Shown here one piece after another: positions 1 to 42,447 of a stretch of 42,447 nucleotides of DNA. Numbering within the stretch: the first letter of the stretch is position 1; every line of letters starts with the position of its first letter. This DNA comes from Bigelowiella natans CCMP2755 (Eukaryota; Protista; Cercozoa): positions 1 to 42,447 of the forward strand of contig ADNK01001696.1 of the NCBI GenBank assembly GCA_000320545.1, in the 5' to 3' direction. The notes beneath the pieces were generated by a model. It ran no database searches, had not been told where the DNA came from, and saw nothing but the letters and a program-made list of their open reading frames with translations. The translations under genes were made by a program, and so were the position numbers.

Positions 1-868
1 ATCCCTGAGCTCTCGAGCCGGGCGCGCTGCTCATGAAACCGTTTCTCGATGATCGCGGTGTCAAGGTCGCTGAGCGTTTTCCTCTCCATGATAGGCCCAA
101 AACCACCTTAATATCACCCAAATAGTTATTGGGAACAATTCTGTTTGCCGCACTGGCCAAGCTCTCTTTCTCATCAATCAAAAACATTTTCGGCGCGCAC
201 GCGTACCTCTTCGCGCTGTGCTCCATCTGCAAGCGCCACCCCCCCCTTTTCCGAGCGATCCATAGCGCGTCTCCTAGAGGGAGAGCACGCACTTCGACCG
301 TGACCCCGAGGCTCTTTAGCTTTTCCGGAATGAAATCATTGCTTCGTCGCCACTGACGAAAGTATAGCGGGAGCGGTGTCGGAGATGTTTGATTAGCAAG
401 GACACAAGCTTACGCAACGAACACATTAGCAGCCAAATCATCGAAAGCGCTGAGAGATTGACATTCCGACGGCTGCTGCGACAGCAAAAATGCAAGTTAC
501 CCTTAGTTCCCTCGTGTCGATAAGAAGGAAAAGCTCCCAGTCTTGGGGCGAGGCTTCAAAGGGCAAAGCGACACCTAGCCTTATGGGACGACCCCCGCCT
601 TTCGCGACGTCCATCATGCTGAGTGCCATTAAGATGTTGTCAAATAAGGTTATCATCATCTCCGAGCCGGCAGCCTTCGTACGCATCATGCGACGGTGTA
701 AAAAGTTGCCAAGGAGAAAGAGCAGCCAGGTATTCGGCGAAGAGAGAGAGAGGAAATCATCGCAACCGCCATGAATAAAGCTTCAGGCTGTTATGCGTGA
801 AGGAACGCACACACTAAACACAAACATATATCCTCTATAGAGAGAGAGAGAAAGAAAGAGAAAGAGAA

Positions 869-911
<43 letters not shown>

Positions 912-2945
912 TAGTAAGAAAAGAAAGAACATGTGGTCAATAAGCAGCGTTCACCTATGTTGCCGTAAAGGAGGCGTTGCTGCAACCGCTCCTATTCCTT
1001 CCTGCCTTCTAGTGCCCACCTCTTCCTTTTCGACAGTGTTCTTCGTTTTCACACTAATACGCTTGTGAATTGCACGATCAAGCTTCCTACTCAGGGAGTT
1101 TTGAACTATGCTTGATATTCTTGGAAAGGTGTTTCTTGCGGAGTGAGAGGATGATGATGAGCTTCTCTCCGCAGGACAAAGGATAGCAGCTGCTCGGTGT
1201 GGAAAATGAAGCCTTCTCCTCTCCTTTAACCGAGCTCCTTCCCCAGCCCCGTAGCTGTCATCATCACTACGATGTAGTGCTCGCTTTCTTCCTGCCGTGC
1301 TCTCACCATGCGAAGAAGAAGAGTGGGAGGGGGGAGGGAGGAGCTCGTGGAATATCGGTTTTGTTTTGTCGTAATTTTTCGGGAGCGACGATAACGACGA
1401 CGATGCAGCCCGCAATGACGCAAATGAGCAGGCAGAAGTACTCTTCGTCCTTGGAGTAGGTGCGACGGGTGAAATGAGCTGTGATTGCGAGGACGCCCAC
1501 GACGATGAAGATGGCGTTCGATAGCAGGGAATACTGTTGGCCACTGTTGCTGCCTTGCTTATTTGGTGATGATAACTAGGATGGTGATGATCGGAATAAG
1601 GTCTTTGCTAGGAAGCCAGTGTTTGACTGTCCCTTGATTTGCCATCTCCATATGCCCTCGATCGCATTTCACTATGTCCTCTCCTGTCGTCAGGAATAAT
1701 TTTCCTTCTATAGGATTTGTTTGTAGGCTTCTCTAAAGCCATTGTCAAGCGAATTTGCAGATTATGCTGATTTATACAGCCCAATATTAGTTAAAATATT
1801 CAGTTCAATAATGATGATGATGATGATGGCGCTTGTGATGATACTGATGATGATTTGATGGTTAAATAAGTGACAGAGCTATCAAATCATCATTACTGCA
1901 CCTTGTTTCCGCTAAGTTTTTCGGAAAGAATTCTGAGGTGTTGCTTTATCTCATCCACTTTCAGTTTGGCAATGGCGGGAGGCACTCGAACGGTGCCCTC
2001 GGAGTCATAACCCCCGAGACCTATCACCTCCCCCCCCTGATCAGATTCACAACTGTCTTGTTTTGAGGATGATTGAACGCATATAGGGGCAGAGCGGGAA
2101 CTACGACTTCTTTGCTGCGCCAGTAACACGTTTAAATGCTCCTCCAGTTCCAAGCAAGCTCTGTAGTCCTTTCTTTGATGAGCTTTCTCCAGCTCGATCC
2201 GAATTTGATTGGTAGGACAAACCCTTCCGTAACTTTGTTGCCTAGAACATTCGACGAGTATTTATAACGCATTGCAGCTCATGAGGAAAATTTGCAACAG
2301 CCCACAAGAAGAGGCACATATAACGCGCTGCCATAAAGGTATGTGTCAGTGAGGGGCTTTACTGTGCTGGATGAGAGAATCTTGCTCCGTTCTTCCGTGA
2401 CACCTTTGGTGTTGTTACATCTTCAAAGGATGTGCTTCTACCGGCTCTACTCTTCAGAATGCTGTCGATTCGGCGTCCGAGGTAGGGGCCCACTGGATGG
2501 GAGAGTACATACAGCTTTTCTTATTATTGAACCATTCCAAAATAATGCTTACACGAAATCCAAAAGGGTTTTGAAACTATTACAATTGAGTCCCAGGCAA
2601 TTGCGATTATTCACAAAAATAAGTAATGAAACTACCGCTCGGTAAGCTCTGCGCCTGGGCACCGCTTCTTATTGGAAACTCATACTTGCGTATCGACTTA
2701 ATCGCTGTGATTAAAACAGTGCGGGGTGAGTTGTAGGAGGAGGGACGTCAAAAATGCATACCTCTTCCATACAAAAATTCTCGTTTACTCCCGATGCTCC
2801 TTTGATGCTCCTCTTCAAACACCTCCACCTTTTTATGAATTCGATCTCTTTTTAGCGATGGGAACGAGGACGAAATGATGCGAGCACACAGCTTCCAACG
2901 GTCACATCTAAAGCGATTGTCATTTTGTGCATACAAATATTTCAT
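1..2945 (-). CDS. MUS81: MUS81-like structure-specific endonuclease (ERCC4 domain) with SAP motif; multi-exon, 3' end lies outside the window
   Basis: Spliced minus-strand translation gives WELFLLIDTRE (~505-545), LKSLGVTVEVRALPLGDALWIARK (~245-320) and IMERKTLSDLDTAIIEKRFHEQRARLESSG (~3-95). These match the MUS81 LLVD-RE / L-GD-W / ERKxxxD..S/AI.D/E.RF.EQ pattern. SAP-like AKLKVDEIKQHLRILSEKLSGNK|HNLQIRL spans ~1745-1970. The putative first exon is 2945-~2762. The N-terminal exon structure is uncertain and there is an in-frame TAG at 1608-1610. Confidence 0.8.
838..911. repeat. (GA)n/(GAAA)n microsatellite in a MUS81 intron
   Basis: Directly visible agagagag/aaagag run. Confidence 0.95.
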
Positions 2946-3295
2946 TCTCCGGGCATTTGCACTTGAGATTCATCGCCGCTAAGCTCTCGTCTAGCGATGA
3001 GTCCGCTCCATTGATCGTCTTTCGCGGGCCGAGCCCGATCTCTTTTTTCTCCGCGAAGCTGTTGCTATTTACATGACTGGGAAACCCAGAGGAAATAGGG
3101 CCTGCGACAACTCCTAAAAGCGACCAATCCTAGAAATCTTAAATCATAAAAAAAGGCTATTCGAGGATTTAGGAGATTCTGAGCCGAAAGGACTCGGAGG
3201 ACAATTGCATTTTATCTTGGAACCGAGGTTTTCCCCTTAATTTAACCCAAAATTCGCCTGTATTTCGAGGATCGACAGATTCGGGCTCAAACGCA

Positions 3296-4916
3296 ATGGA
3301 CGCCGAGACTCGTTCGTTGAAGCTCGGGGTGCTAGGGGCGGGAGCCATAGGCTGCTATGTCGGCGCCCTTTTACACAGCAGGGATGGAAATGGGATTGGC
3401 ACGGGACCTCAAAGTCCTGCGATCAAGGTCGTTCTTGTTGGGCGTGAATCCCTACTCAAGGCAGCGAGGAAGACGAGGTTCATACAGATCACAAATGCGT
3501 CTGGAACTGACCTGAAAGTCCCGATCACCACTGACATCCCGAAAACAAGTGGAAGTGACGAGGCAGTCTATATAACGAAGAATATCAAAGCTCTCTGTAG
3601 CTGCGACATAATACTTGTATGTGTGAAATCTACGCAGACTGCCGAAGCCGGTCAGCAACTGGCTGAGGCCCTTAAAAGCAAATCTTCCACACGCAAGAAG
3701 AAAAGGATTATATTTTCATTCCAAAATGGAGTACGAAATGCGAGAGTACTCCAAGACATTTTGGGCGATGAGGTTGTGCTCCCATGTGTTGTCAACTTCA
3801 ACACAGTCTGGCTAGAGAATTCCCATTTTCACTGTGCAGTGGGTGTCGCATCGTTGTACCTTAAATCTCTATCCACACTCCCGGAGAGCAAGACTGGGAG
3901 ACAAGATGGTTTAAATCTACTGGTTGATGCTCTGAGCACGCGGTTAAACACTGTGGGATTTAACGCCAAAGTGGTTGACGACATCACCCCAATAATATAC
4001 GGAAAGCTCTTACTGGTATGAAGTTTGTTAGATATCATAACTGAAGCTATGTGTTTCCCCATCTATGAAGTCATAGAATCATCTTCATATATCTACTAGG
4101 AAATTAGTTGTTGCGGCTCCCAACATGAATTTTAGGTTGGTGAGTTCAGTTCTCACTCTCCCTTAATTCAGAATCTCAATAACGCGTTAAATGCGCTGTC
4201 TGGAGTCCCATTAAGGACAATGCTCTCTCAAAAGGCATTTCGGTTGTGTTCATACCACACTATCAAAGAAGCTCGCAATGTCCTTCGACGCGCCAAAATC
4301 CAGGAAAAATCGCTCAAGTTGCCTATTTGGGTGGTTCTCTTGTTCCTACGGATGCCTCAATGGGCATTTCCCGTCTTCATGAACACCGTCTATAAAATAG
4401 ATCCTAAGGTACTCACTTTTTTAATAGTGTGTTTGAGATGCAGATTCCCTCACTTTTAACTATCCAGGCCAAACTATCGATGCTTCAAGACTTGGAAAGG
4501 AAACGGAAAACAGAAATCCAGCACCTATGTGGAGAAATAGTTAAAATTGGAAAGGAGATAAAGGTTTCAGTTAATTTACCTACATTCCAAAACCAGTTTT
4601 AGAATATATTTGCATATGAACTTATGAATCTTCCACAAATCAGTAGCAATATCAAATATACTATGAGAGATTAAATTTTACTCAGTTTTTCTCTTCAATC
4701 TAGGTGCCGACGCCAATAAACGCGAAACTTGTAGAACTCGTGAGCAAAGCTGAGGATGCCAAAGCTGGTAGTCCATGTATAGCAGGGGAGAAACTTGCAA
4801 GGCTATTAGGTTTAGATGTCGGCAACAATGGAAAAGAATCGACCTTTACTCGTAACGTGGTAGTTTTGTGTGCTACTTCCATGCTGCTTCTGGTGCTCAA
4901 GAATATCTATTTTTGA
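3296..4916 (+). CDS. panE: 2-dehydropantoate 2-reductase (ketopantoate reductase, PanE/ApbA family) with hydrophobic C-terminal tail
   Basis: Exons 3296-4015, 4172-4408, 4468-4563 and 4704-4916, all GT-AG. Motifs: GAGAIG Rossmann, VCVKS, FQNG, YGKLLL|NLNNALNALSG, SMLQDL..KRKTEI..LCGEIV, VPTPIN. Confidence 0.92.
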
Positions 4917-4949
4917 TTTCTGAAGAGCAAACCACCTCGCCACCTCATC

Positions 4950-5850
4950 AATGAATTGAATAATTAATGTGTGTTCTGCATGATTCGCACATGTTCGAGT
5001 CTACGTAGCAAGTGTGTGAATGTATCGCGCAACTTGACAATGGCAACCATGTTGCATGGACAACACACGTATACGTGCGTGTGTGAGACGTTAACATAGA
5101 CACAGTGCAGGCTGTATTGTGCGCACACTGCACAGCGTTGCATGATAATAGACAATGTAGTGTTACACATATGACATGCACATCATGTAGCTATGTTCAC
5201 AATCATGATCGTGGCTGATCGCTCGGTCGTCGAGTACATGAATGTGTGCAATTGCAAGAGACCGTTGTGCAATTGAAACAATGAATGCACAATGCATGGC
5301 ACCGATCACGCCCAGGGGTCTAGCGTGATGCATGTGTTGCGGCCATGAGCTGTGCTAGAATGTCTAGATGGCGTGTGGGCGTGGACCGCAACATGAACTT
5401 TTTGCGGTGTGGTTGTTTCACTTTCACACTTTGCACGTCCATGAGTGGCCGAAACAGGTCACAGAGTCAAAACGACGATTTGCAACACTTTGCGGGCCGT
5501 CTAGCCGTTGTGACTGGTTTCGGCCGACGAGTGTCACACATCATGACGCTCGACGACGCCGATGGCCGAGCCTAGGAGTCAACACACACCAAGCAATTCC
5601 CGAGCTACACGGCGTGGCGGTGGATCGCGTCTGAACCACATGCACAACTGTCGCACGCTGTGGCGTTGATGCTGTCGAGAAACAAAGTCGGCCTGACGCT
5701 TGGTTCGTCATCTGGTTCACGTTCGTTTCAACGTTTCAACCAAACAGCCAGCGCACGTGCACTTGCATCGCCACGCTAGCAAGATGAACTTACATCTGTC
5801 ACCATGTCAATGAAGAAACATGTGCTTTTACACAACTTCTTGGTTCAATC
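4950..5850. other. TpA-depleted, CA/TG-rich intergenic island
   Basis: Hand count for 5221-5820: 9 TA dinucleotides in 600 nt, 6 of them in CTAG. CpG is abundant. Confidence 0.8.
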
Positions 5851-6282
5851 CAATGATGCTTTGGTGAATTGTGCGAAACAATTTGTGCAAGCAGAAGACG
5901 TAATTCTGGGAGAAACGCCTAGAAGTTTATCCATTATTTCTTTGCCAGAATCCCTTTTTTGTTCATTCAATGTCTTGAAGTGTCGGTGCAATTTGAAGGT
6001 GAATAGCCTTGTCGTCAATTAGAAAGGACTTCCATTTGGATCACAGATTTCTCCTGATCTTGCAGATCGGAATGGCTGGCGCTTGCCTTTTCTACCAAGA
6101 TTTTTAGCACTCCTATTCGTCTCTCAACCGGACAAGTGGAGGGGTATTTTAATTTTAAGTTTTGCAGTAATGAATTTCACTGTGTCTCCTTGAGTTTTAC
6201 AACCAAAGGTGCAAAATTATGCCATCTCTCTTGGTTTTATGTTGAAAACTTATATCGCTTGAATCAAATGACATTTAGCAGG

Positions 6283-6886
6283 TGTGGGACATGAAACGGC
6301 CTGATAGCAAGGCCAGATCTTCGTCATCCCACAGAAAATCTCTTGAATCTACAGATTTAGTCTCTTTGAGGAAACCAAGAACAAATTTTTTCAAGGACCT
6401 TTTCGGGAAAAGAGGACCAGATCCACACCTGGTAAATGAGTGGCTACCTCCGTTTGTTGAAGTAATCGAATTGCAGATCAGCTCAGGTACGTCAAATTCA
6501 GATATTCATTAATTCGATGTTGGTGCAATGCATTCACTTTCAGAAGAATTAATCTTCTATCCTCTTCAGTTTGTGGAGCTATGGAAGGATACCAAGAAAT
6601 AATAGAAGAAATGAATAAATTTCGGATGGGTACGTTTGATGAGCTGGGATTCTTTCACAGCCAGCTCGATGATATTCCAGATTCTGAGGCTAAGAAAACG
6701 AAGGAAGGCCAAATAAGAGCTATAGAAAAAGACAAAGGTGGGTTTAATTCCTGATTGAATTAAACGCACACTTCCTCCATCGCTGACACAGATGTTGCTA
6801 CGATTTGATTCGCAGAGTTTGCACGGGAGGTCATTAGATCGATAGAAATGCTACTAAGTTATGACAAGAAAAAAAGGAAAAAGTAG
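6283..6886 (+). CDS. Uncharacterised multi-exon gene (5' end unresolved, may extend to ~5804)
   Basis: GT-AG exons join in frame: 6283-6431 (VWDMKRPDSK...GKRGPDPHL), a 10-nt exon 6477-6486, then ~6570-6629 (CGAMEGYQEIIEEMNKFRM), ~6681-6737 (DSEAKKTKEGQIRAIEKDK) and ~6816-6886 (EFAREVIRSIEMLLSYDKKKRKK*). No family recognised. Confidence 0.5.
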
Positions 6887-7608
6887 CTCGAGGAGCGTCA
6901 GACTCTAACACACAATGTTGATGATACAGCGTATGGTACATGCAGGCGGTACATCGTATCGTAGATGTAGTGTACATTCCATTCAATTCATGCAGACGCA
7001 TGATATGAGAATCAGACGTCCATCTATCATTAAGAATGCAGTTATTATGATTTACGATCGGTATGTGTGATAGAATTGCATTACATTATTCCAAATATAA
7101 TTTGCACTCGATCAGCACATACATGCATATCTAGATATCATGCACTACTGCACTACGCACCACTAGCTAGACCAGGCATGCACGCCGCTGTACGTGGCAT
7201 ACGCAGCCTGCAAGTAAACGATCACATACAGAAAATGCATAAACCAACAGGATCCGACGTGCCAGGCATTCTAGCATAGCATATAACACATGGTCTACTT
7301 CTGCCATGTTGCACACGCACGCACGTTATCATCAATCTGGCAGTACCAGAGTGTGCGAGCGTATAGCATTGAAATAAGCGCTCGTCACATGCAGTACATA
7401 CGCACAAGCCATCTACATATTACTACACACACTCCTGCTGTCAATACTATCGCATGTCATAAGCAGTCGACAGCACATCATGGGTACAAATGATGCTTAT
7501 ACTGCAAATTTCTTCAAAGTTAGCTGCTATGCTATCTTAACTTCTGATGATGCATTGAGAATATCGGCAAGCTATGTATTCTTCCTATGACAATTCCGAA
7601 GGAAACAT

Positions 7609-8559
7609 TTACTTTTTCTTGCTCTTGGCCTTCTGTGCGCGCTGGACATCCTTCACAATCTTCTTTTCTTCGATAAGGAAAGCACGAACGATCCTGTGGA
7701 AATACAATGGAATGATTTTATGAGCGGTGGTCTTTTGCCAGATGCGCATGTCATACTCTCATATAAATCACATTTCGTATTTGAAGGGGAGAAAAACTTC
7801 GCATCATCGATATGACATTCTTCCTTACCGTGTGCGAACGCAGGAATGGCACCTGGAGCCACCGTATGCACGAGCCACCTTGCGTTGACGCTTGACTAGC
7901 GTACGCATAACCTTAGGAGCAACTGCTGGAATCTGCGATAGATGAGTACAATAAGAGTTTCTTCTTTGATGATTTACTCGAATTTCAAAAGTGTAATTTT
8001 ATCTCACATCATCCTGGCTGTTATCACCCTTTACTTTCCGTTTCCTCATAATGACGTTCTCATTTCCAGACCCTATTTCCGCCTCCCTTCTCCCTACATT
8101 TCTACTTTCTCTCGTCCTCTAAATCCCGCTGATTTAATTCGACAAGTTTATAGTAATACTCCCCGCATTTGTTCGTTCTAATTCTATGTTCTCTGAAATT
8201 CGCACCCCGAAAAGTGGAGCTTTGCAGTCCCCGCATCGTGGAGCTTTACGCTTCTTCTCAGTGTACTGGAAGGTTAATTTTCCACCAGGAGTTTTGATAC
8301 TAATTAAGGATAAAATGATATAAGTATAACAGCTTTTATGAAACGAATTCTGTGAGGGAGGGCTGGATAATTAGTCATTAGCCAACTTACATTTTCACTT
8401 TGTTGGACTTGGTGTTGTAGCAGTGTCTACGTTTGTATGTGAGACGCTGATGAAAACACATATGTAATGAGTTCCCGTTCCAGTTATCGAGATTATGAAT
8501 GTGCTCTCAAACAATTGATCTCTCCTCTTCTCATCACTTCCACTTCCTACCTGGACCAT
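7609..8559 (-). CDS. RPL34: 60S ribosomal protein L34 (eL34)
   Basis: Exons 8559-8551, 8446-8391, 8299-8206, 7932-7829 and 7693-7609 translate to MVQRLTYKRRHCYNTKSNKVKIIKTPGGKLTFQYTEKKRKAPRCGDCKAPLFGIPAVAPKVMRTLVKRQRKVARAYGGSRCHSCVRTRIVRAFLIEEKKIVKDVQRAQKAKSKKK*. Confidence 0.98.
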
Positions 8560-9051
8560 GGTGTACTAGAGGATGGGACAACTACTCCGCCACACTTGTG
8601 AATCGGAGAATTTCGTCCAAATCAATAACCGCCGAGTATCCGTTATTCACGGATATTAATGAACGTCTTTGACAGATTTTCGAATAAATGATCTCTAGAG
8701 TATCTCCTACGTAATATGTGTATATGCCGTAGTAAACACTTCTACGACAATCTCAATTACTTGTCGCATCAGGGCATGCCTCAGAATCCTGAAGTTCTCA
8801 GCTAAGTCGAGTATAACCAAAGGTAGAGAAAGCGTCAGAGTTTTTGGTAAGACAACTATTTAATTCAATAAAAGGACATCAATTCAGGATATTTATAATC
8901 AAACTCTTATCCTTCTAGACAACTTAAAGATTAATCGATAGTAGGAAGTTGGTAGTCTGCCGACCCAAGGAGGAAGCGAACGGAAACTGATAATGTATCC
9001 AGCAGAGAGGGGGAAGGTTCGGAATTGACGTTACGGATCAATAAAATTGAG

Positions 9052-10747
9052 ATGGATAATAGCATCAGCGAAACCAAGGAAAGGCCGCATGGTATCTAAA
9101 CGGATTTGCCTTGAATTGACAATAAATGGTCAGTGGACTGAAATATTTCATTATTTCTCTAGAGAACCCGGTGGCCAGACAAAGGCTGAAAGCATGGCAG
9201 CCGATTGTGACCCCTCAAAAATTCGTCATTGTTATGGTACAATGTATTATACACTCAGCGTGACAGAATTGTTACATTTGACGCGACTTAAACTAGGCTC
9301 TGCTGGGGGCCCTCCTACTAAGCATAGGAGCAGTTATAACAAGTAGTAATGCCTCGGTAAACCTTCCCCCTCCTACCAAATCCCTCCCTCTCTTTTTATT
9401 TCTTTCTCCATCTCTCTCCCCCATATAACATACACGTGTAAATTAATATTATTTCATGCAAATGTTCACGATGCGTTTCATTGGTAGATCCAAGAGGTTT
9501 CGGAACGCTACGACAACAGAAATGACGTTGTGACCCTCCAAATCACGGAGGAAATGGACAGCCCAATGCGATTCTCTTACAGTCTGACAAACTACTACCA
9601 GAACTTCCGATTGTAAGTGTAACATGGTTCTCGGGACGATGCAACGAGCTGAAATTCCCTCCATCACTTCGCAGATACGTAAAATCGAGAAGTGACTGGC
9701 AGCTAGCAGATGTCGATGGTCCTACTGACATCTGCACACCTCTCGAGGTACTTAAATACATTAAAAAAAGAGAGCCTATGCTTCCCTGATGCTGGTAAAT
9801 GTCAAAATTAGAGCTTCAACGGGACGGACCTATATCCCTGTGGTCTCGTGGCAAACTCTTTCTTCAATGGTAGTAGTTGGTATATTCGATTCATTTGCGT
9901 TGCCACTTTTCGCTCTGACGTAGTACACTATGAGCATCAAGTACTGTGATATATGCCTAAAGGATTTATACTCAAATGTTATCTTTCAGACACATTTGAA
10001 GCGTCCTATTGTCCATCGTGCAACACGAGCGAGTGTACCGCACTAGAGGGAGACGAATGGCAACGGACAGGGATCTCTTGGCATTCAGATCGGCAGACTA
10101 AATTCAACGCCCGCGCGTTAGAAGCTAGCGAGACAAATGTTGGCCCGGCAGGGTTTCCGATTCCATTTCCCGCCCCCCCCTCCGAGGGGGACAACGAGGA
10201 CTTCGTCGTTTGGATGCGAGCTGCCGGACTACCAACATTTAGGTCAGTGGTCGGCCGAGTATCTCTCGCATGCACGCACACGCAAATGCTGTGCAACTAT
10301 CGGGAACGATATTCCGAAGATAGCTTGTCCTAATGGCTGATTTGCATGTTACCATAATAACCATCATCGTTGTCGGAGTCATCGTCGCCGTCATCAATCA
10401 CGGATACCACCATCAACATCATAGCGATTATTATGGTACTCCTATTGCTTCAGGAAGCTATATAGCAAGGTCGACAGGAGCTTTTCAAAGGGTGATTGCA
10501 TTCGAGTCAACATCTCAAACAGTACGGACCCAAGCCCAATAAATAATGATATCGCTGCTCCTAGCAATCTTATCGTCTAATGCTTTTCCTTCTTCTTCTT
10601 CCCCTTCCCCTCCTTCGTTTCCAGACTATCCCGTTGACCCTTTCGGGGGAACAAAGACCATCATATTGGAAGAAGTTAATTGGATGAACGGTCGAAACAA
10701 CTTCCTCGGAGCATTGTGCGTGCAACACACACACACACACACACACG

Positions 10748-10798
<51 letters not shown>

Positions 10799-10953
10799 GT
10801 GTGTGTGTGTGTGTGTGTTTGTGTGTATACGCCAGTAGGATTAGTTTCAGTACTAGTCGAACAAAATCAAAATCTCTATCGATTAGATTTCATTCCGTGT
10901 GATAGTCGTGTCGTACAATTACACGGTTTTTAATTGGATTTCTTATCGTGTGT

Positions 10954-10995
<42 letters not shown>

Positions 10996-11268
10996 CCACT
11001 AGATATATCGTCTTTGGATGTTTCGCCATCTTCGCATCCATCGGATTCGGCATTCTGCAGCACCAGAACCCCCGGTAAATAACCACATAATAAAGATGGT
11101 AACGTAACGATGGTGACTCTTTTGAAAATCACGCATTCTACAGATTAGCACACATGTTTGACAATCAGAGAAGCTATCCTTCGTGCTGACAACCAACCAA
11201 TTAATAAATATTGCAGGAAATTAGCTGATCCTGATCTCATCCCTACCAACGCACGAGTCGCAGCCTAG
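9052..11268 (+). CDS. CDC50: CDC50/LEM3 family P4-ATPase (lipid flippase) beta subunit
   Basis: About 11 GT-AG exons give RQRLKAWQPIVTP, TM1, [89 protein letters not shown] (TM2) and PRKLADP. Stop TAG at 11266-11268. Confidence 0.96.
10725..10817. repeat. Compound (CA)n-(TA)n-(TG)n microsatellite, self-complementary, in a CDC50 intron
   Basis: Directly visible. Confidence 0.95.
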
Positions 11269-11349
11269 CAGAAATCTAGAAATGTTAATAATTTACCTTC
11301 TTGCCGAGTAAACTTTAGAATAATACAGGAACATCACTAGAGTACAAAC

Positions 11350-12050
11350 ATTCGTGTCATGTATTGTGGGGGGTTGCGTGAATAGGCATCGCAGTCGTAT
11401 CCCTTTGCCATGTGCGTGCCATTACGCGTCGAATGGCATGGCTATTGTAACGACTGGCGCGACGACACAATGCCAGAATGGCTTGTTGCACGTTCAACGC
11501 GTGAGCGTGCTAGCGTGCTTTGTGTTGCATCGTCGAAGCATCGTTGGTGGAACGTCCCGAGCTAGCGATATCTGGACGTTTCACACACGTCTGGCACGTC
11601 TGTCTAGCTGTGCGGCAGTCAAGTGACTGCTAGTTGTGTTGCTAGTCGGGGTGTCACGTGCTAGCAGCTAGCCAGCGTTGTTCGCTACAATCTAGCAATG
11701 CCGTCTGGAACAAGTGTTCGCAGAGGAGCTAGGGAGGCACAAAAAAACACTCTGCGGCTGAAAGGCGCCTGCTACAGCCGCAACGACGACGTGCTTCAGC
11801 ACATCGGCGATGCTCATGCCTGCAACACTTGGAACGCAGCTAGCTAGCTATGTAGGCAGCACCATTCTAGCATTGCGTCTGTGGGTGATCCTCCAGCATC
11901 GCTAGGAGAGACTCTCGAGTTTCAAATTTCCAGGAGCAGCATTCAGCAGCCCTGCGTCAGCATGTTCTGACCAATTGGTGGTCATTCGCATTGAGCGACA
12001 AACTAATTCCGTGTCGTTCTGAACTAATTCCATGCCATTTTCCATGAGAA
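11350..12050. other. TpA-depleted, CTAG-retaining intergenic island
   Basis: Hand count for 11461-11940: 18 TA, 13 in CTAG. Four of the other five are CTA or TAG half-sites. Confidence 0.85.
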
Positions 12051-12972
12051 ATCAGGAAATCCCTTGTTCGGCATCATCAGCCCGCTGATGCCGGATGTTC
12101 ATCTCGGTCCTGCCGAAACATGAAACGAACCGCACTTCGCCGCCCTCTTCCGATTTTGCCCAAGAGAAGGGATTTCGTAACGGTTCCCCCCTTTTCACGT
12201 GCACGCCACGCGTCGATTTTCGCGGTTACCCTTGTGGACCTCTTCAGGCGAATCTCTTCAGGATGGGCTGGAAATGGAAGTCGCCTTCATCGAGCTGAGC
12301 GCCTTTCCTCGGAATGCAACAGCTTGAAAAGCCACGAACGCTACTTTCGGAGAGCACGGAGGGGGTAGTGCCGGCACATGCGGCTCGTGGAAGTTCCGTT
12401 GGAAAGCAGGAAGTGCTTACCGCTCCGTTTCTACGTTCGAAATGACGACTCGCAAGTGCCCCGACTTCTTCTCGCAAGAAAGCCTGTCCGTTTCAACACG
12501 TGTTTGATAGATCTTCGGGGATCAATGGGCCTTGATACTAGAAAAACGAAGATTTACGAGGAAGAGAGTCTCTCATAGACAGAAATAGCCTGATTGTCGG
12601 CTTTCATCCGGCGAATTAACAAGTTATTTCGCTCCATGCTTGCTGAAAGGAGAGAAAGGCAGGTTCTTGTCAATGATGGGGTACAGGAATTCGTCGACAA
12701 AAAGAGAGTAGTCAAGTCTCAAAAGGGTATGTTCCAACTTTATTTAACTCATGTCCGCCCTCTCCCAGCCCCGCCTCCCTATCCCGTTTGGAGCAACATT
12801 AGCTCGAAAGGCGACGTGTGTTCTTGCTCATTGCCTACTGATTCGACGTTAGTTAGATCGGAATGTTGTCGTTCTTTAGTAAAGCTGTGTCTGCCTGTTC
12901 TCTTTACTTTCAAGCGTTCATTCAACATCTCCATTCTCCCCTTGGATGCCATCACAGCTTTTCTATGAGTTC

Positions 12973-13577
12973 ATGTTGCGGTCCACATCAATCATATTCC
13001 TTTCTACCGGGGCCCTTTTCTTGCTTGCTGTCGAGCGAGCGCATGGGCACAATTGGATGGAGTCGGCCTCAAGAGAAGTCGGCAAGGTACATGGAGAGTG
13101 TAGTTAGAACATCACTACGAGCGGTAATGGTATTACGAGTAATTGAGAAACTACTACTGTAGATACCTTCTGATGATACTAGGGTCAGCAACGTGGCCAT
13201 GTGCTCCGATTTTGACAATACAAAAGGAGTCACGATTCTGTGTTATATACATTGCTAAAAAAGGCATCGACTACGAAGCCGTTCAAGCAGCGAAGTCCGT
13301 GTTCAAACACCACTGAAAAAGACACCGCAAACGTCTCATTTAGAGACGAATTCTGTTGATTAATTGGATATAATGAGCAAGCACGCTCGGTTGAGATATG
13401 TACGACACAGAGGTTCTATATTTTGCTCCACAGGTCAATCGGATACCCATGCACAGCTTGGACCGGGTCAAAGAATGGCTGTAAAGGTGTGTGTCCCCTC
13501 TCAAATCCCAGTTCTGAGACTTTCGATATGTGAGTACGCTCAAACGCACATGTGTAGAAATTTGCTAATATAAAAAA

Positions 13578-13629
<52 letters not shown>

Positions 13630-13791
13630 TATATAAATATATATACATTGTAACAGTTCGCAACCGGCCACAATAAATTTCATTACTTCGCATTGTTCTC
13701 GAGCCAGGACCAGGGATATGCCTATTTTGATTCCTACTTGGACATGGTGCGCGAGGATGTCAACAATCTTATCATGCTGCATTCAAATATG

Positions 13792-13822
<31 letters not shown>

Positions 13823-16327
13823 TTATCTGCTCAAGTACTTTGTTGAATCATGATGTTTCCATGTCTCTATTTACCCAAGTAGTTGCCATTAACAATCTAA
13901 AGGTAAAAGATTACATAGGCTCTGCACCTTCGAGTGCGAACGTGGCAGGTTCTATGCAGATGAAACATAGACGCATGCGTGCAAACATCTATTTAGTATC
14001 TACGAATATATATATTTTCTCAAACCATCACACATGCCAACGTCACTGCACAAAAGCACAAAAGAGATACGACTACGGTTCGTTTGCTTGGATTCTGTTT
14101 GCGAGTTGCGAGTTGGCACCAACTTTCTCTGTTATTAGATATTCGTGCATTTCTTCAGCCTCGCCACCTCACCCATGTAATTTATAATCAGCTCAAAATC
14201 CACGACTCCATCGATGCAGTAAGTCATCTGCTTTCCTCTTTATTTGCAACTTTGATTTTAAAAGAAAAAGAAGGGGGGAGGTTGGGCAGTGCTTATAGAA
14301 CACATTTTCGCGCTTACGCGGGCGCACACAAGAATTGGCCACATACCGTAGAGTAATAGACACTATATCAAGTCAATTAAAATGGAAAGTTCGCACAAAA
14401 ATGTTGCAATCACAATTCATCAAATGGAAAAGGTCATTTCCACGCTGAATTTTATGAGTTTTGCGGTCTCGTTTTAGAACGAATCCGGCCTTATTTTCAC
14501 GCTGGAATAATGACTATTCAGGTCATGAGAACTGTCCTGATGGCGTCGGAGGCGTTGTGGACCCCAATGATAATGACTACTGCGATCATCCTCACTATAG
14601 CTCTATCGTGCATCGGTAGTAGTAGGCACCAAAGCAGTGCGTGGAACGTATTATTACATTAGATATTTGACGGCCACCAACATAGTAATCGGTATTTTGA
14701 GAAGTATCAACTGACAGTCGATGGTGTTGCTCCGTCAGATACACTTCGAGCTTGATTAGAGACGACCAGATGGTGAGCCATCTCACATTCCCTTCTGTCT
14801 TGGCTATATTTCGTGGGGGGACGAAAAACGGGATTGGTGGAATTTGAATGATCTGCTCTAGCAGTAGCGTCGATAAGATAATCACCGTAGATTTCCCGCG
14901 AATATCCACACCCTCTCCCTGTGACAGGTATTCTATAAATCTGCAAAATACCCATGGCTCCTTGGTAAATCTACTGTTTTTCGAAGACAACACTGGCGAT
15001 ACCCATTAGCGGGATTCCTTCTCTGCCCTCCCCCTTTTTTCCATAACGTCAATGCAATGGATTCTGCTAATCTCTCCATCCCAACTCCTTCTTGCACTCT
15101 CAAGGAGCGATTCGATATGAGAACTTGAATCATGCGCCAAACGACGCGGACGTCTTCTGCATGCCCGTCCCCTTCCAACAAGGTACGGTGGAAAGAGGGG
15201 CCGAATAAGAGCAGCCCACATCTGCAGATAGATGAGTAATCGGGAGATCGAAACGTATTCTCGCCGATGTATCTAACGAAGTTGCGATTGATGAGTTGTG
15301 TGCGTTACATGTATTGTGTGAGAGTGAGGGGGAGACAAAGAAAGAGAGAGAGGGAGGGAGAGAGAGAGAGGGGGGGGGGGGGAGGGGGGGGGAGGGAGAG
15401 AAGAGAGTGCTGGCATTGTGTGTCGTCGTCTGAGACATGTCGGCTAATAGGAAAAGGGCACCACTACATGCTGCATTGGATTTGGAGAGGTAAGCACCAA
15501 TTCCCTAGCATTTGGTCAATTTCATGAACAGCAGCGAGAAAGAAACAGCAAGGCACACCCATTACATGGTGCATTTTGGAGTTTCTATTTCTGAATATGA
15601 GGATCTGCGACCTGAGCCGATGAATCTGGCTTCGTCGCATCGCATGATTTCGTATCTCTCTGTTCTGGATTGAATCTGAAGACTTTACACTACTTTAAAC
15701 AGTCTTATCACGCGCACACAACAACTCTCTATATCACCAGGATACTATGATGTGGTGGACGTGCATGCTTTTGAAGAAGAGATTCCAGCCGATGAAATAT
15801 ATGGTAATGGCCTTACAAGAAATCGTCTTTACAAAAAACCTTATAACGACCAGCTTTTCCCTCTTTCAACTACCCCCCCCCCTCCTCTCTGTCTCTGTGC
15901 TGGTGGGCTTGGACATAAAAGGGAAGAAAACGAGTTCGTTCGAGTTTAATCGTGTCGATCACTGCCAGTTCTTCACTCCGCAGCGACTTGTCGGTTCCAT
16001 GTGGAGCTGATGATGATGATGATAGTTATTATGATGATGATTTAAAAATCGGAGCAATTCTGATGCTGGTATCGTCAATTTGAAGAGATAAGGGAAACTG
16101 TGAAAAGAATGCTACAAATGAACTGTTCCTACCTGCTCACACATTCTCCTTCTTTAGTGCGGTCACGACGAGCGAGCGGCTGCATGACAAAAGCGTTACA
16201 TGTTTGCTCCATCACCATTTCGTTAGGCTGGCCCAGCCAGAGAGGCCACAGAGACGGTTTCATCTTGCAAAAACGATGCTATCGAAGGTGATGATGAGAA
16301 GTGAAGTAACAGAAGCAAAACTACAAC

Positions 16328-16360
<33 letters not shown>

Positions 16361-17576
16361 GCTCTCTTGCAAACTTGCTCGCACGTGCATGTGCATTGTG
16401 GAGCGCCAAAAAACGTGTTTCTCATTTTGTACAAAAACCATCCTTTCTGCCGAGGCTGACAACACAGTCACCGTGAATCTCATGGCTATAAACGTCGTTC
16501 CAACACGCTTTGACGATACCAGCAGCCCGAAGGTCGAAATTATAACTGTAATTTCCTGCAAAACAAGCTTGCTTCGGTGTGAGATCTGCAGCGAATGTCA
16601 CATACCCGGTTGCCATTGAATAGGTGCTTCATCCGTTTGTCAATGGACCCTGGACACCATTTGAGTAGGGTCTTCGATGAAATTTTTCCCATAGTTTTCT
16701 TAGTGTTATTTGCGGTATGAGCTTTCATCATTTGAAGCAATGACGACATGCCTTTTCCTCCACGTACGATTGTGCTGCTTCTACCCTTAAAAAAAAACAG
16801 AGACGTTGAGGAGCACGGCTACTTCTTCAATCCCGATTATATCCAATATGTAATTTCGCCAACGTTGCCTTGCTATACGCAAATGCCATGAAAACAGTAC
16901 CTCGTGATCATGATTATCTCTGTCGCAGGCTGTATCTGGGTCTGCGTTTGAGCTAGAAGGTGCAAGAGGAATGAAATTTGCATGGGGGATGAGGAGGACA
17001 GCTCTGATTTCCCTATTTCGGGTAGAGGAATAGGTGTTTTCAACGCCATTGTGTTTCCAGGCACTGTAACGTCAACATCCATCGATTATGAGAGATTTTT
17101 GAATCGGTACTGCTCCAACAACACAAAAACAACAGAAGGAACTCTATGCGTCCATCTCCTTCCCTCTCTCACCACGTTCCCTTCCCCGCCCGCCCCCTGC
17201 TTCTGTCTTCATTTTGTAGCGGTGTGAGCTTCATACATCAAAAGAGCTGTAAAGGAGGTAGTGGGGAGGGGGGAGGGGGGGTGACAAGTAGCAGAACTAT
17301 GTCATTTATGAGGGATGAATTGATGAGGTCAACCGATGGTTCGTCTCTGGAAGACAGTAATTTAGAAAGTATTTGAAAAAATGTTTCTTTATCGAGCCTT
17401 TTAAAAGACTCCTCAAGCTTCCTTGGTTTGGACGGATCTTATCCCTTTTGCCACTTGTTGATTGTATTTTTGACAACGTCGGTGCTTATCCTCTTTCCAT
17501 TTCATTATCGGCACAGTCCCTACAAATGCCAGGACCTTCATTGATGCGACGAGTAATGTCCATTGCCTTAAACATG

Positions 17577-17618
<42 letters not shown>

Positions 17619-18119
17619 TGTTGTGTGTATGTGCACGTTTCACACACTAATACATATAGTCCGGTAGCCATATAAAGAAGAGAATTGTTTGTCGCGACTC
17701 AGTGTCTCATTTTCACATCATCATATATATATTGACTCAAAAGTGACAAAGTGTGAGTGTGTGTGTTTGAGCGTACTGAGGGGTTATTTTATGGCTATAT
17801 AAACAGATGCATGCCTGGCGAATAGCAATTGTCAAGGCGTCACACACTTGGTTCTAAATACATACAAACGGACCCTAGTGTTGTTGCTACTGTTCTATGT
17901 TGTCTGCACCGTCACCTCTCTGGATGTATCTGCGCAAAATAATGAAACACGGCTCTGGAGAGATAGGGAACACTAGGAAAAACACGTTGTTGAATATTTG
18001 TGATGAAAATGTGAAATTTAGGCTTTCGGAAACTCAAACTCGAGCATGGCATTTGTGGGAGAGCATGAGTACAGCAGTGTTTAGACATGTTCACTGAAGT
18101 TTTTTCCTTGCATCTCTCT

Positions 18120-18158
<39 letters not shown>

Positions 18159-18623
18159 GAATACTCAACGATTAATGGAATTTCCCATCTGCCAACACCC
18201 TTCTCCTCCTCCCCCCTCTTCAATAAAAGGTTTCGACTGTGCACAGGAGCGGAATTGGAAACGAAAACTGGCGACCAATGGAATGTTTATCACTACGACC
18301 CCCATCCAGCACCGACAGGGTAGCACGAATCATTTCCCAAATGTCCAATCTCTTTTCATGTGGTTCCATGTTGCTGATGTGTACGTGACACTGACATGTT
18401 CCTACTGGAATGCTCTCTACATAGGAGCGATTGAAATAATATCAACTTACAATGTCTCATTGATATACATACAAAATGTGTGTGTGCGTGTGTGTGTGTG
18501 CACCAGCATGATAGGCCCTTCTGAATGGACCGACAGCAATCATTTTGTTCTTCGGTAGAGCTAGGGCATCATCTATACATACACAGTCACATAGATAGTA
18601 CATAAATTGAATGATATTTCATG

Positions 18624-18660
<37 letters not shown>

Positions 18661-18664
18661 ATTC

Positions 18665-18704
<40 letters not shown>

Positions 18705-21700
18705 GAGTATCCTTTGTCCCAGATGACCCTGCTCATCCCGTGGCACTTCCAAACAGTAAGAAGGACGCTAACAAAAATTGAAACAACAGCCAAAATTAGA
18801 ATGGCAAAAAAATTAGAACAACACAAATTTCTCCGACAAGAGTCCTAAAAACCAAACTGAAGACCAAAAATAGCCGGAGTGACTAGTAGTAGATGAGGCA
18901 ACCGTGAAGAGTTATTTACTGGAACATGCTTGTGTTATTATCAGGCTGGTACCAAGACAACGGGAAGACCTTTGGGACAAGAAACGATGGATATAAGTAT
19001 GGTATGTGTCAGCAATGCACAAGCTGTTGTAGCCCCACATCGTTCGCACTCAAGTAGAGAGAAAGAGAGAGGGAGAGAATGGAGGCCGGGGGGGAAGAGG
19101 AAAGAGTGAGAACCATATTCCAAGGGAAATTTAGAGAGGAATTGTGTTATAAATATATTGAAAGGCTGGAAATGCAGAGTGGAGCATGAGATTGTTTTAA
19201 GCAGCTACGATCAAGACAATACCGGCCCTGAAACAGGTACGAGATTACGCTCTCCATAAGAGCTTCCGCTTTGTTCGCCAACAACAAAAACAACATCGGG
19301 CCCCAGCCGTACCGTACGGGGCAAAGTCCATTCAGTCTCTCTTCATCTTTTGCCAGGGAGCTACTGTTTGAGAGAGTGATTCGTGATCTTTTGGATGTGC
19401 ACAGGGCAGACAGTGAAGAATGAGGTTAACAAGCTTTGCAATGGAACCAACAACTACTGGGAGGCCAAAGTGCCAAATGGCCTCTATGCAGTCACAATAT
19501 ATCACGTGAGTGAATGAAGCATCTTGCCTAGCGATTGGCTCGAATATCAAACTAGCGGCGCTCTTGAATTCCATGCTATTTTCCCTCGCGAAATGGCTTC
19601 TGCCTCGTAATAGTAGAATTGAATAGATGCTTGCCGCAGCAAAAAAAAAAAAAATCGTACGTGCTCATTCTATGCAAATAAACCAGGGAGGGAGTGAGTT
19701 TGGCGCGGATGGCTGCTACGTGGAAGGGCACAGAGTCCGAAGGGACAATGGGCGAGACCAGGTGGGTATATCCGCCTCCGCACCGTTTGATCTTTTAGAA
19801 ATAACATCAATTGATTCTCTTAATTCTCACTGTAAGCACCATCCACCTCTTTCTTCTTCTTCTTCTTCTTCTCCTTCTTCTTCTTCTCTATATTTATCTG
19901 CAAGGCTCGTACCTTTGCCTTTCGAGTCAACGTCAGGGACGGTCGTCTGACTCTAGGGCCAATGCTTACACCTGGCCTCCCTGCGGGCGGAACCAGAATT
20001 GAGCCGCAATACACCAAGGAGTGTGCCCCCACCTCCTGGATTGTGATGCATCGCATCGCCAATGGCCTTCCTCCCGCTATGATGCCGAGCCACCCCACTG
20101 GCAGCCAGGCGTGGAAACAGCTAGAGCTCGGAAGCAGCGACAGCGGGGAGGGCGTCGGCTACGTCAAGATTGCCCTTCCCGGGATGCCCTCTGCTCCTTT
20201 GCCAAGCATGTTTCCGGGGCTGCTATACACGCCTATGTGCACTGACTATTGGTTTTACATGCCGGGCGCGGCGTGTCAGGACGGGGGGCGGGCCAAGTCG
20301 AGCAAGAATCAGCACATCTTTGACCTGTATGAGCGTTGGGTGCTTGATAAGCCTGGGGTGGAGGACTCGTCGGAGAGCGGGGCAAATACCCTGCGAGGAT
20401 GGTGGCCGAGCGATAAACGCAACCACGGCGCCATTGTCTCTGTGAGCGATACGCCTTGCACGGGGGAAGGAGGTAGTCAGCACGTCGGCGCTACTACGAT
20501 TGATTCATTTTTGCCGCCACCCTCTCACCCTCTTACATTTCTACTTTCACCTCTCTGCTGCCTCATATTGCTGTTCTGCAGGTTGTCCTAGCGGCACGGG
20601 GGATCACATCTGCGAAGTAATCCACAAGACCAATCCCTGTTTATCTCGCAATGAGGACATGTGCCCGCATATCGTCGACTGTAAGGGGGCCAAAGGCAAG
20701 TACGTGCGCGTGCAATTGCGGGGGCAAGATCGCCACGCCTACTTCAAGCTGAACGCGTATCGGCGGAAACCGAGGCTGTCATCCCCAGTCAAGGGGCAGC
20801 CAAAACTATGCTATGGTCATGCTACCAGCCAGTGAGGGAAAGTGGGGAGGAGGGGGGACGAGGAGGCAGGGAGGAAAATAGAAAGAGAGAAAAAAAGACG
20901 TGCAGAGAGAGAGAGAGAGCAATAGATACCTTTAATGGCGTTGTAAGTAAGCAACAGAATACTGTCTTTGAAGAAATATTCGATATTTGCTTCGTGGTGC
21001 GTCCATAATTTCCCCCTGGCATTGTTGGCAAACAGCTCTCCAACCTCGTAAGGCGACGTTTACCTTCCCTGAGAAGCTCATTAGCACAGATCCTACGGAC
21101 CCCATCTTCTACTCAACTTGCTACTACGTGCAAAAGAAGGTCAGCCTGAGTGCGCATGCCAAATGACGCGTTCCCATCGTCGTTTTTTGAAGATGCATAC
21201 TGAAGATGAATACTCTCCGGCATCACTTATGTATGTGCTGATTTGTTCATTACAGATTGACTGGCGTTCAGTGCCTGCAGCGCCACATGAAGATGATGGA
21301 TGGTTGAAAGGCTTTTTTCATTTCCTTTACTTCTAGCGCCATCATCATTACCTTTCATCGGAAACAATACGACATAACCGCATCTTCATCTAACAGGGTC
21401 TTTGAAGGAAGCTGTCTTGATTGTGATAGTTTCAACGCTAATGTAAATGGTGAGCGACCAATGCCTTCATGGATGACGCACGCAAGCTTATACACACGAT
21501 CAGCTTTTGTTCGAAATGCGTATCAGCCGAGATCCCACATCCGCTCTCTATTTTTTTGTACAGAAATTGACGAGTTAGGGACCCCGAACTGGTTCTTTGA
21601 CAACAACTGCATCGATTGTACCAAAAAGCCTTCGTTTCAAGGTGGTGTCTTGCTTTCTGTAAAGATAGCATGAGTTCCATCAATGTCTAAGTAGAATTTC

Positions 21701-22877
21701 AGCTTGTCATACTTCCCCCCCCCCCCCCCCCTTTATTTTCCCTCTGTACTATGGACATAAAATGGTAGGCAGTGTGAATGCTCCTCCGGATAGCAGCAGC
21801 GATCCTCTTCCTAGCCGAAATTACTCGACACATGGCGATGGGCTTTATTGGTATCAAGAAGACGAAGAGGGAAGCGGCATTATGACGACAGTGCGCACCC
21901 ATAGCGTAGCAGCCTTTGGCGCACTCCTGTACTTTTCCATCTCTTTTCAAATTCTCATCCAAAAGACAAGCGGTGGTGGCGGAGAAGGGACCGCTGTGCT
22001 TCATGTAAGCTTGAAATTTGGTTGAACTCATATGCTCAAGTTTCGTCTGGGGACGGGAGGGTACATGTTGCTCTCACTCCTAAATCTTCTTTTTCCTTTG
22101 CAGATGATCGCGGGAGGCAGTGGGCCTTCAAATTTGCCATTGATTCTCATTCCTCCAAACTCGCGCAGCTTGAGCTACGTGATCTCGGATTTGGCCGACA
22201 TGTCTCGAGATGTTAATTGCCTCTCTCCTCCGCTCCCTTTGAATGAGATTGTCCATGTGCGGGTCGAAGTAACGACTGATGGTCGCCTCCGCGCGTACGT
22301 TGACTACTCTTAAGACACATTATTTTCGGTGCTATACGAGGTGTTGATGTATCTCCATTTCTCTTGTTTTCTTGTGTTTTATCGCTGCTCAGGTTTCATG
22401 GTTCGAAGCTAGTCTGCGACGTCGTGGCGTCCTCCTCCCCCGTAAGCTCTGCCTCTCTCCCAACGTCCTGGCCTGGAGAACTCTTCCTTGGTTCCCCCCA
22501 CCACCCCCCTGCCAGTCATGCTGAGTTACTTGCCGTTTACTATGGAGGGAACGGAGCGAGGATGCTAATGGGGCCGACTAAAACCCAAGTGGCCGCTAAC
22601 AAGCTCCTTGCTGACGACCTCATCACACAGAAATTGTTTCGGTTGACTTTGGATATCAAACTTAGCTCCCCGCCCTCTCCGTCCCACCAGTCCGGCCAAT
22701 GGGCGAGCATCTTCCAGATTACCAATGAGACTGGGTTGGGGTGGGGTCCACGCGCACGGAATCCCATTATTATGGTGATGCCTGACACGTATCGGTTGGC
22801 CGTGAGGGCTTCGAATGACGTCACTTTGGATCGAGGATGCAATCCAGGTGAGTATTCGTTATTGTCTTGATTATGAA

Positions 22878-22915
<38 letters not shown>

Positions 22916-23249
22916 CATATCATGAGATCAGTTTTCATGGGGGCTTTTCGTTTTCCATCCCAGTGCTTTGTCCCGATGTGGTTAAAATCCCCGCGGATTT
23001 TTTTTAGCCTATTACTTATTTCACTTAGTGACATCGCTCGAGCCGAATGCGTGGACAACAGTACAGATCGAGCTGAGGCCTAACGATCGAATTATTGTGC
23101 ATTTCAACGGGATAAAGGTTTGTCAAAAACGGCTTTGGGGAGACCCATGGGGCGAGGCATTGGAATCGATAGCAGCATTCGCATATGTAGCTCTGGACGA
23201 ACACGTTGCTAATGCAGAAGTCAGAAATATAATTTATGAAAAACGTTAA
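12973..23249 (+). CDS. Large secreted modular protein: signal peptide, His-brace LPMO-like domain, Cys-containing region, galactose-binding-like domain, F5/8 or F-type lectin-like domain, two ConA/LamG-like domains
   Basis: The first 12 exons join in frame through GT-AG introns: 12973-13086, 13264-13294, 13434-13486, 13657-13746, 13903-13948, 14192-14218, 14522-14615, 14739-14772, 14928-14964, 15105-15182, 15451-15489, 15741-15803. They give MLRSTSIIFLSTGALFLLAVERAHG/HNWMESASR...KFATGH...GHHYMLHWIWRGYYDVVDV. Later exons give DNGKTFGTRNDGYKYGW, WEAKVPNGLYAVTI, VNVRDGRLTL, WKQLELG...DCKGAKGKYVRVQL, STDPTDPIFYSTCY and WASIFQIT...NAWTTVQIEL...IIVHFNGIKVC...EVRNIIYEKR*. Exons between ~15900 and ~18240 are only partly resolved. 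Confidence 0.75.
13578..13645. repeat. (TA)n intronic microsatellite
   Basis: Directly visible. Similar runs occur at ~17582, ~18670, ~22885, ~28633, ~34418, ~34580, ~34675 and ~40068. Confidence 0.95.
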
Positions 23250-23676
23250 GCAATTTCTTTCTGTTGGAAGAAAATTCAAGCATAGCTCTAAATATGTATT
23301 GCAGATATGTAATATATGCACAAAGCTGTTTATATCTTTTCATAGCATATGAATGTGTCCTAAAAGTGCCGCATGCATACGTTCACCTATTATAAATTTT
23401 CCAATTTTTCTGACATAGGTGATTGCACATTTGCATGCATGGGTGACATTCCAATCCCGCTAGATATATAATTGTACATATATAGCTATATGTTTGCGAT
23501 CTGATGGCAGCGCAGCACCTCATGTTACATATAGTGGCGTCGCAGGTGAAAGTAGTGTCGTGTTGATAGTAAGAAACAACAGGCAATGAAGCGGTGCTAA
23601 CCTGACATATAACTACTATATATCAACAGGGCCCATATAGCACAATATTATAGTATGTGGATCTATACTGCTATCC

Positions 23677-25307
23677 TTACAAATCTGGCCTTTCCGACCC
23701 TTGCTCAATCACCGCCTGCTTCTTTCTATGAGTGCCATAAATAAAGGCCAAGAGCCCCATTAGAATGATGACCAATCCGTAGACCTCGGAGTCGTAAAAC
23801 GTTCCGGCTTTCGACCCCATTATGGTTTTGGAGGCAAGGAAGAAGTTCTGGATTGGGAGGGAGAGTGCTATCATTAGAAACATGAGTGTGGACCCTCCGT
23901 AGACGGTTACCAGCAGCTGCATTACTACAAAGAGCACCCCCAACGGCGCAAATAAGATGACGTATATATACGCAAACTTGCAGTTTTCTCTGCTAGAGGC
24001 GAATAGACACTGAAGTCCGCGTGTCATATCAGCGTCCCAGAGAGCGTCTATCCTGTCACCCTTGATGCCTTGTAGCGCCACTGACAGCGGCACATTCAAT
24101 ACTATACCTACAGCGTTCTCCAGTATTACTATAATGAGTATCTTCCGAAGCACGCTGAGTGCCCGACGATGATTTAGGGTTTTTTTTGGTCTTTGATGTG
24201 GTGGGGGTAGGTTGACCGCGTTCTGAATCTTATGTTCAGAAGCACTATCAGTTAAAACTTCATATTCCGCATCATCATCGTCGGCGTCTCGAAACGGGAG
24301 CACGAGCTTCTCGATCATTATATTTAGGCCCGCGGTTGGGATGCATGAGCAGAATAGCAATATGGCACCGAGCTGAGAGACACTGTTAGTATGTAAGCGC
24401 AAACCAAAAGCGACTCCTACTCCTCCCAGCACCGTAGCGATCCCAGCAAATTCGATGAGTGAGAACCGTGTTTTCAGCACAAAGATGCACAAGAAAGCAG
24501 AAAGAGGGATCACAGTTTGTTGAATTATGACGGCGAGGTTCGAGTTGCCTGAGCCCAGTATTTGAACTCCTGATGCAAATTCGGGTATAATTTGAGAAAC
24601 GTCACAACCACTCTGTCTTGATGTGCGGCTCGCGTGCAAATCAACGGCTCGGCGGCGGAATTTTATTTAACCGTAAGTTTCTGTATACCGACCTATTATC
24701 TGAAGGAAGTTCATTGCGCTGTTGAGGATGGCCAGCTGGATAACTGTCTTCACCAGTTGTAGGATTCCCCCTTGACCTTGCCTCAGAAATTGAAAGTAGT
24801 CTACCCTATGATCGTCCCATCGAAGTGCCAACGTTTCGGCCAAGAGGTACAACGATGGGACCACGACTGCCAACGCCATGTTTAGCTGATGAACAAAGAG
24901 CAATCACCTCACCATATTTCATACATCTTTGGAAGAATCGACAAGTGCGGAGACCTGGGTGACGAAGATCGGCGAGTCTTCAAATGCATAGAGCTCGCTA
25001 TACCTGAATTTAAAACCATTATTTGCCGTGCGTCCTGGCGACGATAGCTTGCAAGCTTTCGACTGATTCATTCTTTAAAACGGCATCTAATTTTCTTCCA
25101 AAAGGTGCTCTATTTCTACCCGGAGAAGGTGAGGGGCTTAGTTAGTACCAGACGCATGTCGAAACGATGGAGATCACCAGATCGAGGCCCAGCAGGAAGA
25201 AAAGGAAGTAGGAAGAGGAGGACGAGGAGGACAAGCTCTGCGAAAACGAACCACACCCCATCATGAGATAAAATTTGCTTGCACGACCCAATGTTTGACC
25301 CTACCAT
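23677..25307 (-). CDS. CRT-like (chloroquine-resistance-transporter-like, DMT superfamily) membrane transporter
   Basis: Model: 3-nt ATG exon at 25307, then SLSSSSSSYFLFFLLGLDLVISIVSTCVW|YSELYAFEDSPIFVTQ|LNMALAV...NFLQIIG|ASGV...IIQQTVIPLSAFLCIFVLKTRFSLIEFAG. It continues to GLQCLF..ENCKFAY (the CRT luminal Cys pair), LLVTVYGGSTLMFL..LSLPIQNFF and a last TM GLVIILMGLLAF. About 10 TM segments. Confidence 0.8.
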
Positions 25308-25830
25308 TGGAGGAGGAGAAGAGCAATCAATCGGCCCTCTCTCCGGTGCCCATCCTCAGATCCGACGGGGCTCTTCCGGGCTCTGAGTTCCATAATACAC
25401 ATACGGCTTGCCAGATCTATTGTCGCAGAGTTTAAATCTAATGGATTCCTCCCTTTTTAAGTTTTGTAAAACATGCTTAACGACCTATGATTGTGGGGTG
25501 CGACAATGTATATATGCGCAGAACGTAAGTAATACGAGGCAGGTACAAGAACTTCCTATTGAAGCACAACGGAGGTGGGAGGTAGTGTGAGGTAGTTGTG
25601 AGGTAGTTGAGCAGAATAATGACGAATGAGAGAGCGAATTAGGAACTTATTGATCCAGACGCTGAATCTATAGTTACCGTATGTGAATGAAAGGGGTTTT
25701 AGGAAGTGTCGGGGGACGGGGGGGGTCTTTCGATCGGATCAGCTTCCGTTTTCGCCGATGTTGTCCAGAGTTCATTCTAAATTTATGCCTACTGAGCCTC
25801 TCCCCGTCGTGTGCAGTTGCCTTGATAGTT

Positions 25831-26635
25831 ATGGAGTCGACCATTTACGATAGACGGCCCGTAGTTCTTGTACGGTTGCCATGGAAGCGGCCTTCATCCA
25901 ACCCTCCTCACGAATGGACCCAACAAGAAAACCTCAGACTTCAGGGGTGCGTTCGAATGGCAACCAACGATCGCAACGTCATCGACTGGCCTGTTGTCGT
26001 GAGGAACATGAAGATTCCTGCGGAGGTCTCTCAATGCTTGCAAAGAAGAGAAACATTTCTTGATCAAAAGAACATTAATGAAAATGATGGTCGTTTTTCA
26101 ATTCCCTCCCCGCCCCGCCCCATCCCATATTTCAGGAGTGTGTGAACCAATTTACATTCCTACAACTCGCTGAGTCGACAGCAGGCTTGTTTCCAAACTT
26201 AGATTCTGATGTTTCTACCGTGCCATCAAGTAATTCAGATGCTTGCTCTACGTCGTGCACGCGCACGTGAATTTGTGTGCTGTGTGTCATGTTAGCGTTT
26301 GCGACTTCATAACTCAAGCCGCCTTTATATGTTCAGATAAAACTGAACCCTCTGAAAGTAAGCAAGGCAAATCAGTTAAGTGTCAAAGTTGATGTATCTG
26401 CCGAAAGCTTTCGGCGAACGAGCAGAAAACATGACCTAATGCTGTTTATTTCATCATATTCGCGAGCAGGAAGGTACTCGAGGAGGTGGGAGCTCCGGAA
26501 CTAGCAGGGCATCTTTCATTAAGGAAACGATATCTCAACTCAAAAACGATTCTGTATTTAACTAGTGAATCGTCAGGAAGGAGCTGTCTTAAACTAGCAC
26601 CCCATCGATTCATTGACCTGGCGGTCTATCATTGA
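25831..26635 (+). CDS. Small protein with an Atg29 N-terminal-like (Myb-like) domain; 3' exon structure uncertain
   Basis: Exon 25831-26025 plus an exon from 26136 give VVLVRLPWKRP..PPHEWTQQENLRL...IDWPVVVRNMKIPAE|ECVNQFTFLQ. This resembles the Atg29_N pattern V.IRLP..R...PP..W.......L....IDW..L. The stop is at ~26564 or 26635 depending on phase. Confidence 0.55.
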
Positions 26636-26699
26636 GTATGCGTCGCCATGTGTGCAGCTTCGATGTAATGAAATGAATTCCGAATCAGTGACATCTGCA

Positions 26700-28000
26700 G
26701 ATACCTAGATATGTCTACATCACACCGTGAGCGCGGCCGACGGCGTCAGTAGCATGCTGACAATTGCAGCTTCCTTGCCTCCCATTCGGCCTATGTAGCA
26801 TCTAGCTCAACTGCATGCACATTTCGATTGTCATCGTCATTCTGACATCGCGCCTGAAAACAAAGTTGACCAGAATAATGTGGCGCAGAATGTCTTTCAC
26901 TAGTTCATGCTCTAGCTAGCTAGCAGACACTGCTAGACTGCCACACGTACGTGTGTGCCCACTAAATCTGAACATGCATGCATTCGCACTGCCTGTTCCA
27001 GCATGTCTAGCTGTGTGTGCAATGACTGCGGCCGCATGTGTAGCCGATGCTAGCGATGCCTTGTCATTGAGCTCATTCATTTTGTGAAGCAATGACGCCA
27101 TGCTAGCATGCTTACGACTTCATGACTTTCTATCGATCGATCGCCATCATTCATTCCAAGTGAACTCATCGCAATGTGTGACAGACTAGACAGAAGCGAC
27201 AGTCAAGCGTCTGCGCAGCTGGACAGCGCGCGTGGGGTGGCACGCTAGCATGCTAGCATGGGACATGCAGCTAGGTGCTGCAGTTTTCCCTTGCGCGCGC
27301 ATCACTTTTTTTGTTTTTGCTTTGCACAGTCATTGATTCTGGCATTCTAGCATTGTTAGATTGTGAAGTGCGATGCCTGCGTCACAAGCTGTCATCGTGC
27401 ATCGTCTCATGGCCATCTCATGCTAGCATGTATGGCAGCTTGAGATCTGTGGTCGGACAATTCGATCATGTCGCATGTGCGCATGATGCTAGTTCAGTGC
27501 ACATTGCACGTACAATCTGAAGCGTGTTGCAGCATGATGTTAATTTGGCATGTAGGTGCACAGGTACGTGCACGCTGCATGCGCATGCGAGTACCTCGAT
27601 CATGTTTAGCGCATGCAGCAGGGCATGCTGGTAGCATAGCACAAATTGTTTCAGGCATGTGTGACAGATTGCTGCAATTTGAGCACACATGACTTTCTAA
27701 TTGACTGCAGTTACGATGCGATATGTCTAAACATGTCTAGGTGTGCGCATCTGATCAATGGCAAGCCAACTTTTTTGCAATGTATGAATACAGTGGTATT
27801 GAATCTACACTGTGATTACAAAGACAGCGCTTCATTACCGCGCAGGACCTCATCATTGTTCACGGGCATATGCTGTTTTGCAACGCCTTGAACATTTATT
27901 TCTGGCAGAGCCTCAACACGAACGACGAATATGCGACGCTAGCAGATTTGGAATTCTCTGTTTTGACTGCTACATGTTTCCACAGGCCATGATCATGAAG
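26700..28000. other. TpA-depleted, CTAG-retaining island between convergent 3' ends
   Basis: Hand count for 26881-27480: 21 TA, 14 in CTAG. Dense CATG/TGCA/GCAT; CpG retained. Confidence 0.85.
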
Positions 28001-28080
28001 CGCGCCCATCTACCTTGCTATCTTCGTAGCGTTGGAGCTTGCTCGCAAAGGAAAGAAGGACACTGGCTTCCACCCCCTCT

Positions 28081-28632
28081 CTACTTGTGACCTTCCAGCT
28101 CTGGCGGGCAGCTCCACTGCGTTTTATTTGTGGAGGTGTTGTAGTAGTACGGTTTACCCTGAATTGAGGAGCGAGTAGAGAAGATTGGATCATTCACCAT
28201 TCAGCAAAACAAGAAAATGTACATAATATACTACATCTATAAATAATAATATTATTATACATCGTAACTCAGCATGGAGCCGCACCATGTTTGATTCTAC
28301 CCAAAACAGCACCTGCGAATAAAGTATTTGCCACACGCTCGACTTAGAAGCAGAGGCAGAGCCACCGCCGCCTCCTCTCGACGATGAGCCTTGCAGCAGG
28401 CATGCAGGCTTGTCCCACGTTGTCACTTGCGTTTTGACGTTGTAGAAGTACTATGGTGGTGAGGGGGGGGGGGGGGGGAGAAAGAGGAGGAGGAAAACCG
28501 GTTGAATTACTAACAGCAAGCGAAACAATATATATCCCTTTCGTTCTCTTTTTTCGTTTTTTCAACGATTGCACTTGTCGCACGACTTTCTGGATCTTTT
28601 TTTGTTTTTTGCTGTCAATGTTTTGCGGCGTG

Positions 28633-28664
<32 letters not shown>

Positions 28665-29015
28665 CAATTATATCATATGAATCAGGTAAACAGATGAAGG
28701 TGTCGCTCAGATCTGTTGCTTATCATACAACACGTCTCGGACCGACACGGTACTCTTGAGGAAGCTGCGGCACATGCATCCTCGCTATTCTCACCTCTCG
28801 CCCCTCTGGTGTCTTGTGTACTGTCCAGTCATCAGCCGCATCAGTTTTTGTCGGAGCGTTTGACTAAGGCCAGCGAGGGATTATAACACCAAAGAAAGTA
28901 ACCATGGGCGCGTGCAGCATAGGACGTCACGGCAAAGCGCAACGAAATTTGAAGCAAGAAATTCAAAAGATCATCCAGGGAGGGGAAGGGGGAAGGGGGT
29001 GAGAAAAACATTCAA

Positions 29016-29058
<43 letters not shown>

Positions 29059-29702
29059 CCGTAGACGCTCTTGGCGCATTTGTTTGGTTGTTGGAGGCGT
29101 TTGAAGTGAGGAGTGGTGACATGTCAACATCGCTCATACGCTCAACATAGTCCTTTGGAATCCACCCTGCATCATAAAAGAGAGGAGTGTGTTTGTTCTG
29201 TACAATTTACATGATTTGTCATGCCCCCCCCCCCTCCCCATGAGCGCTCGTGAAAACGAAAGGAGAACGCGCAGGAGAGAGGATAGAGAACATCTAGCGG
29301 AACAAAATTCACAGCAGTGCTTACCTTGCTTATCGTTTACTCCTGTGGCCAGGCACCACCTTCGATGACGACGACGATAGTGAATTATGATGATGACGAG
29401 GATGATGATGATGATGATGGGCGTCGCACATTCAAGTGACAACATTTCAAAATAATTCAAAAATGATTTCAAAATAATTCAAACTATTACACATTTATTG
29501 CCGACGCGCAGATATTACAAGCAAGGATGCTTGCGATTATGTGTATGTGTGTGTGTGTGTGTGTGTGTGCGTGTGTGCGACCCTTGCTGATTGATTTCCG
29601 TAATTATGACGATGTCGTACTTGTTCACGGGCAACGTCGTTCCCTGTACAACATCGTTTCGATGAGCAAACGATCAAACATACCCACACGCACAAACACA
29701 AA

Positions 29703-29749
<47 letters not shown>

Positions 29750-32700
29750 AACACACAAACACACGCGCTGTCTGCCATTCACCGTACATATACACATGCG
29801 ACGATGATGCCTTTTCCTACCGAATAGGCGCCGCACTAGCTATTTTGTTTTGCTTTCTGCTGCTGTTGTTGTTGTTGTTGTTGTTGTTGTGAGTGTTGCG
29901 AACCGATGAAGGATCGTTGTATGCTACGACGACTTGACCATCAAAGGGAAGACCGCTGCCCAACTGCTTGGAGGCACTCACTTCTTGCAGTAACACCTGC
30001 GTCGTAGAGAAAGAGAGAAAGAGAGAATGAGGCGAAGGGGGGCGGGAGGAGGAGGAGGAAGGAAAAATGTGACGTTCTTGGTTTTAGAACCGCCATATTG
30101 CTCTATATGAAATCTATTGAATTCGAAAAGCCTTCGGCCTGATCTCAACGGGAAATAACCGAGTTATTTTGTCCTGAGAACAAGCTGGCTAAAGAATAAA
30201 TCCTCGGTCGCAGCTCTTAGACAAAAAATCATCGGTGAAGTTTCTAAACTCCCTCTCTCGCTCACTTATCGTGTTAGACCGGCTTAAGAAGGAATGCAGC
30301 AGCAGCAACAACAAGGGAATTGACAATATTGGTTGGTCTATCTATCAGCACCTTGCTCTTCACAGGCGCCATATTTCGTGTTTCATCGAAATCGTACATA
30401 AATACCCACCTGATGAAGAGGGGAAAGAAGAAAAGAAAGTGAGGGGAGAGGGGGGGGAGATAGAGAGGACGAAAAAACAGATTATTATCACCATCTTTGT
30501 TCTTATAACTCATCCTTATTGGGCATATCATAGAGCCGAAAGCCAACCCCCCTCCCCCACTGCCCTTCCTCCTCCTCCTCCTCCTCCTCCTCCTCCTCCT
30601 CCTCCTCGTTCGCATCAGCAATACCCTGGCCGATCTTTTAGTTTAAGATATATGTTCCCATCCGATCCCTCTTGGATCTCGTTGATCTCGAAGGTCTGAA
30701 GCATAGCGGGAAGAACGTAATAGCAGTATTCTCATTAAATTATTCGCTTAAAAATACAGACTTGAAATAACGACGCTGCGGCAGCACAGAGAAGCAGCCA
30801 CGGAGAGGGCTAAGGTGTCATTGCGAGTAGTTATTACGTGTAGGCTGGATGTGATAGATACCTTCGATTTGTCGATTATTGTCGGCAACTTCGCAGATCG
30901 GATGTCCGGCAGCGACCGCACACGCACGCTTGTGTACCTGGCGACGATGATGATGACGATGATGATGATGACGATGATGATGATGAAGCGCCAAACAAAG
31001 GCAGCGCGGCGGTGAGAACCATCGGTCGGAAGGAAGGACGCAGGGGGGGGGTAAAGGGGGGGGGGAGGTCCAAAGGAGAGAAAGAGCAGCCCAGAATACC
31101 AGATTTACTCAATTTTTTTAACACGAAGACATTCTATAATCTTGGATTCCCTTTCTATCTCGCCCCCCTCCCCCCTCCCCCCCCCCATCCCCATATCCTT
31201 ATTTCTCTGCTACGATATACCACACCACTGATCTATGGGGTGGTGGTTAAATGGCATACTTGCACTCCTTAGCGACTCTAAATAGCTTTGTCTCGCTGGA
31301 TATGATACGTCCCTTTGGCTGCTGCTGTTGCTGCTGGAACATCATCCCCCCCCCACCTCTCTGACCGAACATCATGCTGCTGCCAGCTTGGTGGGGCCGC
31401 TGTTGTGGTGTTGGCAAGAGTGGGGGACCCCTGCCTCCTCCTCCTCCTCCTCCCAGTGGAGGGCCTTGCCCCATCATGCGTTGGGGGGGGAGGATTGTTA
31501 CCATGGAAGGAAGGCTTCATTCCTCCGCCAAACGGACCTGGAGGCGCCCCCCGCGGAAGGGGGGCATGCCTCTGCCGGCCCCTCCCCTCCCCCCGAAGGG
31601 ACCCCCTCCTCCGGGAATTCGTCCCCGCTGGTGGGTGGGAATCTCATCGCTCTCGACGGATGGATATCGGAGGGGGGGGGGGGGGCGTCCCCCCGCATCA
31701 TCTTGCTAGGCCCCTGGGCTGGCATGTTGTTGTTTGGCTACGAGGAGGTGGGGGAGGGGATGGGAAAAGGAAAGGCGCATGGACATTCAGTGGAAGTTGT
31801 AAGGCATCATATGGACGATAAAACGGGGGGGAGGCGAGGGGGGGGGGGGGGAGGGAAACGAGGGTGGCATCCTCCGCCCGATCTCAGCCTTTTCACACAA
31901 TCATCATGCATATATGTGCACGGCAGCTACTGCTATGTCACTACAACGTTTTGCTTGTCGAATTCATCATCATCTTCCCCCCCATCATCATTATCATCAT
32001 CATCATCATCCTCAGTTCAAAGAGGAAGAGTGGTGGGGGGGGGGCTAACATAACAACATCACATCAGTATAACCCACTTGCAGGGGTCGTTTCAGCCCGC
32101 CAGCGCCTCCATGAAACGGTGGAGGGGGCTGTTGTCGCGGAGGTCCTCCGCCCCCGAAATACGGCGGGGGACCCCCTCCACCGGCAGCAGCTGCGGCTAC
32201 TGCAGCAGCCGAGCCTAGAGGCGGCATTCCTCCTCGATGATGCATAGGAGGAAATCGAGGGGGGGGGAAACCACGCCCACCCATTCTGACAACAGTGGTT
32301 GATGACATTAGTGATAGAAATAAGATGCTTTGCTTTCACGCATTCGCATGTGATTGCATCCCCATACCCCCCCCCCCCCTTTCTCTTTCTGTCATAGTTC
32401 ATAACAACGCAAAAACAGCCGAATCTTTCACTCTGACACACACACAAACACCGTAAAACAACCGACCCCATCATCATTCTGCCTCGAAATCCCCCCACGG
32501 GGCCGCCTAGATGAAGGGGAGGGGAGGCCAAGATGCAAGCAAAACTCATCAGCATTTTTTAAATCGACACCATGAAGGAGTTCCACATGCCTACGTTCAC
32601 CCTCCCCCCCCCCCCCCCCCCCCCTTATTACCTCTAAACGGTGGAGCTCCAAACCCTCCTCTTGGTCCGAACCTGCCGCGCCCTGGGGGCATCATCCTAC

Positions 32701-34414
32701 CGCCCATAAAGCCTCCCCTTCCCTGATGATTGATGTTTGTGCGGCAAAGGAGGCCAGTCACGATTTTTGGACAACAGGATTAATTAATAGCATGCCGTGG
32801 TTTCCGATGAGAATTTGCAAAGTGAGTGGCAATTGGCTGTACCTGCATTCCCCTGCCGCCGAAGAATGGTGGAAATCCATGCCTTCCCCGTCCGAAAGGG
32901 GGGGGGACGTATGGACGCGGCGGTCTTTGATGAGGCATCATGTTTGGTGGAGGGTTAGCCCTTGGCAACGTTTGGCTAGGAGAAGGCTGCTGTTTTTTCT
33001 CGCTGCTGCTTGTTGGAGCAGCTGCATCTGATTTCTTTGCGTCGCCTTCATTCTTCGTCCCTTCCGACTTGTCTTCCTTCTTCTTGCCCCCCTCCTTCTC
33101 TTTTTTAGCATCGCTCACTGCTGCTGCATCCCCCCCTCCATTTGTGGCGTTATCGGCCGGTTGTTCCCCCGAGCTTTTGGCCTCACCTTCTTTCTTCTTT
33201 TCGTCTATATTATTCATCTGCTCCGAGGAGGTGTTTTCCTCCTTCTTCTCAGTCTCTGGTGGGACTGCATTGCTTCCCACCTCGCATGTTTTCGCGCCTG
33301 TTTCTTTTTCCGCATCATCATCATCATCATTCTTTTCCTTCTTCTTCTTGGCGGTTTCATCTTCTACTACCTTTGCCCCTTCATTATCAGCGCTTTCGAT
33401 TGCGGATGCCCCCCCCTCTCCGGCAGCAGCATCAGCAGCATCAGCGTTGTCCTTCTCTTCCTCCTCCATAGCAGGTTCTTTCTGTTTATCCAGTGGGCTT
33501 GTTGCTGCAGCATAAGAAGATTGTTTGCTCAGATTCGAGTTTATCATTTACCGATTCACAATCACCATCAGCATTGATACTATTATCATCACCCGGTTGA
33601 GGTTCTTCCTCCATCTTATCCTTTCCATCTCTCTCCTCAGACTCTTCCTCCCCCTCCTTTGGATCTTCCTTCGTCTCCTTTTCAGCCTCCTCCTCCTCCT
33701 CTTGCATCGACGAAAACAATCGTTCCACCTATCAGTTAAGAATCATACTAAGAATGCCTCGCAACGTCGCAGGGGACGAAATCCCAGCATTTGCTCATCC
33801 CAGTGATTCCCACATTCTTTATTCGGTTCATTGCGATCACGACGGTGCTTGGGGACAGTATTAGTCGGTTGCCGAAGATACATAATAGCGCTCGAAGAAG
33901 CACACAGATGTCTGTCTTCTCCGTCTCAATAATGTATGTTGATATTATATGATATTATATAAAATACGCGTGCGCTGGTACAGATCGCATAATGTGAATG
34001 GATTATTCTGATGACAACCAGCTGTTTCTTTCGGCCTGTAGCATCCATGCCGCTCTTCCGAAGTAGAGCTCTCAACTCCTTAACCTAAGGCGGGGGAATA
34101 AAATACATCAATTGCCTCCAGCAAGCCGTTGAGATGAATCTTGCTTTTGAAGCACTCACATACGTGTAGACATTTCCGCTATATTGTGCTTAGGCGTGTG
34201 CTGACGTCGTAGTGAAAACTGTTCTTACCTTCAATGCCTGCAGCTGCTCGAGGGTCATCTTTTCTTGTTCCTGGTTCTTCGCAGGTTGATCTCCTACCGT
34301 TTTGCTTTCGTCCTGCTGATCCACATTTTCTCCTATGGCCTCTTCACCGCCCCCACCTTCTCCTTCTTTTACTCCTTCGGTGCCATCAGCATTTTCGTAC
34401 TCACCAACTATTTC

Positions 34415-34456
<42 letters not shown>

Positions 34457-34484
34457 TATATTATGTGTGTGTGTGTGTGTGTGT

Positions 34485-34525
<41 letters not shown>

Positions 34526-34575
34526 CCTCTCTCTGTATGTGTGTGTAACGAGATGGTGAAGAACGCCATATCTTA

Positions 34576-34614
<39 letters not shown>

Positions 34615-34666
34615 TATTATAACTTTTATTCTATCCCTTCTTCCCTCCCTCCTCCCTATTAATATA

Positions 34667-34716
<50 letters not shown>

Positions 34717-35811
34717 ATGCTTTTCTATGTGTTGTGTGCTGTGTCGTGTCGTGTGTGTGTTGCCATGTTATTCCAGGCTTGCACTACCCAAAGGCGCTGA
34801 AACTCCTCCGACTTCATGAACATCTTTCGTTCTCTTTTCACTTGGCATGGCCACAATTTGGGGTGCACAAATTCCCCATCTCTGATCAAAAAGTCGATGG
34901 CAGGGAACCTGCTCGAGATGGTGGGGGGGGGATCGTGAGGCAGCTTTAGCGTCATCCTAATACGGCATGATGGGGATATTGTGTTTTCAAGCTTACTTTT
35001 TCTTGGATGGCGAACGCTTGTAGAAAACGTGCTCGGTGCTGTAGGTAGCAAACACACCTCCGTAAGGTTTCTCACGAAATGGGGGACGGGGGGACAAAGC
35101 ACATACGGTGGCACACTCGGCACATCGCCTACGATTGCGTGGTAGATTCCATTGACCATAATCGGGCCCTGCGAGATTTCATATGGAGTTATGAGATGAT
35201 GTGAATAAATGTTGATCGTAGTTTTACCTTAGAAGCGGATTTACGTCTGCCATATCCACGCGTAACCTCGAATACGCGAAATCTTTCCCCCGGAGCACTA
35301 TCTTCCCCCGCTCGCATACATAAGAATTCGCCCGCTTTGACAGCAGGAGGCGCCGCAGCCATGTCACACCGTATTAACTGGGACTCGTTTTCTGCTTCGA
35401 CGGAGGACTCTCAGGGGTGTGCGCGCTGATGCAGCTGAGAACTACAATTGGGTTGGTTCCGCAATGAGGTCAAGCTCTGATGGGATTACAAATCTCCAAG
35501 TGGATTATCATGTGCGACAACATATTTTCACCAGAATCACAATAAAATCACAACGAGAATCCGCAGCGGCCCAAAACCCTCCTGCTGCAGGGTGCGACAT
35601 TAATTCTTCCATGTCGTCGTGTCGATATTTGTGTCGCATTTGGACACGAAGCTTGGAAAAGATTCGCTACGATGAACTCCGGGAGTAAATAGCTGCTACG
35701 ATCAATATTGCCCGAGCCAGCCGTGGTTATCCGAGGTTGACTGCTTCCCGAAACAAACCTCTTTTCATCATAGAAACTTCTAAAATTATTTTTCCTGAAA
35801 TTTCCCTGCAT
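28081..35811 (-). CDS. Large multidomain scaffold: N-terminal globular region, acidic region, SAP, acidic and Gly/Pro/Arg-rich low complexity, SH3b-like, SH3, two WW domains
   Basis: SAP: VKELRALLRKSGMDATGRKKQL|VERL (~34083-33717). SH3b-like: VRVRSLPDIRS...|TFEINEIQEGSDGNIYLKLKIGQG|WVF (~30937-30350). SH3: VVVAYNDPSS|GTTLPVNKYDIVIITEINQQG|WCLATGVNDKQG|GFQRTMLS (~29940-29137). WW1: DWTVHKTPEGRE|YFYNVKTQVTTWDKP. WW2: WQILYSQ|GKPYYYNTSTNKTQWSCPPELEGHK* (stop 28081-28083). The start at 35811 and the single-gene model are inferred. Confidence 0.7.
34418..34545. repeat. Compound (TA)n-(TG)n-(TC)n intronic microsatellite
   Basis: Directly visible. Confidence 0.95.
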
Positions 35812-36027
35812 CCTGTCGCAGAGAGAACGAAGTACCGAGGCTAAACGCTTGTGTTTTTTTTTTTCAAGGTTTTGCTCGTGGAGACGAGAACAGCAGCGAA
35901 TGGTGAGGATATTGTCCCTGCGACAACCAAATATTACGTTTCACGAATAAAAATTCGCTCCCCTTCGTATACATCTCCTAGCAGAAGAGATTCTCTGCAC
36001 GAGAAAAGCCTGTAGCTTGCTTGGACA

Positions 36028-36451
36028 ATGCTGTGTGGAGGCTCACGGCGCGTACGGAAGAAGGATAACTACAATGACGGTGAGTAAATATATTCTGACC
36101 TTGGGTGGGGGAGGGATATGCTGAGGGGTATTCTATGTAGCTTAGCTGGGAGCTCCTTTACTCCTCCTGCCAATGCCAACCTCACTAATTGTCACCAAAA
36201 TTAGCTAAAGGTGGCCTCCAGACCCCGTCGTCGTTTCGAAGCGCAAATACCTCCATGGTAGCTACATGCAGCTGATATGAATCCACCCCCAAGTATAATC
36301 TTCCTTGAATTTATCTAACTTGCGCCAGGCCAAGCTACGCGAGCTGACAGACAGGATCTTCGACCCGAACATAATGGAGACTGCCCCTAGCGGTGAGGAG
36401 GCGAAGTACAGCGATCAAAAGGCCTCCAAAGAACTCTACGTACCGCGGTGA

Positions 36452-36496
<45 letters not shown>

Positions 36497-37677
36497 GACT
36501 ATGCTAGAGAATACCACCCTGTTGATATCTTATGTGAAAATCACGCTGGCAAATTATGCGTTCTCATTGAATAAAAAAGTCACCAGATGCTGCAGATTCG
36601 AATGTTTTTGTCTTATACCCCCCTTCTCCCCCCTCCTAACCCTTAATTTTCTATCTCGTCGACATCATTAGATCGATCCGGTGGACGCTCGGGCTCTCGA
36701 AAAGAAAGGCTACCGCAGAGGGCCTTCAAGAACTTATGAGCAGGCGCAAGGAGCAACGTGCAAACTATCTAAAGATGGCCAGGGAGCTCGACCCCCACCA
36801 AAGTGAACCGCTACTGTCCGTAAAAGTCAAAGGAAAAGAGGCTGCCAGCGGGGAGGATGGTGATCCAAATGCAGAGCTGAAGCGCAGTATAAAGAAAGAC
36901 GTAGAAAGGCAATGAGAATATCAAATGACACGAAAAATACCCGTAAACGCGTAAACAACCGATTTGTTTATGTGATGAGGCTGACTGCTTTTGGGTGATG
37001 TGCACACTTAAATAGGACATACCAAGATATGGAATTCTTCAACTCAAAGACTGCCAAAAGCATTCTCAGTCGTATCCTGGTGGGAGATTCTTCATATCTT
37101 CGTCTCTTCCCTTACTTTGCCTCTCCCAACGTTCTAGAGCAGAATTACCTCGATTCTTCTGACTCTGCCCCTTTTTTAACCCATCTGATTGTTTGACTTC
37201 TCATCCTGCTTGCCGCTTTCAGCTTGTCTGGTGCTGCAAATGCGGGGCTATGGGTTATAGGTGACTGATATGTGTGATAACGACGCTGGCGATAGTGGAT
37301 GAGGATGATGATGATGATGACGATGATGATGATAGTGATAGTGCCAGTGATGCAACTTATATCAATTTTCTAATTCATATTTTATTCTCGAACGGTGAGC
37401 AGACAAGGGATGAACGAGCTACTTGCGGTGTGCATCATGGCCGTCAAAATGGACGCCGACAAGTGCCGGGATCTGGACAAGAACAAGAAGAATGGGAAGC
37501 CCCAAAACAACGATACCAAGGAAAATGGTGGCGAGGAGAATCTCCATCTTTCCGAGAAAGCGACTCGAGTGCGCGCGGAGACGAGGGACTTTTTGATCAT
37601 TCCTGAGGGGTTGTGTGACCCTTCGCCTCGAATGGTTGAGGCCGATGCTTTCTCACTGTTTAGGTAAGAGATCTGCA

Positions 37678-37774
<97 letters not shown>

Positions 37775-38886
37775 CATGATGTGGTTATTCTCTTTCCAGA
37801 TTACTCATGCAGAAGATGTCGCCGCTCTACCACTCGCATGCCCGAGATGGGAGAAGTTTCGATAAAGCAGCCCCGGAAGATGGGGGGGGAGACGGAGGGA
37901 AATCAGGAGGGGGCGCTCCAAAGAAGCAGCCTCACTATAGCAGCAGTAGCAGCAGCAGTAGCAGTGAGAAGAAGTCGGAGGGTGGAATAGGCAGGTATTA
38001 TGAAGTGGATTTAAGCTTAACAAAATTTGATTTGTTACCTGGCATGATGATAAAGATTTATATGCTGCGGAATCATGGTACACTGTAGAACTTACGTCCT
38101 CCCCCCCTCCCGCACCCGCCCGCACTCCTTTATCCAGTGGTAGCTTAAAGACTCCGTTGGACAGGCACGTGTATCGAGTACATCATGTCATGCTTCGGAG
38201 GTAGCTTGCTGCTTTTCGCAACCCTTTTTTCTTCTTCCTCCTCTTCCCTATTGACGTTGTAATCACTATCTGCATCATCATCGTCATCGTCATCGTCATC
38301 GTCATCATCATCATCATCAGACTTGATCCAAAGCTGTACTTCCGATTGGAGGGTTTCGGGGTGCTGCCGCAGTTGTACATGCTACGATGGCTGAGGCTGC
38401 TATTTGCACGTGAAACCGCCCAGCTGAACCAACTCATGGTAGTTGAGACAAGAGGGGAGGGGAGGGGGAAGAGGAACTATCCTCTTTAAGACAATATACC
38501 CACCACTTTGCTGCCTATTCTCCCCCTTCTTCGCACTACCAGGTGTTGTTGGACGCTTTTCTTGGAGACTCTAATGGATTTGACCTCATCGATTACGTAA
38601 TAAGATCACATCAAAACAGCCAGTGCTCCCCAAGTGCCAACTTTATTTTGTTCGGGGAGAGGGGGGGGGGGGGTTCGGCTCTGCAATATGCTTTCCATTG
38701 AGTTGGCGTCTGAACGGCCTTTGACTAGCATTGAAGCATAGATTCTGTTGCGATGGTTGCATCATGTCTTGCAATGCTGCAACCTCTGATCAGGTTTGCC
38801 TGGCCATGATTGCTGGGATGCGGGAATCATTGCTTAAGCTCGGAGCAGACCCATCGTACATTTCCACCACCATCACCACCATCATA

Positions 38887-38923
<37 letters not shown>

Positions 38924-39953
38924 ATCACACACATAATCACACACGCACGCGCGCGCGCATATGCTTTCCCCCGCTCAGCTTTGTCCTGACCACGTTGCTG
39001 CGACGAGGAGCCATCAAGAACGCGAAGGCCTTGGTACTTACCAGTGAGAAGAGGAGGGGGGGGGTTGGATGCATTGAATGAATAAATGGGTTATTATGAG
39101 GGTAATGATGTTGATGGTGATAAAAATACGGGTAGCAGAGATACGCATCCTAGCGATGAAAATTGAGAAATTTAGGAAAGAATATAAGCCAGTTGTACGA
39201 TCATCTTCGCTGTGATTCTTGGAATCATGATCCCCCCCCTTCCCCCCCTCTCCCCCCAAAAAATCTGTATTGCTTTCCTCTATTGTACTGCACGTGAATA
39301 ACCCTCCCGCTCTCCTGTCGTCGTTGCTATCCTCGCCACCAGATACACGCAGCGCAGGTGCTGAAGGAGGACAAATTATTGACCAGGCCTGCTCCTGCGA
39401 AGATGCAGGTATGAGCGTTCATACTAGGGAAAGAAGCACCGGATATCACAATCCATCACTCTGCTATGATAGGAATGGCGGGTTGTGCAGTTGCATGCCA
39501 CTCTCCGCAAGTCGTAAGACAAGATTTTATGGTGATTTCCCGTGATTATAGGTATATAATTCACCGCTTCAAGGCAATGGCAACCGCCTCGGATTAGGTG
39601 CGTTCAAAAACGTCGATGGTTTTTTGCCAAGGCAGCACAGCTTTCTCAGCCTTTCTCTCAGCTGTCTTGATGCAGATTCAATATGCGTGCTGATTGTTGC
39701 TTTTTGGTCGCTATGATGCCGAAATCAACGCAGGGTCAAAGCCAGGTCATTTGGAGATCAAAAGAACCCCTATGGAAGGGTAGTAGGACATTGCACTCGA
39801 TGATGATCATCCACACCTTTCCCCGTCTCTTTTGCTGCTGTTTTCGCACGTTTCCCCCGACTTTTGCAATGCCGAGTCAACAATTATTCGTGAGAGTGTG
39901 GGAGAATCATCATGAATTGTTTCAGTTAAAAACATAAATATATATACAAAATT

Positions 39954-39994
<41 letters not shown>

Positions 39995-40062
39995 TCTTCA
40001 CTATTTCTTACACACACACACACACAACACAAACACACAACACATAAATACACAACTTTATA

Positions 40063-40103
<41 letters not shown>

Positions 40104-41480
40104 GAAGCCATATGTTTATTTGTTCGGTTAGATATGTTGTCGGGGTGAAATCGCAAACGCTGTACTGGTGCGTGTTGGATGGTCCAAGACTGCTGTGGTA
40201 ATTATACGCAAAACACACACGCACACGCACACGCACACACACACACAAAAGCACACACACACCTCCCTTGAAAAACCAAACCAAAACAATGAAAAATATC
40301 CTTTGAGAATACTACCGATCATGCCAATCACCTACTCACCAACGCCACCATTATTTAACTGCTAATATCTGCATCACCAGGTATGCTGAGCCGACACGCC
40401 GCACCACCGTTGCCCAGACATGGTCAGCTGATTACCAAAAATGGGGGGGGGAGAGGAAGGAAGAGGAGGGAAACATGCCGTAAGGCGTAGGCGTTCTTGT
40501 TTGCATGATAGTTAAGATGCAATAAGCACGATATTACCGTGAATGTTAAGCAGTTGGTGCCCTGGTATTATCTAAGAGAGAAGATGACCATGATGACACT
40601 TTTGTGGGTGCTTTTGTATTCTCATCGCATTCTAAGGACAACTCGACTCATATATTTGCTGATGACTCCACGTTCTTTTACGCACACACTCACACACACA
40701 CACACACACGCACGTACACACACGCGGCGACGTTACCTCTGCGGCTGGCATGCATGATATGTTGTAGGCTGGATGGTTGTCGCATCATCGGCCTTGGAAA
40801 TGGGGTATTAGAGATACAGGTAATCACGCCATTTGTTGCCTTTCTTGGGGGGGGGTTAGATCCTATCAATGATGTCGATTCTTCAACCGCCCAATTCTCT
40901 TTTAATGCAAGAGTCGTTTCGTGAGCCGTATTGTCATGACGTACTGTGCTTTCTCAGTCTCCCTCCTCACCGGCCACTTCGACGTCAGCCATTGCAAAGA
41001 AAGTAGCATCTGGTGACGAGGTAGCAGCAAATCGGCTGGGTTGTAGTCCCCTCTTCGGCGTTGATTTGCCTGTACCTCTTTCCTGTCTTTCCTTCGTCGA
41101 TGCCGACACAACCCAAGCTTGTGTGCGCGCGTGTGTGTGTGTGTGTGTGTGTGTGTACTTTAAAACTTGCACGTGCTTGATTGCTTGCCTTCCCAATGCG
41201 ATATTTGCTTGTTACGCTGCGTCGATTCTAGTCTGAGGAGGAGACGGTGCAGAATGCCCCTCCATTGCACACAAGCGACGGCGTTGATGCCGGGGGAGAG
41301 AAAGAGGAAGGGGAGACAGAAGAAGAGAAGAAAGAGGAAGGACTCGCAGGTAACAATCTGCCTATACTTCCCAATAATAGCCCCCTCCTTCTCCCCCGCT
41401 CCGCTTATCATGGTAGAAGCTTTGATGAGGAATAAGAATGAAATGAATAATCGAATGTACAATCAAAGAACCCATCGTTT

Positions 41481-41518
<38 letters not shown>

Positions 41519-42016
41519 ACGGTTGCCTCTTCTTCTTCTTTTTCTTCTTCTTCAACTACTTCTACTACTACCACTAATACTACTACAGCTGCTGCCAATG
41601 CTCCAAATAATCGTACTGCTACCGATGCCTCGAACGCTGAGGTCGATGTGCACCTGACTCCGGTAGCCCAAGGAACAACTGTACTCTCTTTAACGTTTCT
41701 TGCATTATTTTTGTCGACACATCCACTCACTACTATTCGGATGCGCTTGTTGTTTATGTTGTGGCCTGAACAGGCTTTATGTGTTGTGGACAACACCGCA
41801 CCCCCCGCACCCGCCGCCCCCACCAAGGTCGTAGTAGCTGTCCCAGCAGTGCAGAGAGAGGGGGGGGGCGGCGATGGGAGCAGCGATGACGTTTCTAAAG
41901 GGAAAGATGTAGTCGCAGCAGCTTCTTCGCCACCCGTCCGTATGTCTGTGCGGTTGGAGGTGAAGGATGAGATGCAATACCAGCAATGGCTTCAATGCCT
42001 TAAAGAGGTAATGTGA
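36028..42016 (+). CDS. TBC-domain Rab GTPase-activating protein (TBC1D5-like) with C-terminal split PH-like domain
   Basis: Spliced: PR|SIRW, ELKRSIKKDVER|TYQDMEFF (IxxDxxR Arg finger), RIL|LVW...GYR|QGMNELLA (YxQ Gln finger), EADAFSLF, LDPKLYFRLEGFGVLPQLYMLRWLRLLFARE, LLDAFL...LIDY|VCLAMI. C-terminal part: KPGHLEIK...YVV..QTLYW|YAE...LDGCRI...LEIQ...VRLEVKDEMQYQQWLQCLKEVM*. The start codon is approximate. Confidence 0.88.
36452..36496. repeat. (ACT)n intronic microsatellite
   Basis: Directly visible. Confidence 0.95.
37678..37772. repeat. Compound (GAT)n-(CT)n-(GT)n microsatellite filling most of a TBC-gene intron
   Basis: Directly visible between the donor at ~37663 and the acceptor at ~37799. 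Confidence 0.95.
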
Positions 42017-42111
42017 TATTGATGATGCTGATGATCATAACCATCACCATGATGTGGATGGTGATGATGTTGATATGATGATGATGAGAAGTTGCAAAAA
42101 AAAAAGACGGA

Positions 42112-42447
42112 TTAAGAGAGAAACCAAAGCGTGTTGTCGAGCAACTGGGCTTGAAGCCAGCCAATAGTGTCCCCCCCCCCCTCCCCCCCTACCCTCTTCT
42201 TGTACCGTGAAACGATTGTGTTGTCCCAAACGCCCATCGACGGCGAGAACGTCAGTGGTTTTCTTTGCTTCGAAGGCCGAGGGCATTGTACTTTTTATGG
42301 CGTGAGAAGTGAAGTAGAAAACCAATGTGTGTAGCGAGCAGCACGATTTAGTTTTCTTTTCCTGCATATCTAAGAAATACTTGTCACTCCCCCCCCCCTC
42401 CGAACCCTCTGGTGCCTACTGACGATTTTTATAGGCAACGATGTATA
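42112..42447 (-). CDS. Possible 3' terminal exons of an unknown gene entering from beyond the window
   Basis: An exon at ~42290-42206 (TMPSAFEAKKTTDVLAVDGRLGQHNRFT|gtac) joins in phase to cag|LLDNTLWFLS* (stop 42112-42114). No homology recognised. Confidence 0.35.

What the first reader, a model, noticed from the sequence alone, without database searches (positions are those of the whole stretch)
12973..15803. Hidden His-brace LPMO-like domain, possibly an unclassified copper-protein family, split over 12 small exons
Seen in sequence: a 25-aa signal peptide ending A-H-G places His at mature position 1 (codon 13048-13050, HNWMESASR). A second His lies in KFATGH (13669-13671). The ~195-aa domain ends with GHHYMLHWIWRGYYDVVDV. 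All 12 exons join in frame at GT-AG junctions. Established: AA10, AA15, AA16 and AA17 LPMOs share His1 after the signal peptide (HG....P.SR), a second His in a W/F-x-T-A/G-x-H loop, and a closing G.H.....W...F/Y-Y..-D-V strand pair carrying the axial aromatic. Inference: this is a copper His-brace LPMO-fold protein. HN instead of HG, the very short W-to-YYD loop (WRGYYD) and the long internal Cys/His-rich insert do not fit the families I know, so it may be a distinct protist LPMO-like family.
Basis: partly seen in the sequence, partly recalled or inferred. Interest (0 to 1): 0.9.

Follow-up and report, generated by a model that had tools for sequence, protein, structure and literature searches.

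The report
New LPMO-like histidine-brace protist family
A real, expressed, badly annotated gene of the alga Bigelowiella natans starts with a secreted domain that has the fold and hallmark residues of copper "histidine-brace" enzymes (LPMOs). It belongs to a large protist family that no database names, so it is a good candidate for a new LPMO-like family, but its chemistry is untested.

Summary
Spliced transcript contigs from three studies support the ATG at 12973 and ten of the twelve proposed GT-AG exons.

The signal peptide ends A-H-G, so His (13048-13050) is mature residue 1. The organism is Bigelowiella natans. Its public model (Bigna1 76183) is wrong at both ends, which hid the domain.

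A search of 1.84 billion proteins found 158 cluster representatives. They come from chlorarachniophytes, a choanoflagellate, an amoebozoan, a ciliate transcriptome and marine metagenomes. His1, Trp3 and His46 (ATGH) are invariant. Tyr of G-Y-x-D is 97% Tyr and 3% Phe. His1 always follows a hydrophobic stretch with a signal-peptidase motif.

Neither Pfam, NCBIfam nor PDB sequences match. AlphaFold models of two homologues are confident. In both, the best structural matches are X325 (Z 7.0-7.1) and AA15 (Z 6.5-6.9). Another 11-12 LPMO chains reach the top 50, and nearly all align their His1 to the model's His1. These Z values are modest, and Foldseek finds nothing significant.

Verdict: probably a new LPMO-like histidine-brace family. 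Copper binding and activity are untested.

This scan has already flagged paralogues of this family elsewhere in the same genome (s1-772672, s1-744412).

The parts
12600..12726 (+). 5'UTR exon (extends upstream of 12600); holds an in-frame TAG at 12709-12711
   Evidence: Joint 12726|12958 GT..AG in contigs of X1, X2 and X12; sequence read
12958..13086 (+). Exon 1. ATG at 12973; signal peptide 12973-13047 (MLRSTS...AVERAHG); His1 codon 13048-13050; HNWMESASREVGK
   Evidence: The -3/-1 residues are A and G, which fits the family-wide signal-peptidase rule
13264..13294 (+). Exon 2 (ASTTKPFKQR): family motif AST..P(C/F)..R
   Evidence: Joints 13086|13264 and 13294|13434; tblastn of P0003
13434..13486 (+). 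Exon 3 (QSDTHAQLGPGQRMAVK). Holds the near-invariant His29 (13448-13450), Gln31 and Gln36
   Evidence: Contig piece 13434-13484; conservation
13657..13746 (+). Exon 4 (FATGHNKFHYFALF...). Invariant His46 codon 13669-13671, the candidate second brace histidine
   Evidence: Contig pieces 13655-13745; His is 100% in 91 sequences
13903..13948 (+). Exon 5 (VKDYIGSAPSSANVA): conserved DY...AP motif (Tyr75 99%)
   Evidence: Joint 13746|13903
14192..14218 (+). Exon 6 (QNPRLHRC): conserved R.H (His93 83%)
   Evidence: Loose end at 14189 and joint 14218|14522
14522..14615 (+). Exon 7 (HENCPDGVGG...HPHYSSIVH): Cys/His-rich stretch, shared with other chlorarachniophyte members
   Evidence: Contig pieces 14522-14614; paralogue and homologue alignments
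14739..14772 (+). Exon 8 (YTSSLIRDDQM)
   Evidence: Inferred from the 71 nt the contig holds between exons 7 and 10, the depth bins, AG/GT sites and an open frame
14928..14964 (+). Exon 9 (VFYKSAKYPWLL): family motif V.Y...YPW
   Evidence: Chosen over the rival exon 14891-14927 by homology to P0003 and P0006
15105..15182 (+). Exon 10 (AIRYENLNHAPNDADVFCMPVPFQQ)
   Evidence: Contig pieces 15104-15180 and joint 15182|15451
15451..15489 (+). Exon 11 (KGHHYMLHWIWR): conserved G.Y/H-I-V-H-W-x-W strand
   Evidence: Joint 15182|15451
15741..15803 (+). Exon 12 (YYDVVDVHAFEEEIPADEIY). Tyr191 codon 15743-15745, the candidate axial tyrosine
   Evidence: Depth bins; the first Tyr of GY.D is 97% Tyr / 3% Phe
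15922..15989 (+).
   Evidence: The only exon that fits the 68 nt in the contig and the depth bins; homology
16227..16287 (+). Exon 14. If the following intron (16288-16467) is retained, the frame stops after ...AIEGDDEK, giving a single-domain isoform
   Evidence: X1/X2 contigs cover 16227-16315 and 16370-16530, with the masked (CA)n run between them; the X12 contig starts at 16466 after 28 nt of other sequence, which indicates a spliced form
16468..22813 (+). Rest of the same gene: many 27-65 nt exons and then larger ones, collinear with Amorphochlora P0003 residues about 255-1042. This part is the subject of the separate finding s1-774229
   Evidence: Joints; tblastn of P0003 and P0006

Best explanation
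Window 12973-15989 encodes the N-terminal domain, about 225 residues after signal-peptide removal, of a long secreted multi-domain protein of Bigelowiella natans. The domain belongs to a large, unnamed protist family that I call the 'HNW domain' here.

I read it as a mono-copper histidine-brace domain with the LPMO/X325 beta-sandwich fold, working as follows:
- Signal peptidase cuts after A-H-G and frees the amino group of His1.
- His1 (amine and side chain) and His46 (ATGH) hold one copper ion.
- Tyr191 (G-Y-Y-D, start of the last strand) sits under the copper.
- The copper site does oxidative chemistry, most likely on a glycan, to which the downstream modules would tether it.

Shown: the gene model and its expression, family-wide conservation of these residues and of the cleavage motif, and a confident predicted fold in two homologues whose best matches are LPMO-type proteins.

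Inferred: cleavage at His1, copper binding, the roles of His46 and Tyr191, and any substrate.

I give about 0.75 that it is a copper histidine-brace domain at all. Of that, about 0.45 is for oxidative action on a polysaccharide and about 0.3 for copper handling or redox without glycan cleavage, as in X325. The confidence entered here (0.6) is for the whole account as written, with oxidative chemistry of some kind as the preferred function.
For: Gene model and expression:
- Spliced contigs from three studies.
- An in-frame stop lies upstream of the ATG.
- All junctions are GT-AG and in frame.

Family:
- 158 cluster representatives at E<=1e-3 and 40 at <=1e-10.
- His1, Trp3 and His46 are 100% conserved in 91 domain sequences. 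His29 is 92%, and Tyr of GY.D is 97% with the rest Phe.
- Residue -1 is A/G/S in 133 of 135 homologues, -3 is a small or aliphatic residue, and a hydrophobic stretch lies upstream.
- The window protein keeps every conserved residue.
- Cys20 and Cys195 are either both present (51 sequences) or both absent; only one sequence has one without the other. This ties the N-terminal segment to the Tyr-bearing last strand.

Fold:
- The AF2 models of P0042 and P0009 have pLDDT above 90 over most of the domain.
- VIA-align against 48,161 PDB representatives puts LaX325 6ibh first both times (Z 7.1 and 7.0). AA15 5msz scores Z 6.9 and 6.5 (rmsd 2.7-2.8 A over 116-118 residues).
- AA9, AA10, AA11, AA13 and AA16 chains fill 13-14 of the top 50 rows. 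Nearly all of them (3uam is the exception) start at the model's His1 and at the chain's own first residue or its brace-His precursor number.
- In both models the conserved Tyr lies 11 residues before the end of the AA15 alignment.

Other:
- Protein-language-model features place the domain nearest clusters named 'SCE4755 family polysaccharide monooxygenase' (0.89, 188 of 256 shared features) and a haptophyte LPMO_10-bearing cluster (0.88).
- Some relatives carry a plastocyanin-type copper domain or a Reeler domain upstream, and a PAN/apple domain downstream.
Against: - Structural Z values of 5-7 are in the range the tool says is common for models without a true match, and many Ig-like adhesin domains score the same.
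- Foldseek found nothing at E<=0.001 in the PDB or BFVD.
- No sequence or profile link to any known LPMO family.
- The language-model score is under 0.9, which the tool rates as a lead only.
- His1 to His46 is a much shorter spacing than I recall for AA9/AA10/AA15. The long insert lies after the second His rather than before it, so the substrate face cannot be the same.
- Other near-invariant polar residues (His29, Gln31, Gln36, Asp137, Asp194, Asp197) could form a different site.
- X325 shows that a histidine brace does not imply polysaccharide cleavage.
- I could not measure distances in the models.
- Nothing here shows metal binding.
Confidence: 0.6

Rival explanations
1. It is an X325/Bim1-type protein. 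It has a histidine-brace copper site on an LPMO-like fold, but it binds, hands over or senses copper (or relays electrons) at the cell surface and does not cleave polysaccharides.
For: - LaX325 (6ibh) is the single best structural match for both models.
- The His1-His46 spacing is short and there is no long loop before the second His.
- Extra conserved Asp and His residues could supply a further ligand, as the Asp does in X325 (the X325 description is in PMC13353379).
- Some long relatives are membrane-anchored: a C-terminal hydrophobic segment was detected in 7 of 28 relatives with an internal His and in 2 of 11 with an N-terminal His. Some also have cytosolic WW tails.
- Some relatives carry a cupredoxin domain.
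Against: - The closing strand motif (G.Y/H-I-V-H-W-x-W-G-Y-x-D-C-x-D-V) looks more like what I recall of AA10/AA15 than of X325 (from memory, not tested).
- The window protein and its relatives carry downstream modules with lectin-like or PAN/apple folds, which suit glycan targeting.
- A profile search of PDB sequences, which include 6ibh, gave nothing.
Confidence: 0.3
2. It is a metal-free beta-sandwich binding or adhesion module. The residues conserved at its N-terminus would serve folding or ligand binding rather than copper binding.
For: - The fold matches are no stronger than those to bacterial adhesin and pilin Ig-like domains.
- Foldseek's weak top hits are p53-like and Ig-like sandwiches.
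- No family model or metal evidence links it to LPMOs.
Against: - A His that is invariant at the exact residue after a signal-peptidase site in about 135 divergent sequences is hard to explain without a need for a free N-terminal histidine. This holds even where that site lies 200-650 residues into the protein.
- The second invariant His and the Tyr/Phe-only position fit a brace.
Confidence: 0.12
3. The domain is an artefact of a wrong gene model: chance open frames stitched together.
For: - The public JGI model differs from mine.
- Two small exons (8 and 9) rest on inference.
Against: - Spliced contigs in three independent studies carry the junctions.
- Every exon aligns in order to Amorphochlora and other homologues.
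- Four paralogues in the same genome share the layout.
Confidence: 0.02

Closest known systems
X325 LPMO-like copper proteins (LaX325, PDB 6ibh; fungal Bim1 type)
   Same: - Best structural match for both homologue models (Z 7.1 and 7.0; 123-126 residues aligned; model His1 on chain residue 1).
- Small beta-sandwich with an N-terminal His after a signal peptide.
- Some relatives are held at the membrane.
   Different: - No sequence or profile similarity.
- The HNW domain is about 80 residues longer, with a partly helical insert after the second His.
- It sits at the head of a protein of more than 1,000 residues rather than before a GPI anchor.
- Whether an Asp ligand is present is unknown.
AA15 LPMOs (Thermobia domestica TdAA15A, PDB 5msz) and AA10 LPMOs (Pfam LPMO_10, PF03067)
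   Same: - AA15 is the best LPMO match in both models: rank 4 and rank 2 overall (Z 6.9 and 6.5, rmsd 2.7-2.8 A over 116-118 residues, His1 on His1).
- Several AA10 chains score Z 5-5.8.
- The N-terminal H-x-x-hydrophobic-x-x-P-x-R pattern and the closing aromatic-Y-x-C-x-D-V strand resemble what I recall of AA10/AA15 motifs.
   Different: - PF03067 does not match the window or any of the 65 family members scanned.
- The second residue is Asn or Thr, never Gly.
- His1 to the second His is 45 residues, against roughly 85-90 as I recall for AA10/AA15.
- The long insertion comes after the second His, not before it.
AA11 LPMOs (PDB 4mai, 7p3u)
   Same: - Z 5.1-5.4 in both searches, with the highest sequence identity among the LPMO rows (17-19%).
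- A short His1-to-second-His distance (from memory, about 60 residues).
   Different: No profile match. Different N-terminal motif and different closing strand.
Bacterial 'SCE4755 family polysaccharide monooxygenase' clusters (name given automatically in the ESM Atlas)
   Same: Nearest clusters by protein-language-model features (0.89; 188 of 256 features shared).
   Different: - No NCBIfam model of that or any related name matched any of 65 family members.
- The score is below the tool's 0.9 line.
- Those clusters are bacterial proteins of 217-240 aa, and no paper in the library mentions the name.

Membership tests
LPMO-type histidine-brace proteins (generic) | His is the first residue of the mature protein, exposed by signal-peptide cleavage | tested here: met
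   By sequence only. The window has MLRSTS...AVERAHG|HNW, with A at -3 and G at -1. In 135 homologues, -1 is A/G/S in 133 and -3 is small or aliphatic, with a hydrophobic stretch upstream. Cleavage itself has not been observed.
LPMO-type histidine-brace proteins (generic) | A second conserved His completes the brace | tested here: met
   His46 (ATGH) is 100% conserved in 91 domain sequences and invariant in alignments A2 and A3. Its position next to His1 in 3D could not be measured.
LPMO-type histidine-brace proteins (generic) | An axial Tyr or Phe from a C-terminal strand lies under the copper | tested here: inconclusive
   The first Tyr of G-Y-x-D is 97% Tyr and 3% Phe. In both models it lies 11 residues before the end of the AA15 alignment. 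No residue-level superposition or coordinates were available.
LPMO-type histidine-brace proteins (generic) | Immunoglobulin/fibronectin-like beta-sandwich of LPMO topology | tested here: met
   Two models have X325 and AA15 as their best LPMO-type matches, with 13-14 LPMO chains in the top 50 and nearly all registered His1 to His1. Z is only 5-7.1, and Foldseek is not significant.
LPMO-type histidine-brace proteins (generic) | Binds one Cu and oxidises a polysaccharide with O2/H2O2 and a reductant | not testable with these tools
   Needs protein expression, EPR or ITC, and product analysis.
AA10/AA15 (Pfam LPMO_10, PF03067) | Match to the family profile above its gathering score | tested here: not met
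   No hit on exon pieces even at E<=10. A six-frame scan of the whole genome hit only another locus, at E 0.12. None of 65 family members matched.
AA9 (Pfam PF03443) | Match to the family profile | tested here: not met
   One of 65 members matched at E 0.065, far below the cut-off.
X325 | Sequence relationship to the solved member; Asp as an extra copper ligand; GPI anchor | tested here: inconclusive
   A profile search of all PDB sequences, which include 6ibh, found nothing at E<=10. It is the best structural match. Conserved Asp residues exist, but their place in the structure is unknown. No GPI signal was examined.
SCE4755-type bacterial polysaccharide monooxygenase-like proteins (NCBIfam naming) | Match to an NCBIfam model | tested here: not met
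   No such model matched any of 65 members at E<=1. The only link is a language-model feature similarity of 0.89.

The most novel reading that the evidence does not exclude
The HNW domain is a new auxiliary-activity family of copper LPMOs that is widespread in marine and freshwater protists (chlorarachniophytes, choanoflagellates, amoebae, environmental lineages).

In many members the enzyme would be made from a membrane precursor. A mid-chain signal peptide would be cut to create the catalytic N-terminal histidine, and the same polypeptide would carry its own electron-donor module (Reeler, cupredoxin, or DOMON in a paralogue noted by this scan). Together these would form a self-contained cell-surface oxidative system acting on algal or prey glycans.
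Probability: 0.3. Interest if true: 0.9.

Novelty: new variant of a known kind. Interest (0 to 1): 0.75.

Why it matters
LPMO families have been found mostly in fungi, bacteria, viruses, arthropods and oomycetes. A family centred on free-living protists would extend copper-dependent oxidative glycan chemistry, or X325-like copper handling, to major marine microbial eukaryotes.

It would also give names to proteins in the 158 sequence clusters found here, which databases now list as hypothetical or leave unnamed.

The family offers a sharp, testable signature: H-N/T-W directly after a signal-peptidase site, A-T-G-H, and G-Y-x-D.

In about half of the relatives that site is internal, behind a Reeler or cupredoxin domain and a hydrophobic hairpin. 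If the cut happens there, it would be an unusual way to make an N-terminal catalytic histidine.

For B. natans, the case shows that tiny exons (27-94 nt) and a wrong public gene model can hide a whole domain.

Tried and rejected
Searches that found nothing:
- Pfam on eight stop-free exon-bearing stretches: nothing relevant.
- PF03067 in six frames over the whole genome: no hit in the window.
- ESM Atlas with the half-domain in P0001: no usable hit, poor model.
- Foldseek against the PDB (two models) and BFVD: nothing at E<=0.001. AA13 and fusolin appear only at E about 0.05-0.08.
- Family profile against all PDB sequences: no hit at E<=10.
- NCBIfam on 65 members: no LPMO-type model.
- Upstream exons for the Reeler-type N-terminal region seen in relatives: none in the window.
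- Literature searches for LPMOs in Bigelowiella or phytoplankton, AA18, histidine brace plus AlphaFold, SCE4755, and JGI id 76183: no description of this family. AA18 is the unrelated CelOCE enzyme.
- The last homologue search added no new named relatives.

Readings I dropped:
- The 210-238 nt loose ends at 12756 in two runs do not occur anywhere in the window. I take them as coming from another locus, not as an alternative 5' exon.
- Exon 9 at 14891-14927 (ISREYPHPLPVT) was rejected in favour of 14928-14964, on homology.

I used exons by reference, the database protein P0001 (which contains exons 1-5 as joined by JGI), and natural homologues. Frames across junctions were checked only in local scripts.
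Full report
**What is in the sequence**

The window is eukaryotic DNA with short exons, (TA)n and (CA)n runs in the introns, and about 45% G+C. At 12973 an ATG opens a 25-residue signal-like peptide that ends A-H-G. The next codon, 13048-13050, is His, followed by N-W-M-E-S-A-S-R. The motif K|FATGH has its His at 13669-13671. The motif GHHYMLHWIWR|G|YYDVVDV spans 15451-15489 and 15741-15803.

**Is the gene model real?**

I laid four public runs on 12600-18500. Three of them, from three different studies, hold assembled contigs that skip introns with GT..AG ends at these places:
- 12726|12958, an intron in the 5'UTR
- 13086|13264
- 13294|13434
- 13746|13903
- 14218|14522
- 15182|15451

Pieces of the same contigs cover exons 3, 4, 7 and 10. 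Spliced contigs can only come from RNA, so the gene is expressed. The one raw-read RNA run added only seven reads.

In the main spliced form a TAG at 12709-12711 is in frame with the ATG and has no ATG after it. The ATG at 12973 is therefore the start.

The tool did not list the two small exons between exons 7 and 10. The contig holds 71 nt there, and the depth bins place about 28 nt before 14767 and about 42 nt after it. That left two candidate pairs. The family motif (D.RV.Y...YPW) decides for 14739-14772 and 14928-14964.

The same reasoning gives exon 13 at 15922-15989. All fifteen exons I defined have AG/GT sites and join in frame. His1 to YYDVVDV is 197 residues.

After exon 14 (16227-16287) the runs show two forms. 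In one, the intron 16288-16467 is kept and the frame stops after ...AIEGDDEK. In the other, a spliced form runs on. The spliced form is collinear with a 1,327-residue Amorphochlora protein as far as about 22813. So the domain heads a long multi-domain protein, and a single-domain isoform is also possible.

**Organism and annotation**

A stop-free stretch holding exon 4 retrieved one database protein, JGI Bigna1 76183 of Bigelowiella natans. That model starts at an upstream ORF, so the signal peptide appears internal. After exon 5 it reads into introns. The domain was therefore hidden in the public annotation.

I worked with exons by reference, with this database protein (which holds exons 1-5 correctly joined), and with natural homologues.

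**The family**

An exhaustive HMMER search with the JGI protein found 158 cluster representatives at E<=1e-3 and 40 at <=1e-10. The named ones are hypothetical proteins of these organisms:
- the chlorarachniophytes Amorphochlora amoebiformis, Lotharella globosa and Norrisiella sphaerica
- the choanoflagellate Diaphanoeca grandis
- the amoebozoan Rhizamoeba saxonica
- a Euplotes transcriptome

The rest come from marine metagenomes and metatranscriptomes. B. natans itself has at least four paralogues, on contigs C1624, C1412, C3480 and C1315.

Conservation in 91 domain sequences:

| Residue (mature numbering of Amorphochlora P0003; the window's Tyr is 191) | Conservation |
|---|---|
| His1 | 100% |
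| Residue 2 | Asn 92%, Thr 8% |
| Trp3 | 100% |
| Arg9 | 90% |
| Pro19 | 97% |
| His29 | 92% |
| Gln31 | 91% |
| Gln36 | 96% |
| His46 | 100% |
| Tyr75 | 99% |
| Tyr192 of G-Y-x-D | Tyr 97%, Phe 3% |
| Asp197 | 98% |

The window protein keeps all of these.

Positions 20 and 195 are Cys in both places (51 sequences) or in neither; only one sequence breaks the rule. That indicates a disulfide tying the N-terminal segment to the last strand. The chlorarachniophyte clade, including this gene, has replaced the pair with Phe and Val or Ala.

**The cleavage site**

In 135 homologues the residue before His1 is A, G or S in 133. Residue -3 is small or aliphatic, and a hydrophobic stretch lies just upstream. 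This is the signal-peptidase rule, and it is kept whether the site is N-terminal or internal.

In 62 of the homologues the His lies more than 200 residues into the protein. Of those 62:
- 61 start with Met;
- 36 also have an N-terminal signal-like stretch;
- 39 have two hydrophobic segments in the 90 residues before the His.

Several carry a Reeler domain above Pfam's cut-off in the N-terminal part. One carries a plastocyanin-type copper domain. Some end in a membrane segment and a WW domain. The window gene has no such upstream part. Such strict conservation of a peptidase site in front of one histidine argues that a free N-terminal His is what the family needs.

**Fold**

Pfam, NCBIfam and a profile search of PDB sequences found no family for the domain. 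I folded two natural homologues with family alignments:
- P0042: 533 residues, 42% identical to the half-domain in P0001.
- P0009: 343 residues, 46% identical to the same part.

Most ten-residue blocks of the domain have mean pLDDT above 90 in both models. Foldseek found nothing significant in the PDB or among viral models.

The exhaustive structural aligner, run against 48,161 PDB representatives, gave these results:

| Match | P0042 model | P0009 model |
|---|---|---|
| LaX325 (6ibh), ranked first in both | Z 7.1 | Z 7.0 |
| TdAA15A (5msz), rmsd 2.7-2.8 A over 116-118 residues | Z 6.9 | Z 6.5 |
| LPMO-type chains in the top 50 (AA9, AA10, AA11, AA13, AA16 and the two above) | 14 | 13 |

Nearly all of these alignments begin at the model's His1 and at the chain's own first residue, or at the precursor number of its brace histidine. 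In both models the conserved Tyr lies 11 residues before the end of the AA15 alignment.

The tool warns that a best Z of 7-8 is common for models without a true match, and Ig-like adhesin domains score about the same. I therefore put the weight on the repeated enrichment and the His1 registration, not on Z alone.

Protein-language-model features of the P0042 domain give a further lead. They lie nearest clusters named 'SCE4755 family polysaccharide monooxygenase' (0.89) and a haptophyte cluster that carries LPMO_10 (0.88). Both scores are just under the tool's 0.9 line.

**How it most likely works**

Signal peptidase frees His1. His1 and His46 then bind one copper, with Tyr191 below it, on a beta-sandwich of LPMO type.

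The layout differs from the known families. The two histidines are only 45 residues apart, and the long, partly helical insert comes after the second His. The second residue is Asn or Thr, not Gly. Several further polar residues are nearly invariant.

The downstream parts of relatives include a PAN/apple fold and a weak concanavalin-like lectin match, which would suit a glycan target. X325 shows, however, that such a site can serve copper handling instead (PMC13353379).

My estimates:
- about 0.75 that it is a copper histidine-brace domain;
- within that, about 0.45 for oxidative action on a polysaccharide and about 0.3 for an X325-like role;
- about 0.12 for a metal-free binding module;
- about 0.02 for a gene-model artefact.

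**Novelty**

I found no paper or database family describing this domain. AA18, the newest LPMO family named in the literature I read, is the unrelated CelOCE enzyme.

This scan has already flagged paralogues of the same family on other DNA of this genome:
- s1-772672, an unannotated LPMO-like family;
- s1-744412, a membrane precursor with a mid-chain signal peptide and DOMON domains.

I saw those notes only after reaching the same reading. I rate the finding a new variant of a known kind: a new LPMO-like family with an unusual precursor architecture in many members.

Noticed in passing
L001 (G000:C595:10964-11074, minus strand): Another gene of the same genome has an exon reading ...GDYVLSWRWDAEQTKQVWMQCSDVRI. 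It is the only place in the genome that Pfam LPMO_10 touches (model positions 148-183, E 0.12, 18.8 bits). It looks like the closing strands of a different LPMO-like protein, not of the HNW family.
   Followed up: partly
Homologues P0004-P0006, P0010, P0015, P0027, P0037, P0044 and others (not in the window): In 62 of about 135 relatives the signal-peptidase site and His1 lie 200-650 residues into the protein. They sit behind an N-terminal signal peptide, a Reeler or plastocyanin-like domain and, in 39 of the 62, a pair of hydrophobic segments. This suggests a membrane precursor that is cut mid-chain to create the N-terminal histidine.
   Followed up: partly
window 12120-14350: The public JGI model Bigna1 76183 (P0001) starts at an upstream ORF (12120) and reads into introns after exon 5. 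The true protein is therefore absent from protein databases.
   Followed up: yes
window 16288-16467: This intron holds a (CA)n run and appears to be retained in contigs of two runs but spliced out in a third. Retention ends the frame after ...AIEGDDEK and would give a secreted single-domain isoform. The downstream contig also has 2-5 times the depth of the upstream one.
   Followed up: partly
G000:C1624:13840-14551; C1412:57399-59503; C3480:32318-35997; C1315:18534-19064: Four paralogues of the HNW family lie in the same genome, all with A|HNW. Two have far fewer introns: C1412 holds residues 62-630 in one open frame, and C1624 holds residues 14-179 in one exon.
   Followed up: partly
P0042 residues 341-440 (homologue, not the window): A confident second domain with a PAN/apple fold (Z 7.0 to plasminogen and HGF N-terminal domains and to the Toxoplasma MIC4 apple domain) follows the HNW domain.
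   Followed up: no
window 13564-13651, 13783-13830, 15328-15409: Long (TA)n, (CA)n and G/A-rich simple repeats sit inside introns 3, 4 and 10. The reads tool masks them.
   Followed up: no
window 12756: Contigs of two runs have 210-238 nt of sequence joined at 12756 that occurs nowhere in the window. They probably come from another locus that shares the C/T-rich stretch.
   Followed up: partly
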